In this document: positions 1 to 64,000 of the stretch, one piece after another | How positions within the stretch are numbered: the stretch's first letter is position 1 | How the letters are laid out: each line of letters begins with the position of its first letter | DNA from: Acutalibacteraceae bacterium | GTDB taxonomy: Bacteria; Bacillota; Clostridia; Oscillospirales; Acutalibacteraceae | NCBI GenBank assembly: GCA_045533655.1 | Contig: JAZSIE010000002.1 | Span: 35,069 to 99,068, forward strand | DNA: 64,000 nt | Direction: 5' to 3' | Made by a program: the position numbers and the translations under genes | The notes under the pieces: model-generated | Databases searched by the model: none | What the model was told of the DNA's origin: nothing | Seen by the model: only the letters and a program-made list of their open reading frames with translations

Positions 1-10
1 CGATTACTGC

Positions 11-37
11 AAAAAGTGAATTATTATTCACTTTTTT
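11..37 (+). terminator. Rho-independent terminator of a gene upstream of the window
   Basis: Hairpin aaaagtgaat/attcactttt followed by a T-run. Confidence 0.55.
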
Positions 38-144
38 ACGTCGAAAAATGTAAGATTTTGCTTGTATTTTGCAAAAAAAGTGCGTTTTATTCTCGCTTAT
101 TTTTATTCAATGTTACAATATTACAAATTATGGTAAGAAATTTG

Positions 145-173
145 TTGCATTTTGACTAAAAGGGGTATAAAAT
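145..173 (+). promoter_or_regulatory. Candidate sigma-A promoter of gdhA
   Basis: TTGCAT (145-150), 17-nt spacer, TAAAAT (168-173), about 45 nt upstream of the ATG. Confidence 0.4.
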
Positions 174-216
174 AGTCGAGTATTAAAATTTATTCTACTT
201 TAAGGGGTAATATTAA

Positions 217-1560
217 ATGAGTTATGTTCAAAGAGTAATTGATGATGTAGCAAAAAAACACGCTAACGAGCCTGAGTTCGTTCAGACTGTTACAGAAGTT
301 TTAACTTCATTAGAGCCAGTTATCGAACAAAATCCTGAATATGAAAAGTATTCATTACTTGAAAGAATTGTTGAACCAGAAAGACAAATTACTTTCAGAG
401 TTACTTGGACAGATGACAAGGGTAAGGTTCACGTAAATACAGGCTACCGTGTTCAGTTCAACGGTGCTATCGGTCCTTACAAAGGTGGTCTTCGTTTCCA
501 CCCATCAGTTTATTCTGGTATTATGAAATTCCTTGCTTTCGAGCAGACATTCAAAAATAGCTTAACAGGTCTTCCAATCGGTGGTGGTAAAGGTGGTTCT
601 GACTTCGACCCACGTGGCAAGAGTGATATGCATATTCGTCGTTTCTGCCAGAGTTTTATGACAGAACTTTACAGACACATCGGTCCCGACGTTGACGTTC
701 CTGCTGGTGACATTGGTGTTGGTGCTCGTGAAATCGGTTACCTTTACGGTCAATACAGAAGAATTAAGGGTGCTTTCAAAAACGGCGTTCTTACAGGTAA
801 AGGTCTTTCATACGGTGGTTCTTTAGTTAGACCAGAAGCAACAGGCTTTGGTGCTACTTATTATGCAGTTGAAGTTTTCAAACACTTCGGCGAAGATATT
901 AAAGGTAAAACTTTCGCTCTTTCAGGCTTTGGTAACGTTGCTTGGGGTGCAGCAAAGAAAATTGCTGAACTCGGTGGTAAAGTTCTTACAATTTCTGGTC
1001 CTGACGGCTACGTTTACGACCCAGATGGTATTTCAACAGATGAAAAAATCGAGTATATGCTTGAAATGCGTGCTTCAGGTCGTGACAAGGTTCAGGATTA
1101 TGCAGACAAATTCGGTTGTCAGTTCTTCCCAGGTGAAAAACCTTGGGGCGTAAAGGTTGACGTTGCAATGCCTTGCGCTACACAGAACGAAATCAATATG
1201 GATGAAGCAAAGAAATTAGTTGCAAATGGCGTTCAATATTACATTGAAGTTGCTAATATGCCAACTACAAACGATGCTTTAGAATATCTTAAAGAAAACG
1301 TTAAAGTTGTTGCTCCATCAAAAGCAGTTAATGCTGGTGGCGTTGCAGTTTCTGCTCTCGAAATGGGTCAGAACTCAATGAGATACAACTGGACTGCTGA
1401 AGAAGTTGACGCAAGACTTCAACAGATTATGAAAGATATTCACGACCATTCTGCAGCAGCTGCTGAAAAATATGGTCTTGGTTACGACCTTGTTGCAGGT
1501 GCTAACATTGCAGGTTTTGTAAAAGTTGCAGATGCTATGATGGCACAGGGTATTATCTAA
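217..1560 (+). CDS. gdhA: NADP-specific glutamate dehydrogenase
   Basis: 447 aa. GGGKGGSDFDP catalytic Lys motif and GFGNVAWG dinucleotide fold; full-length Glu/Leu/Phe/Val dehydrogenase architecture. AAGGGG RBS. Confidence 0.95.
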   Translation: MSYVQRVIDDVAKKHANEPEFVQTVTEVLTSLEPVIEQNPEYEKYSLLERIVEPERQITFRVTWTDDKGKVHVNTGYRVQFNGAIGPYKGGLRFHPSVYSGIMKFLAFEQTFKNSLTGLPIGGGKGGSDFDPRGKSDMHIRRFCQSFMTELYRHIGPDVDVPAGDIGVGAREIGYLYGQYRRIKGAFKNGVLTGKGLSYGGSLVRPEATGFGATYYAVEVFKHFGEDIKGKTFALSGFGNVAWGAAKKIAELGGKVLTISGPDGYVYDPDGISTDEKIEYMLEMRASGRDKVQDYADKFGCQFFPGEKPWGVKVDVAMPCATQNEINMDEAKKLVANGVQYYIEVANMPTTNDALEYLKENVKVVAPSKAVNAGGVAVSALEMGQNSMRYNWTAEEVDARLQQIMKDIHDHSAAAAEKYGLGYDLVAGANIAGFVKVADAMMAQGII

Positions 1561-1590
1561 GTGCAGAACCGATAAAATAGCAAGAGATAA

Positions 1591-1642
1591 GTTCTATCAT
1601 TTAAAGTTTCCGTAAACTTAAAATGATGGAACTTTTTATTTT
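1591..1642 (+). terminator. Rho-independent terminator after gdhA (hairpin family copy 1)
   Basis: gttctatcatttaaagttt / aaacttaaaatgatggaac stem followed by tttttatttt. Confidence 0.8.
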
Positions 1643-1723
1643 GTTCTGCGTTTTGTGTTTTCTCTTGCAAATATACTCTTAAAATGGTAATATAAAACCA
1701 ATACAAATATTGGAGTGATATGA

Positions 1724-3223
<1,500 letters not shown>

Positions 3224-3225
3224 TA

Positions 3226-4062
3226 ATGAATTTCGATTACAGAGAAGCGGCAAAAAAGAATATTTTAATTGTTGCGCACAGGGGCGTAAGTGCAGGTAAT
3301 ATACCTTGTAACACTTTACCCGCTTATGAAATAGCGTTGAAACAAGGTGCAGACGTTATTGAAATGGACGTTGATATGAGTGCAGACGGTGAATTAGTAG
3401 TATTTCACCCGGGCAGAGAATTTGAGCATCTTTCAATTGCAGAAAGTTTTGAAAATGCAACCTGGGACGATATAAGCCGTTATCGCTACGTTAATGCGGG
3501 TGAAAGGTGTCCGACACAATTCGGTGTATTGAAGTTTGATGATTTTCTTGAGAATTTCAAAGACCGTTGTTTTATAAACGTAGATAAATTCTGGGAGCAT
3601 CCTCAAGAGATTTATAATGCAATTCATAAGCATAATATGGATAGTCAGGTTATTGTGAAATCTGCACCATCAGACGAAGTTTTCAGAGTTTTAGAAGAAG
3701 TTGCACCACGTTTACAATTTATGCCTATTGTGAGTGAAGAACATAAATATCACGAGATTTTAAAATCAAAAAATCTTAATTACATTGGTGCAGAAGTGCT
3801 TTTTACGTCTGACGAAAGTGAAGTTGCAACCGATAAATTTATTGAAATGATGCACAAAGACGATAAATTAGTCTGGGTTAATGCAATAATTTACAATTAT
3901 CGTGAGCAATTAGCGGCTGGTCACTCTGATGATACCGCACTTACAGAGTCAATGGATAAAGGCTGGGGTTGGCTTTCTGATAAAGGTTTCGATTTTATTC
4001 AGACAGATTGGCCAATGATGCTTATTGATTACCTTAAAAAGAACGGTAAATATTACAGATAA
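3226..4062 (+). CDS. glycerophosphodiester phosphodiesterase (GDPD) family protein
   Basis: 278 aa. IVAHRG...N..PAYE...GAD.IEMDV motif typical of the GDPD N-terminus. Starts 3 nt after abfA. Confidence 0.75.
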   Translation: MNFDYREAAKKNILIVAHRGVSAGNIPCNTLPAYEIALKQGADVIEMDVDMSADGELVVFHPGREFEHLSIAESFENATWDDISRYRYVNAGERCPTQFGVLKFDDFLENFKDRCFINVDKFWEHPQEIYNAIHKHNMDSQVIVKSAPSDEVFRVLEEVAPRLQFMPIVSEEHKYHEILKSKNLNYIGAEVLFTSDESEVATDKFIEMMHKDDKLVWVNAIIYNYREQLAAGHSDDTALTESMDKGWGWLSDKGFDFIQTDWPMMLIDYLKKNGKYYR

Positions 4063-4066
4063 CAAC

Positions 4067-4127
4067 AAAAAGAGTGAATAATTATCCGTTTGTAGCAATT
4101 TTCGACACGGAATATTCGCTCTTTTTG
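4067..4127 (+). terminator. Terminator-like compound hairpin after the GDPD gene
   Basis: gagtgaata (4072-4080) pairs with tattcgctc (4113-4121), then TTTTT. An inner ccgt/acgg stem is also present. Confidence 0.55.
4101..4107 (-). promoter_or_regulatory. Spo0A-box (0A box) in reverse orientation
   Basis: TTCGACA is the reverse complement of the TGTCGAA consensus; 123 nt upstream of the spo0A start. Confidence 0.4.
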
Positions 4128-4154
4128 CATTTTTGTAGTAAATATAATCTATTG

Positions 4155-4161
4155 TGTCGAA
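4155..4161 (+). promoter_or_regulatory. Spo0A-box (0A box) abutting the -35 of the spo0A promoter
   Basis: Exact TGTCGAA, 4 nt upstream of TTGACA. Confidence 0.5.
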
Positions 4162-4165
4162 AATA

Positions 4166-4193
4166 TTGACATGTATTAAATTGATAGTATAAT
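4166..4193 (+). promoter_or_regulatory. Candidate sigma-A promoter of spo0A
   Basis: TTGACA (4166-4171), 16-nt spacer, TATAAT (4188-4193). Confidence 0.55.
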
Positions 4194-4229
4194 TATATGG
4201 TATTAAAATTGATGGTTGGGGGCTTATAA

Positions 4230-4994
4230 ATGAGTGAACTATCTGTATTGTTCGCAGATGATTATGAAATTGTCAGTCAAAATCTTGCAGGATTTTCAAA
4301 ACTTGGGTTTACTTACAGAACGTGTGAGAAAGATGGTAACGTAGTATTAGAAGAATTGATGAAAAATCCTGTAGATGTTATTGTGATTGACTTCTTTATG
4401 AAAGGTATGGATGCTTTAGGTGTTTTAGAAAGATTTCAGAATCTCAATCCACTTATAACTCCCGCAGTAATCGTTCTTTCTGGTATAGATAACTCTGCAA
4501 TAAAAAATGAAGTAATTAAAAAAGGTGCAACTTATTATCTTAATAAACCTGTAAAACAATCTGTAATAATTTCTAAAATTATGGAAATAAAGAAAGCACG
4601 TGAAACAAATAGACTTCCGTCAAATTCTTGTGCATACTATATTGATAGTGAAGCTATAATTACTAATGTCATTCAGGAACTTTGTATTCCAGCACATCTT
4701 AAAGGATATAAATATTTAAGAGTGGCAATAAAGTCAAGTGTTGAAAACACAAAACTTGTAAATTCTATGACAACAGTTCTTTATCCGTTAGTAGCAGAAA
4801 ATTATGAAGTTTCAAGCGAGAGTGTCGAAAGGTCAATAAGAACTGCAATTCAACTTGCTTGGGATAGGGGTAACCCTGAAGCATTTTCAAAATATTTCGG
4901 GTATAATTCTCAGGTCAGAAAGAAAAGACCTACTAATGCAGAATTTATTGCAAGAATTTCAGATGAAATCAGAATTAAATATAATGTTTCTTGA
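4230..4994 (+). CDS. spo0A: sporulation transcription factor Spo0A (REC plus Spo0A_C DNA-binding domain)
   Basis: 254 aa. Receiver with DD pocket, DVIVIDFFMKGMDALGVLERF (phospho-Asp context) and LNKP Lys. The C-terminus IPAHLKGYKYLRVAI...VERSIRTAIQLAWDRGN...KRPTNAEFIARISDEI aligns with my recollection of the B. subtilis Spo0A effector domain. Confidence 0.85.
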   Translation: MSELSVLFADDYEIVSQNLAGFSKLGFTYRTCEKDGNVVLEELMKNPVDVIVIDFFMKGMDALGVLERFQNLNPLITPAVIVLSGIDNSAIKNEVIKKGATYYLNKPVKQSVIISKIMEIKKARETNRLPSNSCAYYIDSEAIITNVIQELCIPAHLKGYKYLRVAIKSSVENTKLVNSMTTVLYPLVAENYEVSSESVERSIRTAIQLAWDRGNPEAFSKYFGYNSQVRKKRPTNAEFIARISDEIRIKYNVS

Positions 4995-4999
4995 TATAT

Positions 5000-5049
5000 G
5001 TGCACAACAAACAATTTTAAAAATTGTTTGTTGTGCACGATGTTTTTTT
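5000..5049 (+). terminator. Rho-independent terminator after spo0A
   Basis: 19-bp perfect stem gtgcacaacaaacaatttt / aaaattgtttgttgtgcac, then a T-run. Confidence 0.85.
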
Positions 5050-5066
5050 ATAATTCTTATTTTACA

Positions 5067-5095
5067 TTGAAAAGTTTTGAGAATTGTGATACTAT
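5067..5095 (+). promoter_or_regulatory. Candidate promoter of the hybrid kinase gene
   Basis: TTGAAA, 17-nt spacer, TACTAT. Confidence 0.35.
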
Positions 5096-5140
5096 CAAAT
5101 TAATAGTATGGAAAAATATGTCTGAACGGAGCTGATTTTA

Positions 5141-8100
5141 ATGTTAACAAGATTAGATATTTCAGCATACAAGAGAATATATGACAAAAATTCTATGGCG
5201 GTTGCAGTTGTTACCTTGCTTAAAAATAAAAATGGCGAGGTAAATGATTTTGTTTATGAATATACAAATCAGGCAATGGCTGATATTGATGGTATTAAAG
5301 CATCAGATATTATAGGTAAAAAGTATTCTGCGCTTTATAAAAAATATCCATCTAAAACAACTCTTAAAAATCTCAGTGAGGTTGGCTTTAATGGTGGTGC
5401 AGGTACTTCTCAGGAATATTGGAATGAAGTGAGCCTTAGTGTATCTATGCACTATTCTCAGGTGAGTAATGGCGTAGTTTTAATAAATTTAGTAGGTATT
5501 TCAAGTGTTGACCAGCTTCGTTCTCATAACGAGCAATTGGTTAATAAAATTCCTGGTGGCGTTGTAATTATAGAGGTTACAGATACTATTCATTTCTTCC
5601 ACTGTAATGAATGGTACTATAACAATTTAGGTTACACCAGAGAAGAATTTGAAAAGATTAATAAGGATGATGAAAATTCGGGCATTCATCCGGAAGATGT
5701 TAACGTTTTAAAAGACAGTGTAGAAGAATGTCTTCTTGGTAAAAATGGTGATACTTTAACTTTCAGAGCCAAAACAAAAAATGGTAATTATAAATACGTG
5801 AATCTTACTACTACAGTAATGGGCAGAAATGATGGTAAGCTTACGCTTTATGGTCTTTATAGTGACGTTGATAAGCATATAAGACTTTCAAATAAATTAG
5901 CTTACGTTAATGCTGAAATGGATAATATGATTGCATCTATTCCAGGTGGTATTTCAAAGTATGTTTTAACAGAACAGGGTACGTTAAAACGTCTTTACAG
6001 TTCGCCTGGTATGGCAGAGCTTGTTGGTAAAACTCAGGAAGAATACGAAAGAGATTTCGACAATAACTGGAAAGATAATATTTATTATGCCGACTTCCCT
6101 ATTGTTCAGAAAAGTATAGTGGAGTGTATAAAAACATTAAAATCAACTGAATTTACATACAGACTTATTCATAAAGATGGTAGTCTTGTGTGGGTTACCG
6201 CCCTTGTTCGTGTTATTGGTGAAAAAGATGGAAGACCTATGGCACACGCCGTTTTCCACGCTATGACAAAGAGTGAAATTCTTTACCAGACACTTCTTGA
6301 TAATATTGACACCGTAACAATGGTCAGAGATATAACCAGTAACGAAATTCTTTATGCAAATAAAGCGGCTGGGTTATTTTTAGGTATAAATGAAAAACAA
6401 TTAATAGGTAAAAATTACCATGAGGCAATGAAAGAAAAACTTATTAATTGTGAAGAAATAGAAAAAGAATTAAGTAATGGTAAGGTAGAAGAAATAGTTA
6501 TTGGTGACAGGTGTTATAATGTTACCGTTGAAAAGCTTGTGTGGAATGACAGAGATTCAGTTGCATATTTCTTTACAGATATTACTGATTCGTGGAGTGC
6601 ACGGGCAGAACTTCAGGATGATAAGGACAAATTAGAAGAAATTGTAAGTAATATTCCTCTGGGTATAGTTGTGTTCAGATTGAGCGCAGATGATGAGCTT
6701 ATGGTTGAGCATTGTAATGACAGTATTTGTAATATTATAAAGATTGAAAAAGAAAAAGTAACGTATGGGGCGTTCAGTGATTTACGCCTGCCGTTTGACT
6801 TCACTCGTGAAGATTTAATCAGAATATTCAATGCTTTTGAAAAATCAAAGGAAGAAAATCAAGAGGTTGCTCTTGATTTTAGAATAGTTGATAAAAATGA
6901 CGGTAAGAAAACATGGGTTACAGTTAATTTCAAGAGTATTAAGCAGGATGACGGCAGTATTCTTATGTATGCAGGTTTTGTTGATATTACAAAACAGAAG
7001 GAAATGGAAGAAAAACTGGTTCTTAATACAAAGGAATTAAAAGAATCACTTGTTAAATTGCAGGAAAATCAGGATAGACTTAACGCTGTTTCAAAACGAG
7101 CAGACCTTTTCTATTGGGAAATTGAACTTGAGACCGGTGAGGTAACCGCTTCATTTGCCGGTGAAAATTCACCAAGTCTCAATTTTAAAAACGAAGGCTT
7201 TGGTACAGACTTTATTATTCCTTATGACCTCGAGTATTTTAAGGTTATGACGAGTATTGCGGCTTCTGGTAAAGAGTCTCACGTTACATTTGATATCCGT
7301 GTAGGTCAAAGCGAGGAAAAGAGTGAGTGGTACAGAATCACTTACGATATCATTCGTGATGATGAAAATAAACCTGTAAGTCTTTTAGGTCTTGCACAGA
7401 ATATAAACGAACTTAAATTAGAACAAAGACGTCTTGATGAAGAAATAGAAAACGTTGAAACGGCAACACAAAGGCAAGATGTTCTTTCTACAATGAGAAT
7501 TAATCTTACAGATGACTGTGTTGAAAGCTATAGCAGTAAGCCTGAAACGAGGCTTTCTATAAAGGCAGGGGATAAATACAGTGATGCAATTTATATGATT
7601 GCAGAGCATGCGGTTTCAAAATCACAGAAAAATGAAATAATAAAGCAGCATAGCGTGGCAAAGCTTCTTCAGAGCTTTGAGGATGGCGAAAAATCACTTT
7701 CATTTGATTATCAGATTGAAACTTACGACAGTGCTAACTGCTGGATTAACAGTTCAATTCGTATTTACAGACATCCTGTAACACGAAAAGTAATGTGCTT
7801 TATGTACTGCTACGATATTAATGATATTCATATTACAAGGGATATTATTGACAAGGTTATTGAAGATGGCTATGAGCATATAAGCGTTATTAACGTTAAG
7901 AGCAGAAAGGTTGAGCTTGCGTTAGGTAATGCCAACGAAAACTATTATTTCAAAACAGGCGATGCTTTTGACCGCTCTTTAATGGAAAGTTTTGCTCGCT
8001 TAACGTCGCTTCAGGATGCGGAAACTAATTTTGATAACTGTTGTCTTTCAAATGTATTGTTTGAATTAAGTGACAGAGAAGAATTTGCCTATCCGTTCAA

Positions 8101-9403
8101 CGTTAATGAAACAACAAGAAAAGAACGTAAGCTTTTCACATATCTCTGGTTTGATAAAACAAAAACAAAGATTCTTTTGCTTGTAACTGATATTACAGAT
8201 GTTTACCAGCAAGAAATAAAGCGTTCAGAAGAACTTGCAAAAGCGCTTGATGCGGCTGTTCTTGCAAATAAATCAAAAACGGATTTCTTGTCACGAATGA
8301 GCCACGAAATCCGTACACCTATGAATGCTATTTTAGGTATGTCAAGACTTGGTGAAGAGGCAACACAGGATGATTCAGTTGTTGAATATTTTAAAGATAT
8401 TAATGCTTCTGGTAATTATCTTTTAGGTCTTATTAACGATATTTTAGATATGAGCCGTATAGAGCAGGGCAAGATGGATATAGTCAATAAGTACGAAGAA
8501 GCAGAAGAAATGATTCGTTCGGTTGAAGTTGTTATAAGGCCTTTGGCAGAAGCGAAAAATATAACATTTAACATTAACCGATTTGGGCAGATGCCACAAT
8601 GGCTTCATCTTGATAAACTTCGTGCACAGCAGGTTTATATCAATATTCTTAATAACGCTGTTAAATTCACAGAACCTGGTGGCAAAATTGACTGGGATAT
8701 AAATAGCGAAATGATAAGCGATAATAAAGTGAAGTTCACTATAAATATCAGCGATACTGGTTGCGGTATGAGTGAAAGCTTTTTAGAGCGAATTTTTGAG
8801 CCGTTTGCCCAGGAGCAAAATAGTCTTGTAAATGCACGTCAGGGAACAGGTCTGGGTCTTGCAATAGCAAAAAGTATAGTTGAAAAAATGGGCGGTACTA
8901 TTACTGTTGCAAGTAAAATTGGTATTGGTACAACATTTACTATTGAATTGGTCAGAGATTGTAAACAAGTTAACTCTCAGGCGAGTATTTCTCAGGAAAC
9001 TGATGATATGAAAACTATTCTTGATGGTAAGAAAGTATTACTTTGTGAAGACCATCCGCTTAATACCCTTGTTGCAACAAAACTTCTTGAAAAGGTTGGT
9101 ATTAAGGTTGTAACTGCTGAAAACGGTAGTATTGGTGTTGATGTGTTTGCTGCTTCGGAAGAAAATGAATTTAATGCCGTTCTTATGGATATAAGAATGC
9201 CTGTAATGGATGGTCTTGAAGCAACCACAAAAATCAGAGCGCTTAATAGACAAGATGCAAAATCAGTGCCTATTATTGCAATGACTGCCAATGCTTTTGC
9301 AGAAGACAAAAGTCTTTCTAAATCAGCGGGTATGAACGAGCACCTTTCAAAACCTATTGAACCACAGATTTTATATAAAACGTTGGCAGATTATATAAAA
9401 TGA
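5141..9403 (+). CDS. cytoplasmic multi-PAS hybrid sensor histidine kinase (PAS repeats-HisKA-HATPase-REC)
   Basis: 1420 aa with no N-terminal TM segment. H-box SHEIRTPMNAILG, N-box NILNNAVKFT, G1 DTGCGM, G2 GTGLGLAIAK. C-terminal receiver VLLCEDHP...VLMDIRMPVMDG...SKP. Confidence 0.9.
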   Translation: MLTRLDISAYKRIYDKNSMAVAVVTLLKNKNGEVNDFVYEYTNQAMADIDGIKASDIIGKKYSALYKKYPSKTTLKNLSEVGFNGGAGTSQEYWNEVSLSVSMHYSQVSNGVVLINLVGISSVDQLRSHNEQLVNKIPGGVVIIEVTDTIHFFHCNEWYYNNLGYTREEFEKINKDDENSGIHPEDVNVLKDSVEECLLGKNGDTLTFRAKTKNGNYKYVNLTTTVMGRNDGKLTLYGLYSDVDKHIRLSNKLAYVNAEMDNMIASIPGGISKYVLTEQGTLKRLYSSPGMAELVGKTQEEYERDFDNNWKDNIYYADFPIVQKSIVECIKTLKSTEFTYRLIHKDGSLVWVTALVRVIGEKDGRPMAHAVFHAMTKSEILYQTLLDNIDTVTMVRDITSNEILYANKAAGLFLGINEKQLIGKNYHEAMKEKLINCEEIEKELSNGKVEEIVIGDRCYNVTVEKLVWNDRDSVAYFFTDITDSWSARAELQDDKDKLEEIVSNIPLGIVVFRLSADDELMVEHCNDSICNIIKIEKEKVTYGAFSDLRLPFDFTREDLIRIFNAFEKSKEENQEVALDFRIVDKNDGKKTWVTVNFKSIKQDDGSILMYAGFVDITKQKEMEEKLVLNTKELKESLVKLQENQDRLNAVSKRADLFYWEIELETGEVTASFAGENSPSLNFKNEGFGTDFIIPYDLEYFKVMTSIAASGKESHVTFDIRVGQSEEKSEWYRITYDIIRDDENKPVSLLGLAQNINELKLEQRRLDEEIENVETATQRQDVLSTMRINLTDDCVESYSSKPETRLSIKAGDKYSDAIYMIAEHAVSKSQKNEIIKQHSVAKLLQSFEDGEKSLSFDYQIETYDSANCWINSSIRIYRHPVTRKVMCFMYCYDINDIHITRDIIDKVIEDGYEHISVINVKSRKVELALGNANENYYFKTGDAFDRSLMESFARLTSLQDAETNFDNCCLSNVLFELSDREEFAYPFNVNETTRKERKLFTYLWFDKTKTKILLLVTDITDVYQQEIKRSEELAKALDAAVLANKSKTDFLSRMSHEIRTPMNAILGMSRLGEEATQDDSVVEYFKDINASGNYLLGLINDILDMSRIEQGKMDIVNKYEEAEEMIRSVEVVIRPLAEAKNITFNINRFGQMPQWLHLDKLRAQQVYINILNNAVKFTEPGGKIDWDINSEMISDNKVKFTINISDTGCGMSESFLERIFEPFAQEQNSLVNARQGTGLGLAIAKSIVEKMGGTITVASKIGIGTTFTIELVRDCKQVNSQASISQETDDMKTILDGKKVLLCEDHPLNTLVATKLLEKVGIKVVTAENGSIGVDVFAASEENEFNAVLMDIRMPVMDGLEATTKIRALNRQDAKSVPIIAMTANAFAEDKSLSKSAGMNEHLSKPIEPQILYKTLADYIK

Positions 9404-9407
9404 TAAA

Positions 9408-9450
9408 AAAGAGAGTTTTACTAAATGGTAAAGCTCTCTTTATTCTTTAT
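9408..9450 (+). terminator. Rho-independent terminator after the hybrid kinase
   Basis: agagagttttac / gtaaagctctct stem followed by a T-rich tail. Confidence 0.7.
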
Positions 9451-9559
9451 TGAAATTACAAAAAAGAATAATAATTATTAAAAAAATGTGAAAAACGAGG
9501 ACTTTTTTGTTAAAACACACTATTTTTACTGACATTGGTGAAAATTTTTGTGCTTTTTC

Positions 9560-9587
9560 TTGCATTTTTCTTTTAAAGTGTTATAAT
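9560..9587 (+). promoter_or_regulatory. Candidate extended -10 promoter of the REC-EAL gene
   Basis: TTGCAT, 16-nt spacer, TGtTATAAT. Confidence 0.5.
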
Positions 9588-9652
9588 GATATTTATAGGA
9601 GAATGTGTTATTGTATCTTAATGCATCTCAAAAAAAATTAGGGGGCTTTTTT

Positions 9653-12226
9653 GTGTCGAATAAAGATATCGTTCTTGTTATTGATGACGATAGAGTTGAC
9701 AGAGAAATATTGAAAAATATTCTTTCTAAAGACTTTTATGTTGTCGATTATCAAGATGCGCAAGAAGGTTTTGATTTTCTCGCAAGGCATGAACAAGAGG
9801 TTAAATGTGTTGTAGTTGACATCTATATGCCTGGTATGGACGGTTATGGTTTTTTAAAGAAAGTAAACGAAAGCGGCCTAAAAATACCAATTATCGTTAC
9901 TACAAGCGATTTAGGAGAAGATACTCAGGTTAAGGTTTTAGCAGATGGTGCTTGGGATTTTATTACTAAGCCATATAATGCTGAAATAGTTAAGTTAAGA
10001 GTTCAAAACGCTATTATGCGTACCGAATTCTTTGCATTTAAAAAATTAAAATACATAGCTGAGTATGACGTTCTTACAGGTATTTTTAATAAAGATAAAT
10101 TCTTGAAGAAAACAAGAATAATGCTTGATAATAATCCTGATAAGAAATTCGCATTTATCCGTTTTGATATTGACCGTTTCCAATTGGTGAATTCATTCTA
10201 TGGTTCGAGCGAAGGCGACAGAATCATAAAGTATCTCGCAATGGGACTTGAAAATTTAGCAAATCAAAGGTCAAATCTTACTTATGGTAGAATTGAAGCT
10301 GAAGTTTTCGCACTTTGCGGTGAATACGAAACAGAAGAAGAAGTTTACGAACTTATAGAAAAACATATAGAGATAATCAAAAGCTACAACAGAAACTTTG
10401 ACCTTGTTCCCAATTTCGGTGTTTACTTCCTTGACGACTTAACTCTTTCCCCTGGAGTTATGTTAGACAGAGCAACACTTGCCGCTAAAGAATGTAAAGG
10501 CAATTATATTGATACTGTTGGTGTGTTTAAGCCTGAAATGAGTATGAGGCTTGAAAAAGAACAGGAAATCGTTAACGAAATGGTGCAAGCATTACAGGAG
10601 GAACAATTTATTGTTTATCTCCAACCAAAATATTCACTTGAAACAAATGCACCAGCAGGTGCCGAAGCACTTGTAAGATGGATGCACCCTAAAAAGGGTA
10701 TGATTTCACCAGGTCTTTTCATTCCTGTATTTGAAAAGAATGGCTTTATTGAAAGACTTGACCATTACGTATGGGAAGTTATTTGTAAATATTTAAGAAA
10801 ATGGCTCGATGAAGGTATTAAACCACATCCTATTTCTGTTAATATTTCGCGTGTTGATTTATATAACCCACAAATCGTTGAGTTTATTATAGGTCTTGTA
10901 GATAAATATAATCTTCCGCACGAATTGTTCCAACTTGAACTTACAGAAACTGCATATATGGATAACCCACATATTATGAAGCAGGTTGTTTCAGGGCTTA
11001 AAGAAAATGGTTTTACTGTTATGATGGATGACTTTGGAAGCGGGTATTCATCACTCAGTGTTCTTAAAGAAATTGAAGTTGACGTTCTTAAAATTGATAT
11101 GCGTTTCTTCGATAGTACCGGTGCTAATGATGGCAGAAGTGAAAATATTATTGCTTCTGTTGTGCGTATGGCAAAATGGCTCGGTATGCCTGCTGTTGCA
11201 GAAGGTGTTGAAAAAGCAGAACAAGTTAACTTCCTCGGTAGTGTTGGTTGTGAATACGTGCAAGGGTTCTACTTTGCAAGACCAATGCCTATTGATGAAT
11301 ATGAAAAACTTGTGAGAGAAAATAAAGAAAAGACTGTCACCAAAAACGTTGATTTAACAGGTGCTCTTACAATGGATAAGTTGTGGTCATCTGCTCCTGA
11401 AATGGAGATTCTTTTCTCAAATTCTGCTCAACCAAGTGCAATTTGTGAATTTGATGGCAACAAGTTTACATATTTAAGAACCAATAATGCATACAAAGAG
11501 TTGTTTGGTGCCGATGGTGTTTCTGAAGGTAATCCTATGGATTACATCTTCTATGAGTACAAAAATGACGTTCTTGAGGCATTCGCTAATGCAATTAAAA
11601 ACGATGAAATTACAGAGTGTCAATATAAACGTCGTGTACAACAAGGTAATGCTCTCTGGGTTTCAAAGAAACTTCAGTATATTGGTAAAGTTGGCGAAGA
11701 AAAATCTATTTTTGTTGCAAATCTTACTGATATTACTGTTCAGAAAGAAGTTGAAACAGAACTCAGAAAGCTCAAAAAGGTTATGAATAGCGGCAATAAA
11801 GATAAGCCTAAAAAACTTCTTGTTGTTGATGATTCAGAGCTTAGTAGCAGAATTATCAAAGATATTTTTGCTAATAGCTATGAAGTTATGCTTGCAAAGA
11901 ATGGTTTAGAAGGACTTAATCTTTTAAGAGAATATAAAAATGAAGTTGCAGTTGTTCTACTTGATATGGTTATGCCTATTATGGATGGTAAAGAATTCTT
12001 AACACACAAGAATTCTGATGAGGATACCGTAGATATTCCGGTAATTGTTATATCAAGTGAAAATGATGAAGGACTTCAGGTCGATATGCTCCAGATGGGC
12101 GTTAATGACTATATTACAAAGCCATTTGTTGCTGAAGTTATTGCTCGTCGTGTTAAAAATGTTATTGATTACAACGAGCGCTTCAGAAAAATGGTTAAAG
12201 AATATCAAAATATGTCAAAAGATTAA
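9653..12226 (+). CDS. response regulator / c-di-GMP phosphodiesterase: REC-degenerate GGDEF-EAL-PAS-REC
   Basis: GTG start 7 nt after a GGGGG RBS (the ORF track starts at 9605). N-terminal REC (VLVIDDD...VVVDIYMPGMDG...TKP). GGDEF position reads GRIEAEVFAL (degenerate). EAL motifs are intact (GAEALVRW, ELTE, DDFGSGYSSL, KIDMRF, EGVE, QGFYFARP). C-terminal PAS-like segment plus a second REC (LLVVDDS...VLLDMVMPIMDG...TKP). Confidence 0.85.
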   Translation: MSNKDIVLVIDDDRVDREILKNILSKDFYVVDYQDAQEGFDFLARHEQEVKCVVVDIYMPGMDGYGFLKKVNESGLKIPIIVTTSDLGEDTQVKVLADGAWDFITKPYNAEIVKLRVQNAIMRTEFFAFKKLKYIAEYDVLTGIFNKDKFLKKTRIMLDNNPDKKFAFIRFDIDRFQLVNSFYGSSEGDRIIKYLAMGLENLANQRSNLTYGRIEAEVFALCGEYETEEEVYELIEKHIEIIKSYNRNFDLVPNFGVYFLDDLTLSPGVMLDRATLAAKECKGNYIDTVGVFKPEMSMRLEKEQEIVNEMVQALQEEQFIVYLQPKYSLETNAPAGAEALVRWMHPKKGMISPGLFIPVFEKNGFIERLDHYVWEVICKYLRKWLDEGIKPHPISVNISRVDLYNPQIVEFIIGLVDKYNLPHELFQLELTETAYMDNPHIMKQVVSGLKENGFTVMMDDFGSGYSSLSVLKEIEVDVLKIDMRFFDSTGANDGRSENIIASVVRMAKWLGMPAVAEGVEKAEQVNFLGSVGCEYVQGFYFARPMPIDEYEKLVRENKEKTVTKNVDLTGALTMDKLWSSAPEMEILFSNSAQPSAICEFDGNKFTYLRTNNAYKELFGADGVSEGNPMDYIFYEYKNDVLEAFANAIKNDEITECQYKRRVQQGNALWVSKKLQYIGKVGEEKSIFVANLTDITVQKEVETELRKLKKVMNSGNKDKPKKLLVVDDSELSSRIIKDIFANSYEVMLAKNGLEGLNLLREYKNEVAVVLLDMVMPIMDGKEFLTHKNSDEDTVDIPVIVISSENDEGLQVDMLQMGVNDYITKPFVAEVIARRVKNVIDYNERFRKMVKEYQNMSKD

Positions 12227-12240
12227 TTTGACTGCAAAAT

Positions 12241-12274
12241 GATTGTATTAAGCCGTATTTGGTTTAATACAATC
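12241..12274 (+). other. Hairpin between the REC-EAL and Hpt genes (weak terminator or processing site)
   Basis: gattgtattaa / ttaatacaatc 11-bp stem; only a short T tract follows. Confidence 0.35.
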
Positions 12275-12293
12275 ACTTTTGACTTGAGTAGGG

Positions 12294-12659
12294 ATGAGAA
12301 AAAGTATTATGGATAGAGAAATTTTAGAGTCGGTGGAAATTGACTACGCTGAAGCAGAAGAACGTTTTTCTGGTTCAACTGAATTGTTTGAAAAATTCCT
12401 TGAAGAAATTGCGACAATGAATGTTATTGCACCATTACAAAAGGCATTGACCGATGGTGACATAATAAACGCTTTCAAAGTAGCACACACTTTAAAGGGC
12501 AACTTTGGTAATTTGAGTATGAAACCACTTTATAAAATTATTACACCGCTTGTAGAAGCGTTGAGAAGTGAGAATATGCTCGAAGCACAGAAGCTTTATA
12601 TAGAGCTTGAAAAAGAATATGGAATTGTTACCGAAGGAATAAGAAAAGCAATGAAATAA
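12294..12659 (+). CDS. stand-alone Hpt (histidine phosphotransfer) domain protein
   Basis: 121 aa, predicted all-helical. Hpt signature AHTLKGNFGNL with the candidate phospho-His at codon 65 (12486-12488). Start could instead be the ATG at 12309. Confidence 0.75.
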   Translation: MRKSIMDREILESVEIDYAEAEERFSGSTELFEKFLEEIATMNVIAPLQKALTDGDIINAFKVAHTLKGNFGNLSMKPLYKIITPLVEALRSENMLEAQKLYIELEKEYGIVTEGIRKAMK

Positions 12660-12668
12660 ATAATAAAT

Positions 12669-12712
12669 GTGACAAAAAAGGTGTTAGTTTTTGCTAATAT
12701 CTTTTTTGTCAC
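12669..12712. terminator. Hairpin or terminator between convergent genes
   Basis: gtgacaaaaaag / cttttttgtcac stem. Confidence 0.5.
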
Positions 12713-12718
12713 AAAATT

Positions 12719-12758
12719 AAAAGCACCACTCAGATTTGACTAAGTGGTGCTTTTTTTT
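12719..12758. terminator. Bidirectional rho-independent terminator
   Basis: aaagcaccact / agtggtgcttt stem flanked by A- and T-runs. Confidence 0.75.
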
Positions 12759-12762
12759 AATT

Positions 12763-13443
12763 TTATCTTCTTATAGAACCGTAAATAAGGTCTAAGAGAA
12801 TTTCGATAATAGACATTAAATCACGAAGGAATTGATATTCTTCAAATTCAATATCGTAACCTGCAGAACCGTCGATATCTCTTTTGATTTCATAATTACA
12901 TTTAGTACAGAAATTAGATTCTGTTTCATCTCTTGTGAATGTAGAATCATTATTTCTTTCCCATTCTTCATCATCTGAATATTTCCAGATGTGATCTTCC
13001 ATTGAGTCAGGAACAACATAACCACAACCAAAGCATTTTGTGCCATGCTTTGTACTACCAAGACTTGAGTTTTCTTCAAGTCTGTGGTTAACAGTAACTG
13101 GAATGTTAGCAACAAACTGACCATCAAGCGTAACACTTACTTCTTTAACGTCAACAGAAAGGATGTTAGAAGCTTTTGGTGAGAATGTGAAACGATATGA
13201 AATACTGCTTGAATAATAAACAACTTCTAAAACAGAACCTGTTGAATCTTTTATTGTAATAGAAATTCCTTCAGGATCAAATTTTTCGTAATCGTAATAC
13301 TCAGTTTTATATGGTCCAGATGATAATTCAAAAGTATATTTATCATCTGGTGTTGTTTCGTCTGCAGCAAAAGCGATTACTGAAAATACTGAAAGAAGCA
13401 TAAGCACAGAAAGAACTGTAGCTAAAAATCTTTTAGTTTTCAT
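12763..13443 (-). CDS. secreted protein: signal peptide, Ig-like domain, Cys/His module, C-terminal amphipathic helix (paralog 1)
   Basis: 226 aa. Signal peptide ending IAFAADE. P.KTEYY..EKFDPEGI Ig-like start, PVTVNH, then KCFGCG...HIW...TFT...FCTKCN. Confidence 0.7.
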   Translation of the reverse strand: MKTKRFLATVLSVLMLLSVFSVIAFAADETTPDDKYTFELSSGPYKTEYYDYEKFDPEGISITIKDSTGSVLEVVYYSSSISYRFTFSPKASNILSVDVKEVSVTLDGQFVANIPVTVNHRLEENSSLGSTKHGTKCFGCGYVVPDSMEDHIWKYSDDEEWERNNDSTFTRDETESNFCTKCNYEIKRDIDGSAGYDIEFEEYQFLRDLMSIIEILLDLIYGSIRR

Positions 13444-13460
13444 TCAATTACCCTCCGCAA

Positions 13461-14084
13461 TTAGATTAAAGCGAAGCCTTCAACAATAGTTGTAACGAGA
13501 GCTAAAATAGTTACAAGAATGTCGATATTAGCAAAAATTGTTGCATAAGTAGCTGTGCCAGGAATGTATTGGCTGACTGTGTCGCCACAAACTAAGCAAG
13601 TACCTGTTTCTGTTTCGCTTCTTACAAGAGTTGCATCGCCATTAGGAACCCAGTAAGGAACGTCATGGCTTTCATTTTTACAAATAACTCCACAAGCTGA
13701 GCAAATCTGACCGTGGTGGTGGTTGTTTACAGGAACAATTTCGCCACCAGCGTGAGAAACAGTAACTGGAACAAAACCACAAGATTCACCTTTGTAGAAT
13801 ATTTCGATTTCTGTCATGTAAACAGTAAGGTTTTCATCCTTTTCTGTTGTGAATGTGAAGTACTGATAATCTGTGTCATAAGAAACATTTGTTGAACCAT
13901 CACTTATAATAAGTCCGGTTGCATCAAAGCATTCAGCATCAGTGTATTCCGATTTTGTTGGTTGAGTATAAACTGTGTAAACAGAAGTTGGTCTCTCAGT
14001 TTCTTCTGCAGATGCTACCACTGTCATAGAAAGGGCAAGACATACTATTGCCATGACGATAGCAAGAATTTTACGGGTTTTCAT
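13461..14084 (-). CDS. secreted or tail-anchored protein: signal peptide, Ig-like domain, Cys/His module, C-terminal hydrophobic helix (paralog 2)
   Basis: Start moved to the ATG at 14084, 8 nt after GGAGG. Signal peptide ending VVASAEE. P.KSEYTDAECFDATGL, PVTVSH, ICSACG...H..PYW...TGTCLVCG. C-terminal ILVTILALVTTIVEGFALI. Confidence 0.7.
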   Translation of the reverse strand: MKTRKILAIVMAIVCLALSMTVVASAEETERPTSVYTVYTQPTKSEYTDAECFDATGLIISDGSTNVSYDTDYQYFTFTTEKDENLTVYMTEIEIFYKGESCGFVPVTVSHAGGEIVPVNNHHHGQICSACGVICKNESHDVPYWVPNGDATLVRSETETGTCLVCGDTVSQYIPGTATYATIFANIDILVTILALVTTIVEGFALI

Positions 14085-14295
14085 AACAAATTCCTCCAAA
14101 ATGTTATTTTTTTACTACTGCATTATAACACACTTTTTTCTAAATGTAAAGATACAAAATAAAGTATATTGCATAAATTTTTCACTAAATATGGCATTTT
14201 TGTTGTAAAAGGGTGTGTTTTGGTTGACTAAACCCTTAAAAAAATATATAATTAACATAAAATTTTAAAAAAATAAACGAAAAGGTGGAGTTGAT

Positions 14296-14985
14296 TTGCT
14301 AATTAAAGGTTTTCAGAAGTTGACTCTTCTTGACTATCCTGGTAAAACTGCCTGTACAGTATTTACGGGTGGGTGTAATTATCGTTGTCCGTTTTGTCAC
14401 AATGCTGGATTAGTTACTAAATTGGATACAGAAATTATTTCTGAAAGTGAAGTTTTTAACCATTTAGAAAAACGTCAAGGGATATTAGATGGTATTGCAA
14501 TCAGTGGTGGTGAACCATTATTGCAGGGCGATATTGAAGAATTTATGCAAAAAATAAAAGATTTGGGTTATTCAATAAAACTCGACACAAACGGAAGTTT
14601 TCCAGATAAATTAAAGAGTATTATTGATAAAGGTCTTTGTGATTATGTAGCTATGGATATTAAAAATTCAAAAGAACGCTACAATGAAACAATAGGAATT
14701 AATAAATTCGATATATCTTTAATGGAACAAAGCGTAGAAATTCTTATGAATTCAAACGTAGATTTCGAATTCCGTACAACAATAACAAAGAATTTTCATA
14801 CAATAGAAGATATAAAGAAAATAGGCGAGTGGATAAAAGGCACAAAAAAGTATTATCTTCAGAATTTTGTTGATTCGGGTAATCTTATTGATTGTAACGT
14901 AGAAGGTGTTTCTAAGGAAGAAATGCAGAAAATGTTAGAAGCAATTAAAGAATATATACCAACGGCAGAAATTCGCGGTTTATAA
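14296..14985 (+). CDS. nrdG: anaerobic ribonucleoside-triphosphate reductase activating protein (radical SAM)
   Basis: 229 aa. CNYRCPFCHN radical-SAM cluster motif and GGEPLLQ. TTG start after a GGTGGAG RBS. Confidence 0.9.
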   Translation: MLIKGFQKLTLLDYPGKTACTVFTGGCNYRCPFCHNAGLVTKLDTEIISESEVFNHLEKRQGILDGIAISGGEPLLQGDIEEFMQKIKDLGYSIKLDTNGSFPDKLKSIIDKGLCDYVAMDIKNSKERYNETIGINKFDISLMEQSVEILMNSNVDFEFRTTITKNFHTIEDIKKIGEWIKGTKKYYLQNFVDSGNLIDCNVEGVSKEEMQKMLEAIKEYIPTAEIRGL

Positions 14986-15006
14986 TATTGTATAGGGGAA
15001 ATTAAG

Positions 15007-15735
15007 TTGGAGAGAATTTTAGAATTAAAAAGAGAAATTGAAAAGGCTAATAAAATTTGTGTGTTTACTGGTGCGGGTATAAGTTGCCCGTCGGGGATAC
15101 CTGATTTCAGAAGTGCAGACGGCTTATATAATGAAAAGGGTGATTATGAATATTCACCTGAAGAGATGATTTCTCACACATTCTTTGTTAACAATACAAA
15201 ATTATTTTATGATTTTTATAAATCAAAAATGATTTATGAAAATGCAAAGCCCAATAAAGCTCATATTTATTTTGCAAATCTTGAAAAGCAATATAAAAGA
15301 GTGAGTGTAGTTACACAAAATATTGATTCCTTACATACGTTAGCTGGAAGTACCAATGTTTTTGAGATACATGGCAGTGTAAAAAGAAACTATTGTATTT
15401 GTTGTAAAGAGTTTTATGATGAGAAGTATATTTTAGAGTGTGATGGTGTTCCTCATTGTAAAAAATGTGGTGGTATTGTAAAACCTGACGTTGTTCTTTA
15501 TGAAGAAGGTTTGAACCAGAAAACAGTTGAGGGAGCAATCGATGCAATAAGAGAAGCAGAGCTTCTTATTATAATAGGGACGTCGCTTGCGGTTTACCCT
15601 GCGGCTTCGTTTGTTTCTTATTTTAAGGGTGGAAAAATAGCACTTATTAATAAGAATAAGACCGATTTTGATAAAAAAGCCGATATCGTTATATATGACG
15701 ATATTGTGAATGTAATAGAGAAATTAGAAGGTTGA
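15007..15735 (+). CDS. cobB: NAD-dependent protein deacylase, Sir2 family
   Basis: 242 aa. GAGISCPSGIPDFRS, QNIDSLH, HGS, and a Zn ribbon CICC...CKKCGG. Confidence 0.9.
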   Translation: MERILELKREIEKANKICVFTGAGISCPSGIPDFRSADGLYNEKGDYEYSPEEMISHTFFVNNTKLFYDFYKSKMIYENAKPNKAHIYFANLEKQYKRVSVVTQNIDSLHTLAGSTNVFEIHGSVKRNYCICCKEFYDEKYILECDGVPHCKKCGGIVKPDVVLYEEGLNQKTVEGAIDAIREAELLIIIGTSLAVYPAASFVSYFKGGKIALINKNKTDFDKKADIVIYDDIVNVIEKLEG

Positions 15736-15763
15736 ACACAAGATATTGTGTTCAACTTTTTTC
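15731..15763 (+). terminator. Rho-independent terminator after cobB
   Basis: gttgaacacaa / ttgtgttcaac stem followed by TTTTTT. Confidence 0.85.
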
Positions 15764-15842
15764 TATAAAAATCAGATTTTGCGAAATTTGTCGTAAAATG
15801 ACCAAAAGAAAACTGTAATATATGTGCATATTGCATATAAAA

Positions 15843-15858
15843 ATCAATATCTTGTGAT
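15843..15858. promoter_or_regulatory. Possible third (degenerate) NrdR box
   Basis: atcaatatcttgtgat matches the palindrome of box 1 at 11 of 14 positions; its centre is about 41 bp upstream of box 1. Confidence 0.25.
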
Positions 15859-15884
15859 TTTGACCTAAAAAAAGTTGATTTTAA

Positions 15885-15900
15885 CCACAATATATTGTGA
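15885..15900. promoter_or_regulatory. NrdR box 1
   Basis: ccACAATATATTGTga contains the perfect palindrome cacaata/tattgtg, matching the NrdR-box consensus acaCwAtATaTwgtgt. Confidence 0.6.
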
Positions 15901-15908
15901 TTTTTCTA

Positions 15909-15937
15909 TTGACAACACGAAATATATCTGTTATTAT
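15909..15937 (+). promoter_or_regulatory. Candidate sigma-A promoter of nrdD
   Basis: TTGACA (15909-15914), 17-nt spacer, TATTAT (15932-15937). Confidence 0.55.
15914..15931. promoter_or_regulatory. NrdR box 2, overlapping the promoter spacer
   Basis: aACACGAAATATATCTGT; its centre is about 30-31 bp from box 1, as in the usual tandem arrangement. Confidence 0.5.
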
Positions 15938-15990
15938 CCTATATGCTAACGAAAAACGAAAAGAAATATAATTTTAAGGAGAAAGAAATA

Positions 15991-18372
15991 ATGTATCAGG
16001 TTATCAAAAGAGATGGCAAAGTTTCAGGTTTTGATATAATCAAAATCGCAGACGCAATTAAAAAAGCATTTGAAGCATGTGAAAAACAATACAATGATAA
16101 TATCATTGATTTTCTTGCTTTAAAAGTTACAGCAAACTTTGAACCAAAAATCAGTAACAATCTTGTTGCTGTTGAAGACGTTCAGGATAGCGTTGAATCA
16201 GTTCTTGTTCAGGCTGGTTACGCAGACGTTGCAAAGGCTTATATCCTTTACAGAAAACAACGTGAAAAAATCCGTAATATGAAATCAACAATCCTTGACT
16301 ATAAAGATTTGGTTGACAGCTACGTTAAAGTTACAGACTGGCGTGTTAAAGAAAACTCAACAGTTACTTACTCTGTTGGTGGTCTTATTCTTTCAAACTC
16401 AGGTGCTATTACTGCTAACTACTGGCTTTCAGAAATTTATGATGAAGAAATCGCTAACGCTCATCGTTCAGGCGACGTTCACATTCACGACCTTTCAATG
16501 CTTACAGGTTACTGTGCTGTTTGGTCACTTAAACAACTTATTAAAGAAGGCTTAGGCGCTGTTCCTGGCAAAATTACATCAGCACCGGCAAGTCACCTTG
16601 CAACTCTCTGCAACCAGATGGTTAATTTCTTAGGCATTATGCAGAACGAGTGGGCAGGTGCTGAGGCTTTCTCATCATTTGATACTTACTTAGCTCCATT
16701 TGTAAAAGTAGATAACCTTGATTACAAAGGCGTTAAAAAATGTATTGAATCATTCATTTTCGGTGTAAATACACCATCTCGTTGGGGTACACAGGCTCCA
16801 TTCTCAAACATCACTTTAGACTGGACTGTTCCTGCTGACCTTAAAGATATGCCTGCTATTGTAGGTGGTAAAGAGATGGATTTCACCTATGGTGATTGTA
16901 AAAAAGAAATGGATATGGTTAACAAAGCATTCATTGAAATAATGATTGAAGGCGATGCTCACGGTCGTGGCTTCCAATATCCAATTCCAACATACTCAAT
17001 TACTCGTGACTTTGACTGGTCAGAAACAGAGAATAACAAACTTCTCTTTGAAATGACTGCAAAATATGGTACACCATATTTCTCAAACTACGTTAACTCA
17101 GATATGGAACCAAGCGACGTTCGTTCAATGTGCTGCAGACTTCGACTTGACCTTCGTGAACTTCGTAAAAAGAGCGGTGGTTTCTTCGGTAGTGGTGAAA
17201 GCACAGGTTCTATTGGTGTTGTTACAATTAACTTACCAAGAAGTGCATATCTTGCTGAAAACGTTGAAGATTTCTATAAGAGATTAGATAAACTTATGGA
17301 TATTTCTGCTCGTTCACTTAAAGTTAAGAGAGGCATTATTACAAAACTTCTTGATGAAGGTCTTTACCCATATACAAAGCGTTACCTTGGTACATTTACA
17401 AACCACTTCTCAACAATTGGTCTTATTGGTATGAATGAAGTTGGTCTTAACGCTAAATGGCTCCGTAAAGATATGACTCATAAAGAAACACAAGAGTTTG
17501 CTAAAGACGTTCTCAATCACATGAGAGAAAGACTTTCTGACTATCAAGAAGAATATGGTGACCTTTACAACTTAGAAGCTACACCGGCAGAAAGTACAAC
17601 ATATCGTTTTGCAAAGCACGATAAAGAAAAATATCCTGCAATTATTACTGCAAACGAAAATGGTACACCTTACTACACAAACTCTTCACACTTACCTGTT
17701 GGTTACACAGCAGATATTTTCGAAGCACTTGATGCACAAGATGAACTTCATACACTTTACACATCAGGTACAGTATTCCATGCATTCTTAGGTGAAAAAC
17801 TTCCTGACTGGAAAGCTGCTGCAAATCTTGTTAAGAAAATTGCAGATAACTACAGACTTCCTTACTACTCAATTTCACCAACATATACAGTATGCTGTAA
17901 CCACGGTTACATTCAAGGTGAGGTTTACACTTGCCCAGATTGTGGTGAAGCAACAGAAGTTTATAGCCGTATTACTGGTTACTATCGTCCTGTTCAGAAC
18001 TTTAATGATGGTAAAGCACAAGAGTTCAAAGACAGAAGAGTTTACGATATTATTCACTCAAGCTACGAAAAAGCAGAAAGAACAGTTGACCACGCTCACT
18101 GTTGCCCGGAAGCAGAAACAAAAACTCAGGTAGCAGTAGCAGATGCAACGTTTACACTTTTCGCAACAAAAACTTGCCCTAAATGTAAAATTGCTGCTCA
18201 ACTTCTTGACCAAAAGGGTATTTCTTATGAAAAACTCTTTGTAGAAGATAACGTTGAAGTTGCTAAAAAACTCGGCTTAAAACAAGCCCCATCACTCGTA
18301 ATTTACAATGGTGATGAAGCAACTGTTATTTCTGATTTACCAGCAGTTAAAGAGTTTATTGAAAATATGTAA
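15991..18372 (+). CDS. nrdD: anaerobic (class III) ribonucleoside-triphosphate reductase fused to a C-terminal glutaredoxin/NrdH-like domain
   Basis: Start at MYQVIKRDGKV (ATP-cone) after an AAGGAG RBS. Finger-loop SMCCRLRL, Zn site CC...CPDCG, and glycyl-radical motif RITGYYRP (Gly codon 17977-17979). An extra ~80-aa tail carries TKTCPKC (18175-18186) and a ...APSLVIYNG thioredoxin-fold pattern. Confidence 0.92.
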   Translation: MYQVIKRDGKVSGFDIIKIADAIKKAFEACEKQYNDNIIDFLALKVTANFEPKISNNLVAVEDVQDSVESVLVQAGYADVAKAYILYRKQREKIRNMKSTILDYKDLVDSYVKVTDWRVKENSTVTYSVGGLILSNSGAITANYWLSEIYDEEIANAHRSGDVHIHDLSMLTGYCAVWSLKQLIKEGLGAVPGKITSAPASHLATLCNQMVNFLGIMQNEWAGAEAFSSFDTYLAPFVKVDNLDYKGVKKCIESFIFGVNTPSRWGTQAPFSNITLDWTVPADLKDMPAIVGGKEMDFTYGDCKKEMDMVNKAFIEIMIEGDAHGRGFQYPIPTYSITRDFDWSETENNKLLFEMTAKYGTPYFSNYVNSDMEPSDVRSMCCRLRLDLRELRKKSGGFFGSGESTGSIGVVTINLPRSAYLAENVEDFYKRLDKLMDISARSLKVKRGIITKLLDEGLYPYTKRYLGTFTNHFSTIGLIGMNEVGLNAKWLRKDMTHKETQEFAKDVLNHMRERLSDYQEEYGDLYNLEATPAESTTYRFAKHDKEKYPAIITANENGTPYYTNSSHLPVGYTADIFEALDAQDELHTLYTSGTVFHAFLGEKLPDWKAAANLVKKIADNYRLPYYSISPTYTVCCNHGYIQGEVYTCPDCGEATEVYSRITGYYRPVQNFNDGKAQEFKDRRVYDIIHSSYEKAERTVDHAHCCPEAETKTQVAVADATFTLFATKTCPKCKIAAQLLDQKGISYEKLFVEDNVEVAKKLGLKQAPSLVIYNGDEATVISDLPAVKEFIENM

Positions 18373-18398
18373 TTAATAAAAAACCCATAAATTTTTAA

Positions 18399-18440
18399 CG
18401 GGTGTCTGGAATTTTTTAAGTTCCAGACACCGATATTTTA
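18399..18440 (+). other. Hairpin between nrdD and the TrxR-like gene (weak terminator or attenuator)
   Basis: cgggtgtctggaa / ttccagacaccg stem; poor T tract. Confidence 0.4.
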
Positions 18441-18454
18441 AAGGTGATTTTATA

Positions 18455-19360
18455 ATGAAAGATATTATCATAATCGGTGCAGGTCCTGCGGGACTTACTG
18501 CGGCACTTTATGCATTAAGAGCGGGTAAAAGCGTTCTTGTTATTGAAAAAAGCACGTTCGGTGGTCAGGTAACGTTTTCACCTAAAATTGAAAATTACCC
18601 TGGTATTCCGGAAATGACTGGTAACGAATTTGCAGATAAACTTCTTGACCAGGTTTTAGCTATGGGTGCTGAAGTTGAAATGGAAAAAGTTACCGGTATT
18701 ATAAATGAAGGAAACAGAAAATTAGTTTTTGCGGGCGATAAAAAATATGAAGCGAAAGCAGTTATAATTGCTGTTGGTGTTAAACACAGACAATTAGGCT
18801 TAGAAAGAGAAAACGAACTTACTGGTAAGGGTATTTCTTACTGTGCAGTTTGTGACGGTGCATTTTACAACGGTCAGACAGTCGGCGTTGTAGGTGGCGG
18901 TAACTCTGCTTTACAAGAAGCAGTTCTTCTTTCAGATATTTGTGAAAAGGTTTACGTTTTCCAGAACCTTTCATATATGACAGGTGAAAAGAAACTTGTT
19001 GAAATTCTTGAAGCAAAGTCTAACGTTGAATTTATGACAGACGTTGTTGTAAGTAACTTAAAAGGTGACGACGAATTAACAGGCGTTACGTTAAAGCACA
19101 CAACAAATGGCGAAAAAGAAGTAGCGTTAAATGGTCTTTTTGTTGCTATTGGTCTTGAGCCATCAAATAGCGATTTCAGCGATATGGCTACACTTGATAG
19201 TAACGGCTACTTTGATTCTGACGAAGCGTGCATTACAAAAACAGAAGGTATTTACGTTGCAGGTGACTGCCGTAAAAAGAATATCCGTCAGATTACAACT
19301 GCAACTGCAGACGGTGCTTCAGCAGCACTTGCCGCTTGCAGATATATAGATGCGATATAA
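18455..19360 (+). CDS. low-Mr thioredoxin reductase-like flavoprotein lacking the NADPH HRRxxxR motif
   Basis: 301 aa. GAGPAGLTAALY (FAD), redox CAVCDG, GGGNSALQEA. QNLSYMT sits where canonical TrxR has HRRDxFR. Confidence 0.88.
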   Translation: MKDIIIIGAGPAGLTAALYALRAGKSVLVIEKSTFGGQVTFSPKIENYPGIPEMTGNEFADKLLDQVLAMGAEVEMEKVTGIINEGNRKLVFAGDKKYEAKAVIIAVGVKHRQLGLERENELTGKGISYCAVCDGAFYNGQTVGVVGGGNSALQEAVLLSDICEKVYVFQNLSYMTGEKKLVEILEAKSNVEFMTDVVVSNLKGDDELTGVTLKHTTNGEKEVALNGLFVAIGLEPSNSDFSDMATLDSNGYFDSDEACITKTEGIYVAGDCRKKNIRQITTATADGASAALAACRYIDAI

Positions 19361-19435
19361 AAATAATGGTGTTATATGCTGAAATTTATGGTTGTTCAGT
19401 ATGTAACGTCTTGAAATAAAAATGCCAATACAAAC

Positions 19436-19474
19436 AAAAACAGCGGTAAGAATAGTCTTACCGTTGTTTTTGTT
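19436..19474 (+). terminator. Rho-independent terminator after the TrxR-like gene
   Basis: aacagcggtaaga / tcttaccgttgtt stem followed by a T-run. Confidence 0.8.
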
Positions 19475-19555
19475 GCAAATAAGAAAGATCTGTGGTATTA
19501 TTAAGTTGCAGACAAAAGTCTGATTGGGAGAAAATACTAAAAAGGGTGAATTATT

Positions 19556-20230
19556 ATGAAAAAAGATAAGTCGAAAAAGTTTGCGATTCTTGCGGGATTA
19601 TTTTTCTTTATTCCTGCTTTAACTGCCCTGCCAAGCATAATCTCAATGAATATAATTACAGGTTCAGATTTAACGAGTCAGGTTATGCTACGAGGATTGA
19701 TAGTTTTAGCTGTTGACAGTCTCATTTCTTTAGCACTTTCTATAGCACTATTTGTTCGTAAAAAGAATGCATCGTTTGTTGTGATTACATCGCTGTGGTT
19801 AGTGTTTTACATAGCAAGATGTATAGTTTTGGTGTCAGGATTCAGCGTAAATATATTTTTAAACGTAATTTCTTTAGTGGTTATTGTTTGGTTGTTTATG
19901 ACTAATTGCTTACCGAAATTTAAAGGTTATATAAGTACAACTAAGGGCTTGTGGTTCGTTCCGTACGTACTAAATGTATTAATGTCTTTTTTTGATTTAA
20001 TAGAAAATGTTACGGATTATCTTAAATTCGGCTTAACAAACGAAATAGTTATGACAGTTATAACTATAGGCTTTGGTGGTGCTATTAGTAGTTTGTCATA
20101 TTTATTTATGGGCTTATGGCTTTACAAAAGTTATGAAAACGAAATCAACAATAATGATTTGGTTTTAGAGCAACCTACATATATAACTGCCCCAGAGATT
20201 GTAGAAGTAAAGGAAGAAACAACAGAATAA
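19556..20230 (+). CDS. multi-pass membrane protein, unknown function
   Basis: 224 aa with about 6 hydrophobic helices. AAGGGTGA RBS. Confidence 0.6.
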   Translation: MKKDKSKKFAILAGLFFFIPALTALPSIISMNIITGSDLTSQVMLRGLIVLAVDSLISLALSIALFVRKKNASFVVITSLWLVFYIARCIVLVSGFSVNIFLNVISLVVIVWLFMTNCLPKFKGYISTTKGLWFVPYVLNVLMSFFDLIENVTDYLKFGLTNEIVMTVITIGFGGAISSLSYLFMGLWLYKSYENEINNNDLVLEQPTYITAPEIVEVKEETTE

Positions 20231-20234
20231 AACA

Positions 20235-20279
20235 AAGGGACTGATTAGAATGTTTTAACATTTTAATCAGTCCCAAAAA
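20235..20279. terminator. Bidirectional terminator between convergent genes
   Basis: gggactgattagaatgtt / aacattttaatcagtccc stem. Confidence 0.8.
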
Positions 20280-21632
20280 TTATTTATTCATTCTTTTCTT
20301 TGCATTCTCAAGTGCTTTCTGGTACGGCATTAACATACCTTCATTCATTTTGTCACCCATTTTAGATTTCATTTTTTCTGAAGAAAGCATACCACCAACT
20401 AAATACATTAAAAGCATACGCTTCCATTGTTTTTGCGGGAAGTCATACTGGTTATGAGATTTATAGAATTTGTGGTCTGCTTTCATCATACCCTGCATAA
20501 TCCAGATTAAATCTCTGAATACCTTCATACCACCAATGCCATAGAAATTCTGTGGTAAAAGAATTTTCTTTTCTAAAGCGTAGTCTAATTTCTTTGCTAA
20601 TTTATCAATGCTTTCGTTTGCATCTTCTTCGTTTGAAGCAACGCCACAAAGGAAGTTGTGACCGACCTCTGCTCTTGCTTCAATAATTGTTCTTAAGTTT
20701 TCTTCAACACTTAAATGACCGTTTACAATGTAGCCTATTGGCATACCTATAGTAACAGTTCTGTGACCATTACAGAATTGTCTGTCATCATACATTTTAA
20801 AACGTGCACCCATTGAGTGGTCTTTGATTGTAAAAGCATAAACAATTGCTTCTGCTTTCTGAATATCATTTCTTAAAAATTCATCGAAATTATCTTTGTA
20901 AATACATTTGCCTGAAACTGCACAGTTAAAGCAACCAAGGCAACCACTCTTGAATGGATAATCTTTAATATTTACAATTCTTGTCTTTTTAGTGCATTTT
21001 GCTCTGAAACGTGCAATCATATTTTTTAGCGCTTCGTCATTTTCGTCACAGTCTGTAACAATAACAACATCGCCTTGCTTTTCGTCTGCACATTCAATTA
21101 CTTCTGTATTTGTGAGTGTAGCACGAGAAGTTATTTTAATTTCTTTTTCATAAATGTTATTCTGGATATTGAACATAACGTAGTCGAAGAATTCTTCTGC
21201 CTGCTTCTGACCTTTTTCAGTAGATAAGTCATCCATATCTGCAGAAAGTCCGTTAATATATTTAAGTCCTAAATCAAAGCAGTTGTCTTTTATGTAACGA
21301 TGTGCAGTTGTGTCATAAAAATGCTTTGAGGTAGTAAATTGTGTAGCAAATTTTTCGCTTAAATCTAATTTTGCATCCTTTAAAAGCTCAATAAATCTGT
21401 GAAGCTGACAAGGTGCAATAAATGTATAAACAGGGTAAGAAAAAACAAGTAAATCCGCCTTTTTTACTTCTTCAATTGCTTTACTGAAATCTTTTTCTAA
21501 AACCTTTATTTTTTGCCCTGCATCAAGCACAGAAAACTCGTGCTCGGGGTGTAAAATTTTTAAGTAATTTGTTGTTTGCAAAGTAATGCTGTTCTGCCCC
21601 TTAGGACTGCCGTTAATAATTAAGATGTTCAT
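20280..21632 (-). CDS. two-domain flavodoxin-like / NAD(P)H-dependent FMN reductase family protein with a Cys cluster
   Basis: 450 aa. MNILIINGSPKG... flavodoxin-fold N-terminus, a second similar half, and CLGCFNCAVSGKC (C-x2-C-x2-C-x5-C). Confidence 0.7.
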   Translation of the reverse strand: MNILIINGSPKGQNSITLQTTNYLKILHPEHEFSVLDAGQKIKVLEKDFSKAIEEVKKADLLVFSYPVYTFIAPCQLHRFIELLKDAKLDLSEKFATQFTTSKHFYDTTAHRYIKDNCFDLGLKYINGLSADMDDLSTEKGQKQAEEFFDYVMFNIQNNIYEKEIKITSRATLTNTEVIECADEKQGDVVIVTDCDENDEALKNMIARFRAKCTKKTRIVNIKDYPFKSGCLGCFNCAVSGKCIYKDNFDEFLRNDIQKAEAIVYAFTIKDHSMGARFKMYDDRQFCNGHRTVTIGMPIGYIVNGHLSVEENLRTIIEARAEVGHNFLCGVASNEEDANESIDKLAKKLDYALEKKILLPQNFYGIGGMKVFRDLIWIMQGMMKADHKFYKSHNQYDFPQKQWKRMLLMYLVGGMLSSEKMKSKMGDKMNEGMLMPYQKALENAKKRMNK

Positions 21633-22207
21633 TTGTTGTTCATCTCCAAATCAGAATTGTCATCGTCTTTAATTATTTTAATATCTTTTGAAAATTTGTT
21701 GATATATGGTTCAATATCGTTGTATTCGATATAAGGTTTAACAAATCCCTTACAAAAAGAATAACCTAAAATAAATAATATAATTTTTCCTAAAAAAGAA
21801 GTCTTGCAATGTTTGAGTTTAAGTCTTATTAAGATGCAATCATCTGTTTTGATAAGAGTTTTAATAGAATTCCAGGGAATGCATTTTATAGGGATTGCTA
21901 AAAGAATTGCAAAAAGATTGATAATAACAAAACTATTTTCAATGCCTTTTTCAGTAAGCGAAAAAGCGGAACCTTTATTTTTTACAAATATTCTAAGCAG
22001 ATTTATAACTGTTAGAAGATAAGTAAAAAGAACCAAGCTAATAGCGATGCATAAAAAAAGTGAAAATCCTTTGCTAAGTGGTTGGTTGTTTTCGTCAAAA
22101 ATTTGGTTGGTATATAGCATATATACAGCTTTATACCCTAAAGGTTGAATTCCACCAAACAAAATGACAATAAACCAAAATCTCCAGTTTAATTTGTGTT
22201 CTTTCAT
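21629..22207 (-). CDS. membrane protein, unknown function (4-nt overlap with the downstream flavoprotein gene)
   Basis: Start moved to MKEHKLNW after a GGAGATGA RBS. Several TM helices plus a small soluble segment. Confidence 0.5.
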   Translation of the reverse strand: MKEHKLNWRFWFIVILFGGIQPLGYKAVYMLYTNQIFDENNQPLSKGFSLFLCIAISLVLFTYLLTVINLLRIFVKNKGSAFSLTEKGIENSFVIINLFAILLAIPIKCIPWNSIKTLIKTDDCILIRLKLKHCKTSFLGKIILFILGYSFCKGFVKPYIEYNDIEPYINKFSKDIKIIKDDDNSDLEMNNK

Positions 22208-22321
22208 AATATCATCTCCTGAAATTGAGTATATCATAAACACAACATTTTTTCAAATAAACTTGACAAATGCCCGTGTTTTTGTAAATATAGATATAGT
22301 AAAAACAAAGGAGAAATTTTT

Positions 22322-23350
22322 ATGTCTGCATTTTTTATGAGCGTTGTTGCTTTTTTTACTTCACTTGCAACTATAGTAACATCATTTTTAGGTTTTGATA
22401 TAGGTAGTAAAGAAAAACAAGTAGAAAACTTTAAAGTTACAACTTACATAAGGGGTGACTATATTCAGGAAGAAAACAGTCTTTATAGTGAAGATTTTGA
22501 TATCGTTACAGATGTTATTCTTTTTGAATGTGCTTCTTTTGATAATAATGGTAATGTTGTTTATGAAAAAGATAAATTAGAAACAGCGCTGAAAAACATC
22601 AGAAATGCAATAGGTGAAAGAGATGTCAACATAACACTGAACCTTTTAGGGCCTGAATGGCATTCAGAGTCAGATGTGTGGGAAGAACAGATGGAAGCAC
22701 AAAGTAACGAATACAACAAGGCGTTTACAAGTGGTGTTCTGGAAGATAATATTATTAAAGTTTTAGATGAATATAACTTTGATGGTGTTCATTTTGATTA
22801 TGAATACCCACTTTCAAAAAATGCGTGGAAAGAATATAACAAATTTTTAGTTTCTCTTAATGAAAAGTTAGGGGAATATACGTTGGGTGTTGCTTGTAGT
22901 GACTGGAATATAAAATTCAGTTTATCTGCTATAGAAGCGGTTGATACTTTTGAACTTATGGTTTATGACTTTAACGATGAAGAAGGTAAGCACGCAACTT
23001 ACGAAGAAACTGTTAAGCTTGTTAATACAGTCGGGCTTCACGGAATACCACAAGAAAAAGTAAATGTAGGTCTTCCTTTTTACTCAAGACCTACCGATAT
23101 GTCAGGCTACTGGTATGGTTATAATGGTTACTATGAAAAAATAGATGAAAACGGTTGGTATCACTGCAATGATACTGATAAGGATTTTTGGTTCAATACA
23201 CCGGAAGTTATAGAACAGAAAACAGAGTATGCCATAAATAATGGCTTCGGCGGTGTGATGATATGGCATTATAACTGCGATTTACCTTCAACTCACGAAG
23301 ATTCACTATTAAAAGCAATTGATAATGCATTAAACAGTAATCAGGCATAA
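22322..23350 (+). CDS. GH18 family (chitinase-like) glycosyl hydrolase, membrane or signal anchored
   Basis: 342 aa. N-terminal hydrophobic anchor; FDGVHFDYEYP matches the GH18 DxxDxDxE catalytic motif. Confidence 0.75.
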   Translation: MSAFFMSVVAFFTSLATIVTSFLGFDIGSKEKQVENFKVTTYIRGDYIQEENSLYSEDFDIVTDVILFECASFDNNGNVVYEKDKLETALKNIRNAIGERDVNITLNLLGPEWHSESDVWEEQMEAQSNEYNKAFTSGVLEDNIIKVLDEYNFDGVHFDYEYPLSKNAWKEYNKFLVSLNEKLGEYTLGVACSDWNIKFSLSAIEAVDTFELMVYDFNDEEGKHATYEETVKLVNTVGLHGIPQEKVNVGLPFYSRPTDMSGYWYGYNGYYEKIDENGWYHCNDTDKDFWFNTPEVIEQKTEYAINNGFGGVMIWHYNCDLPSTHEDSLLKAIDNALNSNQA

Positions 23351-23364
23351 GAAAGTTAAAAAAT

Positions 23365-23416
23365 AACTCTATCATTTAAGTTTACAAAAAACTTTAAATG
23401 ATAGAGTTTGTTTTTT
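23365..23416. terminator. Bidirectional terminator (hairpin family copy 2)
   Basis: aactctatcatttaagttt / aaactttaaatgatagagtt stem, A-run upstream and T-run downstream. Confidence 0.8.
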
Positions 23417-23449
23417 ATAATGCTAACAACTGCAAGCGAAAGTTAAAAC

Positions 23450-25222
23450 TTAAAGTTTTAACTTCTCGTTTGCCGCTTTCATCATTTCAGGTGAAACTTT
23501 TATAACCTCACGGTCGTAAGTGAGAAGTCCGTTTAATTCATCTTCTACGTCACTTACTTCAGTATAAATTGTTGCAGAAAGACCTTTTTCTTTCATACAT
23601 TTATAAATTCTGTCTTCGTAAAGGTGTTTTATTGCAGCGTCAAATTTTTCTTGAGTGTAATATTTTCTGTAACCAAAGAATTTTTCTTTGTTGTAGGTGT
23701 GACCTCTGAATCTCATTGAATAGCCACCAAATTCTGTAAGACCAATTGGTCGTCTGTCTTCTTTATTGAATTTAGGGAACATAAATGGTGTAAAGTAAAT
23801 GTGGAAGCTGTTTACGTCACCAGCGCCGTGGTCAACCCAACCACTTGCGTGGTCAATGAGCCTTGTCGGGTCTTTTTCTCTATAGAATTCACAAGCTTTA
23901 ACTGAGTCAAACTGTCCCCATGCTTCGTTGAATGGAGTCCAGAGAGCGAGAGAAGGAACGTTGTAAAGAAGATTAATCATATCTTCTGAATCTTTATAAT
24001 ATTCTTCTTTGCCTTTTTCATCTGTTCTTGCATAGAATAAATTATTCTTTTTACCATCAGGCACTCTACCAACTTTTTTATTGTTGAAGAGCATACCTAA
24101 GAATGGTAATGTACCAATAGCAAGGAAGTTATATTTTCCGCCGCCGTTAATCATATCCTGCCAAACAATCATACCGAGTCTGTCGCAGTGGTAATACCAA
24201 CGAAGTGGTTCGATTTTAATGTGCTTTCTTAACGTGTTGAAGCCTAAATCTTTCATTGTCTGAATGTCATAAATCAATGCTTCATCAGATGGTGCAGTGT
24301 AAAGACCATCTGACCAATAGCCCTGGTCAAGAAGACCATTGAAGAAATACGGCTTATTGTTAAGCATAAATCTTGGTGTGCCGTCAGCGTCAACGCCAGT
24401 GCTGAATTTTCTCATAGCAAAGTAACTGTCAATTCTGTCTTCACCAGCGGCAAATTTAATATCGTAAAGGTAAGGATTTTCAGGTGACCAGAGTTCATAG
24501 TCTGAAAGTTTAATTGTGCCCTTACCATCGGTAAGCTTTGCACCCGCTTTTATCTGGTCTTTATCCATAACCATAACGCCAACTTCTGGCATTACCTCGC
24601 CTGAGTAAGAAACCTCAATGTGTAATTCGTCGTTATCAATATCTGGAGTGAGTTTAATATTTGTAATGTAGTCGTAAGAAACTTCTTCAAGCCAAACAGT
24701 CTGCCATATACCAGATTGTGGAGTGTACCAGATTCCACCACGGTTAAAGGTCTGTTTACCGCGAGCCTGACTGCCTGTGTCAGTAGGGTCAGTTACTGTA
24801 ACCCTTAAATCATTTTCGCCATTTAAAATAGCTGCAGTAACGTCAAATGTAAATGGAAGATAACCACCAGTATGTTCACCAATAACAGTGCCGTTTAAGG
24901 TAACTGTGCATTTATAATCAACTGCGCCAAAGTGTAAAAGCACCTTTGATTTTGTTTTTGTGAAGTTGAAGAATTTCTGGTAATAGAGAGTGTCAGTAGG
25001 CATTACCCATTTTTCAACACCACTTAAAATTGCTTCTGGGCTGAAAGGAACAACAATTTCACCCTGGAAACCGCTGAATTTCTTGTTTTCGCCGTAAATA
25101 GCGTAATTCCACACACCATTTAAGCAAATGAAACTGTCACGTTTGAACTGTGGTCTTGGATAATCGTTAAGTGGGCAATTTTTATCTAAAGTTTTACCCC
25201 ATCTTGTCAATAATCTTTCCAT
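23450..25222 (-). CDS. GH2 family glycoside hydrolase (beta-galactosidase/beta-glucuronidase-like)
   Basis: Start moved to MERLLTRWGK after a GGAGGG RBS. Sugar-binding, Ig-like and TIM-barrel order with NTLRKHIK and NEAWGQ motifs. Confidence 0.85.
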   Translation of the reverse strand: MERLLTRWGKTLDKNCPLNDYPRPQFKRDSFICLNGVWNYAIYGENKKFSGFQGEIVVPFSPEAILSGVEKWVMPTDTLYYQKFFNFTKTKSKVLLHFGAVDYKCTVTLNGTVIGEHTGGYLPFTFDVTAAILNGENDLRVTVTDPTDTGSQARGKQTFNRGGIWYTPQSGIWQTVWLEEVSYDYITNIKLTPDIDNDELHIEVSYSGEVMPEVGVMVMDKDQIKAGAKLTDGKGTIKLSDYELWSPENPYLYDIKFAAGEDRIDSYFAMRKFSTGVDADGTPRFMLNNKPYFFNGLLDQGYWSDGLYTAPSDEALIYDIQTMKDLGFNTLRKHIKIEPLRWYYHCDRLGMIVWQDMINGGGKYNFLAIGTLPFLGMLFNNKKVGRVPDGKKNNLFYARTDEKGKEEYYKDSEDMINLLYNVPSLALWTPFNEAWGQFDSVKACEFYREKDPTRLIDHASGWVDHGAGDVNSFHIYFTPFMFPKFNKEDRRPIGLTEFGGYSMRFRGHTYNKEKFFGYRKYYTQEKFDAAIKHLYEDRIYKCMKEKGLSATIYTEVSDVEDELNGLLTYDREVIKVSPEMMKAANEKLKL

Positions 25223-25344
25223 AATACCCTCCGAAAGAAGTTTTAATAAATACACATTCATTTTATCATAAAAACACTTGTTTTTCAATATAAAATCACC
25301 AAATTATCTTGTTTGAATAATATGGAAATATAGGGGGTGCTTTT

Positions 25345-25680
25345 ATGGTGGCAGAAGTGGCAATGCTCATTTTTGCAATAGTAGGAATATTGAGTATTTT
25401 AAGATTTATAATTTTTAAATTTATAAGTTTTAAAGAAGAGAAGTTTAATTTAATTATACCCGTATTCAAAGAAGATGAAGAAGTTTTCAGAAGAATTGAA
25501 AATTTAAGAGAGTTTCTGGAGTTTTCGGGGATACATAAAAAATGCACCGTAGTAATTATAAACTACGGCGCAGAGAATTGGTTTTTAGAAAAAATTGACG
25601 AGACGTATGGTTACTACGGATTTTTAAAAATTGTAGATAAAGAAGACGTAAAAGAAGCCTTGAAAGAGATTATAAGTTAG
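25345..25680 (+). CDS. small membrane-anchored hypothetical protein
   Basis: 111 aa. GGGGGTG RBS, one N-terminal TM helix then an acidic soluble part. Its 3' end overlaps the convergent tatD stop by 11 nt. Confidence 0.5.
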   Translation: MVAEVAMLIFAIVGILSILRFIIFKFISFKEEKFNLIIPVFKEDEEVFRRIENLREFLEFSGIHKKCTVVIINYGAENWFLEKIDETYGYYGFLKIVDKEDVKEALKEIIS

Positions 25681-26443
25681 CGTCTATATTGAATAATTTA
25701 AAAGCATTGTTATTAGCAGTTGCGAGAACTTCTTCTTTTGTAAGATTTTTCACTTCTGCTATTTTTTCTGCTACGAAAGATATATAAGTGCTCTGGTTTC
25801 TTTTACCCCTCATAGGCACGGGGCTCATATATGGGCAGTCGGTTTCTAAAAGGAGTCTTTCAAGTGGCAATTCTTTTGCAACTTCTAAAGGTACACGGGC
25901 ATTTTTAAAAGTAACTGCACCACCAAGACCTATATACATTCCGAGTTTCAGAACTTCTTTCATAACTTCAACACTACCAGAGAAGCAGTGAAGAACGCCC
26001 TTTGGTTTGTATTTTTTCAGAATTTCTAAAGTGTCGTTATGAGCATCACGTGAATGAATGATTACAGGTAAATTCAACTCGTTTGCTAATATAACCTGTT
26101 CTGTAAAAATTCTTTTTTGTTCTTCTTTGTTGTCTTTTACCCAGTAATAATCAAGGCCAATTTCACCAATTGCAACACACTTTTTATGTTTTGAAAGTTC
26201 TTTTATTTCATTGAGATAATTTTCATTCGCTTTGTGTATTTCTTCGGGATGAAAACCTACTGCACAATACATAAAATCATATTCTTTAGAAAGTGCAATT
26301 GAGTTTTTAGATTCCTCAATATCTGTACCGCAATTTATTACACCCAAAATGCCCGACTCAGTGAATGAGTCGAGCAATTTAGTTCTGTCTTCATTAAATG
26401 CTTTATCGTTATAATGAGCGTGAGTATCAAAAATGAAGTCCAT
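25670..26443 (-). CDS. tatD: TatD family metal-dependent hydrolase
   Basis: 257 aa. DTHAH N-terminus, IGEIGLDY, HSR/HCFSG and ETDCPY motifs. Confidence 0.9.
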   Translation of the reverse strand: MDFIFDTHAHYNDKAFNEDRTKLLDSFTESGILGVINCGTDIEESKNSIALSKEYDFMYCAVGFHPEEIHKANENYLNEIKELSKHKKCVAIGEIGLDYYWVKDNKEEQKRIFTEQVILANELNLPVIIHSRDAHNDTLEILKKYKPKGVLHCFSGSVEVMKEVLKLGMYIGLGGAVTFKNARVPLEVAKELPLERLLLETDCPYMSPVPMRGKRNQSTYISFVAEKIAEVKNLTKEEVLATANNNAFKLFNIDANL

Positions 26444-26446
26444 AAA

Positions 26447-28390
26447 TTAACCTAACATAGTACCAGCAGGCATACCGTCAACAAAGAGAACTTTAATATC
26501 ATCTTCGGTAATTTCACCCGCTAAAACCATACCTTTACTTTCAACACCGCAAAGTGTTCTTGGTTTTAAGTTTGCAACAATAACAACACTCTTGCCAATA
26601 AGATCTTCTGGCTTATACCACTGTGCAATACCAGATGCTACTGTTCTTGGTTCTTTTGTGCCGTCATCGAGTGTGAGTTTTAAAAGTTTTTTAGCCTTTT
26701 TAATTGGTTCACAGTCAATAACTTTTGCAACACGAAGTTCAACTTTAGCGAAATCGTCAAATTCAATTTCTTTAAGACCGATAATTGTCTTTTCTTCAAC
26801 TTCTTCAACTTGTGGAAGAGATGCTTCAATTTCTGCTAACGTTTTTTCCATATCGAGACGGTTGAAGAGTGGTGTTGCTTCGCCAACTTTTTTGCCCGCT
26901 TCTAATTTACCAAAACTTTCGAGTGATTTAAGGCAATCAATATCACAATTGATTTGTGAGAGAATTGAGTCACTTGTAGTTGGCATAAATGGTTTTAAAA
27001 GAACTGCAATAAAGCGGATACTTTCAAGTAAATTATAAAGAACTGTGCCAAGACGAGTTTTTTTGTCTTCATCTTTAGCAAGTGCCCAAGGCATTGTTTC
27101 GTCGATATATTTGTTACAACGTTTTGCGAACTCGAATATTTTTGAAATAGCATCGCTTATTTTGTAAGTGTCAAGAAGTTTTGTAACTTCAGGGAGAGTA
27201 GCAAGAGCCATTTCTTTTAATTCTTTATCTAATTCATCTTCGCAAGAAGGTTCTTGAATTACACCGTCAAAATACTTGTTATTCATAGCAATTGTACGGT
27301 TAACAAGGTTACCTAAAGTATTTGCAAGGTCTGAATTAAAGCGTTCAATAATTGTGCTGTAAGTTATAGAGCCATCTTGTGCGTGTGGCATTTCTGAAAG
27401 AAGGTAATAACGAACTGCGTCAACGCCGAAACGCTCACAAAGGTCATCAGCATAAATTACGTTGCCACGGGATTTTGACATCTTATCTTCACCAGAGAGA
27501 AGCCAAGGGTGACCAAAAACTTGTTTTGGAAGTGGCTCGCCTAATGCCATAAGCATAATTGGCCAGTAAATTGTGTGGAAACGCAAGATATCTTTACCAA
27601 TAATGTGAACGTCTGCCGGCCAGTATTTTTTATACATTTCTGTATATTCTTCTGTATTATAACCGAGACCTGTAATATAGTTTGAAAGTGCATCTATCCA
27701 AACGTAAATAACGTGTTTATTATCAAAGCTTACAGGTACGCCCCATTTAAAAGAACTTCTTGATACACATAAATCTTGAAGACCAGGTTTTATGAAGTTG
27801 TTAATCATTTCTTTTTTACGACTTTCAGGGTAAATGAAGTCAGGGTTTTGTTCAATGTATTCTTCTAATTGCTTCTGATATTTACTTAATTTGAAGAAGT
27901 AAGTTTCTTCTTTTTCTTTTCTTACTTCTCTGCCACAGTCAGGACATTTGCCGTCAACCAACTGTGTTTCTGTAAAGAAACTTTCGCAAGGTACACAGTA
28001 CCAGCCTTCATATTCGCTTTTGTAAATATCGCCTTGATTATAAAGTTTTTCAAAGATTTTCTGTACTGATTTTTCGTGGTCCGAGTCAGTTGTACGAATG
28101 AATTTATCGTAAGTTGTGTTAAGACAGTCGCAAACGTCTTTAATTTCACCAGCAACTTTGTCAACGTATTCTTTTGGAGAAATGCCTGCTTCTGCAGCAT
28201 ATTCTTCAATTTTCTGACCATGTTCGTCAGTACCAGTCTGGAAAAATACATCATAACCCTGCATTCGCTTAAATCTCGCAAGAGCATCGGCTAATACGAT
28301 TTCGTAAGAGTTACCTATATGCGGTTTTCTTGATGTGTAAGCAATTGCAGTTGTAATATAATATGGCTTTTTTTCCATTATGTTTTTCAT
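26447..28390 (-). CDS. metG: methionine--tRNA ligase with a C-terminal tRNA-binding (EMAP/Trbp111-like) domain
   Basis: PHIGN (HxGN variant of HIGH), KMSKS, Zn knuckles CVPC...CPDCG, C-terminal VAKV...LKL..DDG. Start is ambiguous between the ATG at 28390 and the ATG at 28378. Confidence 0.95.
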   Translation of the reverse strand: MKNIMEKKPYYITTAIAYTSRKPHIGNSYEIVLADALARFKRMQGYDVFFQTGTDEHGQKIEEYAAEAGISPKEYVDKVAGEIKDVCDCLNTTYDKFIRTTDSDHEKSVQKIFEKLYNQGDIYKSEYEGWYCVPCESFFTETQLVDGKCPDCGREVRKEKEETYFFKLSKYQKQLEEYIEQNPDFIYPESRKKEMINNFIKPGLQDLCVSRSSFKWGVPVSFDNKHVIYVWIDALSNYITGLGYNTEEYTEMYKKYWPADVHIIGKDILRFHTIYWPIMLMALGEPLPKQVFGHPWLLSGEDKMSKSRGNVIYADDLCERFGVDAVRYYLLSEMPHAQDGSITYSTIIERFNSDLANTLGNLVNRTIAMNNKYFDGVIQEPSCEDELDKELKEMALATLPEVTKLLDTYKISDAISKIFEFAKRCNKYIDETMPWALAKDEDKKTRLGTVLYNLLESIRFIAVLLKPFMPTTSDSILSQINCDIDCLKSLESFGKLEAGKKVGEATPLFNRLDMEKTLAEIEASLPQVEEVEEKTIIGLKEIEFDDFAKVELRVAKVIDCEPIKKAKKLLKLTLDDGTKEPRTVASGIAQWYKPEDLIGKSVVIVANLKPRTLCGVESKGMVLAGEITEDDIKVLFVDGMPAGTMLG

Positions 28391-28415
28391 TCCTATTCTT
28401 GTTTTAATTTAATAA

Positions 28416-30773
28416 TTATTCAGAAACTAATTCGATTGTTTTTTCTTCAATTCCTGAAGCGTTTATTGTAATTTTAATTTTACCTTTTTTACCATTTGTT
28501 CTTACCCAAAATGCTCTGTCGCCACCAATAAGTGGGAATTCAGTAGGGCCAATAACGGAAGCAGGGCCGTCAACGGTAACTTTAACTGTACTGTCAGCGA
28601 AAGGTACTCTGTTACCATTCTGGTCTTTTGCGACAATTTCAATTCTTGTAGCATCGTAAGTGTCGCCTTGTTTTAATGTGTAAGAATCTGCGTTAACTTC
28701 TAAGTTGAGAGATTCAACCGCAGTTCTTATAACGGTAGCAACACATTCGCCGTCTTTGTAACCTTCAAAGCGGTAAGTGATTTGTTCTTCACCCCAACCG
28801 CCAATGTACTTTGTAACAAGGTCAAACATTCTGTTAAAAGAAAGTCTGCCTGTAACCATAGCCGCACCAGCGAGTAAGAAGTTGTGTGGTGGCATTTTGA
28901 ATTGCTCCATCTGAGCCGCAACAAGTGCAGGTTTTAAAATAGATGCAGTTGTTTCGTCTAAATTATCAACTTCTGTTAAGGCATCACCAATAAAGTCTGC
29001 CGCAATAACCGGTGGGTGTGGAAGGTTTTTAAATGGTGACTCACTTGGGTAAACTGTACTTGTATATTTACCATTTTTGTAAAGTTTAACATAGTCACAG
29101 TTAGAATAAATATAAACTTTACCAATAACACCGCCTGGATGCTCACCGATATCCATAGCAGAAGTTACTTCTAAATATGGTTCGTTTTCTTGTTGTGAAC
29201 GATAAACCGCTGCACCTAATTTTGGTACACGGAACATATCTGTAACACCGTGATAGCAGATTTTATCGCCACTACCAAAGTCTTTGTGGGTGTTGTAGTC
29301 TGCCATACACCAGCCAATAGCACCGCTGATTCTGTCGTTTCCGTACGCTGTGTTAAGAACTCTTGTGTGTCTTAAAGCGTGTTCGGTTCTTAAAGCCTCA
29401 CGGTCAAATGATTTTGTAGGGAACATGTGACCATTATGTTCTGTAACAAGGTAAGGTGCATTGAAACCTGTAACAATTTCAGGTGGTAAAAGGTGAATAG
29501 CACCACCAGAATGTGAGAAGTCGTTATATGTGTAAACGTCTTCAAGTAAATGGCTTCTTGGAATATTTCTTACGCCACCTGTCTGACGAGTGTTATCGAG
29601 TGAACGAGCCATTTTATTTGTTTCGGTGTAGAATTCGTCACAGTCAAGACCTTCGTTAACACGAACGCCCCAGAGAATTACTGACGGGTGATTTCTGTCA
29701 CGGATAACCATTCTCTTAACGTTATCAAGGCAAATATCACGCCATTCGCCTTCGCCTAAAAATTGCCAGCTTGGCATTTCTGTAAATACCAAAAGACCAA
29801 TTTCGTCACAGCGATTAAGGAAGTGAACGCTGTTAGGGTAGTGCGAAGTTCTTACAAGGTTTACGCCTAATTTATATTTAAGTAAGTCGGCATCTGCCTT
29901 CTGAACGTTTTCTGGCATAGCATAACCAACGTAAGGGTAGCTCTGGTGACGGTTAAGACCACGGATTTTAATCTTTTTACCGTTAAGGTAGAAGCCGTCT
30001 TTTCTGAATTTAACTTCTCTGAAACCAAAGCGGACTTTATATTCATCTTCGTTATTAAATGAAACGTAAACGTTATAAAGTTCAGGGTTATTAATATCCC
30101 AGAGTTTAACGTTCTCAACTGCCCATTTCGCGTTGATAACGGTTCCTTTTACTTTACATTCTTTTTCACCGATTGTTTCACCATCTTTTTCAAGACGGAA
30201 TTTAAGAGTGCCCTCTGTACTTTCGGAGAAAGTAACATCCATATCGAGAACTTTTTTAGGTTGGTGGATATTTAAAGTTCTCACGAATACGTCTTTAATG
30301 TAAATTTCTGAAACTTCTTCAATCCATACTTCACGATAAATACCGCCGTAAACCAAGTAGTCAACAACGTTGCCGAAAGGTGGAATTTCAGGTCTTTCAC
30401 TTGAGTCTAATTCAACTACTAAAACGTTGTTCTTTTTATTTACAACGTCTGTAATATCAAATGAAAAACGGTTGTAAGCACCTTTATATTCGCCAATAAA
30501 TTCATCATTTAAATAAACCTTTGAGTAAACAGCCGCACCTTCAAAATGAAGAATATATTTTTTGCCGTCTTTCTTTGGTAAATCGAATCTTTTACGGTAG
30601 CAACTTACAAATTGATAGCATTTTTCATCAAAATAGTTAAAAGGAATTTCTTTATTAGCGTGTGGAATATCTACTGTTTCAAAAGATTTATCGTTAAATT
30701 TTGCTTTTGTCATTTCTTCTGAAAAATTCGGGGAATATTTCCATTCAAAGTTAAGTGGATATGAATTACGCAT
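28416..30773 (-). CDS. GH2 family glycoside hydrolase (beta-galactosidase-like)
   Basis: Start moved to MRNSYPLNFEWKY after an AAGGTGA RBS. NLVRTSHYP and WGVRVNEG motifs; C-terminal Ig-like domain. Only 25 nt upstream of metG. Confidence 0.85.
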   Translation of the reverse strand: MRNSYPLNFEWKYSPNFSEEMTKAKFNDKSFETVDIPHANKEIPFNYFDEKCYQFVSCYRKRFDLPKKDGKKYILHFEGAAVYSKVYLNDEFIGEYKGAYNRFSFDITDVVNKKNNVLVVELDSSERPEIPPFGNVVDYLVYGGIYREVWIEEVSEIYIKDVFVRTLNIHQPKKVLDMDVTFSESTEGTLKFRLEKDGETIGEKECKVKGTVINAKWAVENVKLWDINNPELYNVYVSFNNEDEYKVRFGFREVKFRKDGFYLNGKKIKIRGLNRHQSYPYVGYAMPENVQKADADLLKYKLGVNLVRTSHYPNSVHFLNRCDEIGLLVFTEMPSWQFLGEGEWRDICLDNVKRMVIRDRNHPSVILWGVRVNEGLDCDEFYTETNKMARSLDNTRQTGGVRNIPRSHLLEDVYTYNDFSHSGGAIHLLPPEIVTGFNAPYLVTEHNGHMFPTKSFDREALRTEHALRHTRVLNTAYGNDRISGAIGWCMADYNTHKDFGSGDKICYHGVTDMFRVPKLGAAVYRSQQENEPYLEVTSAMDIGEHPGGVIGKVYIYSNCDYVKLYKNGKYTSTVYPSESPFKNLPHPPVIAADFIGDALTEVDNLDETTASILKPALVAAQMEQFKMPPHNFLLAGAAMVTGRLSFNRMFDLVTKYIGGWGEEQITYRFEGYKDGECVATVIRTAVESLNLEVNADSYTLKQGDTYDATRIEIVAKDQNGNRVPFADSTVKVTVDGPASVIGPTEFPLIGGDRAFWVRTNGKKGKIKITINASGIEEKTIELVSE

Positions 30774-30854
30774 TTTATCACCTTTTTTCATCTTTTTTTG
30801 GTCTATAATATACCATTATAATTACCATTATTTTATACTATTATAATAACAATG

Positions 30855-32171
30855 TCAACTTAAAAAATCTAAAAGCGATTGTCTTGTATTCTCAGCTTTT
30901 CCTTCGATAACAGAGTCTAAAAGAAAATCTAATTTTTTGCCGATTTCTTCATTTTTAAATCCGAGTTTAATTAAATCGTTTCCGTCGATTTTTAATTGAC
31001 TTATTGTAACGCATTCATTATTTTTTTCAATTTCTTCAAGCCATATCAAAACTTGCTTTGATTCTTTACTTATGTCTCTGTAACTTTCTGAAAGTGCCCC
31101 ACGGTCGCTCTTTTTAATAATGAGTAAAGTTCTTACGTCTTCGGCGGTTAATACTTTCATTTTCTTTTTTAATTCTAATTTAGTTTCAGGTGGCTCAAAA
31201 TCGTGGTGACTTACTAAAAATGAAACACGGTTAATAGTCTTTTTATCAAAGCGAAGTCTCGTTAAAATTTCTTTTGCCATTTCAGCACCAATGGTAGCGT
31301 GATTTTTAAAAGTGCTGTCGCCATTTTCGTTTAATTTATGGGTAGGCACTTTTCCTAAATCGTGTAAAAGCATAGTAAGTCTTAAAATTTTATCTTGCGG
31401 AATAGTCTTTACAGTATGGCAGATATGAGTCCATACGTCGTAGGCGTGTTTTTTGCCGTATTGTTTAAAGTTGATACAAGGCAGAATTTCTGGAATTATA
31501 ATTGCAAAAACGTCAGCGAATTCTGTTAATATATTAAAAACGTTATCACCGAGAAGTAATTTATTAAGTTCAACAGTAATTCTTTCAACCGAGATATTTT
31601 TTAAGAGTTCTTTTTGTTTGTGAATTGCTTTTTTAGTTTCTTCTTCAATAGTGAAACCAAGAGTAGAAGCAAAGCGTAACGCTCTCATAATACGAAGCCC
31701 GTCTTCATTAAAGCGTTTTTCGGGTTCACCAACAGTTCTTATTATTTTGTTTTCGATATCAGAAAGTCCGCCGCATAAATCAACAAGACCTGTTTTTTCT
31801 GAATAAGCTAACGTGTTTACTGTAAAATCACGTCTTTTTAAATCTTCTTTAAGATTTCTTGTAAAAGAAACGTTTTCGGGGTGGCGGTTGTCAGAGTATT
31901 CGCCGTCAATTCTGAAAGTTGTAACTTCAACTGCTTCGTGGTCTATTATAATTGAAACAGTGCCGTGCTTTATGCCAGTGTCTATTATTCTTTCGGCTTT
32001 AAAAAGTTCTTTTGTTTCTTCTGGCAGAGCAGAAGTGGTGATATCCCAATCATTAGTAGGAATACCCATAACGCTGTCACGGATGCTACCACCGACACAA
32101 TAAGCTTCAAAACCATTTTGCCAAAATGTTTCAAGAATGTAATTTATTTTTTCTGGAATTTTAATATTCAT
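30855..32171 (-). CDS. cca: CCA-adding tRNA nucleotidyltransferase with an HD domain
   Basis: 438 aa. GGSIRD, DWDITT, RDFTVN and HDLGK. Confidence 0.9.
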   Translation of the reverse strand: MNIKIPEKINYILETFWQNGFEAYCVGGSIRDSVMGIPTNDWDITTSALPEETKELFKAERIIDTGIKHGTVSIIIDHEAVEVTTFRIDGEYSDNRHPENVSFTRNLKEDLKRRDFTVNTLAYSEKTGLVDLCGGLSDIENKIIRTVGEPEKRFNEDGLRIMRALRFASTLGFTIEEETKKAIHKQKELLKNISVERITVELNKLLLGDNVFNILTEFADVFAIIIPEILPCINFKQYGKKHAYDVWTHICHTVKTIPQDKILRLTMLLHDLGKVPTHKLNENGDSTFKNHATIGAEMAKEILTRLRFDKKTINRVSFLVSHHDFEPPETKLELKKKMKVLTAEDVRTLLIIKKSDRGALSESYRDISKESKQVLIWLEEIEKNNECVTISQLKIDGNDLIKLGFKNEEIGKKLDFLLDSVIEGKAENTRQSLLDFLS

Positions 32172-32445
32172 ATTAAGTCCTTTATAGTATTCTTTGAATG
32201 TTGTAATACCTAATATTATCGCCCTAAATTGTGTTTATGTCAACTAAATTTTAAAAAAATACACAATATTTATGATTAGGTAGCAAAAAAACAAAAAGTT
32301 ACAAATTGTAATTTTTGCATTTTTTACAAAAATAATAACCAATATATACGACAGGTGTTGAATAAAATACAGAATATAGGGGTATTTGCTCGATTTTAGA
32401 CATTTGATTTGTGCAAAATATACAATGTTAGTGCCTTGAAATTAT

Positions 32446-32473
32446 TTGACAATACCAAAAAAATGGTTATAAT
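32446..32473 (+). promoter_or_regulatory. Candidate promoter with a leader of about 155 nt for the G5/3D gene
   Basis: TTGACA (32446-32451), 16-nt spacer, TATAAT (32468-32473). Confidence 0.5.
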
Positions 32474-32633
32474 ACATTTTGCCATAGGATAAAAAAGCAA
32501 AGAGATATTTTTGCTTATAGTTTTAAGTTGAGTCTGGCACCTCGATTTTTAATTGTAAACAAGATTATCTATTAACAACAATTCCTTTAAAAATATCATT
32601 CCGGGAATTGTTAGTTTAAGGAGTATTTATACC

Positions 32634-33890
32634 ATGACAAAATTTAAAAAAGGCGAAATGGCAGTGCATTTACCTAACAGAAAGCTTGCGCTTCTTATGG
32701 TAGTAGTGTTATTCTTTGTTTCAGTTACTGCGTTCGCTAAGCCAGTTAAATCTTATGACGTTAAGATTAAGGACGGCGAAAAAGTTATTGTTACTCGTAC
32801 CAGAGAAACAAAACCAGAAGCGATACTTGAAGAAAACGATATTTTATTCAATGAAGCTTATGGTGATAAATTAGACCTTACAGGGTTTAAAGCTGGAGAA
32901 GACGAAACAATAATAAAAATAAACAGAGGCGTAAGTGTATCAATTACAAATTACGAAGGTACAACTTATGCAGTATTTGCTTCAGGCACAGTCGGTGATG
33001 CTATTAAAATGGCAGAAATCAACTTACCTGAAGGTGCATCAGTAAACTATTCACTTGACGAGCCACTTACTGAAGGAATGGAAATTGAAGTTTACGGTGC
33101 TTACGATATTAAGGTTAAAATTGATGGCGTAGTTTACGAAAGAACTGTTTCTGGTAAAACAGTTGGCGACGCTATTTCTAAAGTTGACCTTAATATAAGT
33201 GATGATGACCAGACAAATCCTGGTGAGAACACACCACTTATGAATGGTATTGTAATTGAAGTTATAAAAGTTAAAACAAAGGTTTACACAGTTACTGAAA
33301 AACTTTCATACAATACTAAATATCTTTACACTGACGAGTTGGCATCGGGTAAAACAAGAGTTACTCAGGAAGGTCAGAACGGTGTAAGAGAAATCACTTA
33401 TAAAGAATCATATATCGGCGACGTTCTTATTGACCGTGTTGTAAAAGACTCTAATATTACAAAACGTCCTGTTGATAAGATTATAGAAGTTGGTACAAAG
33501 GCAAATATAAAACCTTCAACAACACCATCTTCAACACCAATAAGTGACCTTGCAGTTCCATCCTACGTTAATATAGGTGCAAACGGCATTCCTACAAATT
33601 ATAAAAAAGCGATTAATGCGAAAGCAACTGCTTACTGTATGCCTGGTGGTATAACTTCAACAGGTGAAAAAGTAAGAACAGGTTATATAGCGGTTGACCC
33701 TAATGAAATTCCTTATGGCACAGAAATGTATATTGTTTCTGCAGATGGCAAACGTGTTTATGGTTATTGTATAGCCGCTGACACAGGTGGTTTTGTTAAC
33801 AGTACAGACTGGACAGTTGACTTGTATATGGATACTGAACAGGAGTGCGTTAACTGGGGTAGACGTGATATAATAATTTATATTTTATAA
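32634..33890 (+). CDS. YabE/RpfB-like cell-wall protein (DUF348 repeats-G5-3D domains)
   Basis: 418 aa. N-terminal anchor; G5 pattern (TRVTQEGQNGVREITY...IEVGTK); 3D domain (ATAYC...TGYIAVDP..IPYGT..YI....Y..AADTGG). Confidence 0.85.
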   Translation: MTKFKKGEMAVHLPNRKLALLMVVVLFFVSVTAFAKPVKSYDVKIKDGEKVIVTRTRETKPEAILEENDILFNEAYGDKLDLTGFKAGEDETIIKINRGVSVSITNYEGTTYAVFASGTVGDAIKMAEINLPEGASVNYSLDEPLTEGMEIEVYGAYDIKVKIDGVVYERTVSGKTVGDAISKVDLNISDDDQTNPGENTPLMNGIVIEVIKVKTKVYTVTEKLSYNTKYLYTDELASGKTRVTQEGQNGVREITYKESYIGDVLIDRVVKDSNITKRPVDKIIEVGTKANIKPSTTPSSTPISDLAVPSYVNIGANGIPTNYKKAINAKATAYCMPGGITSTGEKVRTGYIAVDPNEIPYGTEMYIVSADGKRVYGYCIAADTGGFVNSTDWTVDLYMDTEQECVNWGRRDIIIYIL

Positions 33891-33916
33891 AAATTGTTAT
33901 TTTAGCGCAGAACAAA

Positions 33917-33965
33917 ATGAGCATATTCAAATTTATTTAAAAATTTGAATATGCTCATAAATTTT
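33917..33965 (+). terminator. Rho-independent terminator
   Basis: atgagcatattcaaattt / aaatttgaatatgctcat 18-bp stem. Confidence 0.75.
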
Positions 33966-33990
33966 ACATAAACTAAATTTGGTGAAAAAA

Positions 33991-34428
33991 ATGAGAAATT
34001 ATCAATATAGTAAATTAGTAGAAAAGTTAACCCCTAAATCGCCATTAAAAAAAGATTTAATTAATGCATTTTTATTTGGTGGGACAATAAGTTGCATTGG
34101 TCAGGTTTTAAGAACTTTGTATCTTATGACTTCTATGACGCTTACCCAGGCTAAAGCACTTGTTTCAATAACACTTATTGCAATTACTGCAATTCTTACA
34201 ATACTCGGTGTGTTTGATAAATTAGCAAAAATTGGCGGTGCCGGGTGTTTCGTTCCAATCTCGGGTTTTGCAAATTCTGTTGTGTCACCAGCACTCGAAT
34301 TTAAAGCAGAAGGTTTTGTTTTAGGTACTGGCGCTAAAATGTTTAATCTTGCAGGTCCCGTAATAGTTTACGGTTGCGGTGCTGCAAGTATTTACGGTCT
34401 TATTTATTGGATTATAGAAAAAATTTAG
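33991..34428 (+). CDS. spoVAC: stage V sporulation protein AC
   Basis: ATG at 33991 after GGTGA. FLFGGTISCIGQ...GGAGCFVPISGFANSVVSPALEFKAEGFVLG..AKMFNLAGPVIVYG aligns with my recollection of B. subtilis SpoVAC. Confidence 0.85.
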   Translation: MRNYQYSKLVEKLTPKSPLKKDLINAFLFGGTISCIGQVLRTLYLMTSMTLTQAKALVSITLIAITAILTILGVFDKLAKIGGAGCFVPISGFANSVVSPALEFKAEGFVLGTGAKMFNLAGPVIVYGCGAASIYGLIYWIIEKI

Positions 34429-34470
34429 GGAACAAATTGGCTTTCTTTAAGTCAATTTGTTCCCTAAAAT
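34426..34470. terminator. Bidirectional terminator
   Basis: tagggaacaaattg / caatttgttcccta stem. Confidence 0.8.
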
Positions 34471-34473
34471 ATT

Positions 34474-34839
34474 TTAATCTTCCAGTGCCATTTTAACTTT
34501 ACATAAAAAGTCAACTTCGTTAAATGGCTTTGTTATAAAGCCTTTTGCACCTGCTAAAAGTGCTTCACGAGTTATTTCTGGTTTGTTAATAGCAGAGTTT
34601 ATAACTATTTTTGCTTCTTTTTTTAAATTTAAAAGTTCATAAAGAAGTTTTAAGTCGAAACTGTCAGGAAGCATAATATCAAGCACAGTCAGGTCAGGTT
34701 GTGTTTTTTCAAAAATTTTGCGTGTTTCTTCTGCTGTTGTTGCTTCTAAAATATTATCAAATCCAGCGTTATATAACGCTTGCTTCATGACACTTCGAGA
34801 AAACTCTGCATCATCAACAATTAGTATTGTTTCTTTCAT
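34474..34839 (-). CDS. single-domain CheY-like response regulator
   Basis: 121 aa. ILIVDDA...LTVLDIMLPD...ITKPF. Confidence 0.85.
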   Translation of the reverse strand: MKETILIVDDAEFSRSVMKQALYNAGFDNILEATTAEETRKIFEKTQPDLTVLDIMLPDSFDLKLLYELLNLKKEAKIVINSAINKPEITREALLAGAKGFITKPFNEVDFLCKVKMALED

Positions 34840-34876
34840 TGTATATATCTCCTATCAGGTGGGGGAACCCTTCAGA

Positions 34877-36958
34877 TTATTTAGCTTCTTCTAATTGAGC
34901 TTTTAATGCTTTTTCATAGTCTTCAATAGGCATTGGTCTGAAGAAGAAGTATCCTTGTGCTTCGTAGGCACCAATGCTTATAAGGAAGTCGGCCTGTTCT
35001 CTTGTTTCAACACCTTCAACAACAACTTTAAGGTCGAGTGCCTGTGCCATTGAAACGACAGATGTAAGAATTTTGCCAGCTCTCTCATCATCTTTAGACG
35101 TAGGCAAGAAGTTGATGTCGATTTTCAAAACGTCAACTTTAATGTCTTTAAGAGAGTTGAGTGAAGAGTAACCACTGCCAAAATCGTCCATAAGAACGTG
35201 GAAACCACCTTTTTGAAGGTTGGCGGTGAGCTCGATTAATTTGTGGTTGTCTGAAATAAATGAACTTTCAGTAAGTTCAAATTCAATATCTTCGTGTGGT
35301 ATGTTGTACTTATCAACAATCTTAACAATGTTAGGGAATAAGTTAGGGTCGTAAAGGTCTGCACGAGAAACGTTAACAGAAATCGGAAGAACCGGAATAC
35401 CTTCGCTACGCCATTTGTCAAGTTGTTTTGAAACAGTTTCAAAAATGTAGTAATCAAGTTCTGTGATAAATCCGTTGTTTTCAAAAATCGGAATAAAGTT
35501 TCTTGGTGAAATAAGACCTTTTTCAGGGTGAACCCAACGAACGAGCGCTTCAGAACCGATAATTCTGCCGGTTCTCATATCAACTTTAGGTTGAAGATAA
35601 ATTTTAAACTCGCCATTATCAAGAGCACGTTTCATTTCAGAAACAATTGTAATTTCTATTTCTTCTTGCTCTTTAAGTGCCTCATCAAAATAAGAAACGT
35701 GAGATTTATAATTGTTTTTAGTAGCCTTCTGTGCAACACCTGCTCTGTCGAGCATATGCCTTACAGAATATTCTGAATTCTCTGCTATGTAAATACCAAA
35801 TGAAAGTGTGATATCAAAGTTTAATGGATACATTTTTATTGCGGCAACTAAAGTGTCGATAACTCTGTTGAGCAATTCATCATTATCATAAGGAATAGAA
35901 AATGCAAATAAGTCAGAAGTTATACGGCAATATGTACCATTTTTAATAGGTTCAATAATTTCCTGAAGTTTTACGGCAATAAATTTTAAAATTGAATCGC
36001 CTTCGGAAGTGCCGAAAAGCTGGTTAATAATTTTAAAACTCTCAATGTCAAAACGGACGATTGCAAATTTCTGCTCCGCGTTTTCTTCAATTATTGTCTG
36101 CGTTTTTTCAACAAACGTATTTCTGTTAGGAATTTTGGTGAGTCTGTCAATAGATGAGAAGATTTCTAATTTTTTAATTGCTTCCATCTCATTGTTGATA
36201 TTGTTAAAAGTGAGAATTACTTTTGTTTTTATACCATTCTCAATGTAAAGTGTAAGAGCGAGACGGAACCATTCGTAAATATTGTTATCTGTAAGCATTC
36301 TTATGTTTATGTAACGCTGTGTGGTTTCGTGAACGTCACCTAAATTAAGGAATGAAACAACTGCATCCAAGTCAGGTCTATAAATAAGACCAATCATTGT
36401 TGTAGGGTCGAAAATATCAATGTTCTGAAAATCACGATGAACAAACTGAATATATTCTGGGTCAATAAAGGTATTGCCGGTTTCAAAATCATACTCTGCA
36501 GAGAATGTATTTGTCTGACGCATAACCATAGTATGACGCTCTTCTAAAGAGTTTGCAGCAGATTTAATTCTCTGGTTTTCATTTTCTCTACGTGCAAGAA
36601 TAGCTTTAACTTTTTTTACAGCATTTTGTGGATTAAATGGTTTATAAATTAAGTCTGTTGCACCAAGATCCAAAAGTCTTTCTTCTGCTTCTGGTGAATT
36701 ATCTGTTGTAGAAATTATAACAGGAATATCCGAAAAATCAGTATCTTTTATTTTCTCAAGGAAATAGAAACCATCATATTTCGGCATAATAATATCAAGA
36801 ATAACTGCGTCGATATTACCATTGTTTTCGAAAATAACATCAAGAGCTTCTTTACCGTCTGTAGCTTCTAAAATATTGAAATCAGACGAAAAAAGTTTTG
36901 CAAGTATTTTTCTATTTATTTCGGCATCATCAACAGCCAAGAGAGTTTTCTTATCCAC
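34877..36958 (-). CDS. response regulator / c-di-GMP phosphodiesterase: REC-PAS-like-degenerate GGDEF-EAL
   Basis: GTG start at 36958, 8 nt after GGAGG (the ORF track extends to 37057). REC LLAVDDA...VILDIIMPKYDG...YKPF. GGDEF position reads CRITSDLFAF. EAL motifs are intact (GSEALVRW, ELTES, DDFGSGYSSL, EGVE, QGYFFFRP). Confidence 0.85.
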   Translation of the reverse strand: MDKKTLLAVDDAEINRKILAKLFSSDFNILEATDGKEALDVIFENNGNIDAVILDIIMPKYDGFYFLEKIKDTDFSDIPVIISTTDNSPEAEERLLDLGATDLIYKPFNPQNAVKKVKAILARRENENQRIKSAANSLEERHTMVMRQTNTFSAEYDFETGNTFIDPEYIQFVHRDFQNIDIFDPTTMIGLIYRPDLDAVVSFLNLGDVHETTQRYINIRMLTDNNIYEWFRLALTLYIENGIKTKVILTFNNINNEMEAIKKLEIFSSIDRLTKIPNRNTFVEKTQTIIEENAEQKFAIVRFDIESFKIINQLFGTSEGDSILKFIAVKLQEIIEPIKNGTYCRITSDLFAFSIPYDNDELLNRVIDTLVAAIKMYPLNFDITLSFGIYIAENSEYSVRHMLDRAGVAQKATKNNYKSHVSYFDEALKEQEEIEITIVSEMKRALDNGEFKIYLQPKVDMRTGRIIGSEALVRWVHPEKGLISPRNFIPIFENNGFITELDYYIFETVSKQLDKWRSEGIPVLPISVNVSRADLYDPNLFPNIVKIVDKYNIPHEDIEFELTESSFISDNHKLIELTANLQKGGFHVLMDDFGSGYSSLNSLKDIKVDVLKIDINFLPTSKDDERAGKILTSVVSMAQALDLKVVVEGVETREQADFLISIGAYEAQGYFFFRPMPIEDYEKALKAQLEEAK

Positions 36959-36990
36959 AGAAAAAGCCTCCAGAAAATCAAAATTAATGG

Positions 36991-37008
36991 TGTTGCGTGT
37001 GTTGCGTG
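36991..37008. repeat. Tandem 9-bp direct repeat about 35 nt upstream of the REC-GGDEF*-EAL start
   Basis: tgttgcgtg tgttgcgtg, two perfect copies. Confidence 0.6.
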
Positions 37009-37352
37009 TTAAAGATAAACAACAAAAACAACGAAAATCGTTGAAAAAACATAACAATATATGGTGATTGTTGCATTACATAATGCTACATATGGAAAAA
37101 CACACAAAAACACCCTACAATACAAGACTAATCTAACATATTTTACTAAAAAAATCAATAGGAAATCCCAAAATTTTGATAGGAATTCACGAAAAAGTTT
37201 CGAAAGAATGATAAACAACAAGGTGTTGGTGTTTTATATCGATTAATAAAGACGTATATGCAACAAAAAATGAATAATATGTATAAAAAAATGTATAAAT
37301 ATGCGAAAATAAGGTGAAGTTTAACAAAAATATAAATATTTATGAAAAGGTG

Positions 37353-37381
37353 TTGACAAACGCAGTGTAAAGTTGTAATAT
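37353..37381 (+). promoter_or_regulatory. Candidate sigma-A promoter of the arg operon
   Basis: TTGACA (37353-37358), 17-nt spacer, TAATAT (37376-37381). Confidence 0.55.
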
Positions 37382-37394
37382 TATGCACACAGAA

Positions 37395-37408
37395 TGAATA
37401 TTTTTTCA
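37395..37408. promoter_or_regulatory. ARG-box-like operator (ArgR/AhrC)
   Basis: TGAATATTTTTTCA versus the consensus TGAATwwwwATTCA (1 mismatch); just downstream of the -10. Confidence 0.4.
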
Positions 37409-37434
37409 AAAACGATTTTTGGAGGCAATATAAA

Positions 37435-38667
37435 ATGGATAAGAAAAACATTAAAAAAGTAGTATTAGCTTACTCAGGTGGTCTTGATACATCAATTATT
37501 ATTCCTTGGCTTAAAGAAAACTATAATAACTGCGAAGTTATTGCAGTTTCAGGTAACGTTGGTCAGGCAAGTGAATTAGAGGGTCTTGAAGAAAAAGCTC
37601 TTAAAACAGGTGCTTCAAAGCTTTACGTTGAAGACCTTACAAAAGAATTTATAGAAGATTACGTTTTCCCTTGCGTTCAGGCTGGTGCAAAATATGAAGA
37701 ATACCTTTTGGGTACAGCATTTGCTCGTCCATCAATTGGTAAAAGAGTTGCAGAAATCGCTTTACAGGAAGGCGCAGATGCAATTTGTCACGGTTGCACA
37801 GGTAAAGGTAATGACCAGGTTCGTTTTGAACTTGCTATTAAAGCTTTTGCACCAGATATGCCGATTATTGCTCCTTGGAGAGAGTGGGATATTAAATCTC
37901 GTGAAGAAGAAATTGATTACGCAGAAGCACACAACGTTCCACTTAAAATAAGCAGAGAAACAAACTATTCTAAAGATAAAAACATCTGGCACCTTTCTCA
38001 CGAAGGTCTTGACCTTGAAGACCCAATGAATGAGCCACTTTATAATAAAGAAGGCTTCTTAGAAATGGGCGTTTCACCAGAAATGGCTCCAGATAAACCG
38101 ACTTACGTTACAATTCACTTTGAAAAAGGCGTTCCAACAGCTATTGATGGTAAAGATATGGGTTCAGTTGAAATAGTTGAAAAACTCAACGAACTCGGCG
38201 GTGCAAACGGTATCGGTCTTCTTGATATCGTTGAAAACAGACTTGTTGGTATGAAATGCCGTGGTGTTTATGAAACTCCAGGTGGTGCAATTCTTTACAA
38301 GGCTCACGAAGTTCTTGAAACAATCTGTCTCGATAAAGAAACTGCTCACTACAAAGCACTCGTTGCACAGAAGTTAGCAGAACTCGTTTACAATGCACAA
38401 TGGTTCACACCACTTACAGAAGCAATTTTAGCTTTCGTTAAGAGTACACAACAAACTGTAACAGGTGACGTTACTCTTAAACTCTATAAAGGTAATATGA
38501 TTAATGCAGGTGTTAAATCTCCATTCTCACTTTACGACCCTGAAATTGCTACATTTGATGAAGATGAAGTTTACGACCAGAAAGATTCAGCTGGTTTCAT
38601 TAACCTTTATGGTCTTCCAATCAAAGTTATGGCAAAAATGAAAGAGAAAAACGGTTTAGATAAATAA
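37435..38667 (+). CDS. argG: argininosuccinate synthase
   Basis: 410 aa. AYSGGLDTS and [13 protein letters not shown]. Confidence 0.95.
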
Positions 38668-38729
38668 TTAGTATTAGCCACTGATTAGCAATAATCAGTG
38701 GTTAACGATTTGAAAGGACTTTTATTATT

Positions 38730-40121
38730 ATGGATAAAATGTGGGCAGGAAGATTTAGTAAGGCTTTAAATAAAGAAGCAGATGACTTTAATTCTTCCAT
38801 TCACTTTGATAGTAAAATGTATGTGCAAGATATAAAAGGTTCAATAGCACACGCTTCAATGCTTGTAAAACAAGGTATTATTTCTAAAGAAGATTTTAAC
38901 GAAATTACAGATGGTCTTTCTTCAATTTGTGATGACATTACAAGCGGAAAACTTCCTATTGATATGGACGCAGAAGATATTCATATGTTTGTTGAAGCAG
39001 AACTTACAAAACGTAAAGGTGACGTTGGTAAAAGGCTTCATACAGCACGTAGCAGAAATGATCAGGTTGCTTTAGATATTCGTCTTTATTTAAGAGATGA
39101 AGCGGTAGAAGTAAATGAACTTTTATATAATTTAATAGAAGCAATTTTAGAACAGGCTAAGAAAAATCAAGATGCAATTATGCCTGGTTACACCCATCTT
39201 CAAAGAGCACAGCCTATTACCTTTAGTCACCATCTTTTAGCGTATGCTATGATGTTTATCCGTGATGCAGGTCGTCTTTCAGATGCAGTAAAAAGAATGA
39301 ATTATTCGCCACTTGGTTCTTGTGCACTTTCTGGTACTACGTATAATACCGACAGAGAATTTGTAGCAAAAGAATTAGGTTTTTACGGAATTACACAAAA
39401 CAGTATAGACGGCGTTTCTGACAGAGATTTTTGTGTTGAGCTTCTTTCTTGTTTCAGTTTAATTATGATGCATCTTTCAAGATTTTCAGAAGAAGTTATT
39501 TTGTGGAGTTCTTGGGAATTCAAATTCGTTGAATTAGATGACTCATACACAACTGTTTCAAGTATTAAGCCACAGAAAAAGAATCCTGATATGGCAGAAT
39601 TAGTAAGGGGTAAAACAGGTAGAGTTTACGGCGATTTAATGTCACTTTTAACTGCGTTAAAGGGTTTACCACTTGCTTACAACAAAGATATGCAAGAAGA
39701 TAAAGAAGCAATTTTTGATGGTATTGAAACTGTTAAAAAATGCCTTAGTATTTTTGCACCGATGATTTCTACAATGGTTGCTTTAAAAGATAATATGTAT
39801 AAAGCGGCACAAAAGGGATTTATAAATGCAACAGATTTGGCAGACTACCTTGTTAAAAAAGGTCTTCCTTTCCGTTCTGCCTACAAAATCGTAGGTCAGA
39901 TTGTTGCAAAATGTATTGATGAAAATATAGTTCTTGATAATATGGAACTTTCAGAATATCAGAAAATCAGCGAGTTATTCCAAGAAGATTTATATGAAGA
40001 AATTTCACTTGAAACTTGTATTAAAAAGAGAATTTCTGCTGGTTCAACTGGTTACGAGTCAGTAGAAAAACAAATAGAATACGTTACGGAGTTTATAAAT
40101 GGCAAAAAAGATATTTATTGA
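38730..40121 (+). CDS. argH: argininosuccinate lyase (with an atypical SS-loop signature)
   Basis: 463 aa, full-length fumarate-lyase fold (SRNDQV, HLQRAQP). The signature loop reads VSSIKPQKKNPD instead of GSSxMPQKKNPD. Confidence 0.9.
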   Translation: MDKMWAGRFSKALNKEADDFNSSIHFDSKMYVQDIKGSIAHASMLVKQGIISKEDFNEITDGLSSICDDITSGKLPIDMDAEDIHMFVEAELTKRKGDVGKRLHTARSRNDQVALDIRLYLRDEAVEVNELLYNLIEAILEQAKKNQDAIMPGYTHLQRAQPITFSHHLLAYAMMFIRDAGRLSDAVKRMNYSPLGSCALSGTTYNTDREFVAKELGFYGITQNSIDGVSDRDFCVELLSCFSLIMMHLSRFSEEVILWSSWEFKFVELDDSYTTVSSIKPQKKNPDMAELVRGKTGRVYGDLMSLLTALKGLPLAYNKDMQEDKEAIFDGIETVKKCLSIFAPMISTMVALKDNMYKAAQKGFINATDLADYLVKKGLPFRSAYKIVGQIVAKCIDENIVLDNMELSEYQKISELFQEDLYEEISLETCIKKRISAGSTGYESVEKQIEYVTEFINGKKDIY

Positions 40122-41037
40122 TGGTAAAGCGGGTACTACCGGTCTTAGAATTTTTGAAAGACTTGAAAATTTCAAAGGTATTGAAATAATCACTCTTTCT
40201 GATGAAAAAAGAAAAGATTTAAGTGCGAGAAAAGAAGCACTCAATAGTGCGGATATTGCATTCTTATGTCTTCCTGATGATGCGGCAAGAGAGTCTGTAA
40301 GTTTAATCGAAAATGACAACACGGTTGTAATTGATACTTCAACTGCTCACAGAACTGACGAAACTTTCGCTTATGGTTTCCCTGAACTTTCAGAAAATCA
40401 TAGAGAAAAATTAAAAAACAGTAAAAGAATTGCAGTTCCGGGTTGCCACGCAAGTGGTTTTATAGCACTTGTTTATCCGCTTGTTGAAGCCGGTGTTTTA
40501 AGTAAGTCAGAAAATCTTTCTTGTTTTTCACTTACTGGTTACTCCGGTGGCGGTAAAAAGATGATTGCAGAGTACGAAGATGCAGAAAGAGACGTGCTTT
40601 TAGATGCTCCGAGACAATATGGTCTTACTCAACAACACAAGCATTTAAAAGAGATGAAAGCAATCAGTGGTATTGAAAATGCTCCCGTGTTCTGTCCGGT
40701 TGTTGCACCATTTTATTCTGGTATGGAAGTGACTGTACCGATTTTTAAGAGTATGTTAAAAGATGGTACTACACTCGACGATATAAAAAATATTTATAAA
40801 AAGAAATATAATGGTCCTATTGTTAGTTTTGTTGATGAAAACGATGAAGCGGGATTTATTTCTGCTAATGCTTATTCAGATTTAGACTCAATGGAAATTG
40901 CAGTTTTCGGTAACGAAGAACGAATTATTTTAACTGCAAGATATGACAATTTAGGTAAAGGTGCTTCGGGTGCCGCAATAGAATGTCTTAATATCGTTTT
41001 AGGGCAAGATGAAACAACAGGTTTAGTTGTAAAATAA
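40099..41037 (+). CDS. argC: N-acetyl-gamma-glutamyl-phosphate reductase (short type)
   Basis: 312 aa. GKAGTTG N-terminus and PGCHASG active-site Cys region. Overlaps the argH 3' end. Confidence 0.9.
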   Translation: MAKKIFIDGKAGTTGLRIFERLENFKGIEIITLSDEKRKDLSARKEALNSADIAFLCLPDDAARESVSLIENDNTVVIDTSTAHRTDETFAYGFPELSENHREKLKNSKRIAVPGCHASGFIALVYPLVEAGVLSKSENLSCFSLTGYSGGGKKMIAEYEDAERDVLLDAPRQYGLTQQHKHLKEMKAISGIENAPVFCPVVAPFYSGMEVTVPIFKSMLKDGTTLDDIKNIYKKKYNGPIVSFVDENDEAGFISANAYSDLDSMEIAVFGNEERIILTARYDNLGKGASGAAIECLNIVLGQDETTGLVVK

Positions 41038-41059
41038 TCTCATTCAGGAGAAAGTAATT

Positions 41060-42271
41060 ATGGAAATTATAAATGGCGGTATTTGTGCCGCACAAGGTTT
41101 TACTGCTGGTGGTATTCACTGTGGTATAAGAAAGAATAAAACAAAAAAAGATTTAAGTTTGATTTTCAGTGAAAAGAGAGCGGCTGCAGCGGCAGTTTAT
41201 ACAACAAACTTAGTTAAAGGTGCTCCGCTTGTAGTAACTAAAAATCATATTGCTGACGGCTTTGCTCAGGCAGTTATCTGCAATAGTGGTAACGCTAATA
41301 CTTGTAATGCAAATGGTATTGAAATTGCAGAGGGTATGAGTAAATTAGTTGCAGATACAATGAACATCAAAGAAAATGACGTTGTTGTTGCTTCAACTGG
41401 TGTTATTGGTCAGCCACTTGATATTGAACCAATAAAAAATGGTATGGACGAACTTAAAAATTCTTTAGGTAATAACAGTCTTGATGCCGCAGAAGGTATT
41501 ATGACAACCGATACAGTCGTAAAAGAAATTGCAGTTTCTTTTGATATCGGCGGTGTAGAGTGTAAAATCGGCGGTATTGCAAAAGGTTCTGGTATGATTC
41601 ATCCTAATATGGCTACAATGCTTGTGTTTATCACAACCGACTGCGCTATCTCTCCAGAAATGTTACAAAAAGCACTTTCTACCGATATAAAAAATACTTT
41701 TAATATGGTCAGTGTTGATGGTGATACTTCAACAAACGATATGGTTACAGTTCTTGCTAATGGTATGGCAGGTAATAAAGAAATTACTTGTGACGGTGAA
41801 GATTTTGAGACGTTTATGAAAGCACTCAACACAATTACAGTTCACCTTTGCAGAATGATTGCTGGTGACGGCGAAGGTGCTACAAAACTTCTTGAATGTC
41901 AGGTTAATGGTGCAAAGAGTGAAGATATAGCAAAGACGGTTGCAAAGAGTGTTATTTGTTCATCACTCACAAAAGCGGCTATGTTCGGTGCAGATGCAAA
42001 CTGGGGCAGAGTGCTTTGTGCTATTGGTTATAGCGGTGCAGACGTTGACGTTACTAAAATTGACGTTTCATTTATTTCTGATAAAGGCGAAATTTTAGTT
42101 TGCAAAGATGGTGCAGGCGTAGATTTCTCTGAAGAAAAAGCAAAAGAAATTCTTTTGGAAAAAGAAATCATTACAAAAATTGAGTTGAATGATGGTGCTT
42201 CTTCTGCTACTGCATGGGGTTGCGATTTAACTTACGAATATGTAAAAATCAACGGAGATTACAGAACATGA
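41060..42271 (+). CDS. argJ: bifunctional ornithine acetyltransferase / N-acetylglutamate synthase
   Basis: 403 aa. ATMLVFITTD autoprocessing site and C-terminal GCDLTYEYVKINGDYRT. Confidence 0.93.
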   Translation: MEIINGGICAAQGFTAGGIHCGIRKNKTKKDLSLIFSEKRAAAAAVYTTNLVKGAPLVVTKNHIADGFAQAVICNSGNANTCNANGIEIAEGMSKLVADTMNIKENDVVVASTGVIGQPLDIEPIKNGMDELKNSLGNNSLDAAEGIMTTDTVVKEIAVSFDIGGVECKIGGIAKGSGMIHPNMATMLVFITTDCAISPEMLQKALSTDIKNTFNMVSVDGDTSTNDMVTVLANGMAGNKEITCDGEDFETFMKALNTITVHLCRMIAGDGEGATKLLECQVNGAKSEDIAKTVAKSVICSSLTKAAMFGADANWGRVLCAIGYSGADVDVTKIDVSFISDKGEILVCKDGAGVDFSEEKAKEILLEKEIITKIELNDGASSATAWGCDLTYEYVKINGDYRT

Positions 42272-43149
42272 TAGATAAAAGCGTTACAAATTTAGATAGA
42301 GCAGAAATTCTTACACAGGCTTTGCCATACATACAAAAATATCACGAAAAAATAATCGTTGTAAAATACGGCGGTAATGCTATGGTGAGCGAAGAATTAA
42401 AACAACAGGTTATGGAAGATATTGTTCTTCTTCACCTTATTGGTGTTAAGGTTGTTTTAGTTCACGGCGGTGGTCCTGAAATTACAGAGACTTTAAACAG
42501 AATAGGCAAAGAAAGTCAGTTCGTTGACGGGCTTCGTGTTACAGATAAAGAGACTGCTGACGTAGTGCAAATGGTTCTTGCTGGTAAAATCAATAAATCA
42601 CTCGTTAATCTTATTCAGATTAAGGGTGGCAAAGCTATTGGTATTTCTGGTCTCGATGGTCATATGATTGAAGCAGAAGTAAAAGACGAGAGACTCGGAT
42701 TTGTCGGCAGAATTACAAACGTTGACGTAACTCCTGTTTTAGACGTTCTTGAAAAAGGTTACATTCCGGTTGTTTCGACTATCGGTTGCGATAATGAAGG
42801 TAACGTTTATAACATAAATGCAGACACAGCGGCTTCATATATTGCGGGTGCTATGAATGCTACAAGACTTATTTCTATGACAGATATTGCAGGCGTTTTA
42901 AAAGATAAAGACGACCCGAATTCTATTATAAAATGCATCAATATTGAAGATGCACAAAAACTTTTTGAAACTGGTGTTATTTCGGGTGGTATGATTCCGA
43001 AAGTTGAATGTTGCATTGACGCCATAAGAAAAGGTGTAGAAAAAGTTATTATTATGGATGGCAGAATTCCACACTCAATTCTTATAGAGTTACTTACAGA
43101 CGAAGGTGCCGGTACAATGGTTACAGAAGAATATGACGACGAGAGATAA
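42268..43149 (+). CDS. argB: acetylglutamate kinase
   Basis: ATGA overlap with the argJ stop (the ORF track starts at 42214). VVKYGGNAM, VHGGGP and NINADTAA. Confidence 0.93.
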   Translation: MIDKSVTNLDRAEILTQALPYIQKYHEKIIVVKYGGNAMVSEELKQQVMEDIVLLHLIGVKVVLVHGGGPEITETLNRIGKESQFVDGLRVTDKETADVVQMVLAGKINKSLVNLIQIKGGKAIGISGLDGHMIEAEVKDERLGFVGRITNVDVTPVLDVLEKGYIPVVSTIGCDNEGNVYNINADTAASYIAGAMNATRLISMTDIAGVLKDKDDPNSIIKCINIEDAQKLFETGVISGGMIPKVECCIDAIRKGVEKVIIMDGRIPHSILIELLTDEGAGTMVTEEYDDER

Positions 43150-43160
43150 GGGGTATTATT

Positions 43161-44327
43161 ATGAGCATCAAGGAGAAAGACCAGTATTATATTGCCAATA
43201 CTTATGCGAGATTTCCTATTGAAATTGTTTCTGGTAAAGGTTCAACTGTTGTTGACAGTGATGGTAAAGAATATATTGATATGGGTAGCGGTATTGCGGT
43301 TAATATTTTTGGAATGTGTGACGAAGAATGGACTTCGGCGGTTGCAAAGCAGTTAAGCGTTTGTCAGCATACTTCAAACCTTTATTATTCAGAACCTTGT
43401 GTGAAACTTGCGGAACTTCTTTGCGAAAAAACAGGTATGAAAAAGGTGTTTTTCGGTAATTCTGGGGCAGAAGCAAACGAAGGTGCAATTAAAACTGCAA
43501 GAAAATATGCTTATGAGAAAAAAGGTAAGGAATATTATAAAATCTTAACTCTTAATAACAGTTTCCACGGCAGAACAATTACAACTCTTGCGGCAACTGG
43601 TCAAGATGTATTCCACAATGACTTTTTACCACTTACAGACGGTTTTGTTTACACAGATGCTAACGACGTAGAAATGCTTAAAAAAGTAGTTTCAGAAAAT
43701 AAGTTAGCGGCTATTATGTTTGAAACTGTTCAGGGTGAAGGCGGGGTTGTGCCACTCACCCAGGAGTTCGTGAATGCAATAAAAGATATTTGTGAAAAAG
43801 AAGATATTTTGATGATTGTTGACGAAGTTCAGACCGGTAACGGTAGAACAGGTAAACTTTTTGGTTATATGCATTATGGAATTACTCCGGATATTGTTAC
43901 AACTGCAAAAGGTTTAGGCGGTGGTCTTCCCATAGGTGCTGTTATGATGGGTGAAAAAACGAAAGACGTTTTAACAAGTGGTACTCACGGCTCAACTTTT
44001 GGTGGTAACCCGGTTTCATGTGCTGGTGCGGTTAACGTAATTTCACGCCTCACTTACGGATTTTTAGAAGACGTAAACAGAAAGTCGAAATATATAATTG
44101 ATGAACTTAAAAATACAGATGGTGTTAAAAGTGTTACAGGTCTTGGCCTTATGCTTGGTATTGAGACTGAAAAAGATGCTTCTGAAGTAATTAAAATTTG
44201 TCAGGAGAACGGCGTTCTTCCTATAAAAGCAAAAAATAAAGTGAGACTTTTACCACCACTTAATATTACAGATGATGAATTAATTAAGGCAATAAGCGTT
44301 ATAAAGAAAGCAGTAAAGGTAGGGTAA
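43161..44327 (+). CDS. argD: acetylornithine aminotransferase
   Basis: 388 aa, class III aminotransferase. GAEANEGAIK, DEVQTG and TTAKGLGGG (PLP Lys). Confidence 0.92.
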   Translation: MSIKEKDQYYIANTYARFPIEIVSGKGSTVVDSDGKEYIDMGSGIAVNIFGMCDEEWTSAVAKQLSVCQHTSNLYYSEPCVKLAELLCEKTGMKKVFFGNSGAEANEGAIKTARKYAYEKKGKEYYKILTLNNSFHGRTITTLAATGQDVFHNDFLPLTDGFVYTDANDVEMLKKVVSENKLAAIMFETVQGEGGVVPLTQEFVNAIKDICEKEDILMIVDEVQTGNGRTGKLFGYMHYGITPDIVTTAKGLGGGLPIGAVMMGEKTKDVLTSGTHGSTFGGNPVSCAGAVNVISRLTYGFLEDVNRKSKYIIDELKNTDGVKSVTGLGLMLGIETEKDASEVIKICQENGVLPIKAKNKVRLLPPLNITDDELIKAISVIKKAVKVG

Positions 44328-44331
44328 CTAA

Positions 44332-45318
44332 ATGGATTTAAAAGGAAGAGATTTTTTAAAGCTTCTTGATTATAAAAGTGAAGAAATTGAATATCTTATA
44401 GACCTTGCGGCAGAACTTAAAGAAAAGAAGAAAAAGGGCATTCCTCACGAAGAATTAAAAGGTAAAAATATTGCTCTTATATTTGAAAAAACAAGCACAA
44501 GAACACGTTGTAGTTTTGAAGTTGCGGCAAGAGATTTAGGAATGGGCGTTACTTACCTTGACCCATCTGCTTCACAAATAGGCAGAAAAGAGAGTATTGC
44601 CGACACAGCAAGAGTTCTTTCTTCAATTTATGACGGTATAGAATATCGTGGTTATGGGCAAGAAGTAGTTGAAGAATTAGCAAGATTTTCAAGAGTTCCG
44701 GTCTGGAATGGTCTTACTAACGAATTTCACCCAACACAGATTTTAGCTGATTTTCTTACAATTAAAGAAAAATTTGGTAAGTTAAAGGGTATAAACTTCG
44801 TTTATTTAGGCGATGCAAGATACAATATGGGCAACTCTTTAATGGTAGGTTGTGCAAAAATGGGTATGAACTTCGTTGCTTGTGCACCTAAAAAATATTT
44901 CCCTGACACAGACCTTGTAGGCGAATGTAAAAAAATTGCAAAGCAGACTGGTGCTACTCTTACTTTCTCAGAAGACCCTGTTTCTGCAGTTAAAAATGCC
45001 GACGTTGTTTACACGGACGTGTGGGTTTCAATGGGTGAGCCAGAACTTGTGTGGGCAGAAAGAATTAACGATTTGTCAGATTATCAGGTGAATAAAGAGT
45101 TGATGTCACACACAGGTAAAGATACAATTTTTATGCATTGTCTCCCATCTTACCACGATAAAAAGACAGAAATTGGTAAAAAAATCTGCGACAAATTCAA
45201 CAGAACTGCAGTTGAAGTTACCGACGACGTTTTTGAAAGCGAACAGTCAGTTGTTTTTGAAGAAGCAGAAAACAGAATGCACACAATTAAGGCGGTTATG
45301 CTTGCGACGCTTAAATAG
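44332..45318 (+). CDS. argF: ornithine carbamoyltransferase
   Basis: 328 aa. [13 protein letters not shown] and HCLP motifs. Confidence 0.95.
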
Positions 45319-45373
45319 TGTGGCTAGTATGGCTAGTTGGCTAGTTGATAGTATAATTAGTGATTAGTAAGTC
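45318..45373. repeat. Left array: six approximately 8-bp-periodic (C/A/T)TAGT units (GGCTAGT core)
   Basis: gtgtGGCTAGTatGGCTAGTtGGCTAGTtGATAGTataatTAGTgatTAGTaagtc. TAG at 45325, 45334, 45342, 45349, 45358 and 45365. Begins within the argF stop codon. Confidence 0.85.
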
Positions 45374-45468
45374 CGTTGTAGTGGAACTTTGTTCTCTCAC
45401 AAATGAATTCCGAATTCAAAATTCAGAATTACGGCTAAATTATAATTATTTATCAATAAAACAACAAA

Positions 45469-45517
45469 ATTCTATCATTTTTAGTTTGTGATAACTTTAA
45501 ATGATAGAATTTTTTTA
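45469..45517 (+). terminator. Rho-independent terminator (hairpin family copy 3) between the two CTAGT arrays
   Basis: attctatcatttttagtt / aactttaaatgatagaat stem followed by TTTTTTT. Confidence 0.8.
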
Positions 45518-45525
45518 TTGTTATA

Positions 45526-45590
45526 ACACTAGCCAACTAGCCAACTATCCAACTAGCCACACTAGCCATACTGACTTACTGATTCACTAA
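45526..45590. repeat. Right array: eight approximately 8-bp-periodic ACT(A/G) units (ACTAGCC core), the complement of the left array
   Basis: acACTAGCCaACTAGCCaACTATCCaACTAGCCacACTAGCCatACTGacttACTGattcACTAa. Confidence 0.85.
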
Positions 45591-45620
45591 AAATTCACAA
45601 ATTATATTTCTGTAAAAACA

Positions 45621-45649
45621 TTGACTTTGCACACAAAAATTAGTACAAT
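45621..45649 (+). promoter_or_regulatory. Candidate sigma-A promoter of the giant surface-protein gene
   Basis: TTGACT (45621-45626), 17-nt spacer, TACAAT (45644-45649). Confidence 0.5.
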
Positions 45650-45730
45650 TATAATGTATGAAAATTTGCATTTTTAAGGCGAATTTATGAATATAAAATA
45701 TAATTGAAATTTTAAAAAGGAAGTGTTTTG

Positions 45731-48700
45731 ATGAAAAGAGTTTTAAGTTTATTTTTATCATGCATATTTGTTTTAGGTGTGTGTTTCTCAACACCTGTTA
45801 TTGCGAGCGCAGAAGAGCCCGCAACGTTCGTAGTTGACGATAACGTATTTCAATACGTTGAAGGTAGTCAGGAGTGCTCTGTTAAAAAGTGGAATGGTTC
45901 TGACGTTGCTCTTACATTAACTACTGTGCAGGATGAAAATGAGATAACTTATACAATAACAGGTATATTATCAGGTGCATTTAGTGGATGTACAGATCTC
46001 GAAACTTTAACAATAAAATCAAATATTGAGACAATTGAGGCAGGAGCTTTCGCAGGTTGTACAGCTCTTACAGAGTTTATAGAGGATGCAAATTCACTTA
46101 ATAGCGATTTTGAAGTTGATGCGGGTGTTTTGTTTAATGAGAACCAAACCACTCTGATAGCATACCCAGCGGCTAAAGAGGGTACAGAATATACTATTCC
46201 TTTAGGTGTAACAGAAATTGCCAAGGGTGCTTTTGCGGGTTGTGCAAATTTAAAATATATATTTACAGAAAAAACATCTTTTGAAGAAAACGAAAAAATA
46301 ACTATTGGTGAAAATAATGATATTTTTTCACAACCTGGTGTGTATCACGAAGGTTTGGCAGCACATAATTTTTCTGGTGAAGTGGGTCCTAAAAAATGCA
46401 CAGCATGTTGTTTGCTTGAAAATGAAACCGATAAACAACAACACACATGGGAAAACGGTGTATGCACAGAATGTGGATTAGTTTGTGAACATGCATGGGA
46501 AAATGGTGAATGTACAAAATGTGGATTAGTTTGTGAACATGCATGGGAAAACGGTGAATGTACAAAATGTGAATTAGTTTGTGAACATGCATGGGAAAAC
46601 GGAACATGCACAACTTGTAATACAGTATGTGAACATGCGTGGGAAAATGGAACATGTACAAAGTGTGAATTAGTTTGTGAACATACATGGGAAAACGGAA
46701 CATGCACAACTTGTAATACAGTATGTGAACATGCGTGGGAAAATGGAACATGTACAAAGTGTGAATTAGTTTGTGAACATATATGGGAAAACGGAGTATG
46801 TACAACTTGTAATACAGTATGTGAACATGCGTGGGAAAATGGAACATGTACAAAGTGTGAATTAGTTTGTGAACATATATGGGAAAACGGAACATGCACA
46901 ACTTGTAATACAGTATGTGAACATGCGTGGGAAAATGGAACATGTACAAAGTGTGAATTAGTTTGTGAACACACATGGGAAAACGGAACATGCACAACTT
47001 GTAATACAGTATGTGAACATGCGTGGGAAAATGGAACATGTACAAAGTGTGAATTAGTTTGTGAACATATATGGGAAAACGGAACATGTACAAAGTGTGA
47101 ATTAGTTTGTGAACATGCGTGGGAAAATGGAACATGTACAAAGTGTGAATTAGTTTGTGAACATATATGGGAAAACGGAACATGCACAACTTGTAATACA
47201 GTATGTGAACATGCGTGGGAAAATGGTGAGTGCACTGTTTGTTATACAACGTGTGCTCATAACGACAAATCAAATAAAATAGAAAAATTACCAACTTGTG
47301 TAGATACTGGTGTATTACTTACAAAATGTAATGAATGTGATTTTGAAGAAAGAAGCACTATTGATATAGATTCTGATGCTCACAAAATGTCAGATTGGAC
47401 TGAGACTGTAAAAGCAACTTGTTCTTCAACGGGTGTAGAAGAAAGAACTTGTGAAAACGGAGATTGTAAACATACAGAAACACGAGAAACAGGAAAAAAT
47501 CCTAATAACCACACTTATGGTGACTGGGTTGTAACTGCTGCTACTTGTGTTGCAGATGGCGAAAAAGTAAAAACTTGTACAAATACAGAATGTAAGCACG
47601 AGTTAAAAGAAACAATAGCTAAAGACCCAACGGCTCACAAAATGGCTACTGAGTGGGAAGTAACAAAAGCGCCAACTTGTGTAGAAACCGGTTTGCAAGT
47701 AAAAACCTGTTTAAATGTTGGTTGTGACCACGAAATAAAAGAAGTTATTGCTATTAAAGCAGATGCCCATAACTTAGGTGGTTGGGTAGTTACAAAAGCT
47801 GCAAAATGTACTGTTGCTGGTGAAATAACAAGATTCTGTAAAAACGGAAATTGTGAATATAAGGTAACAGATTCGCTTGACCCGGATGGCAAAACTCACG
47901 ATTTCGCAAAAGATTTCACAGTAATTGAAGCAACTTGTATTTCGACTGGTTCGAAATTTAGAGCTTGCGAAAACGAAGGTTGTAAAGAAGTTACAGAGAA
48001 AACAGAAATCGCAATCGACCCTGATGCTCACAAAAACGTTGAGACTATAAATGTAAAACAACCTACTTGTGAAGAAAAAGGTTACACTGGCGACGAATTC
48101 TGTAATGACTGTAAAAAGACGTTCGACCCTGGTATTGAAGTTGATGCATTAGGTCATACTGAAAGTGACTGGATTGTAGATAAAGAAGCTACATTTACAG
48201 AAGAAGGTGCAAGACACATTTCTTGTACTGTTTGTAAAAAAGAACTTAAAAAAGAAGTAATTGAAAAACTTACACTCGCAACACCTTCTCCAAAAGCATA
48301 CAACAAAACAAGCAGTATCAAAGTTAAGTGGACAGACGTAGATAACGCTTTGACTTATAACGTTTATCGTTCAGATTTTGTGAATAACGATTGGACTAAG
48401 TGGAAAAAAATTGGTTCTGTAAAAAAAGGTGTCGGCGAATTTACAGATAAAAATGTTGTAGCTGGTAAACAATATAAATATACAGTGAAGGCTTATAACG
48501 GTGAATTTGTAAGCGGCAAAAAGACTTCTAACAAAATCATATTTATTAAACCGGTAAAACCAGCACTTACAATTACTACAACAGGTCTAATTCTTAAGTG
48601 GGATACTGTATTAGGTGCAGATAAATACGTTGTTTACCGTTCACAACTTGTTGATGAAAAATGGTCTGACTGGAAGAAAGTTTCGACAGTTAAAGACGGT

Positions 48701-49909
48701 AAAACTTCTGCTGTTGATACCTCTGTGGAAAGTGGTGCAACTTATAAATACTCGGTACGTGCATATATTGGCAGTTCTTACACAGAGCGAAAAGCATCAG
48801 GTACTATTATATATCTTGCTCAACCAACTATAAAACTTTCTAATACTGCAACAGGTATTAAAGGTAGCTGGGAAACAGTGAATGGTGCAACTGGTTACGT
48901 AATTACACGTGCTGAATACAACGAGAATACCAAGAAATTTGGCACTGCTATAAAATTAGGTACAGCGGGCGCAACAGCAAAGTCATTTACAGATAAAACT
49001 GCAAAAGAGGGCGTTAAATATAAATATACTTTAACTGCTATAAATGGTACGTATTCAAGCGTTGTTTCATCTGGCAAGGTTATAAGACGACTTGGAGAGC
49101 CAGTTGTAACAATTGAAAATGCAAATGGTTCAATCAAGGGTAAATGGACTCAAGTAAAAGGTGCTACTAATTATACAGTTTATCGTTCTGAGTTAGTTGA
49201 TGGTAAGTGGACTTCTTGGAAGAATCTTGGTACAACTGGTGCAACAGCAAAATCTTTTACAGATAAAACTGTTAAATCGGGTGTTAACTATAAATACACG
49301 GTTAAAGCAATAAACGGTGGCTCAAAGAGTAGCGTTGGCGCTTCAAATAAAGTCGTTTACCTTTCTCGCCCAGAACCAACGGCTGTTAACTCAATTTATG
49401 GTGTAAAGGTTACCTGGGGTGCTATAACCGGTGCTGAAAGTTATATTGTTTATCGTAAGGCTTACGTTAATAAACAATGGACTGAATGGCAACAAATCGG
49501 AACATCAGAGAGCAATTCTTACATTGACTCAACAGCAGTAAGTGGTGTTAAATATAAATACACAATTCACGCTGTAAATGGTGGCAGTTTAAGTGCCCGT
49601 AAAGCAACGTCAACTTTACTTCACGTTGCAACACCAACCGCAACTGTAAAAGCAACCGAAAAAGCAATTAACGTAAGTTGGGGTCAGGTTGGCGGAGCTA
49701 CAAAATACGTAGTTTATCGTCAGGTGCTTGGCGCTGATGGTAAATGGTCAGCATCAACTAAAATAGCATCATTAAAAGGTGTGCTTGAGTTCACTGATAC
49801 CACAGCAGAAGCTGGTAACACTTACAGATATAAGGTTGTAGCTTATAATGGTAAGGTGAAAAGTTCATCTAATGCAACAGATGGCATTTTACTTCCAACC
49901 GCTCAATAA
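45731..49909 (+). CDS. giant secreted protein: signal peptide, BspA-type LRRs, 17 x 16-aa Cys/His mini-repeats, 8 Cys/His modules, 6 FN3-like repeats
   Basis: ATG at 45731 after a GGAAGTG RBS. Signal peptide ...VIASAEE. LRR_5-like GAFSGCTDLETLTI / GAFAGCTALTEFI / GAFAGCANLKYI. For the repeats see separate entries. No LPXTG, TM or dockerin at the C-terminus. Confidence 0.9.
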   Translation: MKRVLSLFLSCIFVLGVCFSTPVIASAEEPATFVVDDNVFQYVEGSQECSVKKWNGSDVALTLTTVQDENEITYTITGILSGAFSGCTDLETLTIKSNIETIEAGAFAGCTALTEFIEDANSLNSDFEVDAGVLFNENQTTLIAYPAAKEGTEYTIPLGVTEIAKGAFAGCANLKYIFTEKTSFEENEKITIGENNDIFSQPGVYHEGLAAHNFSGEVGPKKCTACCLLENETDKQQHTWENGVCTECGLVCEHAWENGECTKCGLVCEHAWENGECTKCELVCEHAWENGTCTTCNTVCEHAWENGTCTKCELVCEHTWENGTCTTCNTVCEHAWENGTCTKCELVCEHIWENGVCTTCNTVCEHAWENGTCTKCELVCEHIWENGTCTTCNTVCEHAWENGTCTKCELVCEHTWENGTCTTCNTVCEHAWENGTCTKCELVCEHIWENGTCTKCELVCEHAWENGTCTKCELVCEHIWENGTCTTCNTVCEHAWENGECTVCYTTCAHNDKSNKIEKLPTCVDTGVLLTKCNECDFEERSTIDIDSDAHKMSDWTETVKATCSSTGVEERTCENGDCKHTETRETGKNPNNHTYGDWVVTAATCVADGEKVKTCTNTECKHELKETIAKDPTAHKMATEWEVTKAPTCVETGLQVKTCLNVGCDHEIKEVIAIKADAHNLGGWVVTKAAKCTVAGEITRFCKNGNCEYKVTDSLDPDGKTHDFAKDFTVIEATCISTGSKFRACENEGCKEVTEKTEIAIDPDAHKNVETINVKQPTCEEKGYTGDEFCNDCKKTFDPGIEVDALGHTESDWIVDKEATFTEEGARHISCTVCKKELKKEVIEKLTLATPSPKAYNKTSSIKVKWTDVDNALTYNVYRSDFVNNDWTKWKKIGSVKKGVGEFTDKNVVAGKQYKYTVKAYNGEFVSGKKTSNKIIFIKPVKPALTITTTGLILKWDTVLGADKYVVYRSQLVDEKWSDWKKVSTVKDGKTSAVDTSVESGATYKYSVRAYIGSSYTERKASGTIIYLAQPTIKLSNTATGIKGSWETVNGATGYVITRAEYNENTKKFGTAIKLGTAGATAKSFTDKTAKEGVKYKYTLTAINGTYSSVVSSGKVIRRLGEPVVTIENANGSIKGKWTQVKGATNYTVYRSELVDGKWTSWKNLGTTGATAKSFTDKTVKSGVNYKYTVKAINGGSKSSVGASNKVVYLSRPEPTAVNSIYGVKVTWGAITGAESYIVYRKAYVNKQWTEWQQIGTSESNSYIDSTAVSGVKYKYTIHAVNGGSLSARKATSTLLHVATPTATVKATEKAINVSWGQVGGATKYVVYRQVLGADGKWSASTKIASLKGVLEFTDTTAEAGNTYRYKVVAYNGKVKSSSNATDGILLPTAQ
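46433..47248 (+). repeat. In-frame tandem array of 17 x 48 bp (96-bp higher-order period)
   Basis: Units VCEH[A/T/I]WENG[T/E/V]CT[K/T/V]C[E/N/G/Y][L/T], with near-identical DNA between units. Confidence 0.95.
47249..48270 (+). repeat. Eight divergent modules of about 40-47 aa: H-x4-5-W-x-V-x3-x-T-C-x3-G-x5-C-x2-4-C
   Basis: For example AHKMSDWTETVKATCSSTGVEERTCENGDCKH, NHTYGDWVVTAATCVADGEKVKTCTNTECKH and GHTESDWIVDKEATFTEEGARHISCTVCKK. Confidence 0.8.
48271..49906 (+). repeat. Six FN3-like repeats of about 85-90 aa
   Basis: Recurrent W..V.GA..Y.VYRS....W..W...G.....FTD..V..G..YKYTVKA.NG pattern. Confidence 0.8.
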
Positions 49910-49915
49910 AAAATG

Positions 49916-49957
49916 AAAAAATCCACAACGATGAAAATCGTTGTGGATTTTAATTTT
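49916..49957. terminator. Bidirectional terminator
   Basis: atccacaacgat / atcgttgtggat stem with flanking A and T runs. Confidence 0.8.
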
Positions 49958-49969
49958 AAAAATTTAAAT

Positions 49970-51478
49970 TTATTTGTGGTAAAGTTTCTTGCTCTGGTAC
50001 TGTGGTTCACAAGTCAAGTTAATACCTAATTTTCTGAAGATGTCGGCATCAACTTGTGAAAGAATAACAGTTGAATGAGCTTCACTACCTGCAAGGTTTT
50101 TGAGTTCTGAAATAGCCTTTTTAGCGACATTGCTTGTTGTAGCGCTCATTGAAAGTGCAATTAAAACTTCGTCTGTATGAAGTCTTGGGTTTCTGTTGCC
50201 TAAAAAGTCTGTTTTAAGGTCCTGAATAGGTTCAATAATTTCTCTCTTTATTAAAAGTGCACTGTCATCAATTCCTGCAAGAACTTTTAATGCATTAAGA
50301 AGTGCCGCAGAAGAAGCACCCAAAAGGTCTGAAGTTTTGCCAGTAACAATTTCGCCATTAGGTAATTCAATTGCTACGGCTGGTTGACCATTTGTTGTTT
50401 CGCTTTTTAAAAGAGCACTTTTGACTATTGGTCTTGTGTTTTCAACAGAAATACCTGCCTGATTCATAAGACTTTCAATCTTCTGAATTGCCTGGTCGTT
50501 TTTCTGCCCCATTTTTTTATCGCAAAGAGTTGAAAAATATCTTCTTATAATCTCTTCGTGAGATGCTTTTTTACAAACTTCATCATCAATAATTGAGAAA
50601 CCAGCCATATTAACACCCATATCAGTAGGTGATTTGTATGGGCTGACACCTTCTATTTTTTCGAACATAGCGTTAAGAACTGGGAAAACTTCAACGTCAC
50701 GGTTGTAGTTAACAGTTGTTTTACCGTATGCTTCAAGGTGGTAAGGGTCAATCATATTAACGTCGTTAAGGTCGGCAGTTGCTGCTTCATAAGCTAAATT
50801 AACAGGGTGCTTGAGTGGTAAATTCCAGATAGGGAAAGTTTCAAATTTTGCATAACCCGCTTTAACACCACGAGCATTTTCGTGGTAAAGTTGTGAAAGG
50901 CAAGTTGACATTTTACCGCTACCAGGACCAGGAGCAGTTATAACAACAAGTGGTCTTGTTGTTTCAATGTAATCATTTTTACCAAAACCTTGTTCGCTTA
51001 CAATATGTTGAACGTTGTAAGGGTAGCCTTCAATTACATATTGAACGAAAGATTTAACACCAAGAGTTTCAAGTTTTTCTTTGAATTTAATTGCCGCAGG
51101 CTGACCTGAAAATTGTGTAATAACAACACTACCAACGTAAAGACCAACACTTGAAAAAGCATCCATAAGACGAAGAACGTCTATATCATAAGTAATACCA
51201 AGGTCACGGCGGACTTTGTTGCTTTCAATATCGTTTGCAGAAATAACAATAACAATCTCTGCCTGGTCTTTAAGTTTCAAAAGCATCTGTAACTTACTGT
51301 CAGGTTTAAATCCCGGCAATACTCTTGCGGCGTGAAAATCGTCGAAAAGTTTACCACCGAATTCAAGGTAAAGCTTACCACCGAATTCATCAATTCTTTT
51401 TTTGATTTGTTCAGATTGTTTTTCGATATACATATCGTTACTGAACCCTATTTTTCTTTCAATTTCCAAAATATACAC
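49970..51478 (-). CDS. DUF1846 (UPF0371) family protein
   Basis: About 500 aa. GFSNDMYIEKQSEQIKKRI..FGGKLYLEFGGKLFDDFHAARVLPGF is typical of the UPF0371 N-terminus. Start is probably the TTG at 51469, or the GTG at 51478. Confidence 0.8.
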   Translation of the reverse strand: MYILEIERKIGFSNDMYIEKQSEQIKKRIDEFGGKLYLEFGGKLFDDFHAARVLPGFKPDSKLQMLLKLKDQAEIVIVISANDIESNKVRRDLGITYDIDVLRLMDAFSSVGLYVGSVVITQFSGQPAAIKFKEKLETLGVKSFVQYVIEGYPYNVQHIVSEQGFGKNDYIETTRPLVVITAPGPGSGKMSTCLSQLYHENARGVKAGYAKFETFPIWNLPLKHPVNLAYEAATADLNDVNMIDPYHLEAYGKTTVNYNRDVEVFPVLNAMFEKIEGVSPYKSPTDMGVNMAGFSIIDDEVCKKASHEEIIRRYFSTLCDKKMGQKNDQAIQKIESLMNQAGISVENTRPIVKSALLKSETTNGQPAVAIELPNGEIVTGKTSDLLGASSAALLNALKVLAGIDDSALLIKREIIEPIQDLKTDFLGNRNPRLHTDEVLIALSMSATTSNVAKKAISELKNLAGSEAHSTVILSQVDADIFRKLGINLTCEPQYQSKKLYHK

Positions 51479-51636
51479 CCCTTATAAGCGGAAAATAGAA
51501 AAAACCTAATACAAAAATAAATTTTATCAAACCCAATATAATTTGTCAAGGAGTGGGGAAGATATAATAAATAGAAATTACTGAAAATTATTGAAAAAAA
51601 TATAAAATTAGATTATGATATAGAATGGTGATTTAG

Positions 51637-52428
51637 TTGATTATAGATTTTCATACACATTGTTTTCCTGAAAAAATTGCAAAAAATACAATAGAAAAAT
51701 TAAGTTTTGTTTCAGGTGGTCTTATTCCGCAGACAGACGGTACAAAAGAATCGCTTTTATATTTGATGCATAAAGACGGTGTGGAAAAAAGTGTAGCACT
51801 TTCAATTGCTACAAATGCAAATCAGCAAACGAAGGTTAACGATTTTGCAATTTCTTTAAAAAGTGAAAAGTTAATACCATTTGGTTCAGTTTTTCCTTTT
51901 GCTGACGATTGGGAAAGTGAACTCGAAAGATTAAAAGAAAATGGCATAAAAGGAATAAAACTTCACCCTGATTATCAACAGTTTTTTGTTGACGATGAAA
52001 GAATTTTTCCATTATATAAAAAAATTGAAAAATTAGGTTTTATTCTCGTGTTTCACGCTGGCGAAGATTACGGCTTTTCACCGCCATATAAAGCTACGCC
52101 AGAAAGATTAAGAAAAGTATTAACGTTAATTGAAACACCCGTTGTCTGTGCTCATTGGGGTAGTCTTTTGATGGTAGATGACGTCTTAAAATATCTTTGC
52201 GATATAGATAATTGCTATTTTGATACTGCTTTTGGTTATGGTACTATGCCAAAAGCAAGGGCGCTCAGTATATTGGAGAAAAAAGATATAAATAAAATTG
52301 TTTTTGGGTCAGATAGCCCTTGGAATGCGCCTTCGTGGGATATTGGTATGATTAAAACAATGGGTCTGACACAAGATGAGGAAGATAAAATATTTTATAA
52401 AAATGCAGAAAAATTATTGGAGTTATAA
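51637..52428 (+). CDS. amidohydrolase-family TIM-barrel metal hydrolase
   Basis: 263 aa. IDFHTH N-terminal metal motif and FGSD near the C-terminus. TTG start. Confidence 0.7.
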   Translation: MIIDFHTHCFPEKIAKNTIEKLSFVSGGLIPQTDGTKESLLYLMHKDGVEKSVALSIATNANQQTKVNDFAISLKSEKLIPFGSVFPFADDWESELERLKENGIKGIKLHPDYQQFFVDDERIFPLYKKIEKLGFILVFHAGEDYGFSPPYKATPERLRKVLTLIETPVVCAHWGSLLMVDDVLKYLCDIDNCYFDTAFGYGTMPKARALSILEKKDINKIVFGSDSPWNAPSWDIGMIKTMGLTQDEEDKIFYKNAEKLLEL

Positions 52429-52430
52429 GT

Positions 52431-54341
52431 ATGAACGGCAAACAGTTTTTACCTACAACTAAAAAAGAAATGGAAGAACGCGGTTGGTTTCAGCCGGACT
52501 TTGTTTACGTTTCGGGTGACGCTTATGTTGACCACCCGTCTTTTGGTGCATCTATAATTACAAGAGTTCTTGAAGATATGGGCTTTAATATTGCGTTTCT
52601 TTCTCAACCTGATTTTCATTCAGTTAATGATTTTAAACGCTTCGGTGAACCAAGGCTCGGTTTTTTAGTTTCTGCCGGTAATATTGACTCTATGGTGGCA
52701 CACTATACGGTTGCTAAAAGAAAAAGAAACTACGACTATTATTCACCCGGTGGCAAAATGGGTTTAAGACCTGACAGAGCTACAATTGTCTATTCTAAAA
52801 AAATCCGTGAAGCATACCCTGATACACCAATTATTTTAGGTGGACTCGAAGCATCTTTAAGACGTTTTGGTCATTACGATTATTGGGATGACACAGTAAT
52901 GAAAAGCGTTCTTGTTGATTCTAAAGCAGATATTTTAACTTATGGTATGGGCGAAAATATCTTAAGAAGAATTGCAGAACTTTTAAATAAAGGTGTTCCT
53001 GTAAATAAAATTCGTGACGTTCGTGGTACTGTCTGGCTTGGTAACAGAGACGACAAAGTTCATTTTGAAATCGGCGGTAGTTGGGATTTTAATGATATAA
53101 AAAATGACAAACGTGAATACGCTAAAACGTTTGCTTTACAATACAAAAATCAGGATAGTATATCTGGCAAAGCGTTGGTTGAGTATTACGATGACAAAAT
53201 GCTTGTACAAAATCCACCAATGGCACCACTCACCCGTGAAGAATTAGATGAAGTGTATGCTTTACCTTATATGAGAGATTATCATTTTTCGTATAAAGAT
53301 AAGGGTGGCGTACCAGCTATTGAAGAAGTGAAATTCTCACTTACTCACAATCGTGGGTGCTTCGGTGGTTGCAACTTCTGTGCACTTGCTTTCCATCAGG
53401 GCAGAAGTGTACGTTCAAGAAGTATCGAAAGTGTAGTTGAAGAAGCAAAACTTTTAACTACAATGGAAGATTTCAAAGGCTACATAAATGACGTTGGCGG
53501 ACCTACTGCGAATTTCAGAGAGCCAGCGTGCGACAAACAGTTAAAAAGTGGCGTGTGTGCTGAAAGAAAATGTTTAGCACCTACACCTTGTAAAAATTTA
53601 AAAGCAGACCACAGTGAATATATTGAACTTCTTTCAGAAATAGAGCGTTTACCTAAAGTGAAGAAGGTATTTATCCGTTCTGGTATAAGATTTGACTATC
53701 TTTTAGCCGACAAATCGCCATCCGGGAATGCATTCTTTAAAAAACTTGTTAAAGACCACGTTAGCGGTCAGTTGAAAGTTGCACCAGAGCATTGTTCAGA
53801 AAGTGTGTTGAAACTTATGGGGAAACCAGAGTTTTCAGTTTATGAAAAATTCAGAAACCGCTATTTTGAACTTACAAAAAGTTTTAATAAAGAACAGTAT
53901 TTAGTTCCTTATTTAATGTCGAGTCATCCGGGTAGTAAATTACAGGATGCAATTAAACTTTCTGAATTCATAAGAAAGTGGAATTATAATCCCGAACAGG
54001 TGCAGGATTTTTACCCGACGCCTGGTACTGCTTCGACCGTTATGTTTTATACGGGACTTGACCCGTTTACTTTAAACGAAGTTTACGTGCCACGTTCACC
54101 TGAAGAAAAGAGAATGCAACGGGCACTTCTTCAGTGCAAAGACCCTAAAAATGCAGATTTAGTAAGAAAAGCACTAAAAATTGCACATCGTGAAGATTTA
54201 ATAGGTAACTCTAAAAACTGCCTTGTTGCACCATCTTATAAAGATAGGGTAGAGAAAGCAAAACAAAATAATAAAAGAAACAATATAAAACAAGGTAATA
54301 AAAACAGAAACACACGAAATACTAAAGGAAAGAGAAGATAA
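52431..54341 (+). CDS. ygiQ: YgiQ family radical SAM protein (UPF0313)
   Basis: 636 aa. N-terminus FLPTTKKEMEERGW...DFVYVSGDAYVDHPSFG; radical-SAM CFGGCNFC; basic C-terminal tail. Confidence 0.88.
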   Translation: MNGKQFLPTTKKEMEERGWFQPDFVYVSGDAYVDHPSFGASIITRVLEDMGFNIAFLSQPDFHSVNDFKRFGEPRLGFLVSAGNIDSMVAHYTVAKRKRNYDYYSPGGKMGLRPDRATIVYSKKIREAYPDTPIILGGLEASLRRFGHYDYWDDTVMKSVLVDSKADILTYGMGENILRRIAELLNKGVPVNKIRDVRGTVWLGNRDDKVHFEIGGSWDFNDIKNDKREYAKTFALQYKNQDSISGKALVEYYDDKMLVQNPPMAPLTREELDEVYALPYMRDYHFSYKDKGGVPAIEEVKFSLTHNRGCFGGCNFCALAFHQGRSVRSRSIESVVEEAKLLTTMEDFKGYINDVGGPTANFREPACDKQLKSGVCAERKCLAPTPCKNLKADHSEYIELLSEIERLPKVKKVFIRSGIRFDYLLADKSPSGNAFFKKLVKDHVSGQLKVAPEHCSESVLKLMGKPEFSVYEKFRNRYFELTKSFNKEQYLVPYLMSSHPGSKLQDAIKLSEFIRKWNYNPEQVQDFYPTPGTASTVMFYTGLDPFTLNEVYVPRSPEEKRMQRALLQCKDPKNADLVRKALKIAHREDLIGNSKNCLVAPSYKDRVEKAKQNNKRNNIKQGNKNRNTRNTKGKRR

Positions 54342-54345
54342 TTTT

Positions 54346-55452
54346 ATGATACTCGAAAAATTAGTTCAGTTTTCAAATTTTTATGGTAGTAACGAAGAAC
54401 TCGTTTTAGCTGGCGGTGGTAACACTTCTGCAAAAGATGGCGATATTATGTATATCAAAGGTTCAGGAACGAGTCTTTCTACAATTACTAAAGATGGTTT
54501 TGTTAAAATGAACAGAGCAAAACTCAAAGAGATTTTTTCTAAAACATACCCTGATAACGATAAAGAAAGGGAAGCGTTGTTTTTAGAAGATTTATCAGAT
54601 GCAAGAGAAAAGGGTGAAGAAAGTAAACGCCCAAGTGTTGAAACTACACTTCACAGTCTTTTTGAATATACTTTTGTTTTGCATTTACACCCGGCGTTAG
54701 TTAATGGTCTTACTTGCTCACAGAATGGTAAAAAGAAAGCAGAAGAATTATTCGGTGACAGAATTATCTGGGTTGACGTTTGTAAACCTGGTTATATTCT
54801 TTCTAAAATCTGTTTTGATTTAATGGAAGAATATAAAGAAAAACAAGGAAAACCAGCCGATATTATATTACTCGAAAATCACGGTGTTTTTGTTGCTGGT
54901 AACACAGTAGAAGAATTAGGCGAAAAATTAGGTTTTGTTACAAGTAAAATCAGAAGTGAAATTGTAAGAGAACCAGATTTATCATCTGGCGAATTTGATG
55001 GTGACAAGAGTATGAGCACGTTTAATATTTTAAACGAAACGTTTTCTGATGATTGTGTTATAAGTTATGACCCATCGGTTGAATCATTGAAGGTTGCCAA
55101 AAGTGAAGAAACGCTTAAAAAGATTTATAAACCGTTTAACCCTGACCAGATAGTTTACTGCAAACCTTATCCGCTTTATATAGAAGATGAAAATACAATT
55201 TCTGAAAAAGTAAAAGAGTATAAAGAAAAGAACGGATTTTTACCAAAAATCATTTTAGTTAAAGATTGTGGTGCTTACGCTGTTGACGTAAGTGAAAAAG
55301 GTTCAGATAATGCTTCAATGCTCTTTAACGATGCTCTTAAAATAGCGTGTTACAGTGAAAGTTTCGGTGGTGGAAAACCAATGACAGATGAACTTACTGA
55401 TTTTATTGTAAATTGGGAAGCCGAAAGCTATAGGAGTAAGCAAGTCAAATAA
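54346..55452 (+). CDS. class II aldolase/adducin domain protein
   Basis: 368 aa. AGGGNTSAK...YIKGSG...LHLHP...LLENHGVFVAG pattern. Confidence 0.7.
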   Translation: MILEKLVQFSNFYGSNEELVLAGGGNTSAKDGDIMYIKGSGTSLSTITKDGFVKMNRAKLKEIFSKTYPDNDKEREALFLEDLSDAREKGEESKRPSVETTLHSLFEYTFVLHLHPALVNGLTCSQNGKKKAEELFGDRIIWVDVCKPGYILSKICFDLMEEYKEKQGKPADIILLENHGVFVAGNTVEELGEKLGFVTSKIRSEIVREPDLSSGEFDGDKSMSTFNILNETFSDDCVISYDPSVESLKVAKSEETLKKIYKPFNPDQIVYCKPYPLYIEDENTISEKVKEYKEKNGFLPKIILVKDCGAYAVDVSEKGSDNASMLFNDALKIACYSESFGGGKPMTDELTDFIVNWEAESYRSKQVK

Positions 55453-55591
55453 AATAAGTTTATTTGCACAAATTAAAAACGCTTTATTTGGGTAAAGTTC
55501 CAAAAATGAAAATTCAGTGTATTTATAATTGGAAAATATATTAAGTTATGATATAATTACAATATCAATTTTATGAATGGAGGTAGTTGTG

Positions 55592-57478
55592 ATGGCTGAG
55601 AAAACAAAAGACGGTTTAAAACTCGACTATAAAAAGACGATTTTAACTGGTTTCGGCTTCCTTGCTACATCAATTGCGTGGGCTATTTACGACCCATATA
55701 TTACAAAAATTCTTAATAAAATTCTTTCAGAAAGTTCAATGATTTCTGATTGGAGTAATGCTATTGCAAAGGCTATTCCGTGGATTGGCGATTTTGCTGC
55801 CGCACAAGGTGAAAGCACAGTTGCTTTAGGTGGTGGCTTTACTTTAGTACCACTCTTTATTGGTATTATTATGACGTTTGATAACATCTTTGGTGTCATT
55901 TTTCAACCAACCTTTGGTAAACTTTCAGATAACTGTCACTCAAAATTAGGTAAACGTCGTCCGTTTATTGTGACTTGTGCACCGATTTCTGCGGTGTTGT
56001 TTGCACTTATTCCGTTTGTTGCGTTGAATACAACTGGCGATTTAGCACTTCCACTTACAATGATTACAGTTATTTTGTTTGTATTTTCTATGTCTTTGTG
56101 GCGTGCACCTGTTGTAGCACTTATGCCAGACTTAACACCACCTTCACTTCGTTCAGAGGGTAATGCGGTTATTAACCTTATGGGTGGTTTAGGTTCTGCG
56201 GTTGGTATGATTGCGGGTACAATTGCTATTGCACTTTGTGCGGCATTTACAGGTTTAACAACAGCAGAAGTGAAAGCTAATGAGACAATTTCTTTCCCGT
56301 ATGTTTTCATTATTGGTTCGGTAATAATGATTTTGGGTATGCTTGTTCTTCTCTTCTTTGTTAAGGAAGAAGATACGAGTATCAAACTTAAATTAGACGC
56401 TAACCAGTATGCAGATGAAAAAGCAAAGAAAAAAGCGGAAAAAGAAGCAGCAAAAGCACAAAAAGCAGCCCTTAAAGCAACAAAGCTTACAAAAGGTGAA
56501 AGAAAAAGTCTTATCTTTATGCTTGGTTGTCTTTTCTTCCTTTTCTGTGCGGCAAATGCTATTACAACATTCTTCTCGCTCTTTGCACAAGAAATTCTTC
56601 ATATGATTACTTCTGAAGCAACTGCTATAATGCTTCTTTTTGCAGTTGCAGCAGCTGTTGGTGCTCTTCCTGCTGGTAAAGCTGGTAAGAAATTCGGCAG
56701 AAAGAAAACAATTCTTGCAGGTCTTGCAGTTTTCCTTGTTGCATTTATACTTTTCTTTGGTGTATTTGTTGGAATGCTTGGTAGCAAAAATGTTTCAATT
56801 AATGACTATGTTCAGATTAATAACGCTTATATAGCAATAGATGACCATATTAATGCCTATAATGCTGAAAAGAAAACAGAAGCAAAAGAACAAGGCATAG
56901 AATATGACGAGAAATCAGAACTTTCTATGGCAGGTTATGCTGAATATGTTCAGTCAAAAGGCACAGGTAAAACAACTGAAACCGATAAATATTATACTGA
57001 TTTTGAAACTTACCTTGAAGCAAATGCCGGTGAAGATATTTACGATATTATTGTTGAGGTAGCAGGTAATATTTTTGCTAATGACAGTGAAACTACATTT
57101 GCAAGTGCTATTTCAAATATTCAAAACACTGTTGATGATGTTACAAAGATACTCCGTGTTCTTATTTTCCCTGTTCTTATTCTTGCAGGTGCAGCTAATA
57201 TGTTTGTTACTGTTAATACACTTCCGCTCGTTCTTGATATTGGTGGTGTTGAAAAGGTTGGTACATTCACTGGTTACTACTATACAGCAACATTCTCTGC
57301 TCAAATTGCATCGCCAATTCTTTATGGCTTCGTAAGAATGTTCTCGGGTAGTTATATTTCACTCTTCTATTACAGCCCTGTGGCTTTTGCAATTGCGATT
57401 TTAATGCTTCTCTTCGTAAAACACGGTGAAGCAGTTCCAGATGAACTTGTAAAAAAAGCACAGGAAGAAAATGATTAA
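55592..57478 (+). CDS. MFS transporter (glycoside/cation symporter or SLC45-like) with large hydrophilic insertions
   Basis: ATG at 55592 after GGAGG. About 12 TM helices; GKLSDN...GKRRPF motif; Lys/Ala-rich central loop; a soluble insert of about 125 aa late in the protein. Confidence 0.8.
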   Translation: MAEKTKDGLKLDYKKTILTGFGFLATSIAWAIYDPYITKILNKILSESSMISDWSNAIAKAIPWIGDFAAAQGESTVALGGGFTLVPLFIGIIMTFDNIFGVIFQPTFGKLSDNCHSKLGKRRPFIVTCAPISAVLFALIPFVALNTTGDLALPLTMITVILFVFSMSLWRAPVVALMPDLTPPSLRSEGNAVINLMGGLGSAVGMIAGTIAIALCAAFTGLTTAEVKANETISFPYVFIIGSVIMILGMLVLLFFVKEEDTSIKLKLDANQYADEKAKKKAEKEAAKAQKAALKATKLTKGERKSLIFMLGCLFFLFCAANAITTFFSLFAQEILHMITSEATAIMLLFAVAAAVGALPAGKAGKKFGRKKTILAGLAVFLVAFILFFGVFVGMLGSKNVSINDYVQINNAYIAIDDHINAYNAEKKTEAKEQGIEYDEKSELSMAGYAEYVQSKGTGKTTETDKYYTDFETYLEANAGEDIYDIIVEVAGNIFANDSETTFASAISNIQNTVDDVTKILRVLIFPVLILAGAANMFVTVNTLPLVLDIGGVEKVGTFTGYYYTATFSAQIASPILYGFVRMFSGSYISLFYYSPVAFAIAILMLLFVKHGEAVPDELVKKAQEEND

Positions 57479-57489
57479 TTGAAAAATCT

Positions 57490-57534
57490 GCACCCCTTGA
57501 CATTTTATTGGAATGTCAAGGGGTGCGTTGTTTT
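57490..57534. terminator. Bidirectional terminator
   Basis: gcaccccttgacatt / aatgtcaaggggtgc 15-bp stem. Confidence 0.85.
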
Positions 57535-58252
57535 AAAATATACTTCCGTTGTATTTAATAAGGGTTTTGAAAATGAAACCAAAACAGATTAGAAAACCGA
57601 TTGATAAAACTAATTTTGAGAGAATTGCAATAACTTCGATAGAACTCCATAATTCTAATATTGTTGAAATCAGTAACGGTAAACTTAAAAACATAAACTC
57701 TTTACCAGTTTCGTGACAAAATCCTTTGAAATCTGTTACATTACGATAATGATATTTATGCAAAAGTTTGTAATGTCCTTTGTAAACGGCTAATCCCGCA
57801 AAGAATATACATAAAGTTATAAATAAATTGAAGACTATTAACCAAGGGTCTTCTATAAGGGTGTATTTATTTAATAACTCCATAATACCTTGAGAACTAT
57901 CTTTTAAAAGTGGTATTATCAGTGCAATAGCGACTACTATTGAAAGTATTGCGGTTGATTTTTTTGTTTTTTTACTTTTTTCAGTTTCAGTTATTGCAGA
58001 TATTATATTTTTTTCTGCAATTTCTTCGACTGTTTTGGTTTCAGCTTTTTCGCCTGCTAATAACTCATTTATTGTAATATTAAAAAATTTACTTAAAGCT
58101 TGTAAAGAATCAACATCGGGGAAACCTTTACCTGTTTCCCAACGGGAAATAGCTTTGTCAGAAACGTTTATTTTATCTGCTAAATCTTTCTGTGTCAGGT
58201 TTTGCTCTTTTCTTAATTCAGCGATAAACTCACCACATTTTTGAGCATTCAT
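57533..58252 (-). CDS. membrane-tethered XRE-family HTH regulator
   Basis: Start at MNAQKCGEFI after an AGGGAGTG RBS. HTH LTQKDLADKINVSDKAISRWETGK, followed by about 4 TM helices. Confidence 0.8.
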   Translation of the reverse strand: MNAQKCGEFIAELRKEQNLTQKDLADKINVSDKAISRWETGKGFPDVDSLQALSKFFNITINELLAGEKAETKTVEEIAEKNIISAITETEKSKKTKKSTAILSIVVAIALIIPLLKDSSQGIMELLNKYTLIEDPWLIVFNLFITLCIFFAGLAVYKGHYKLLHKYHYRNVTDFKGFCHETGKEFMFLSLPLLISTILELWSSIEVIAILSKLVLSIGFLICFGFIFKTLIKYNGSIF

Positions 58253-58321
58253 AAAATCACTCCCTTTAAAAAACATTTTATAATATTATAAAAAAATAAT
58301 CAACCTATGATTCGTAGAGTT

Positions 58322-58363
58322 AAAAAATACACCCACATTCATTTGAATGTGAGTGTTTTTTTT
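58322..58363 (-). terminator. Terminator downstream of the FN3-repeat protein gene
   Basis: acacccacattca / tgaatgtgagtgt stem with A and T runs on both sides. Confidence 0.7.
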
Positions 58364-58364
58364 A

Positions 58365-61300
58365 TTATGCATCCGGAATATCTAAATTACTGTCGCCAGT
58401 TGTTTCTTCCGGTTCAGTTGTTTCAGGTTCGCTTGTGTCAGGAACAGTTGTTTCTGGTTCAGTTGACTCTGGTGTAGTAGTTTCTTCACCTTGAGTTGTA
58501 TCTTCAACAGATGGTTTATCACTTGGCCAGATGATTGTTTTACCAACCATATTGTCAACACTTGGTCTGTCAGGAGCGTAGGTGTGAATTGTGTAGGTGT
58601 ATTCTATTCCTTGTTCAATAGTGTTATCAGTAAACACTAACAACTCACAACTCAAGAAAACACCCATAAATTCCCATTCACCATCAGGACCAGCTTTTCT
58701 CATTACTTTGTAAAGAGCAGCATTTTCATTTGCTTCCCAAGCGAGTGTAACTATTTTTTCACCGTTACCAGTAGGGTCGTCAGAAAGTTGAGCGAATATA
58801 TCTTCTATTGGTTCAACAGGACCTTTAAGCATTGCTTCAGTGCCCTTGTCATCAAATAAACTGTCACGGTCAGCAGAGATACCTTTAACGCTGTAATAAT
58901 AAATAACGTCTGTTTCTATGGTGGTATCACTGTAACTTAAATTATCGTCTTTAGAAACCGTTGCTAAATAAACCCAATCAGTATCAGCAGTTTTACGATA
59001 TATATCGTATGTTTCAGCGGCGTTAACGCTATCCCATATAATTTCAATTCGGTCACCGAGTTCTGTATTAGCATAGTAAGGTGTGGCAAGAATTTCTACT
59101 GCAGGGATTGGTGGGAAATCCCACTTAACTTTTTCAGAAGAGCGACTTATAGAAAGTTTATTGTCTTTAATTGGTTTAACTGTATAAGTGTAGGTGTAAC
59201 CCTGAATAATAGTGTCGTCAATGTAACTTTGAGGTTGTGAAGCGGAAACAGTAGCTAAAAATGTGGCAGTTGCACCATTTTCAGAACGATAGATTTCGTA
59301 ACTTTCAGCATTAGAACCTTTCCAAGTAATTGTAACGTGTGCAGTACCCGCATCTTTATTTTCTTCAAATAAAACGTCGAGGCTATCGAGAGTTGTGTAG
59401 TTTGCAATACCATTAATCATATAGTTACTTTTAAGTTCGCCTAAATTTGCACGAACAGTGTAGAGATATGATGTTTTAGTAGCATTTTCTGATGAGTCAA
59501 TATACTCGGAATTTGCAGTTGTACCTATATTTTCCCACGAACCTGAAGGGGTACGTCTGAATACAGTGTAATTTTCAGCACCAGTAACTGCAGTCCAGAT
59601 GATTTTTACACCTGTTTCTGTGTTAATTGCATCAGTAAGAATTGGTGTAGCGAGAACTGTGAAAAGCTCAGTGGAAACGTAATTGCTTACGTAGTTTCCG
59701 TTTACTGCTTTAACAGCATAATAATATTTAGAACCACTCTGAGCAGTTTTGTCGTGATATGTTTTTTCAGTTACGCCTGTAGCTAAAACAGTCCAGTCGG
59801 AAGCATTCTCATCTTTTCTTAAAACTGAGTAAGTTGTCGCACCGTTAACACCATTCCACGTGAGTTTTACTGTGCTGCCAAGCTCTGTGGTGTATTCATT
59901 CTTTGCAGTTACAGTAGGTGCAGCAAGGAACATAGCTTTAAGACCCGGGGTTGAATAATAACTTTTGTATGAATCTATATAAGCACGGATTTTGTATTCG
60001 TAATTTTCACCGGATTTTTTAGTTTCGGTATCTTTATAAGCAAGAGTTTTTGGATTTGTGATTTTCTTAATACGCTTTAATTCGCCACCATCAACTCTTT
60101 TGTAAACGATATAACCATCAGCATTTGGTACTGCATTCCAGAAAACTTTGATATTACCACTCTTATAAACTTCAATTTTTTCTGGTTTTGGTGACTCAAT
60201 ATACATTGTAGTAAGCCCTTTTTTATCGTAAGTGCTTGAGTTTGTTTTTGAGACAGCCTTTATGCTATAAGAATATTTAACTCCATTTTTTACGGTTTTA
60301 TCAGTGTAAGAAGAACCCGTTGCATTAGCAATTTTCTTCCAGTTTTTATCGCCTTCTGGTTTGCGGTAAACTGAATATCTTTCGGTAAAGTTGTTAGAGT
60401 CTAACCAAGTTATTTTAATGCCATAGTTTACACTTTTGATATCCTTTAGAGTTGGAGCACTAAGACAGTTATAATCAACACCGGTTGAATTGTAACTACT
60501 GTAGAATTTACCGTGATATGCACGAACTGTGTAGGTGTAAGCCCAGTCAGGACTGGTAGCAGTTTTATCAGTGTAACTTAATGTGTCAGGGCTTTTGATT
60601 GTGGCAATTTTTTTGAAGGTAGAATCATTGAGTGAACCACCTTTTCTGTAAATATAATATCCTTGACAACCCTGTACTTTAGTCCATTTAATAACAGGGT
60701 AAACACTACTCTTGGTGCTTGGCTCTGCAAGTGTTGGTTGGGTAAGGCGTACTATTGTAAGACCTGGTTTTTCGCAAAGACTTGAATAAAGGTCATCAAA
60801 AGCTTTTACTGTATAGTAATACTGAACACCAACCTGAGCGGTTTTATCAGTGTAGGATGTGGTTCCTGCTTTAACATCAACAAGTTTTTTGAAACTTGTA
60901 CCTTCTGTTTTTCTGTAAATTCTGTATTTTACCGCTGTGCTAAGACCTGTCCATTTAATTTTTACACCGCTTTCGGTGTTTTTGATGCTTGTTAAAGATA
61001 CTGTTTCTTTACCAAGACGATTGATTTTTATGGTAAATTTACAAATAGTGGATTTGTCAATAATCTGGTCTTCACCATCAGTAATGGAAGTGTAACATCT
61101 TCCGTAATACGTGCCACTCGGGTTTGATTTGAATGACCAACCGAGTTCTAATGGAACAGAACCTTTATCAGCCGGATAGTCACGGGTGTAGCTTGATACG
61201 ATATTATCCGGATTGTAATCATTTGATGAGTAAATTTCAATATTGAAGTAAGAATTCTCTTTACCTGTACTGAAAATCATAAAGTAAAGTTTGGTAGAGT

Positions 61301-61484
61301 TACCATAGAAAGTGTAAGAATTTTTCTGTGCTGAAAGATTGCCGTCGGTAGGAATTATGTACCCATAAGAACCACCGCGTTCTTCTTCAGTAGTAGCGGC
61401 TGAAGCTGTTATTGCAAATGAAGCAATAGCAATTATCAGAACGAAAAGTAATGGAATTACTCTTTTTAATATAGAGCGTTTCAT
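58365..61484 (-). CDS. secreted protein: N-terminal domain, 9 FN3-like repeats and an acidic Thr/Glu/Pro tail
   Basis: Start at MKRSILKRVIPLL after GGAGG. Signal peptide ...AITASAAT. Nine Y.[IV]YR-type repeats related to those in 48271..49906. C-terminal EETTTPESTEPETTVPDTSEPETTEPEETTGD. Confidence 0.88.
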   Translation of the reverse strand: MKRSILKRVIPLLFVLIIAIASFAITASAATTEEERGGSYGYIIPTDGNLSAQKNSYTFYGNSTKLYFMIFSTGKENSYFNIEIYSSNDYNPDNIVSSYTRDYPADKGSVPLELGWSFKSNPSGTYYGRCYTSITDGEDQIIDKSTICKFTIKINRLGKETVSLTSIKNTESGVKIKWTGLSTAVKYRIYRKTEGTSFKKLVDVKAGTTSYTDKTAQVGVQYYYTVKAFDDLYSSLCEKPGLTIVRLTQPTLAEPSTKSSVYPVIKWTKVQGCQGYYIYRKGGSLNDSTFKKIATIKSPDTLSYTDKTATSPDWAYTYTVRAYHGKFYSSYNSTGVDYNCLSAPTLKDIKSVNYGIKITWLDSNNFTERYSVYRKPEGDKNWKKIANATGSSYTDKTVKNGVKYSYSIKAVSKTNSSTYDKKGLTTMYIESPKPEKIEVYKSGNIKVFWNAVPNADGYIVYKRVDGGELKRIKKITNPKTLAYKDTETKKSGENYEYKIRAYIDSYKSYYSTPGLKAMFLAAPTVTAKNEYTTELGSTVKLTWNGVNGATTYSVLRKDENASDWTVLATGVTEKTYHDKTAQSGSKYYYAVKAVNGNYVSNYVSTELFTVLATPILTDAINTETGVKIIWTAVTGAENYTVFRRTPSGSWENIGTTANSEYIDSSENATKTSYLYTVRANLGELKSNYMINGIANYTTLDSLDVLFEENKDAGTAHVTITWKGSNAESYEIYRSENGATATFLATVSASQPQSYIDDTIIQGYTYTYTVKPIKDNKLSISRSSEKVKWDFPPIPAVEILATPYYANTELGDRIEIIWDSVNAAETYDIYRKTADTDWVYLATVSKDDNLSYSDTTIETDVIYYYSVKGISADRDSLFDDKGTEAMLKGPVEPIEDIFAQLSDDPTGNGEKIVTLAWEANENAALYKVMRKAGPDGEWEFMGVFLSCELLVFTDNTIEQGIEYTYTIHTYAPDRPSVDNMVGKTIIWPSDKPSVEDTTQGEETTTPESTEPETTVPDTSEPETTEPEETTGDSNLDIPDA

Positions 61485-61540
61485 AAATAACCTCCTGAAA
61501 CTAAATACAATAATATACATAAACTTGACAATACACACGA

Positions 61541-61569
61541 ATTATATCATAAGAGTACATATATTTCAA
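61541..61569 (-). promoter_or_regulatory. Candidate promoter of the FN3-repeat protein gene
   Basis: On the minus strand: TTGAAA, 17-nt spacer, TATAAT. Confidence 0.45.
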
Positions 61570-61693
61570 GTTTTTTTGGTAATTTAAAAAGATTTAACAA
61601 ACTTGTAAAATTTTACTTTGATTTTATTCATTTTTTGGAGAAATTTACATTGTGCAGACAAGTAGTTTTATAGTCACCCTTACCAAAAAAAAG

Positions 61694-61712
61694 ACAATAT
61701 TTTCTATATTGT
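61694..61712. promoter_or_regulatory. Inverted repeat, candidate TetR operator
   Basis: ACAATAT-tttct-ATATTGT, about 25 bp upstream of the -35 of the tetR-family gene. Confidence 0.35.
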
Positions 61713-61736
61713 AAATTCGCTTATGTTGTTGCTTTT

Positions 61737-61765
61737 TTGCATAAAAAATGTTAAAATTCTATAAT
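61737..61765 (+). promoter_or_regulatory. Candidate promoter of the TetR-family gene
   Basis: TTGCAT, 17-nt spacer, TATAAT. Confidence 0.5.
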
Positions 61766-61807
61766 AGTGTTGCTATGCATATACCCAAGGTGACAAAGGA
61801 GTTAAAA

Positions 61808-62464
61808 ATGAATTCAGAAGAATTACAATTCCACAAAGAAGCCTTTGATAAAATTCCGGAAGAAAAAAGAAAACGCGTCTTAGATGCCGCAACAACGGAG
61901 TTTGCTCAATATGGTTTTGAAAATACGTCTATTCAGCAAATAGCAAAAAAAGCTGAAATAAGCGTCGGGTCGGTTTATAAATATTTTGAAAATAAAGAAG
62001 AACTTTTTGCAATGGTTGTTAAAGAAAACCTTGCTTTGTTGGAAGAATTGTTGCTTTTGCATTCTTCTTCTGATGAAGATATTATGGTAAAGGCAGAAGG
62101 TGTTTTAAAAGAGCTTCTGAAGTTTTCAAGAAAACATCCTGAACGTATAAAACTTTATAATGCAATTACAACTGGCAGTAACGTTGAATTTTCAAGAATG
62201 TTAGCAGAAAGAGTTGAGTCAATATCTGCTAAAATTTATACTGAAGTTATTAAAAAAGCGCAAAAGACAGGGGACGTCAGAAGTGATATTGACCCACGGG
62301 TTTTCGCATTTTTGCTTGATAATATTTTTACAATGCTTCAGTTTTCGATATCTTGTGATTATTATAAAGAGCGTCTCAAGGTTTATATTGGTGAAGATGA
62401 AGAAAATCAAGACGATTTATTGATAAAACAGTCTTTAAAATTTATAAAAGCGGCATTCAAATAG
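61808..62464 (+). CDS. TetR/AcrR family transcriptional regulator
   Basis: Start at MNSEELQF after AAGGAG. HTH FAQYGFENTSIQQIAKKAEISVGSVYKYF. Confidence 0.88.
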   Translation: MNSEELQFHKEAFDKIPEEKRKRVLDAATTEFAQYGFENTSIQQIAKKAEISVGSVYKYFENKEELFAMVVKENLALLEELLLLHSSSDEDIMVKAEGVLKELLKFSRKHPERIKLYNAITTGSNVEFSRMLAERVESISAKIYTEVIKKAQKTGDVRSDIDPRVFAFLLDNIFTMLQFSISCDYYKERLKVYIGEDEENQDDLLIKQSLKFIKAAFK

Positions 62465-62479
62465 AAAGAAGGATAAAAA

Positions 62480-63571
62480 ATGAAAAAAGTATTTGGTGTT
62501 ATTTTGAGCTTGTGTATTTTACTTTCTGCTTTTTCGGTTAATGTTTTTGCAGCCGACGAAGCAACAACAGAAGATCCCCACGAAGAAACAAGGGCTTATA
62601 CAGAAGCGTTTAACAAACAACTTTCAAAAGGTGACGTAACAGGTGACAAAAAGGTTACTACCGAAGATGCATCTGAATATCTTAAAGTAGCTGCGAAACT
62701 TGTAGCACCAAAAGAAAACGTTAATTATGATTACACAGGTGATGGTAAAGTTACAACTGCCGATGCAAGAAAAGCGTTGAGAGTTGCAAGTGGTCTTGAA
62801 GCAAGTATAAGTGATGAAGACGTTTTTGATTATTTCTTAAACGAAATTAATACAGTAAAGAGTACGATGCCAGGTTTTAAAAGAACCGCAACAGGTACTT
62901 GCAAATCAGCAAAAATTACCGTTACAGGTGCACCGCTCCTTGTTAACAGCCTTAACTGTAAAGATAAGGAATATGTTAAGTTTATCGAAGATAATGAATC
63001 TTTGTTAAGAGATGATAAAAATCCTGAAGAATACGATAAAATGCTTGCTGATGCAAAATCACTTTATGAGCCACAAAAGGAATCAAAGGTTGTTCCTACA
63101 GGAAATAGAGTTCAGCATATAAACAATTTCCCTGTTAGTGGTCTTGCTGTTAGTTGTAGGCTTACAATAGATGATATTGAAAGTGTTTCATTCAAAACAG
63201 AAGATAAATATTATATAATCACCATTACTCTTGGCGATTACAAATATGATAGTAAAAATCCATATCCTGCAGCACCTTCTCAACAATCAGAAAGAAAAGA
63301 TATTCCTTACGGTAAAGTATTTAATCTTCTTGAGTTAAGTGAAGCAGATGCTAAGAAACTTAAACAAGTAGACTTAAAGGATGGTAAGGTTACTTTGAAA
63401 GTTGATTCTACAACAGGTGAAATAATTAATTCTGATTATTTCTTCAAAATAACAACTGTTTTAGAAGATGTTTCTGTAGTTGACGCTGGTTTTAAGACTT
63501 ACAACATCGTTATGCAGACAAAAATGTCTTATGAATTCGACGAGAATTTTGATATGACAATAAAGAACTGA
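62480..63571 (+). CDS. secreted dockerin-containing protein, remainder of unknown function
   Basis: Signal peptide ...NVFAADE. Two Ca-loop/helix segments, GDVTGDKKVTTEDASEYLKVAA and DYTGDGKVTTADARKALRVASGLE. Confidence 0.8.
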   Translation: MKKVFGVILSLCILLSAFSVNVFAADEATTEDPHEETRAYTEAFNKQLSKGDVTGDKKVTTEDASEYLKVAAKLVAPKENVNYDYTGDGKVTTADARKALRVASGLEASISDEDVFDYFLNEINTVKSTMPGFKRTATGTCKSAKITVTGAPLLVNSLNCKDKEYVKFIEDNESLLRDDKNPEEYDKMLADAKSLYEPQKESKVVPTGNRVQHINNFPVSGLAVSCRLTIDDIESVSFKTEDKYYIITITLGDYKYDSKNPYPAAPSQQSERKDIPYGKVFNLLELSEADAKKLKQVDLKDGKVTLKVDSTTGEIINSDYFFKITTVLEDVSVVDAGFKTYNIVMQTKMSYEFDENFDMTIKN

Positions 63572-63581
63572 GGTAAAAATA

Positions 63582-64000
63582 ATGTCTAAAGTAAAAGTTA
63601 CAATGGAAAACGGTAAAGAGTTTATTATAGAGCTTTACCCAGAATACGCACCAATTACAGTTGAAAATTTTGAAACTCTTGTTAAAGACGGTTTTTATGA
63701 TGGTCTTACATTCCACAGAGTTATTGCTGATTTTATGGCTCAGGGTGGTGACCCTGAAGGCACAGGCTGTGGCGGTAGCGAAAAGAATATTAAAGGTGAA
63801 TTTAAAATGAATGGTGTTAACAACACACTTTCACATACCCGTGGAGTTATTTCAATGGCAAGAAGTATGAATCCGAACTCTGCAAGTAGTCAGTTCTTTA
63901 TCTGCTATGGTGACTGCACTTTCTTAGATGGTCAGTATGCGGCATTCGGTAAAGTTATTGAAGGTATGGAAACAGTTGATGATTTTCTTAACACAGAAAG
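63582..64000 (+). CDS. ppiB: peptidylprolyl isomerase, cyclophilin type (3'-truncated by the window end)
   Basis: Own translation: MSKVKVTMENGKEFIIELYPEYAPITVENFETLVKDGFYDGLTFHRVIADFMAQGGDPEGTG...SMARS..PNSASSQFFI. Not in the ORF track because no stop codon falls inside the window. Confidence 0.88.
   Translation, partial: MSKVKVTMENGKEFIIELYPEYAPITVENFETLVKDGFYDGLTFHRVIADFMAQGGDPEGTGCGGSEKNIKGEFKMNGVNNTLSHTRGVISMARSMNPNSASSQFFICYGDCTFLDGQYAAFGKVIEGMETVDDFLNTE

Follow-up and report, generated by a model that had tools for sequence, protein, structure and literature searches.

Known miniature zinc modules include the retroviral-type CCHC zinc knuckle (C-x2-C-x4-H-x4-C), the zinc ribbons and the CxxCxGxG repeats of the DnaJ Cys-rich domain. 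On bacterial surfaces, periscope proteins and fibrillar-adhesin stalks are represented by the G5-E repeats of SasG, by Rib and by the SHIRT domains of Sgo_0707 (Whelan et al. 2021, PMC8201768). Zinc binding has also been reported for the variant-specific surface proteins of Giardia (Nash & Mowatt 1993, as cited in PMC2996952).

Here we analysed a window of 64,000 nucleotides from an Acutalibacteraceae bacterium (contig JAZSIE010000002.1), in which one gene encodes a protein that resembles periscope proteins in secretion, in its N-terminal putative binding head (LRR) and in the folded tandem repeats of near-identical DNA that follow. Tandem folded repeats with high DNA identity, a feature of periscope proteins, are present (96-bp period with 93% match, five identical units, predicted fold with pLDDT 92.3). 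The array likewise occupies the stalk position, and copy number is 17, 1 and 0 across related genomes, within a replaced cassette. The reading towards which we lean is that the 17 units are Zn-stapled hairpin beads forming a spacer stalk, recently expanded by unequal recombination and adjustable in length.

Host gene and domain architecture

The gene lies on the forward strand at 45731..49909, stop codon included, with an ATG at 45731 preceded by an in-frame TTG at 45728, and encodes a predicted secreted protein of 1392 aa. A look-up of the exact product returned nothing, but the protein is identical to P0043 in a library of representatives, which forms a singleton cluster and is found in one assembly, on a single 123,654-bp NCBI contig. 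Upstream on the same strand, a promoter-like site recognized by consensus match only (TTGACT-17-TACAAT, 45621..45649) falls inside a stretch (45587-45810) sharing 93-95% identity with the orthologous loci. The gene is surrounded by the arg operon and housekeeping genes, and a reading of the locus as a RiPP or cofactor-maturation system was rejected for that reason.

Read from the sequence, the putative signal peptide MKRVLSLFLSCIFVLGVCFSTPVIASA (45731..45811, forward strand) has n-, h- and c-regions and an AxA cleavage motif, and ends in VIASA. Downstream, and all on the forward strand, follow the head with its BspA-type leucine-rich repeat (45812..46336; Pfam LRR_5, PF13306, E 1.1e-10, 41.9 bits, gathering score 27.7, best stretch aa 72-116), the array, eight Cys/His modules of ~43 aa and six Cys-free FN3-like modules of ~90 aa each (48272..49906). 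The six FN3-like repeats were discerned by eye from repeat motifs and Cys counts; Pfam fn3 (PF00041) matches two stretches of this tail (E 2e-6, 28.4 bits, gathering score 25). These matches agree with the initial annotation, which had placed the array between an LRR head and an FN3 stalk in a signal-peptide protein. A variant Cys/His module, HNFSGEVGPKKCTACC (H-x9-C-x2-C-C, forward strand, 46364..46411), was read just 5' of the array. At the C-terminus, neither sequence inspection nor Pfam revealed a recognizable anchor (cell-wall motif, LPXTG, membrane segment, dockerin or SLH/S-layer domain), so a head-out, tail-anchored geometry of the protein is an assumption.

Anatomy of the tandem array

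Cutting the CDS in 48-bp steps from 46433 yields exactly 17 in-frame units of 16 aa (x-C-x-H-x-W-E-N-G-x-C-x-x-C-x-x), the last base being 47248 (46433..47248, forward strand). Tandem Repeats Finder reported a period of 48 with 16.2 copies at 46446-47223, and a period of 96 with 7.9 copies, 93% match and a score of 1254 at 46472-47226. The 17 units, the two alternating unit types with their 96-bp period, the unit sequences and the confinement of variation to about five codons had all been described beforehand, and each was recovered here. Unit 1, KQQHTWENGVCTECGL, lacks Cys2, as had been noted; units 2-17 conform to VCEH[A/T/I]WENG[T/E/V]CT[K/T/V]C[G/E/N/Y][L/T] and differ from one another only at positions 5, 10, 13, 15 and 16. 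In register, 16 of the 17 units match C.H.{6}C..C. The two unit types, A and B, differ synonymously at the conserved codons 1, 8 and 11, and in the encoded residue only at codons 5, 13, 15 and 16. Alternation of A and B is broken at unit 14.

Divergence is highest in the edge units 1-3 and 17. Between them lies a homogenized core of five 96-bp A-B dimers, identified by unit comparison (units 4-13, 46577..47056, forward strand), whose B units (5, 7, 9, 11 and 13) have the same DNA sequence throughout. The A units of the core are 1-5 nt apart, mostly at codon 5 (Ala/Thr/Ile), with unit 8 differing additionally at codons 10 and 11; unit 10 is identical in DNA to unit 16, outside the core. Unit sequences and their difference matrix define unit 14 (47057..47104, forward strand) as an A/B chimera, the first 32 nt being identical to the A-type units 10 and 16 and the last 24 nt to B-type units. 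Because the two parts overlap at the identical positions 25-32, the crossover is placed there, and unit 14 is a scar left by out-of-register (unequal) recombination.

Orthologous loci and lineage-specific expansion

Comparison by blastn with the syntenic loci of two related MAGs (L001 and L002) delimited a variable cassette comprising head and array (45811..47291, forward strand), which has no DNA homology to the orthologues and is flanked by sequence 87-95% identical to both loci. The two orthologues keep the signal peptide and the C-terminal stalk, and contain one short unit (L001) or none (L002). Known stalk domains fill the array position, namely CBM_X2, YDG and MBG_2 in L001 and YDG and MBG_2 in L002, which identifies the 17-copy array as a lineage-specific expansion in the stalk position. 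The recent expansion suggested by the initial annotation is supported by the orthologues and by the chimeric unit 14. The head and stalk of the gene are exchanged between related species, and the length of the protein can probably change by recombination. When metagenomes were scanned, a degenerate DNA pattern for CEHxWENGxCTxC matched once in each of 48 contigs, none of which is homologous to the gene.

A widespread family of 16-residue units

Against 1.84 billion representatives, a four-unit profile retrieved clusters of proteins at 50% identity, at least 1001 of them at E<=1e-3 and 103 at E<=1e-30. The window protein was the third-best match (E 2e-104), the first row of the profile being itself a block of units from this protein. 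Family units give the consensus x-C-x-H-x-[WYF]-x-[ND]-G-x-C-x-x-C-G-x: inner units have Cys2 in 468 of 475 cases, position 6 is aromatic (W/Y/F) in 91 of 92 units, and Gly follows the knuckle (C-x-x-C-G) in 70 of 92. Within the window, Gly15 is restricted to units 1-2, the expanded units carrying Glu, Asn or Tyr instead. Since the unit is widespread, a point missed by the initial annotation, what is new is the family and the extreme number of copies, rather than this gene by itself.

Sequence searches of Pfam, NCBIfam and the PDB returned nothing above threshold for the unit, in keeping with the earlier impression that it belongs to no named domain family. Among Pfam zinc-finger models none exceeded threshold (zf_CCCH_4, 19-21 bits against 29; zn-ribbon_14, ~11 against 34.9). 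A further homologue search with the unit profile, limited by its word index, gave one match and added nothing. Our literature search on the motif, on extracellular zinc fingers or ribbons of Ruminococcus and Clostridia and on Cys-rich stalk domains found no earlier description.

Family members derive mostly from gut and rumen-type Clostridia. Chains of one to three units are commonest, some members have in-register runs of 11-13, and single units stand between linkers in P0006 and P0025. An N-terminal hydrophobic segment is present in 164 of 184 full-length proteins. In 93 of these 184, the first module begins no more than 70 aa from the N-terminus, where it follows a signal peptide, lipobox or membrane anchor directly and precedes the domain with the catalytic or binding function. 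The partner domains are extracellular (GH25, the PF00756 esterase, CBM26/X25 and LRR_5) and, like the N-terminal placement, favour a role as stalk.

Predicted fold and the longer downstream modules

AlphaFold2 (AF2) modelled four units, using an 82-row alignment, with a pLDDT of 92.3 and one tiny beta-hairpin per unit, its strands at residues 6-7 and 10-11. Confidence is high despite the missing Gly15 in most window units. Foldseek found no PDB match below E=3 for the short-unit model and none below E=1 for the short- and long-module models together, so that a rod shape draws no support from precedent. Several of the nine weak short-unit matches are to zinc-finger-containing chains, none of them significant.

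Immediately downstream of the array, the eight ~43-aa modules (47249..48271, forward strand) follow the pattern H-x4-5-W-x5-[AP]TC-x3-G-x5-C-x2-4-C, and AF2 predicted a three-stranded sheet per module for modules 2-3 (pLDDT 92.6). They belong to an uncurated family (146 matches) occurring in Clostridia surface, cohesin and dockerin proteins. Like the short units, the long modules combine three Cys with one His, have a His-x-aromatic start and a C-x2-C end, and the first of them opens with C-x-H; they adjoin the array in the same protein, and the two kinds occur together in many others. Unlike the short units, they contain an inserted hairpin of ~16-22 residues with its own Cys and are separated by linkers of ~10 aa. 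That the array is a collapsed form of these modules, as had been proposed, is in part supported by transitional modules (TCAH...PTC...CNEC in the window; DCEHKYEDGK, a 22-aa insert and CKIC in L001) and by a bimodal His-to-CxxC spacing of 6 versus 22 residues. Profile-profile comparison, however, aligned only C-x-x-C with a probability of 1.8%, and homology was not significant.

Covariation of the proposed metal ligands

His is found in every family unit, partly by construction, as units were retrieved with a His-containing pattern, and each autonomous unit has three Cys. Where the Cys that bridges two modules is missing, the upstream module carries an extra His at 131 of 170 junctions (77%), against 74 of 1126 junctions (6.6%) where it is present. 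The odds ratio is 48 among representatives at <=50% identity and 54 in the full set, with p-values that are optimistic because the counted sequences are related. Once linker His residues are included, 93% of the Cys-lacking junctions are compensated. A lost Cys is thus offset by a gained His and four ligands per site are kept, which favours metal sites, most likely of Zn, over disulfides. Between the Zn-knuckle-like and the disulfide-stapled beads that the initial annotation had offered side by side, this compensation speaks for the former and against the latter.

The register of the sites is ambiguous. Cys2 is present in 70% of clean chain starts, which favours its belonging to its own unit. 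Among clean starts lacking it, His at position 2 is 5-fold enriched (7/45; p = 4e-4; chains of at least three units), and over all first-of-run units His-x-His is at about background (25/738). At chain ends, His at +4 after the last knuckle is enriched 4-fold. Asp at that position (xDPDW of P0004, P0006 and P0025), considered as a fourth ligand, was rejected, its frequency being that of the background (33/556). Long modules carry C-x-H in 25 of 38 cases when a short knuckle precedes them, compared with 97 of 659 otherwise. Only three ligands are obvious in about 41% of terminal modules, and the chain in the window protein comes into ligand balance only in the shifted register. By ligand counting, a model that assigns Cys2 to its own unit is symmetric with one that assigns it to the preceding unit: either leaves every chain with one deficit.

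Proposed model and alternative readings

In the model we prefer, the array would consist of 17 autonomous mini-domains of 16 residues, strung into a chain and each folded as a two-stranded beta-hairpin from a His-x-Trp strand, an Asn-Gly turn and the Cys-x-x-Cys knuckle. Each hairpin would be stapled by a single metal ion in tetrahedral coordination, most likely Zn2+, through His4, Cys11, Cys14 and a fourth ligand, Cys2 of the same or the next unit. Following one another head to tail without linkers, such beads may form a compact, probably stiff spacer that holds the BspA-type LRR head off the remaining stalk of eight larger Cys3His and six FN3-like modules. Unequal recombination of a 96-bp block of two units would have produced the 17 copies, recently and in this lineage, in which case stalk length could change in steps of 16 or 32 residues, as in periscope proteins. 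A more far-reaching version, which we put forward tentatively and regard as possible though not probable, is that the unit represents an extracellular zinc domain, widespread but so far undescribed and smaller than any other tandem metal-stapled module known, in which adjacent beads share the C-x-H (Cys for one metal, His for the next) and form a continuous metal-zippered rod whose length is tuned by recombination in Gram-positive anaerobes. If true, this would give the Ig-like periscope stalks a metal-dependent counterpart and make surface architecture dependent on the gut zinc supply.

Near-identical units, an occurrence confined to a single assembly and the failure of the metagenome scan to find a second copy would also be expected if the assembler had inflated or mis-joined a short true array. 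The longest exact internal repeat is, however, just 119 bp (46820 versus 47108), and substitutions at codon 5 and elsewhere make the unit order unique, so that 150-nt reads or large k-mers can resolve the array. The reading frame is also intact across the entire array, divergence increases toward both edges as in a real array, and other family members have runs of 11-13 units, all of which makes an assembly artefact very unlikely. Disulfide-held beads without metal, comparable to the eukaryotic LNR, EGF and TSP1 modules and with His as a non-ligand, would suit the extracellular location and the Cys-rich units; Pfam Notch LNR matches, all sub-threshold, occur in 27 of 82 four-unit family blocks (best E 1e-5), and a TSP1 domain is among the weak Foldseek matches of the long modules. 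Yet isolated single units exist, whose three Cys would leave one unpaired, His4 is present in every unit, and the replacement of a lost Cys by His makes no sense for disulfides. The window units reach only 9.2 bits against the LNR model (cut-off 21.2), with a different Cys spacing, and the hosts are Oscillospiraceae and Acutalibacteraceae, strict anaerobes in a setting where structural disulfides are unusual. We therefore regard disulfide beads as distinctly unlikely.

Alternatively, the array might serve mainly as a ligand-binding solenoid for a glycan or cell-wall polymer, similar to choline- or cell-wall-binding hairpin repeats, with the aromatic residues contacting the ligand and the array possibly supplying the missing anchor. 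The near-invariant aromatic at position 6, the predicted hairpin per unit, the carbohydrate-active partners of the family (GH25, esterase, CBM26/X25) and the lack of any other anchor found in the window protein are consistent with this function. It is nevertheless unlikely in our estimation, as half of the family has its array right behind a membrane anchor or lipobox, which would make anchoring redundant, chains of one to three units are commonest, stalk domains fill the array position in the orthologues and the Trp may do no more than pack against the metal site. An extracellular electron conduit of Fe-S clusters or heme bound by the Cys/His units is suggested by weak matches of family blocks to the Fer4, magnetochrome and paired-CXXCH models of Pfam and by CxxCH in some members where position 15 is His (P0041). 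These matches are all far below threshold, though, the window units lack CxxCH, the C-x-H-x6-C-x2-C-x3-C spacing misfits ferredoxin motifs and no cytochrome-maturation or Fe-S export genes lie nearby, leaving this the role we find hardly credible.

Comparison with known systems

Set against periscope proteins, the zinc-bead stalk proposed here differs in scale and in build: their repeats are 'long repeats' of ~70-130 aa (PMC8201768) with Ig-like or all-beta globular folds, whereas the window unit has 16 aa and is probably metal-stapled, and the window protein, known from one assembly, has no LPXTG, membrane or S-layer anchor that we could find. With the mini zinc modules the unit shares a size of ~13-16 residues, three Cys plus one His and a C-x-x-C(-G) knuckle on a hairpin, and the elongated metal-stapled structure formed by consecutive motifs in the DnaJ Cys-rich domain resembles the proposed array. 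It departs from them in its order (C-x-H-x6-C-x2-C), with one CxxC knuckle per unit, and in its extracellular, head-to-tail arrays of up to 17 units outside any nucleic-acid context.

The Giardia variant-specific surface proteins are likewise Cys-rich, CXXC-studded and variable, belong to an anaerobic gut organism and in some cases carry tandem repeats (PMC2996952). They differ in being eukaryotic, in their CxxCHxxCxxC motif, in a conserved C-terminal membrane anchor and in having no 16-aa periodic unit, and bear no sequence relationship to it. Similarity to Notch LNR (PF00066) and DUF5650 (PF18888) centres on [FWY]-x-[ND]-G-x-C-x-x-C and is sub-threshold: for DUF5650, the window units score 13.7 bits and the best family member 20.3 against a cut-off of 25, and the full window protein has no Pfam LNR match. 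LNR modules, moreover, combine six Cys in three disulfides with Ca2+, at spacings unlike those of the unit.

Recognition of the family would fill a so far unmatched region in thousands of 'hypothetical proteins'. Should the units bind zinc, they would constitute an unrecognized structural module of the Gram-positive anaerobe surface, present in at least 1000 clusters at 50% identity and across lysozymes, esterases, starch-binding proteins and LRR adhesins, and would tie the integrity of surface proteins to metal availability. They could also provide protein engineering with a rigid 16-residue spacer of genetically tunable length. Most likely, then, the window protein pairs a stalk of a known kind, that of the variable-length adhesins, with an undescribed building material, a mini zinc module, which would extend the known fibrillar-adhesin stalk domains by a new building block.

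Architecture of the array and its DNA-level history

The array represents a widespread, uncatalogued 16-residue Cys3His module in an extreme and recently expanded form. Its gene forms a single long ORF (45731–49909, + strand) encoding a 1392-aa protein with a typical signal peptide (MKR-hydrophobic-VIASA), an LRR_5 head (41.9 bits) and a tail matching Pfam fn3. Cutting the coding sequence in 48-bp steps from 46433 yields 17 in-frame units, the last ending at 47248, in exact agreement with the initial annotation. Unit 1 reads KQQHTWENGVCTECGL, and units 2–17 follow VCEH[A/T/I]WENG[T/E/V]CT[K/T/V]C[G/E/N/Y][L/T]. Tandem Repeats Finder reported a 48-bp period with 16.2 copies (46446–47223) and a 96-bp higher-order period with 7.9 copies (93% match, score 1254), the latter reflecting alternation of two unit types, A and B. 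Downstream lie eight ~43-aa long modules of the form H..W..ATC...G.....C..C (47249–48271, + strand), followed by six Cys-free FN3-like modules (48272–49909, + strand) that close the protein with ...DGILLPTAQ; no C-terminal anchor was recognised, whether an LPXTG motif, a membrane segment, a dockerin, SLH or another type.

The five B-type units (5, 7, 9, 11 and 13) are identical at the DNA level, and A-type units differ by 1–5 nt, mostly in codon 5, with unit 8 also differing in codons 10 and 11. Divergence is greatest in units 1–3 and 17, as would be expected if homogenisation had acted on the inner units. Unit 14 (47057–47104) matches A-type units over its first 32 nt and B-type units over its last 24 nt; it interrupts the alternation and records an out-of-register recombination event. 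Between the two types, conserved codons 1, 8 and 11 differ synonymously, and amino-acid changes are limited to codons 5, 13, 15 and 16, so selection has maintained the conserved positions since A and B diverged. Position 15 of the expanded units (46529–47248) is Glu, Asn or Tyr, Gly15 being kept only in window units 1 and 2; across the family, 76% of units carry Gly here (a C-x-x-C-G knuckle), and its replacement may give the window lineage a slightly different knuckle conformation. Two antisense ORFs inside the array (46345–47235 and 46389–47294, − strand; 296 and 301 aa) most likely reflect the lack of stop codons in the repeat unit and are not genes.

A widespread family of extracellular modules

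A first homologue search recovered the tandem 16-aa unit in secreted but unrelated proteins, a PF00756 esterase being the fusion partner in many. The family consensus is x-C-x-H-x-[WYF]-x-[ND]-G-x-C-x-x-C-G-x. A four-unit profile searched against 1.84 billion representatives matched 1001 clusters at E≤1e-3, 415 at E≤1e-10 and 103 at E≤1e-30; the window protein (P0043) was the third-best match, although the profile's first row consists of window units. The protein's uninterrupted in-register run of 16 units exceeds all others, the next being 13, 13, 11 and 11. Partner domains are extracellular (GH25 with SH3_3, esterase, CBM26/X25 and LRR_5), and source names, where given, are 'hypothetical protein' of Ruminococcus, Clostridia or Firmicutes. 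No Pfam or NCBIfam model or PDB sequence scored above threshold for either the short unit or the long modules, the best curated matches (Notch LNR and DUF5650) being sub-threshold, and literature searches returned no description of the unit.

Among individual members, the 3200-aa P0042 has 47 profile-matched stretches and consists mostly of Cys/His modules, P0041 and P0049, both giant and GH25 lysozyme-like, have 11 and 13 units in register, respectively, and P0045, which matches no Pfam family above threshold, has a run of 13. Several further arrays show near-identity among their own units, for example with repeated ACKHVWKDGKCETCG[VI], so recent unit expansion recurs in different genes.

Probable metal coordination and the ligand register

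The strongest evidence on whether the units would bind metal or form disulfides is covariation across the family. Each autonomous unit contributes three Cys and one His, and linker-separated single units occur in P0006 and P0025; disulfides alone would leave one free Cys in such isolated units. Taking Cys2 of the downstream unit as the bridging Cys and counting junctions only in representatives at 50% identity or less, the upstream module carries an extra His at 131 of 170 junctions without a bridging Cys (77%) and at 74 of 1126 with one (6.6%). The odds ratio is 48 in this set and 54 in the full data set, with p-values that are optimistic because the sequences are related. When linker His residues are counted, 93% of junctions missing the bridging Cys are compensated, across 46 distinct proteins. 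Position 2 is Cys at 103 of the 148 clean starts of chains of at least three units, and His at seven of the remaining 45, a 5-fold enrichment (p = 4e-4).

Retention of four ligands per site while Cys and His exchange is characteristic of a tetrahedral metal site, for which Zn is the most plausible ion. Beads held by disulfides, the other possibility raised in the initial annotation, fit less well: they leave an odd Cys in lone Cys3 units, and compensation of Cys loss by His would not be their expected outcome.

Evidence on the ligand register is divided. The intra-unit set Cys2-His4-Cys11-Cys14 is favoured by Cys2 at 70% of clean chain starts and by the lack of a trailing Cys at most chain ends. 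The alternative set, His4-Cys11-Cys14 plus Cys2 of the next unit, is favoured by the placement of the compensating His in the upstream module and by the occurrence of C-x-H in long modules (25 of 38 directly after a short knuckle versus 97 of 659 otherwise; Fisher p = 1e-11). In the window chain, an exact balance is reached only in this next-unit register: a Cys2 is missing from unit 1, and one Cys is surplus in the first long module (TCAH..PTC..CNEC). Ligand counting does not separate the two registers.

Predicted fold and relation to the long modules

AlphaFold2, given four window units and an 82-row alignment of in-register blocks, returned a model with mean pLDDT 92.3 and pTM 0.65, in which short strands at residues 6–7 and 10–11 of each unit form a hairpin around the Asn-Gly turn, with a further bridge at residue 1 of the following unit. 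Foldseek found no PDB match to it below E=3. The best structural match in a viral library was the gut-phage protein A0A8S5PQU4 (BFVD; Podoviridae sp. ct8dV2, annotated 'NOA36'; E 0.054, probability 0.98, TM 0.58 over 87 columns, 25% identity), which may carry a like bead array.

The proposal that the short unit is a collapsed form of the long modules is plausible, since His-to-CxxC spacing in the family is bimodal (6–8 and 20–24 residues), the syntenic orthologue L001 contains DCEHKYEDGK-[22 aa with ATC]-CKIC, a short unit with an inserted hairpin, and the window's first long module also begins with C-x-H, a motif usually missing from the long class, most of whose members have one internal Cys. 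However, hhalign gave no statistical support for homology between short unit and long module. Two long modules modelled with AlphaFold2 (pLDDT 92.6) form a three-stranded sheet each, with no significant PDB analogue in a structure search. The long modules (47249–48271; P0188–P0307) form another large family that Pfam does not match (146 search matches), whose proteins often carry cohesin, dockerin, LRR_5, SLH or Big_2.

Probable cassette exchange at a conserved locus

The gene lies between argH-C-J-B-D-F upstream and a DUF1846 gene downstream, and two syntenic orthologues were found, L001 in an Oscillospiraceae MAG and L002 in an Acutalibacteraceae MAG. Their flanks are 87–90% identical to the window and the signal-peptide region 93–95%; window 45811–47291 has no DNA counterpart in either, homology being regained at 47292 (L001) or 47902 (L002). 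The replaced segment encodes LRR_5 with CBM_X2, YDG and MBG_2 stalk domains and then one short unit (ACTEHEWKNSKCEICKI) in L001, and LRR_5, YDG and MBG_2 with no short unit in L002; the 17-unit array is therefore lineage-specific. It sits where known stalk domains sit in the orthologues. Window 45811–47291 corresponds in position to L001 6081–8980 and L002 365–2935, with differing domain sets between conserved ends; signal peptide and C-terminal stalk are 87–95% identical between genomes and the intervening head and middle-stalk DNA is unrelated. The comparison marks the head and middle-stalk part of the gene as an exchangeable cassette and suggests recombinational swapping of head and stalk at a conserved locus.

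Between argF and the array gene lies a ~255-bp element (45317–45572) framed by inverted repeats of 31 nt, which are 90% complementary and composed of TGGCTAGT/ACTAGCCA 8-mers, and containing a 27-nt hairpin (45460–45519) followed by a T-run. L001 lacks a DNA counterpart, its intergenic region measuring ~128 bp versus 267 bp here, and the element's 16-mer does not recur within the window. A MITE-like insertion and a regulatory structure are both candidate readings.

Role of the array and comparison with known systems

A hydrophobic N-terminal segment is present in 164 of 184 full-length family proteins, and in 93 the first module begins within 70 residues of the N-terminus, between the signal peptide, lipobox or membrane anchor, which it directly follows, and the functional domain. 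This placement, together with positional equivalence to MBG, YDG and X2 stalk domains, points to a role as spacer or stalk. Other readings fit less well: a solenoid that binds glycan or cell wall through the conserved Trp, and a redox-cofactor array. The genes next to the array gene include no sortase, maturase or cofactor genes. Inflation of the array during assembly is likewise a poorer fit: the longest exact repeat inside it is 119 bp, so it should be resolvable with 150-nt reads or large k-mers.

As far as computation reaches, the overall interpretation offered initially is upheld, and the units most likely fold into zinc-stapled hairpin beads that form part of a variable surface protein's stalk. 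The module family is large, structurally without PDB precedent and directly testable. Length-variable stalks are known from periscope proteins (PMC8201768), which the window protein resembles in its near-identical DNA repeats, chimeric unit and 17, one and zero copies among related genomes. The array is not a categorically new system: the tandem-repeat adhesin stalk is a kind already known, and what is new is its construction from putative mini zinc modules.
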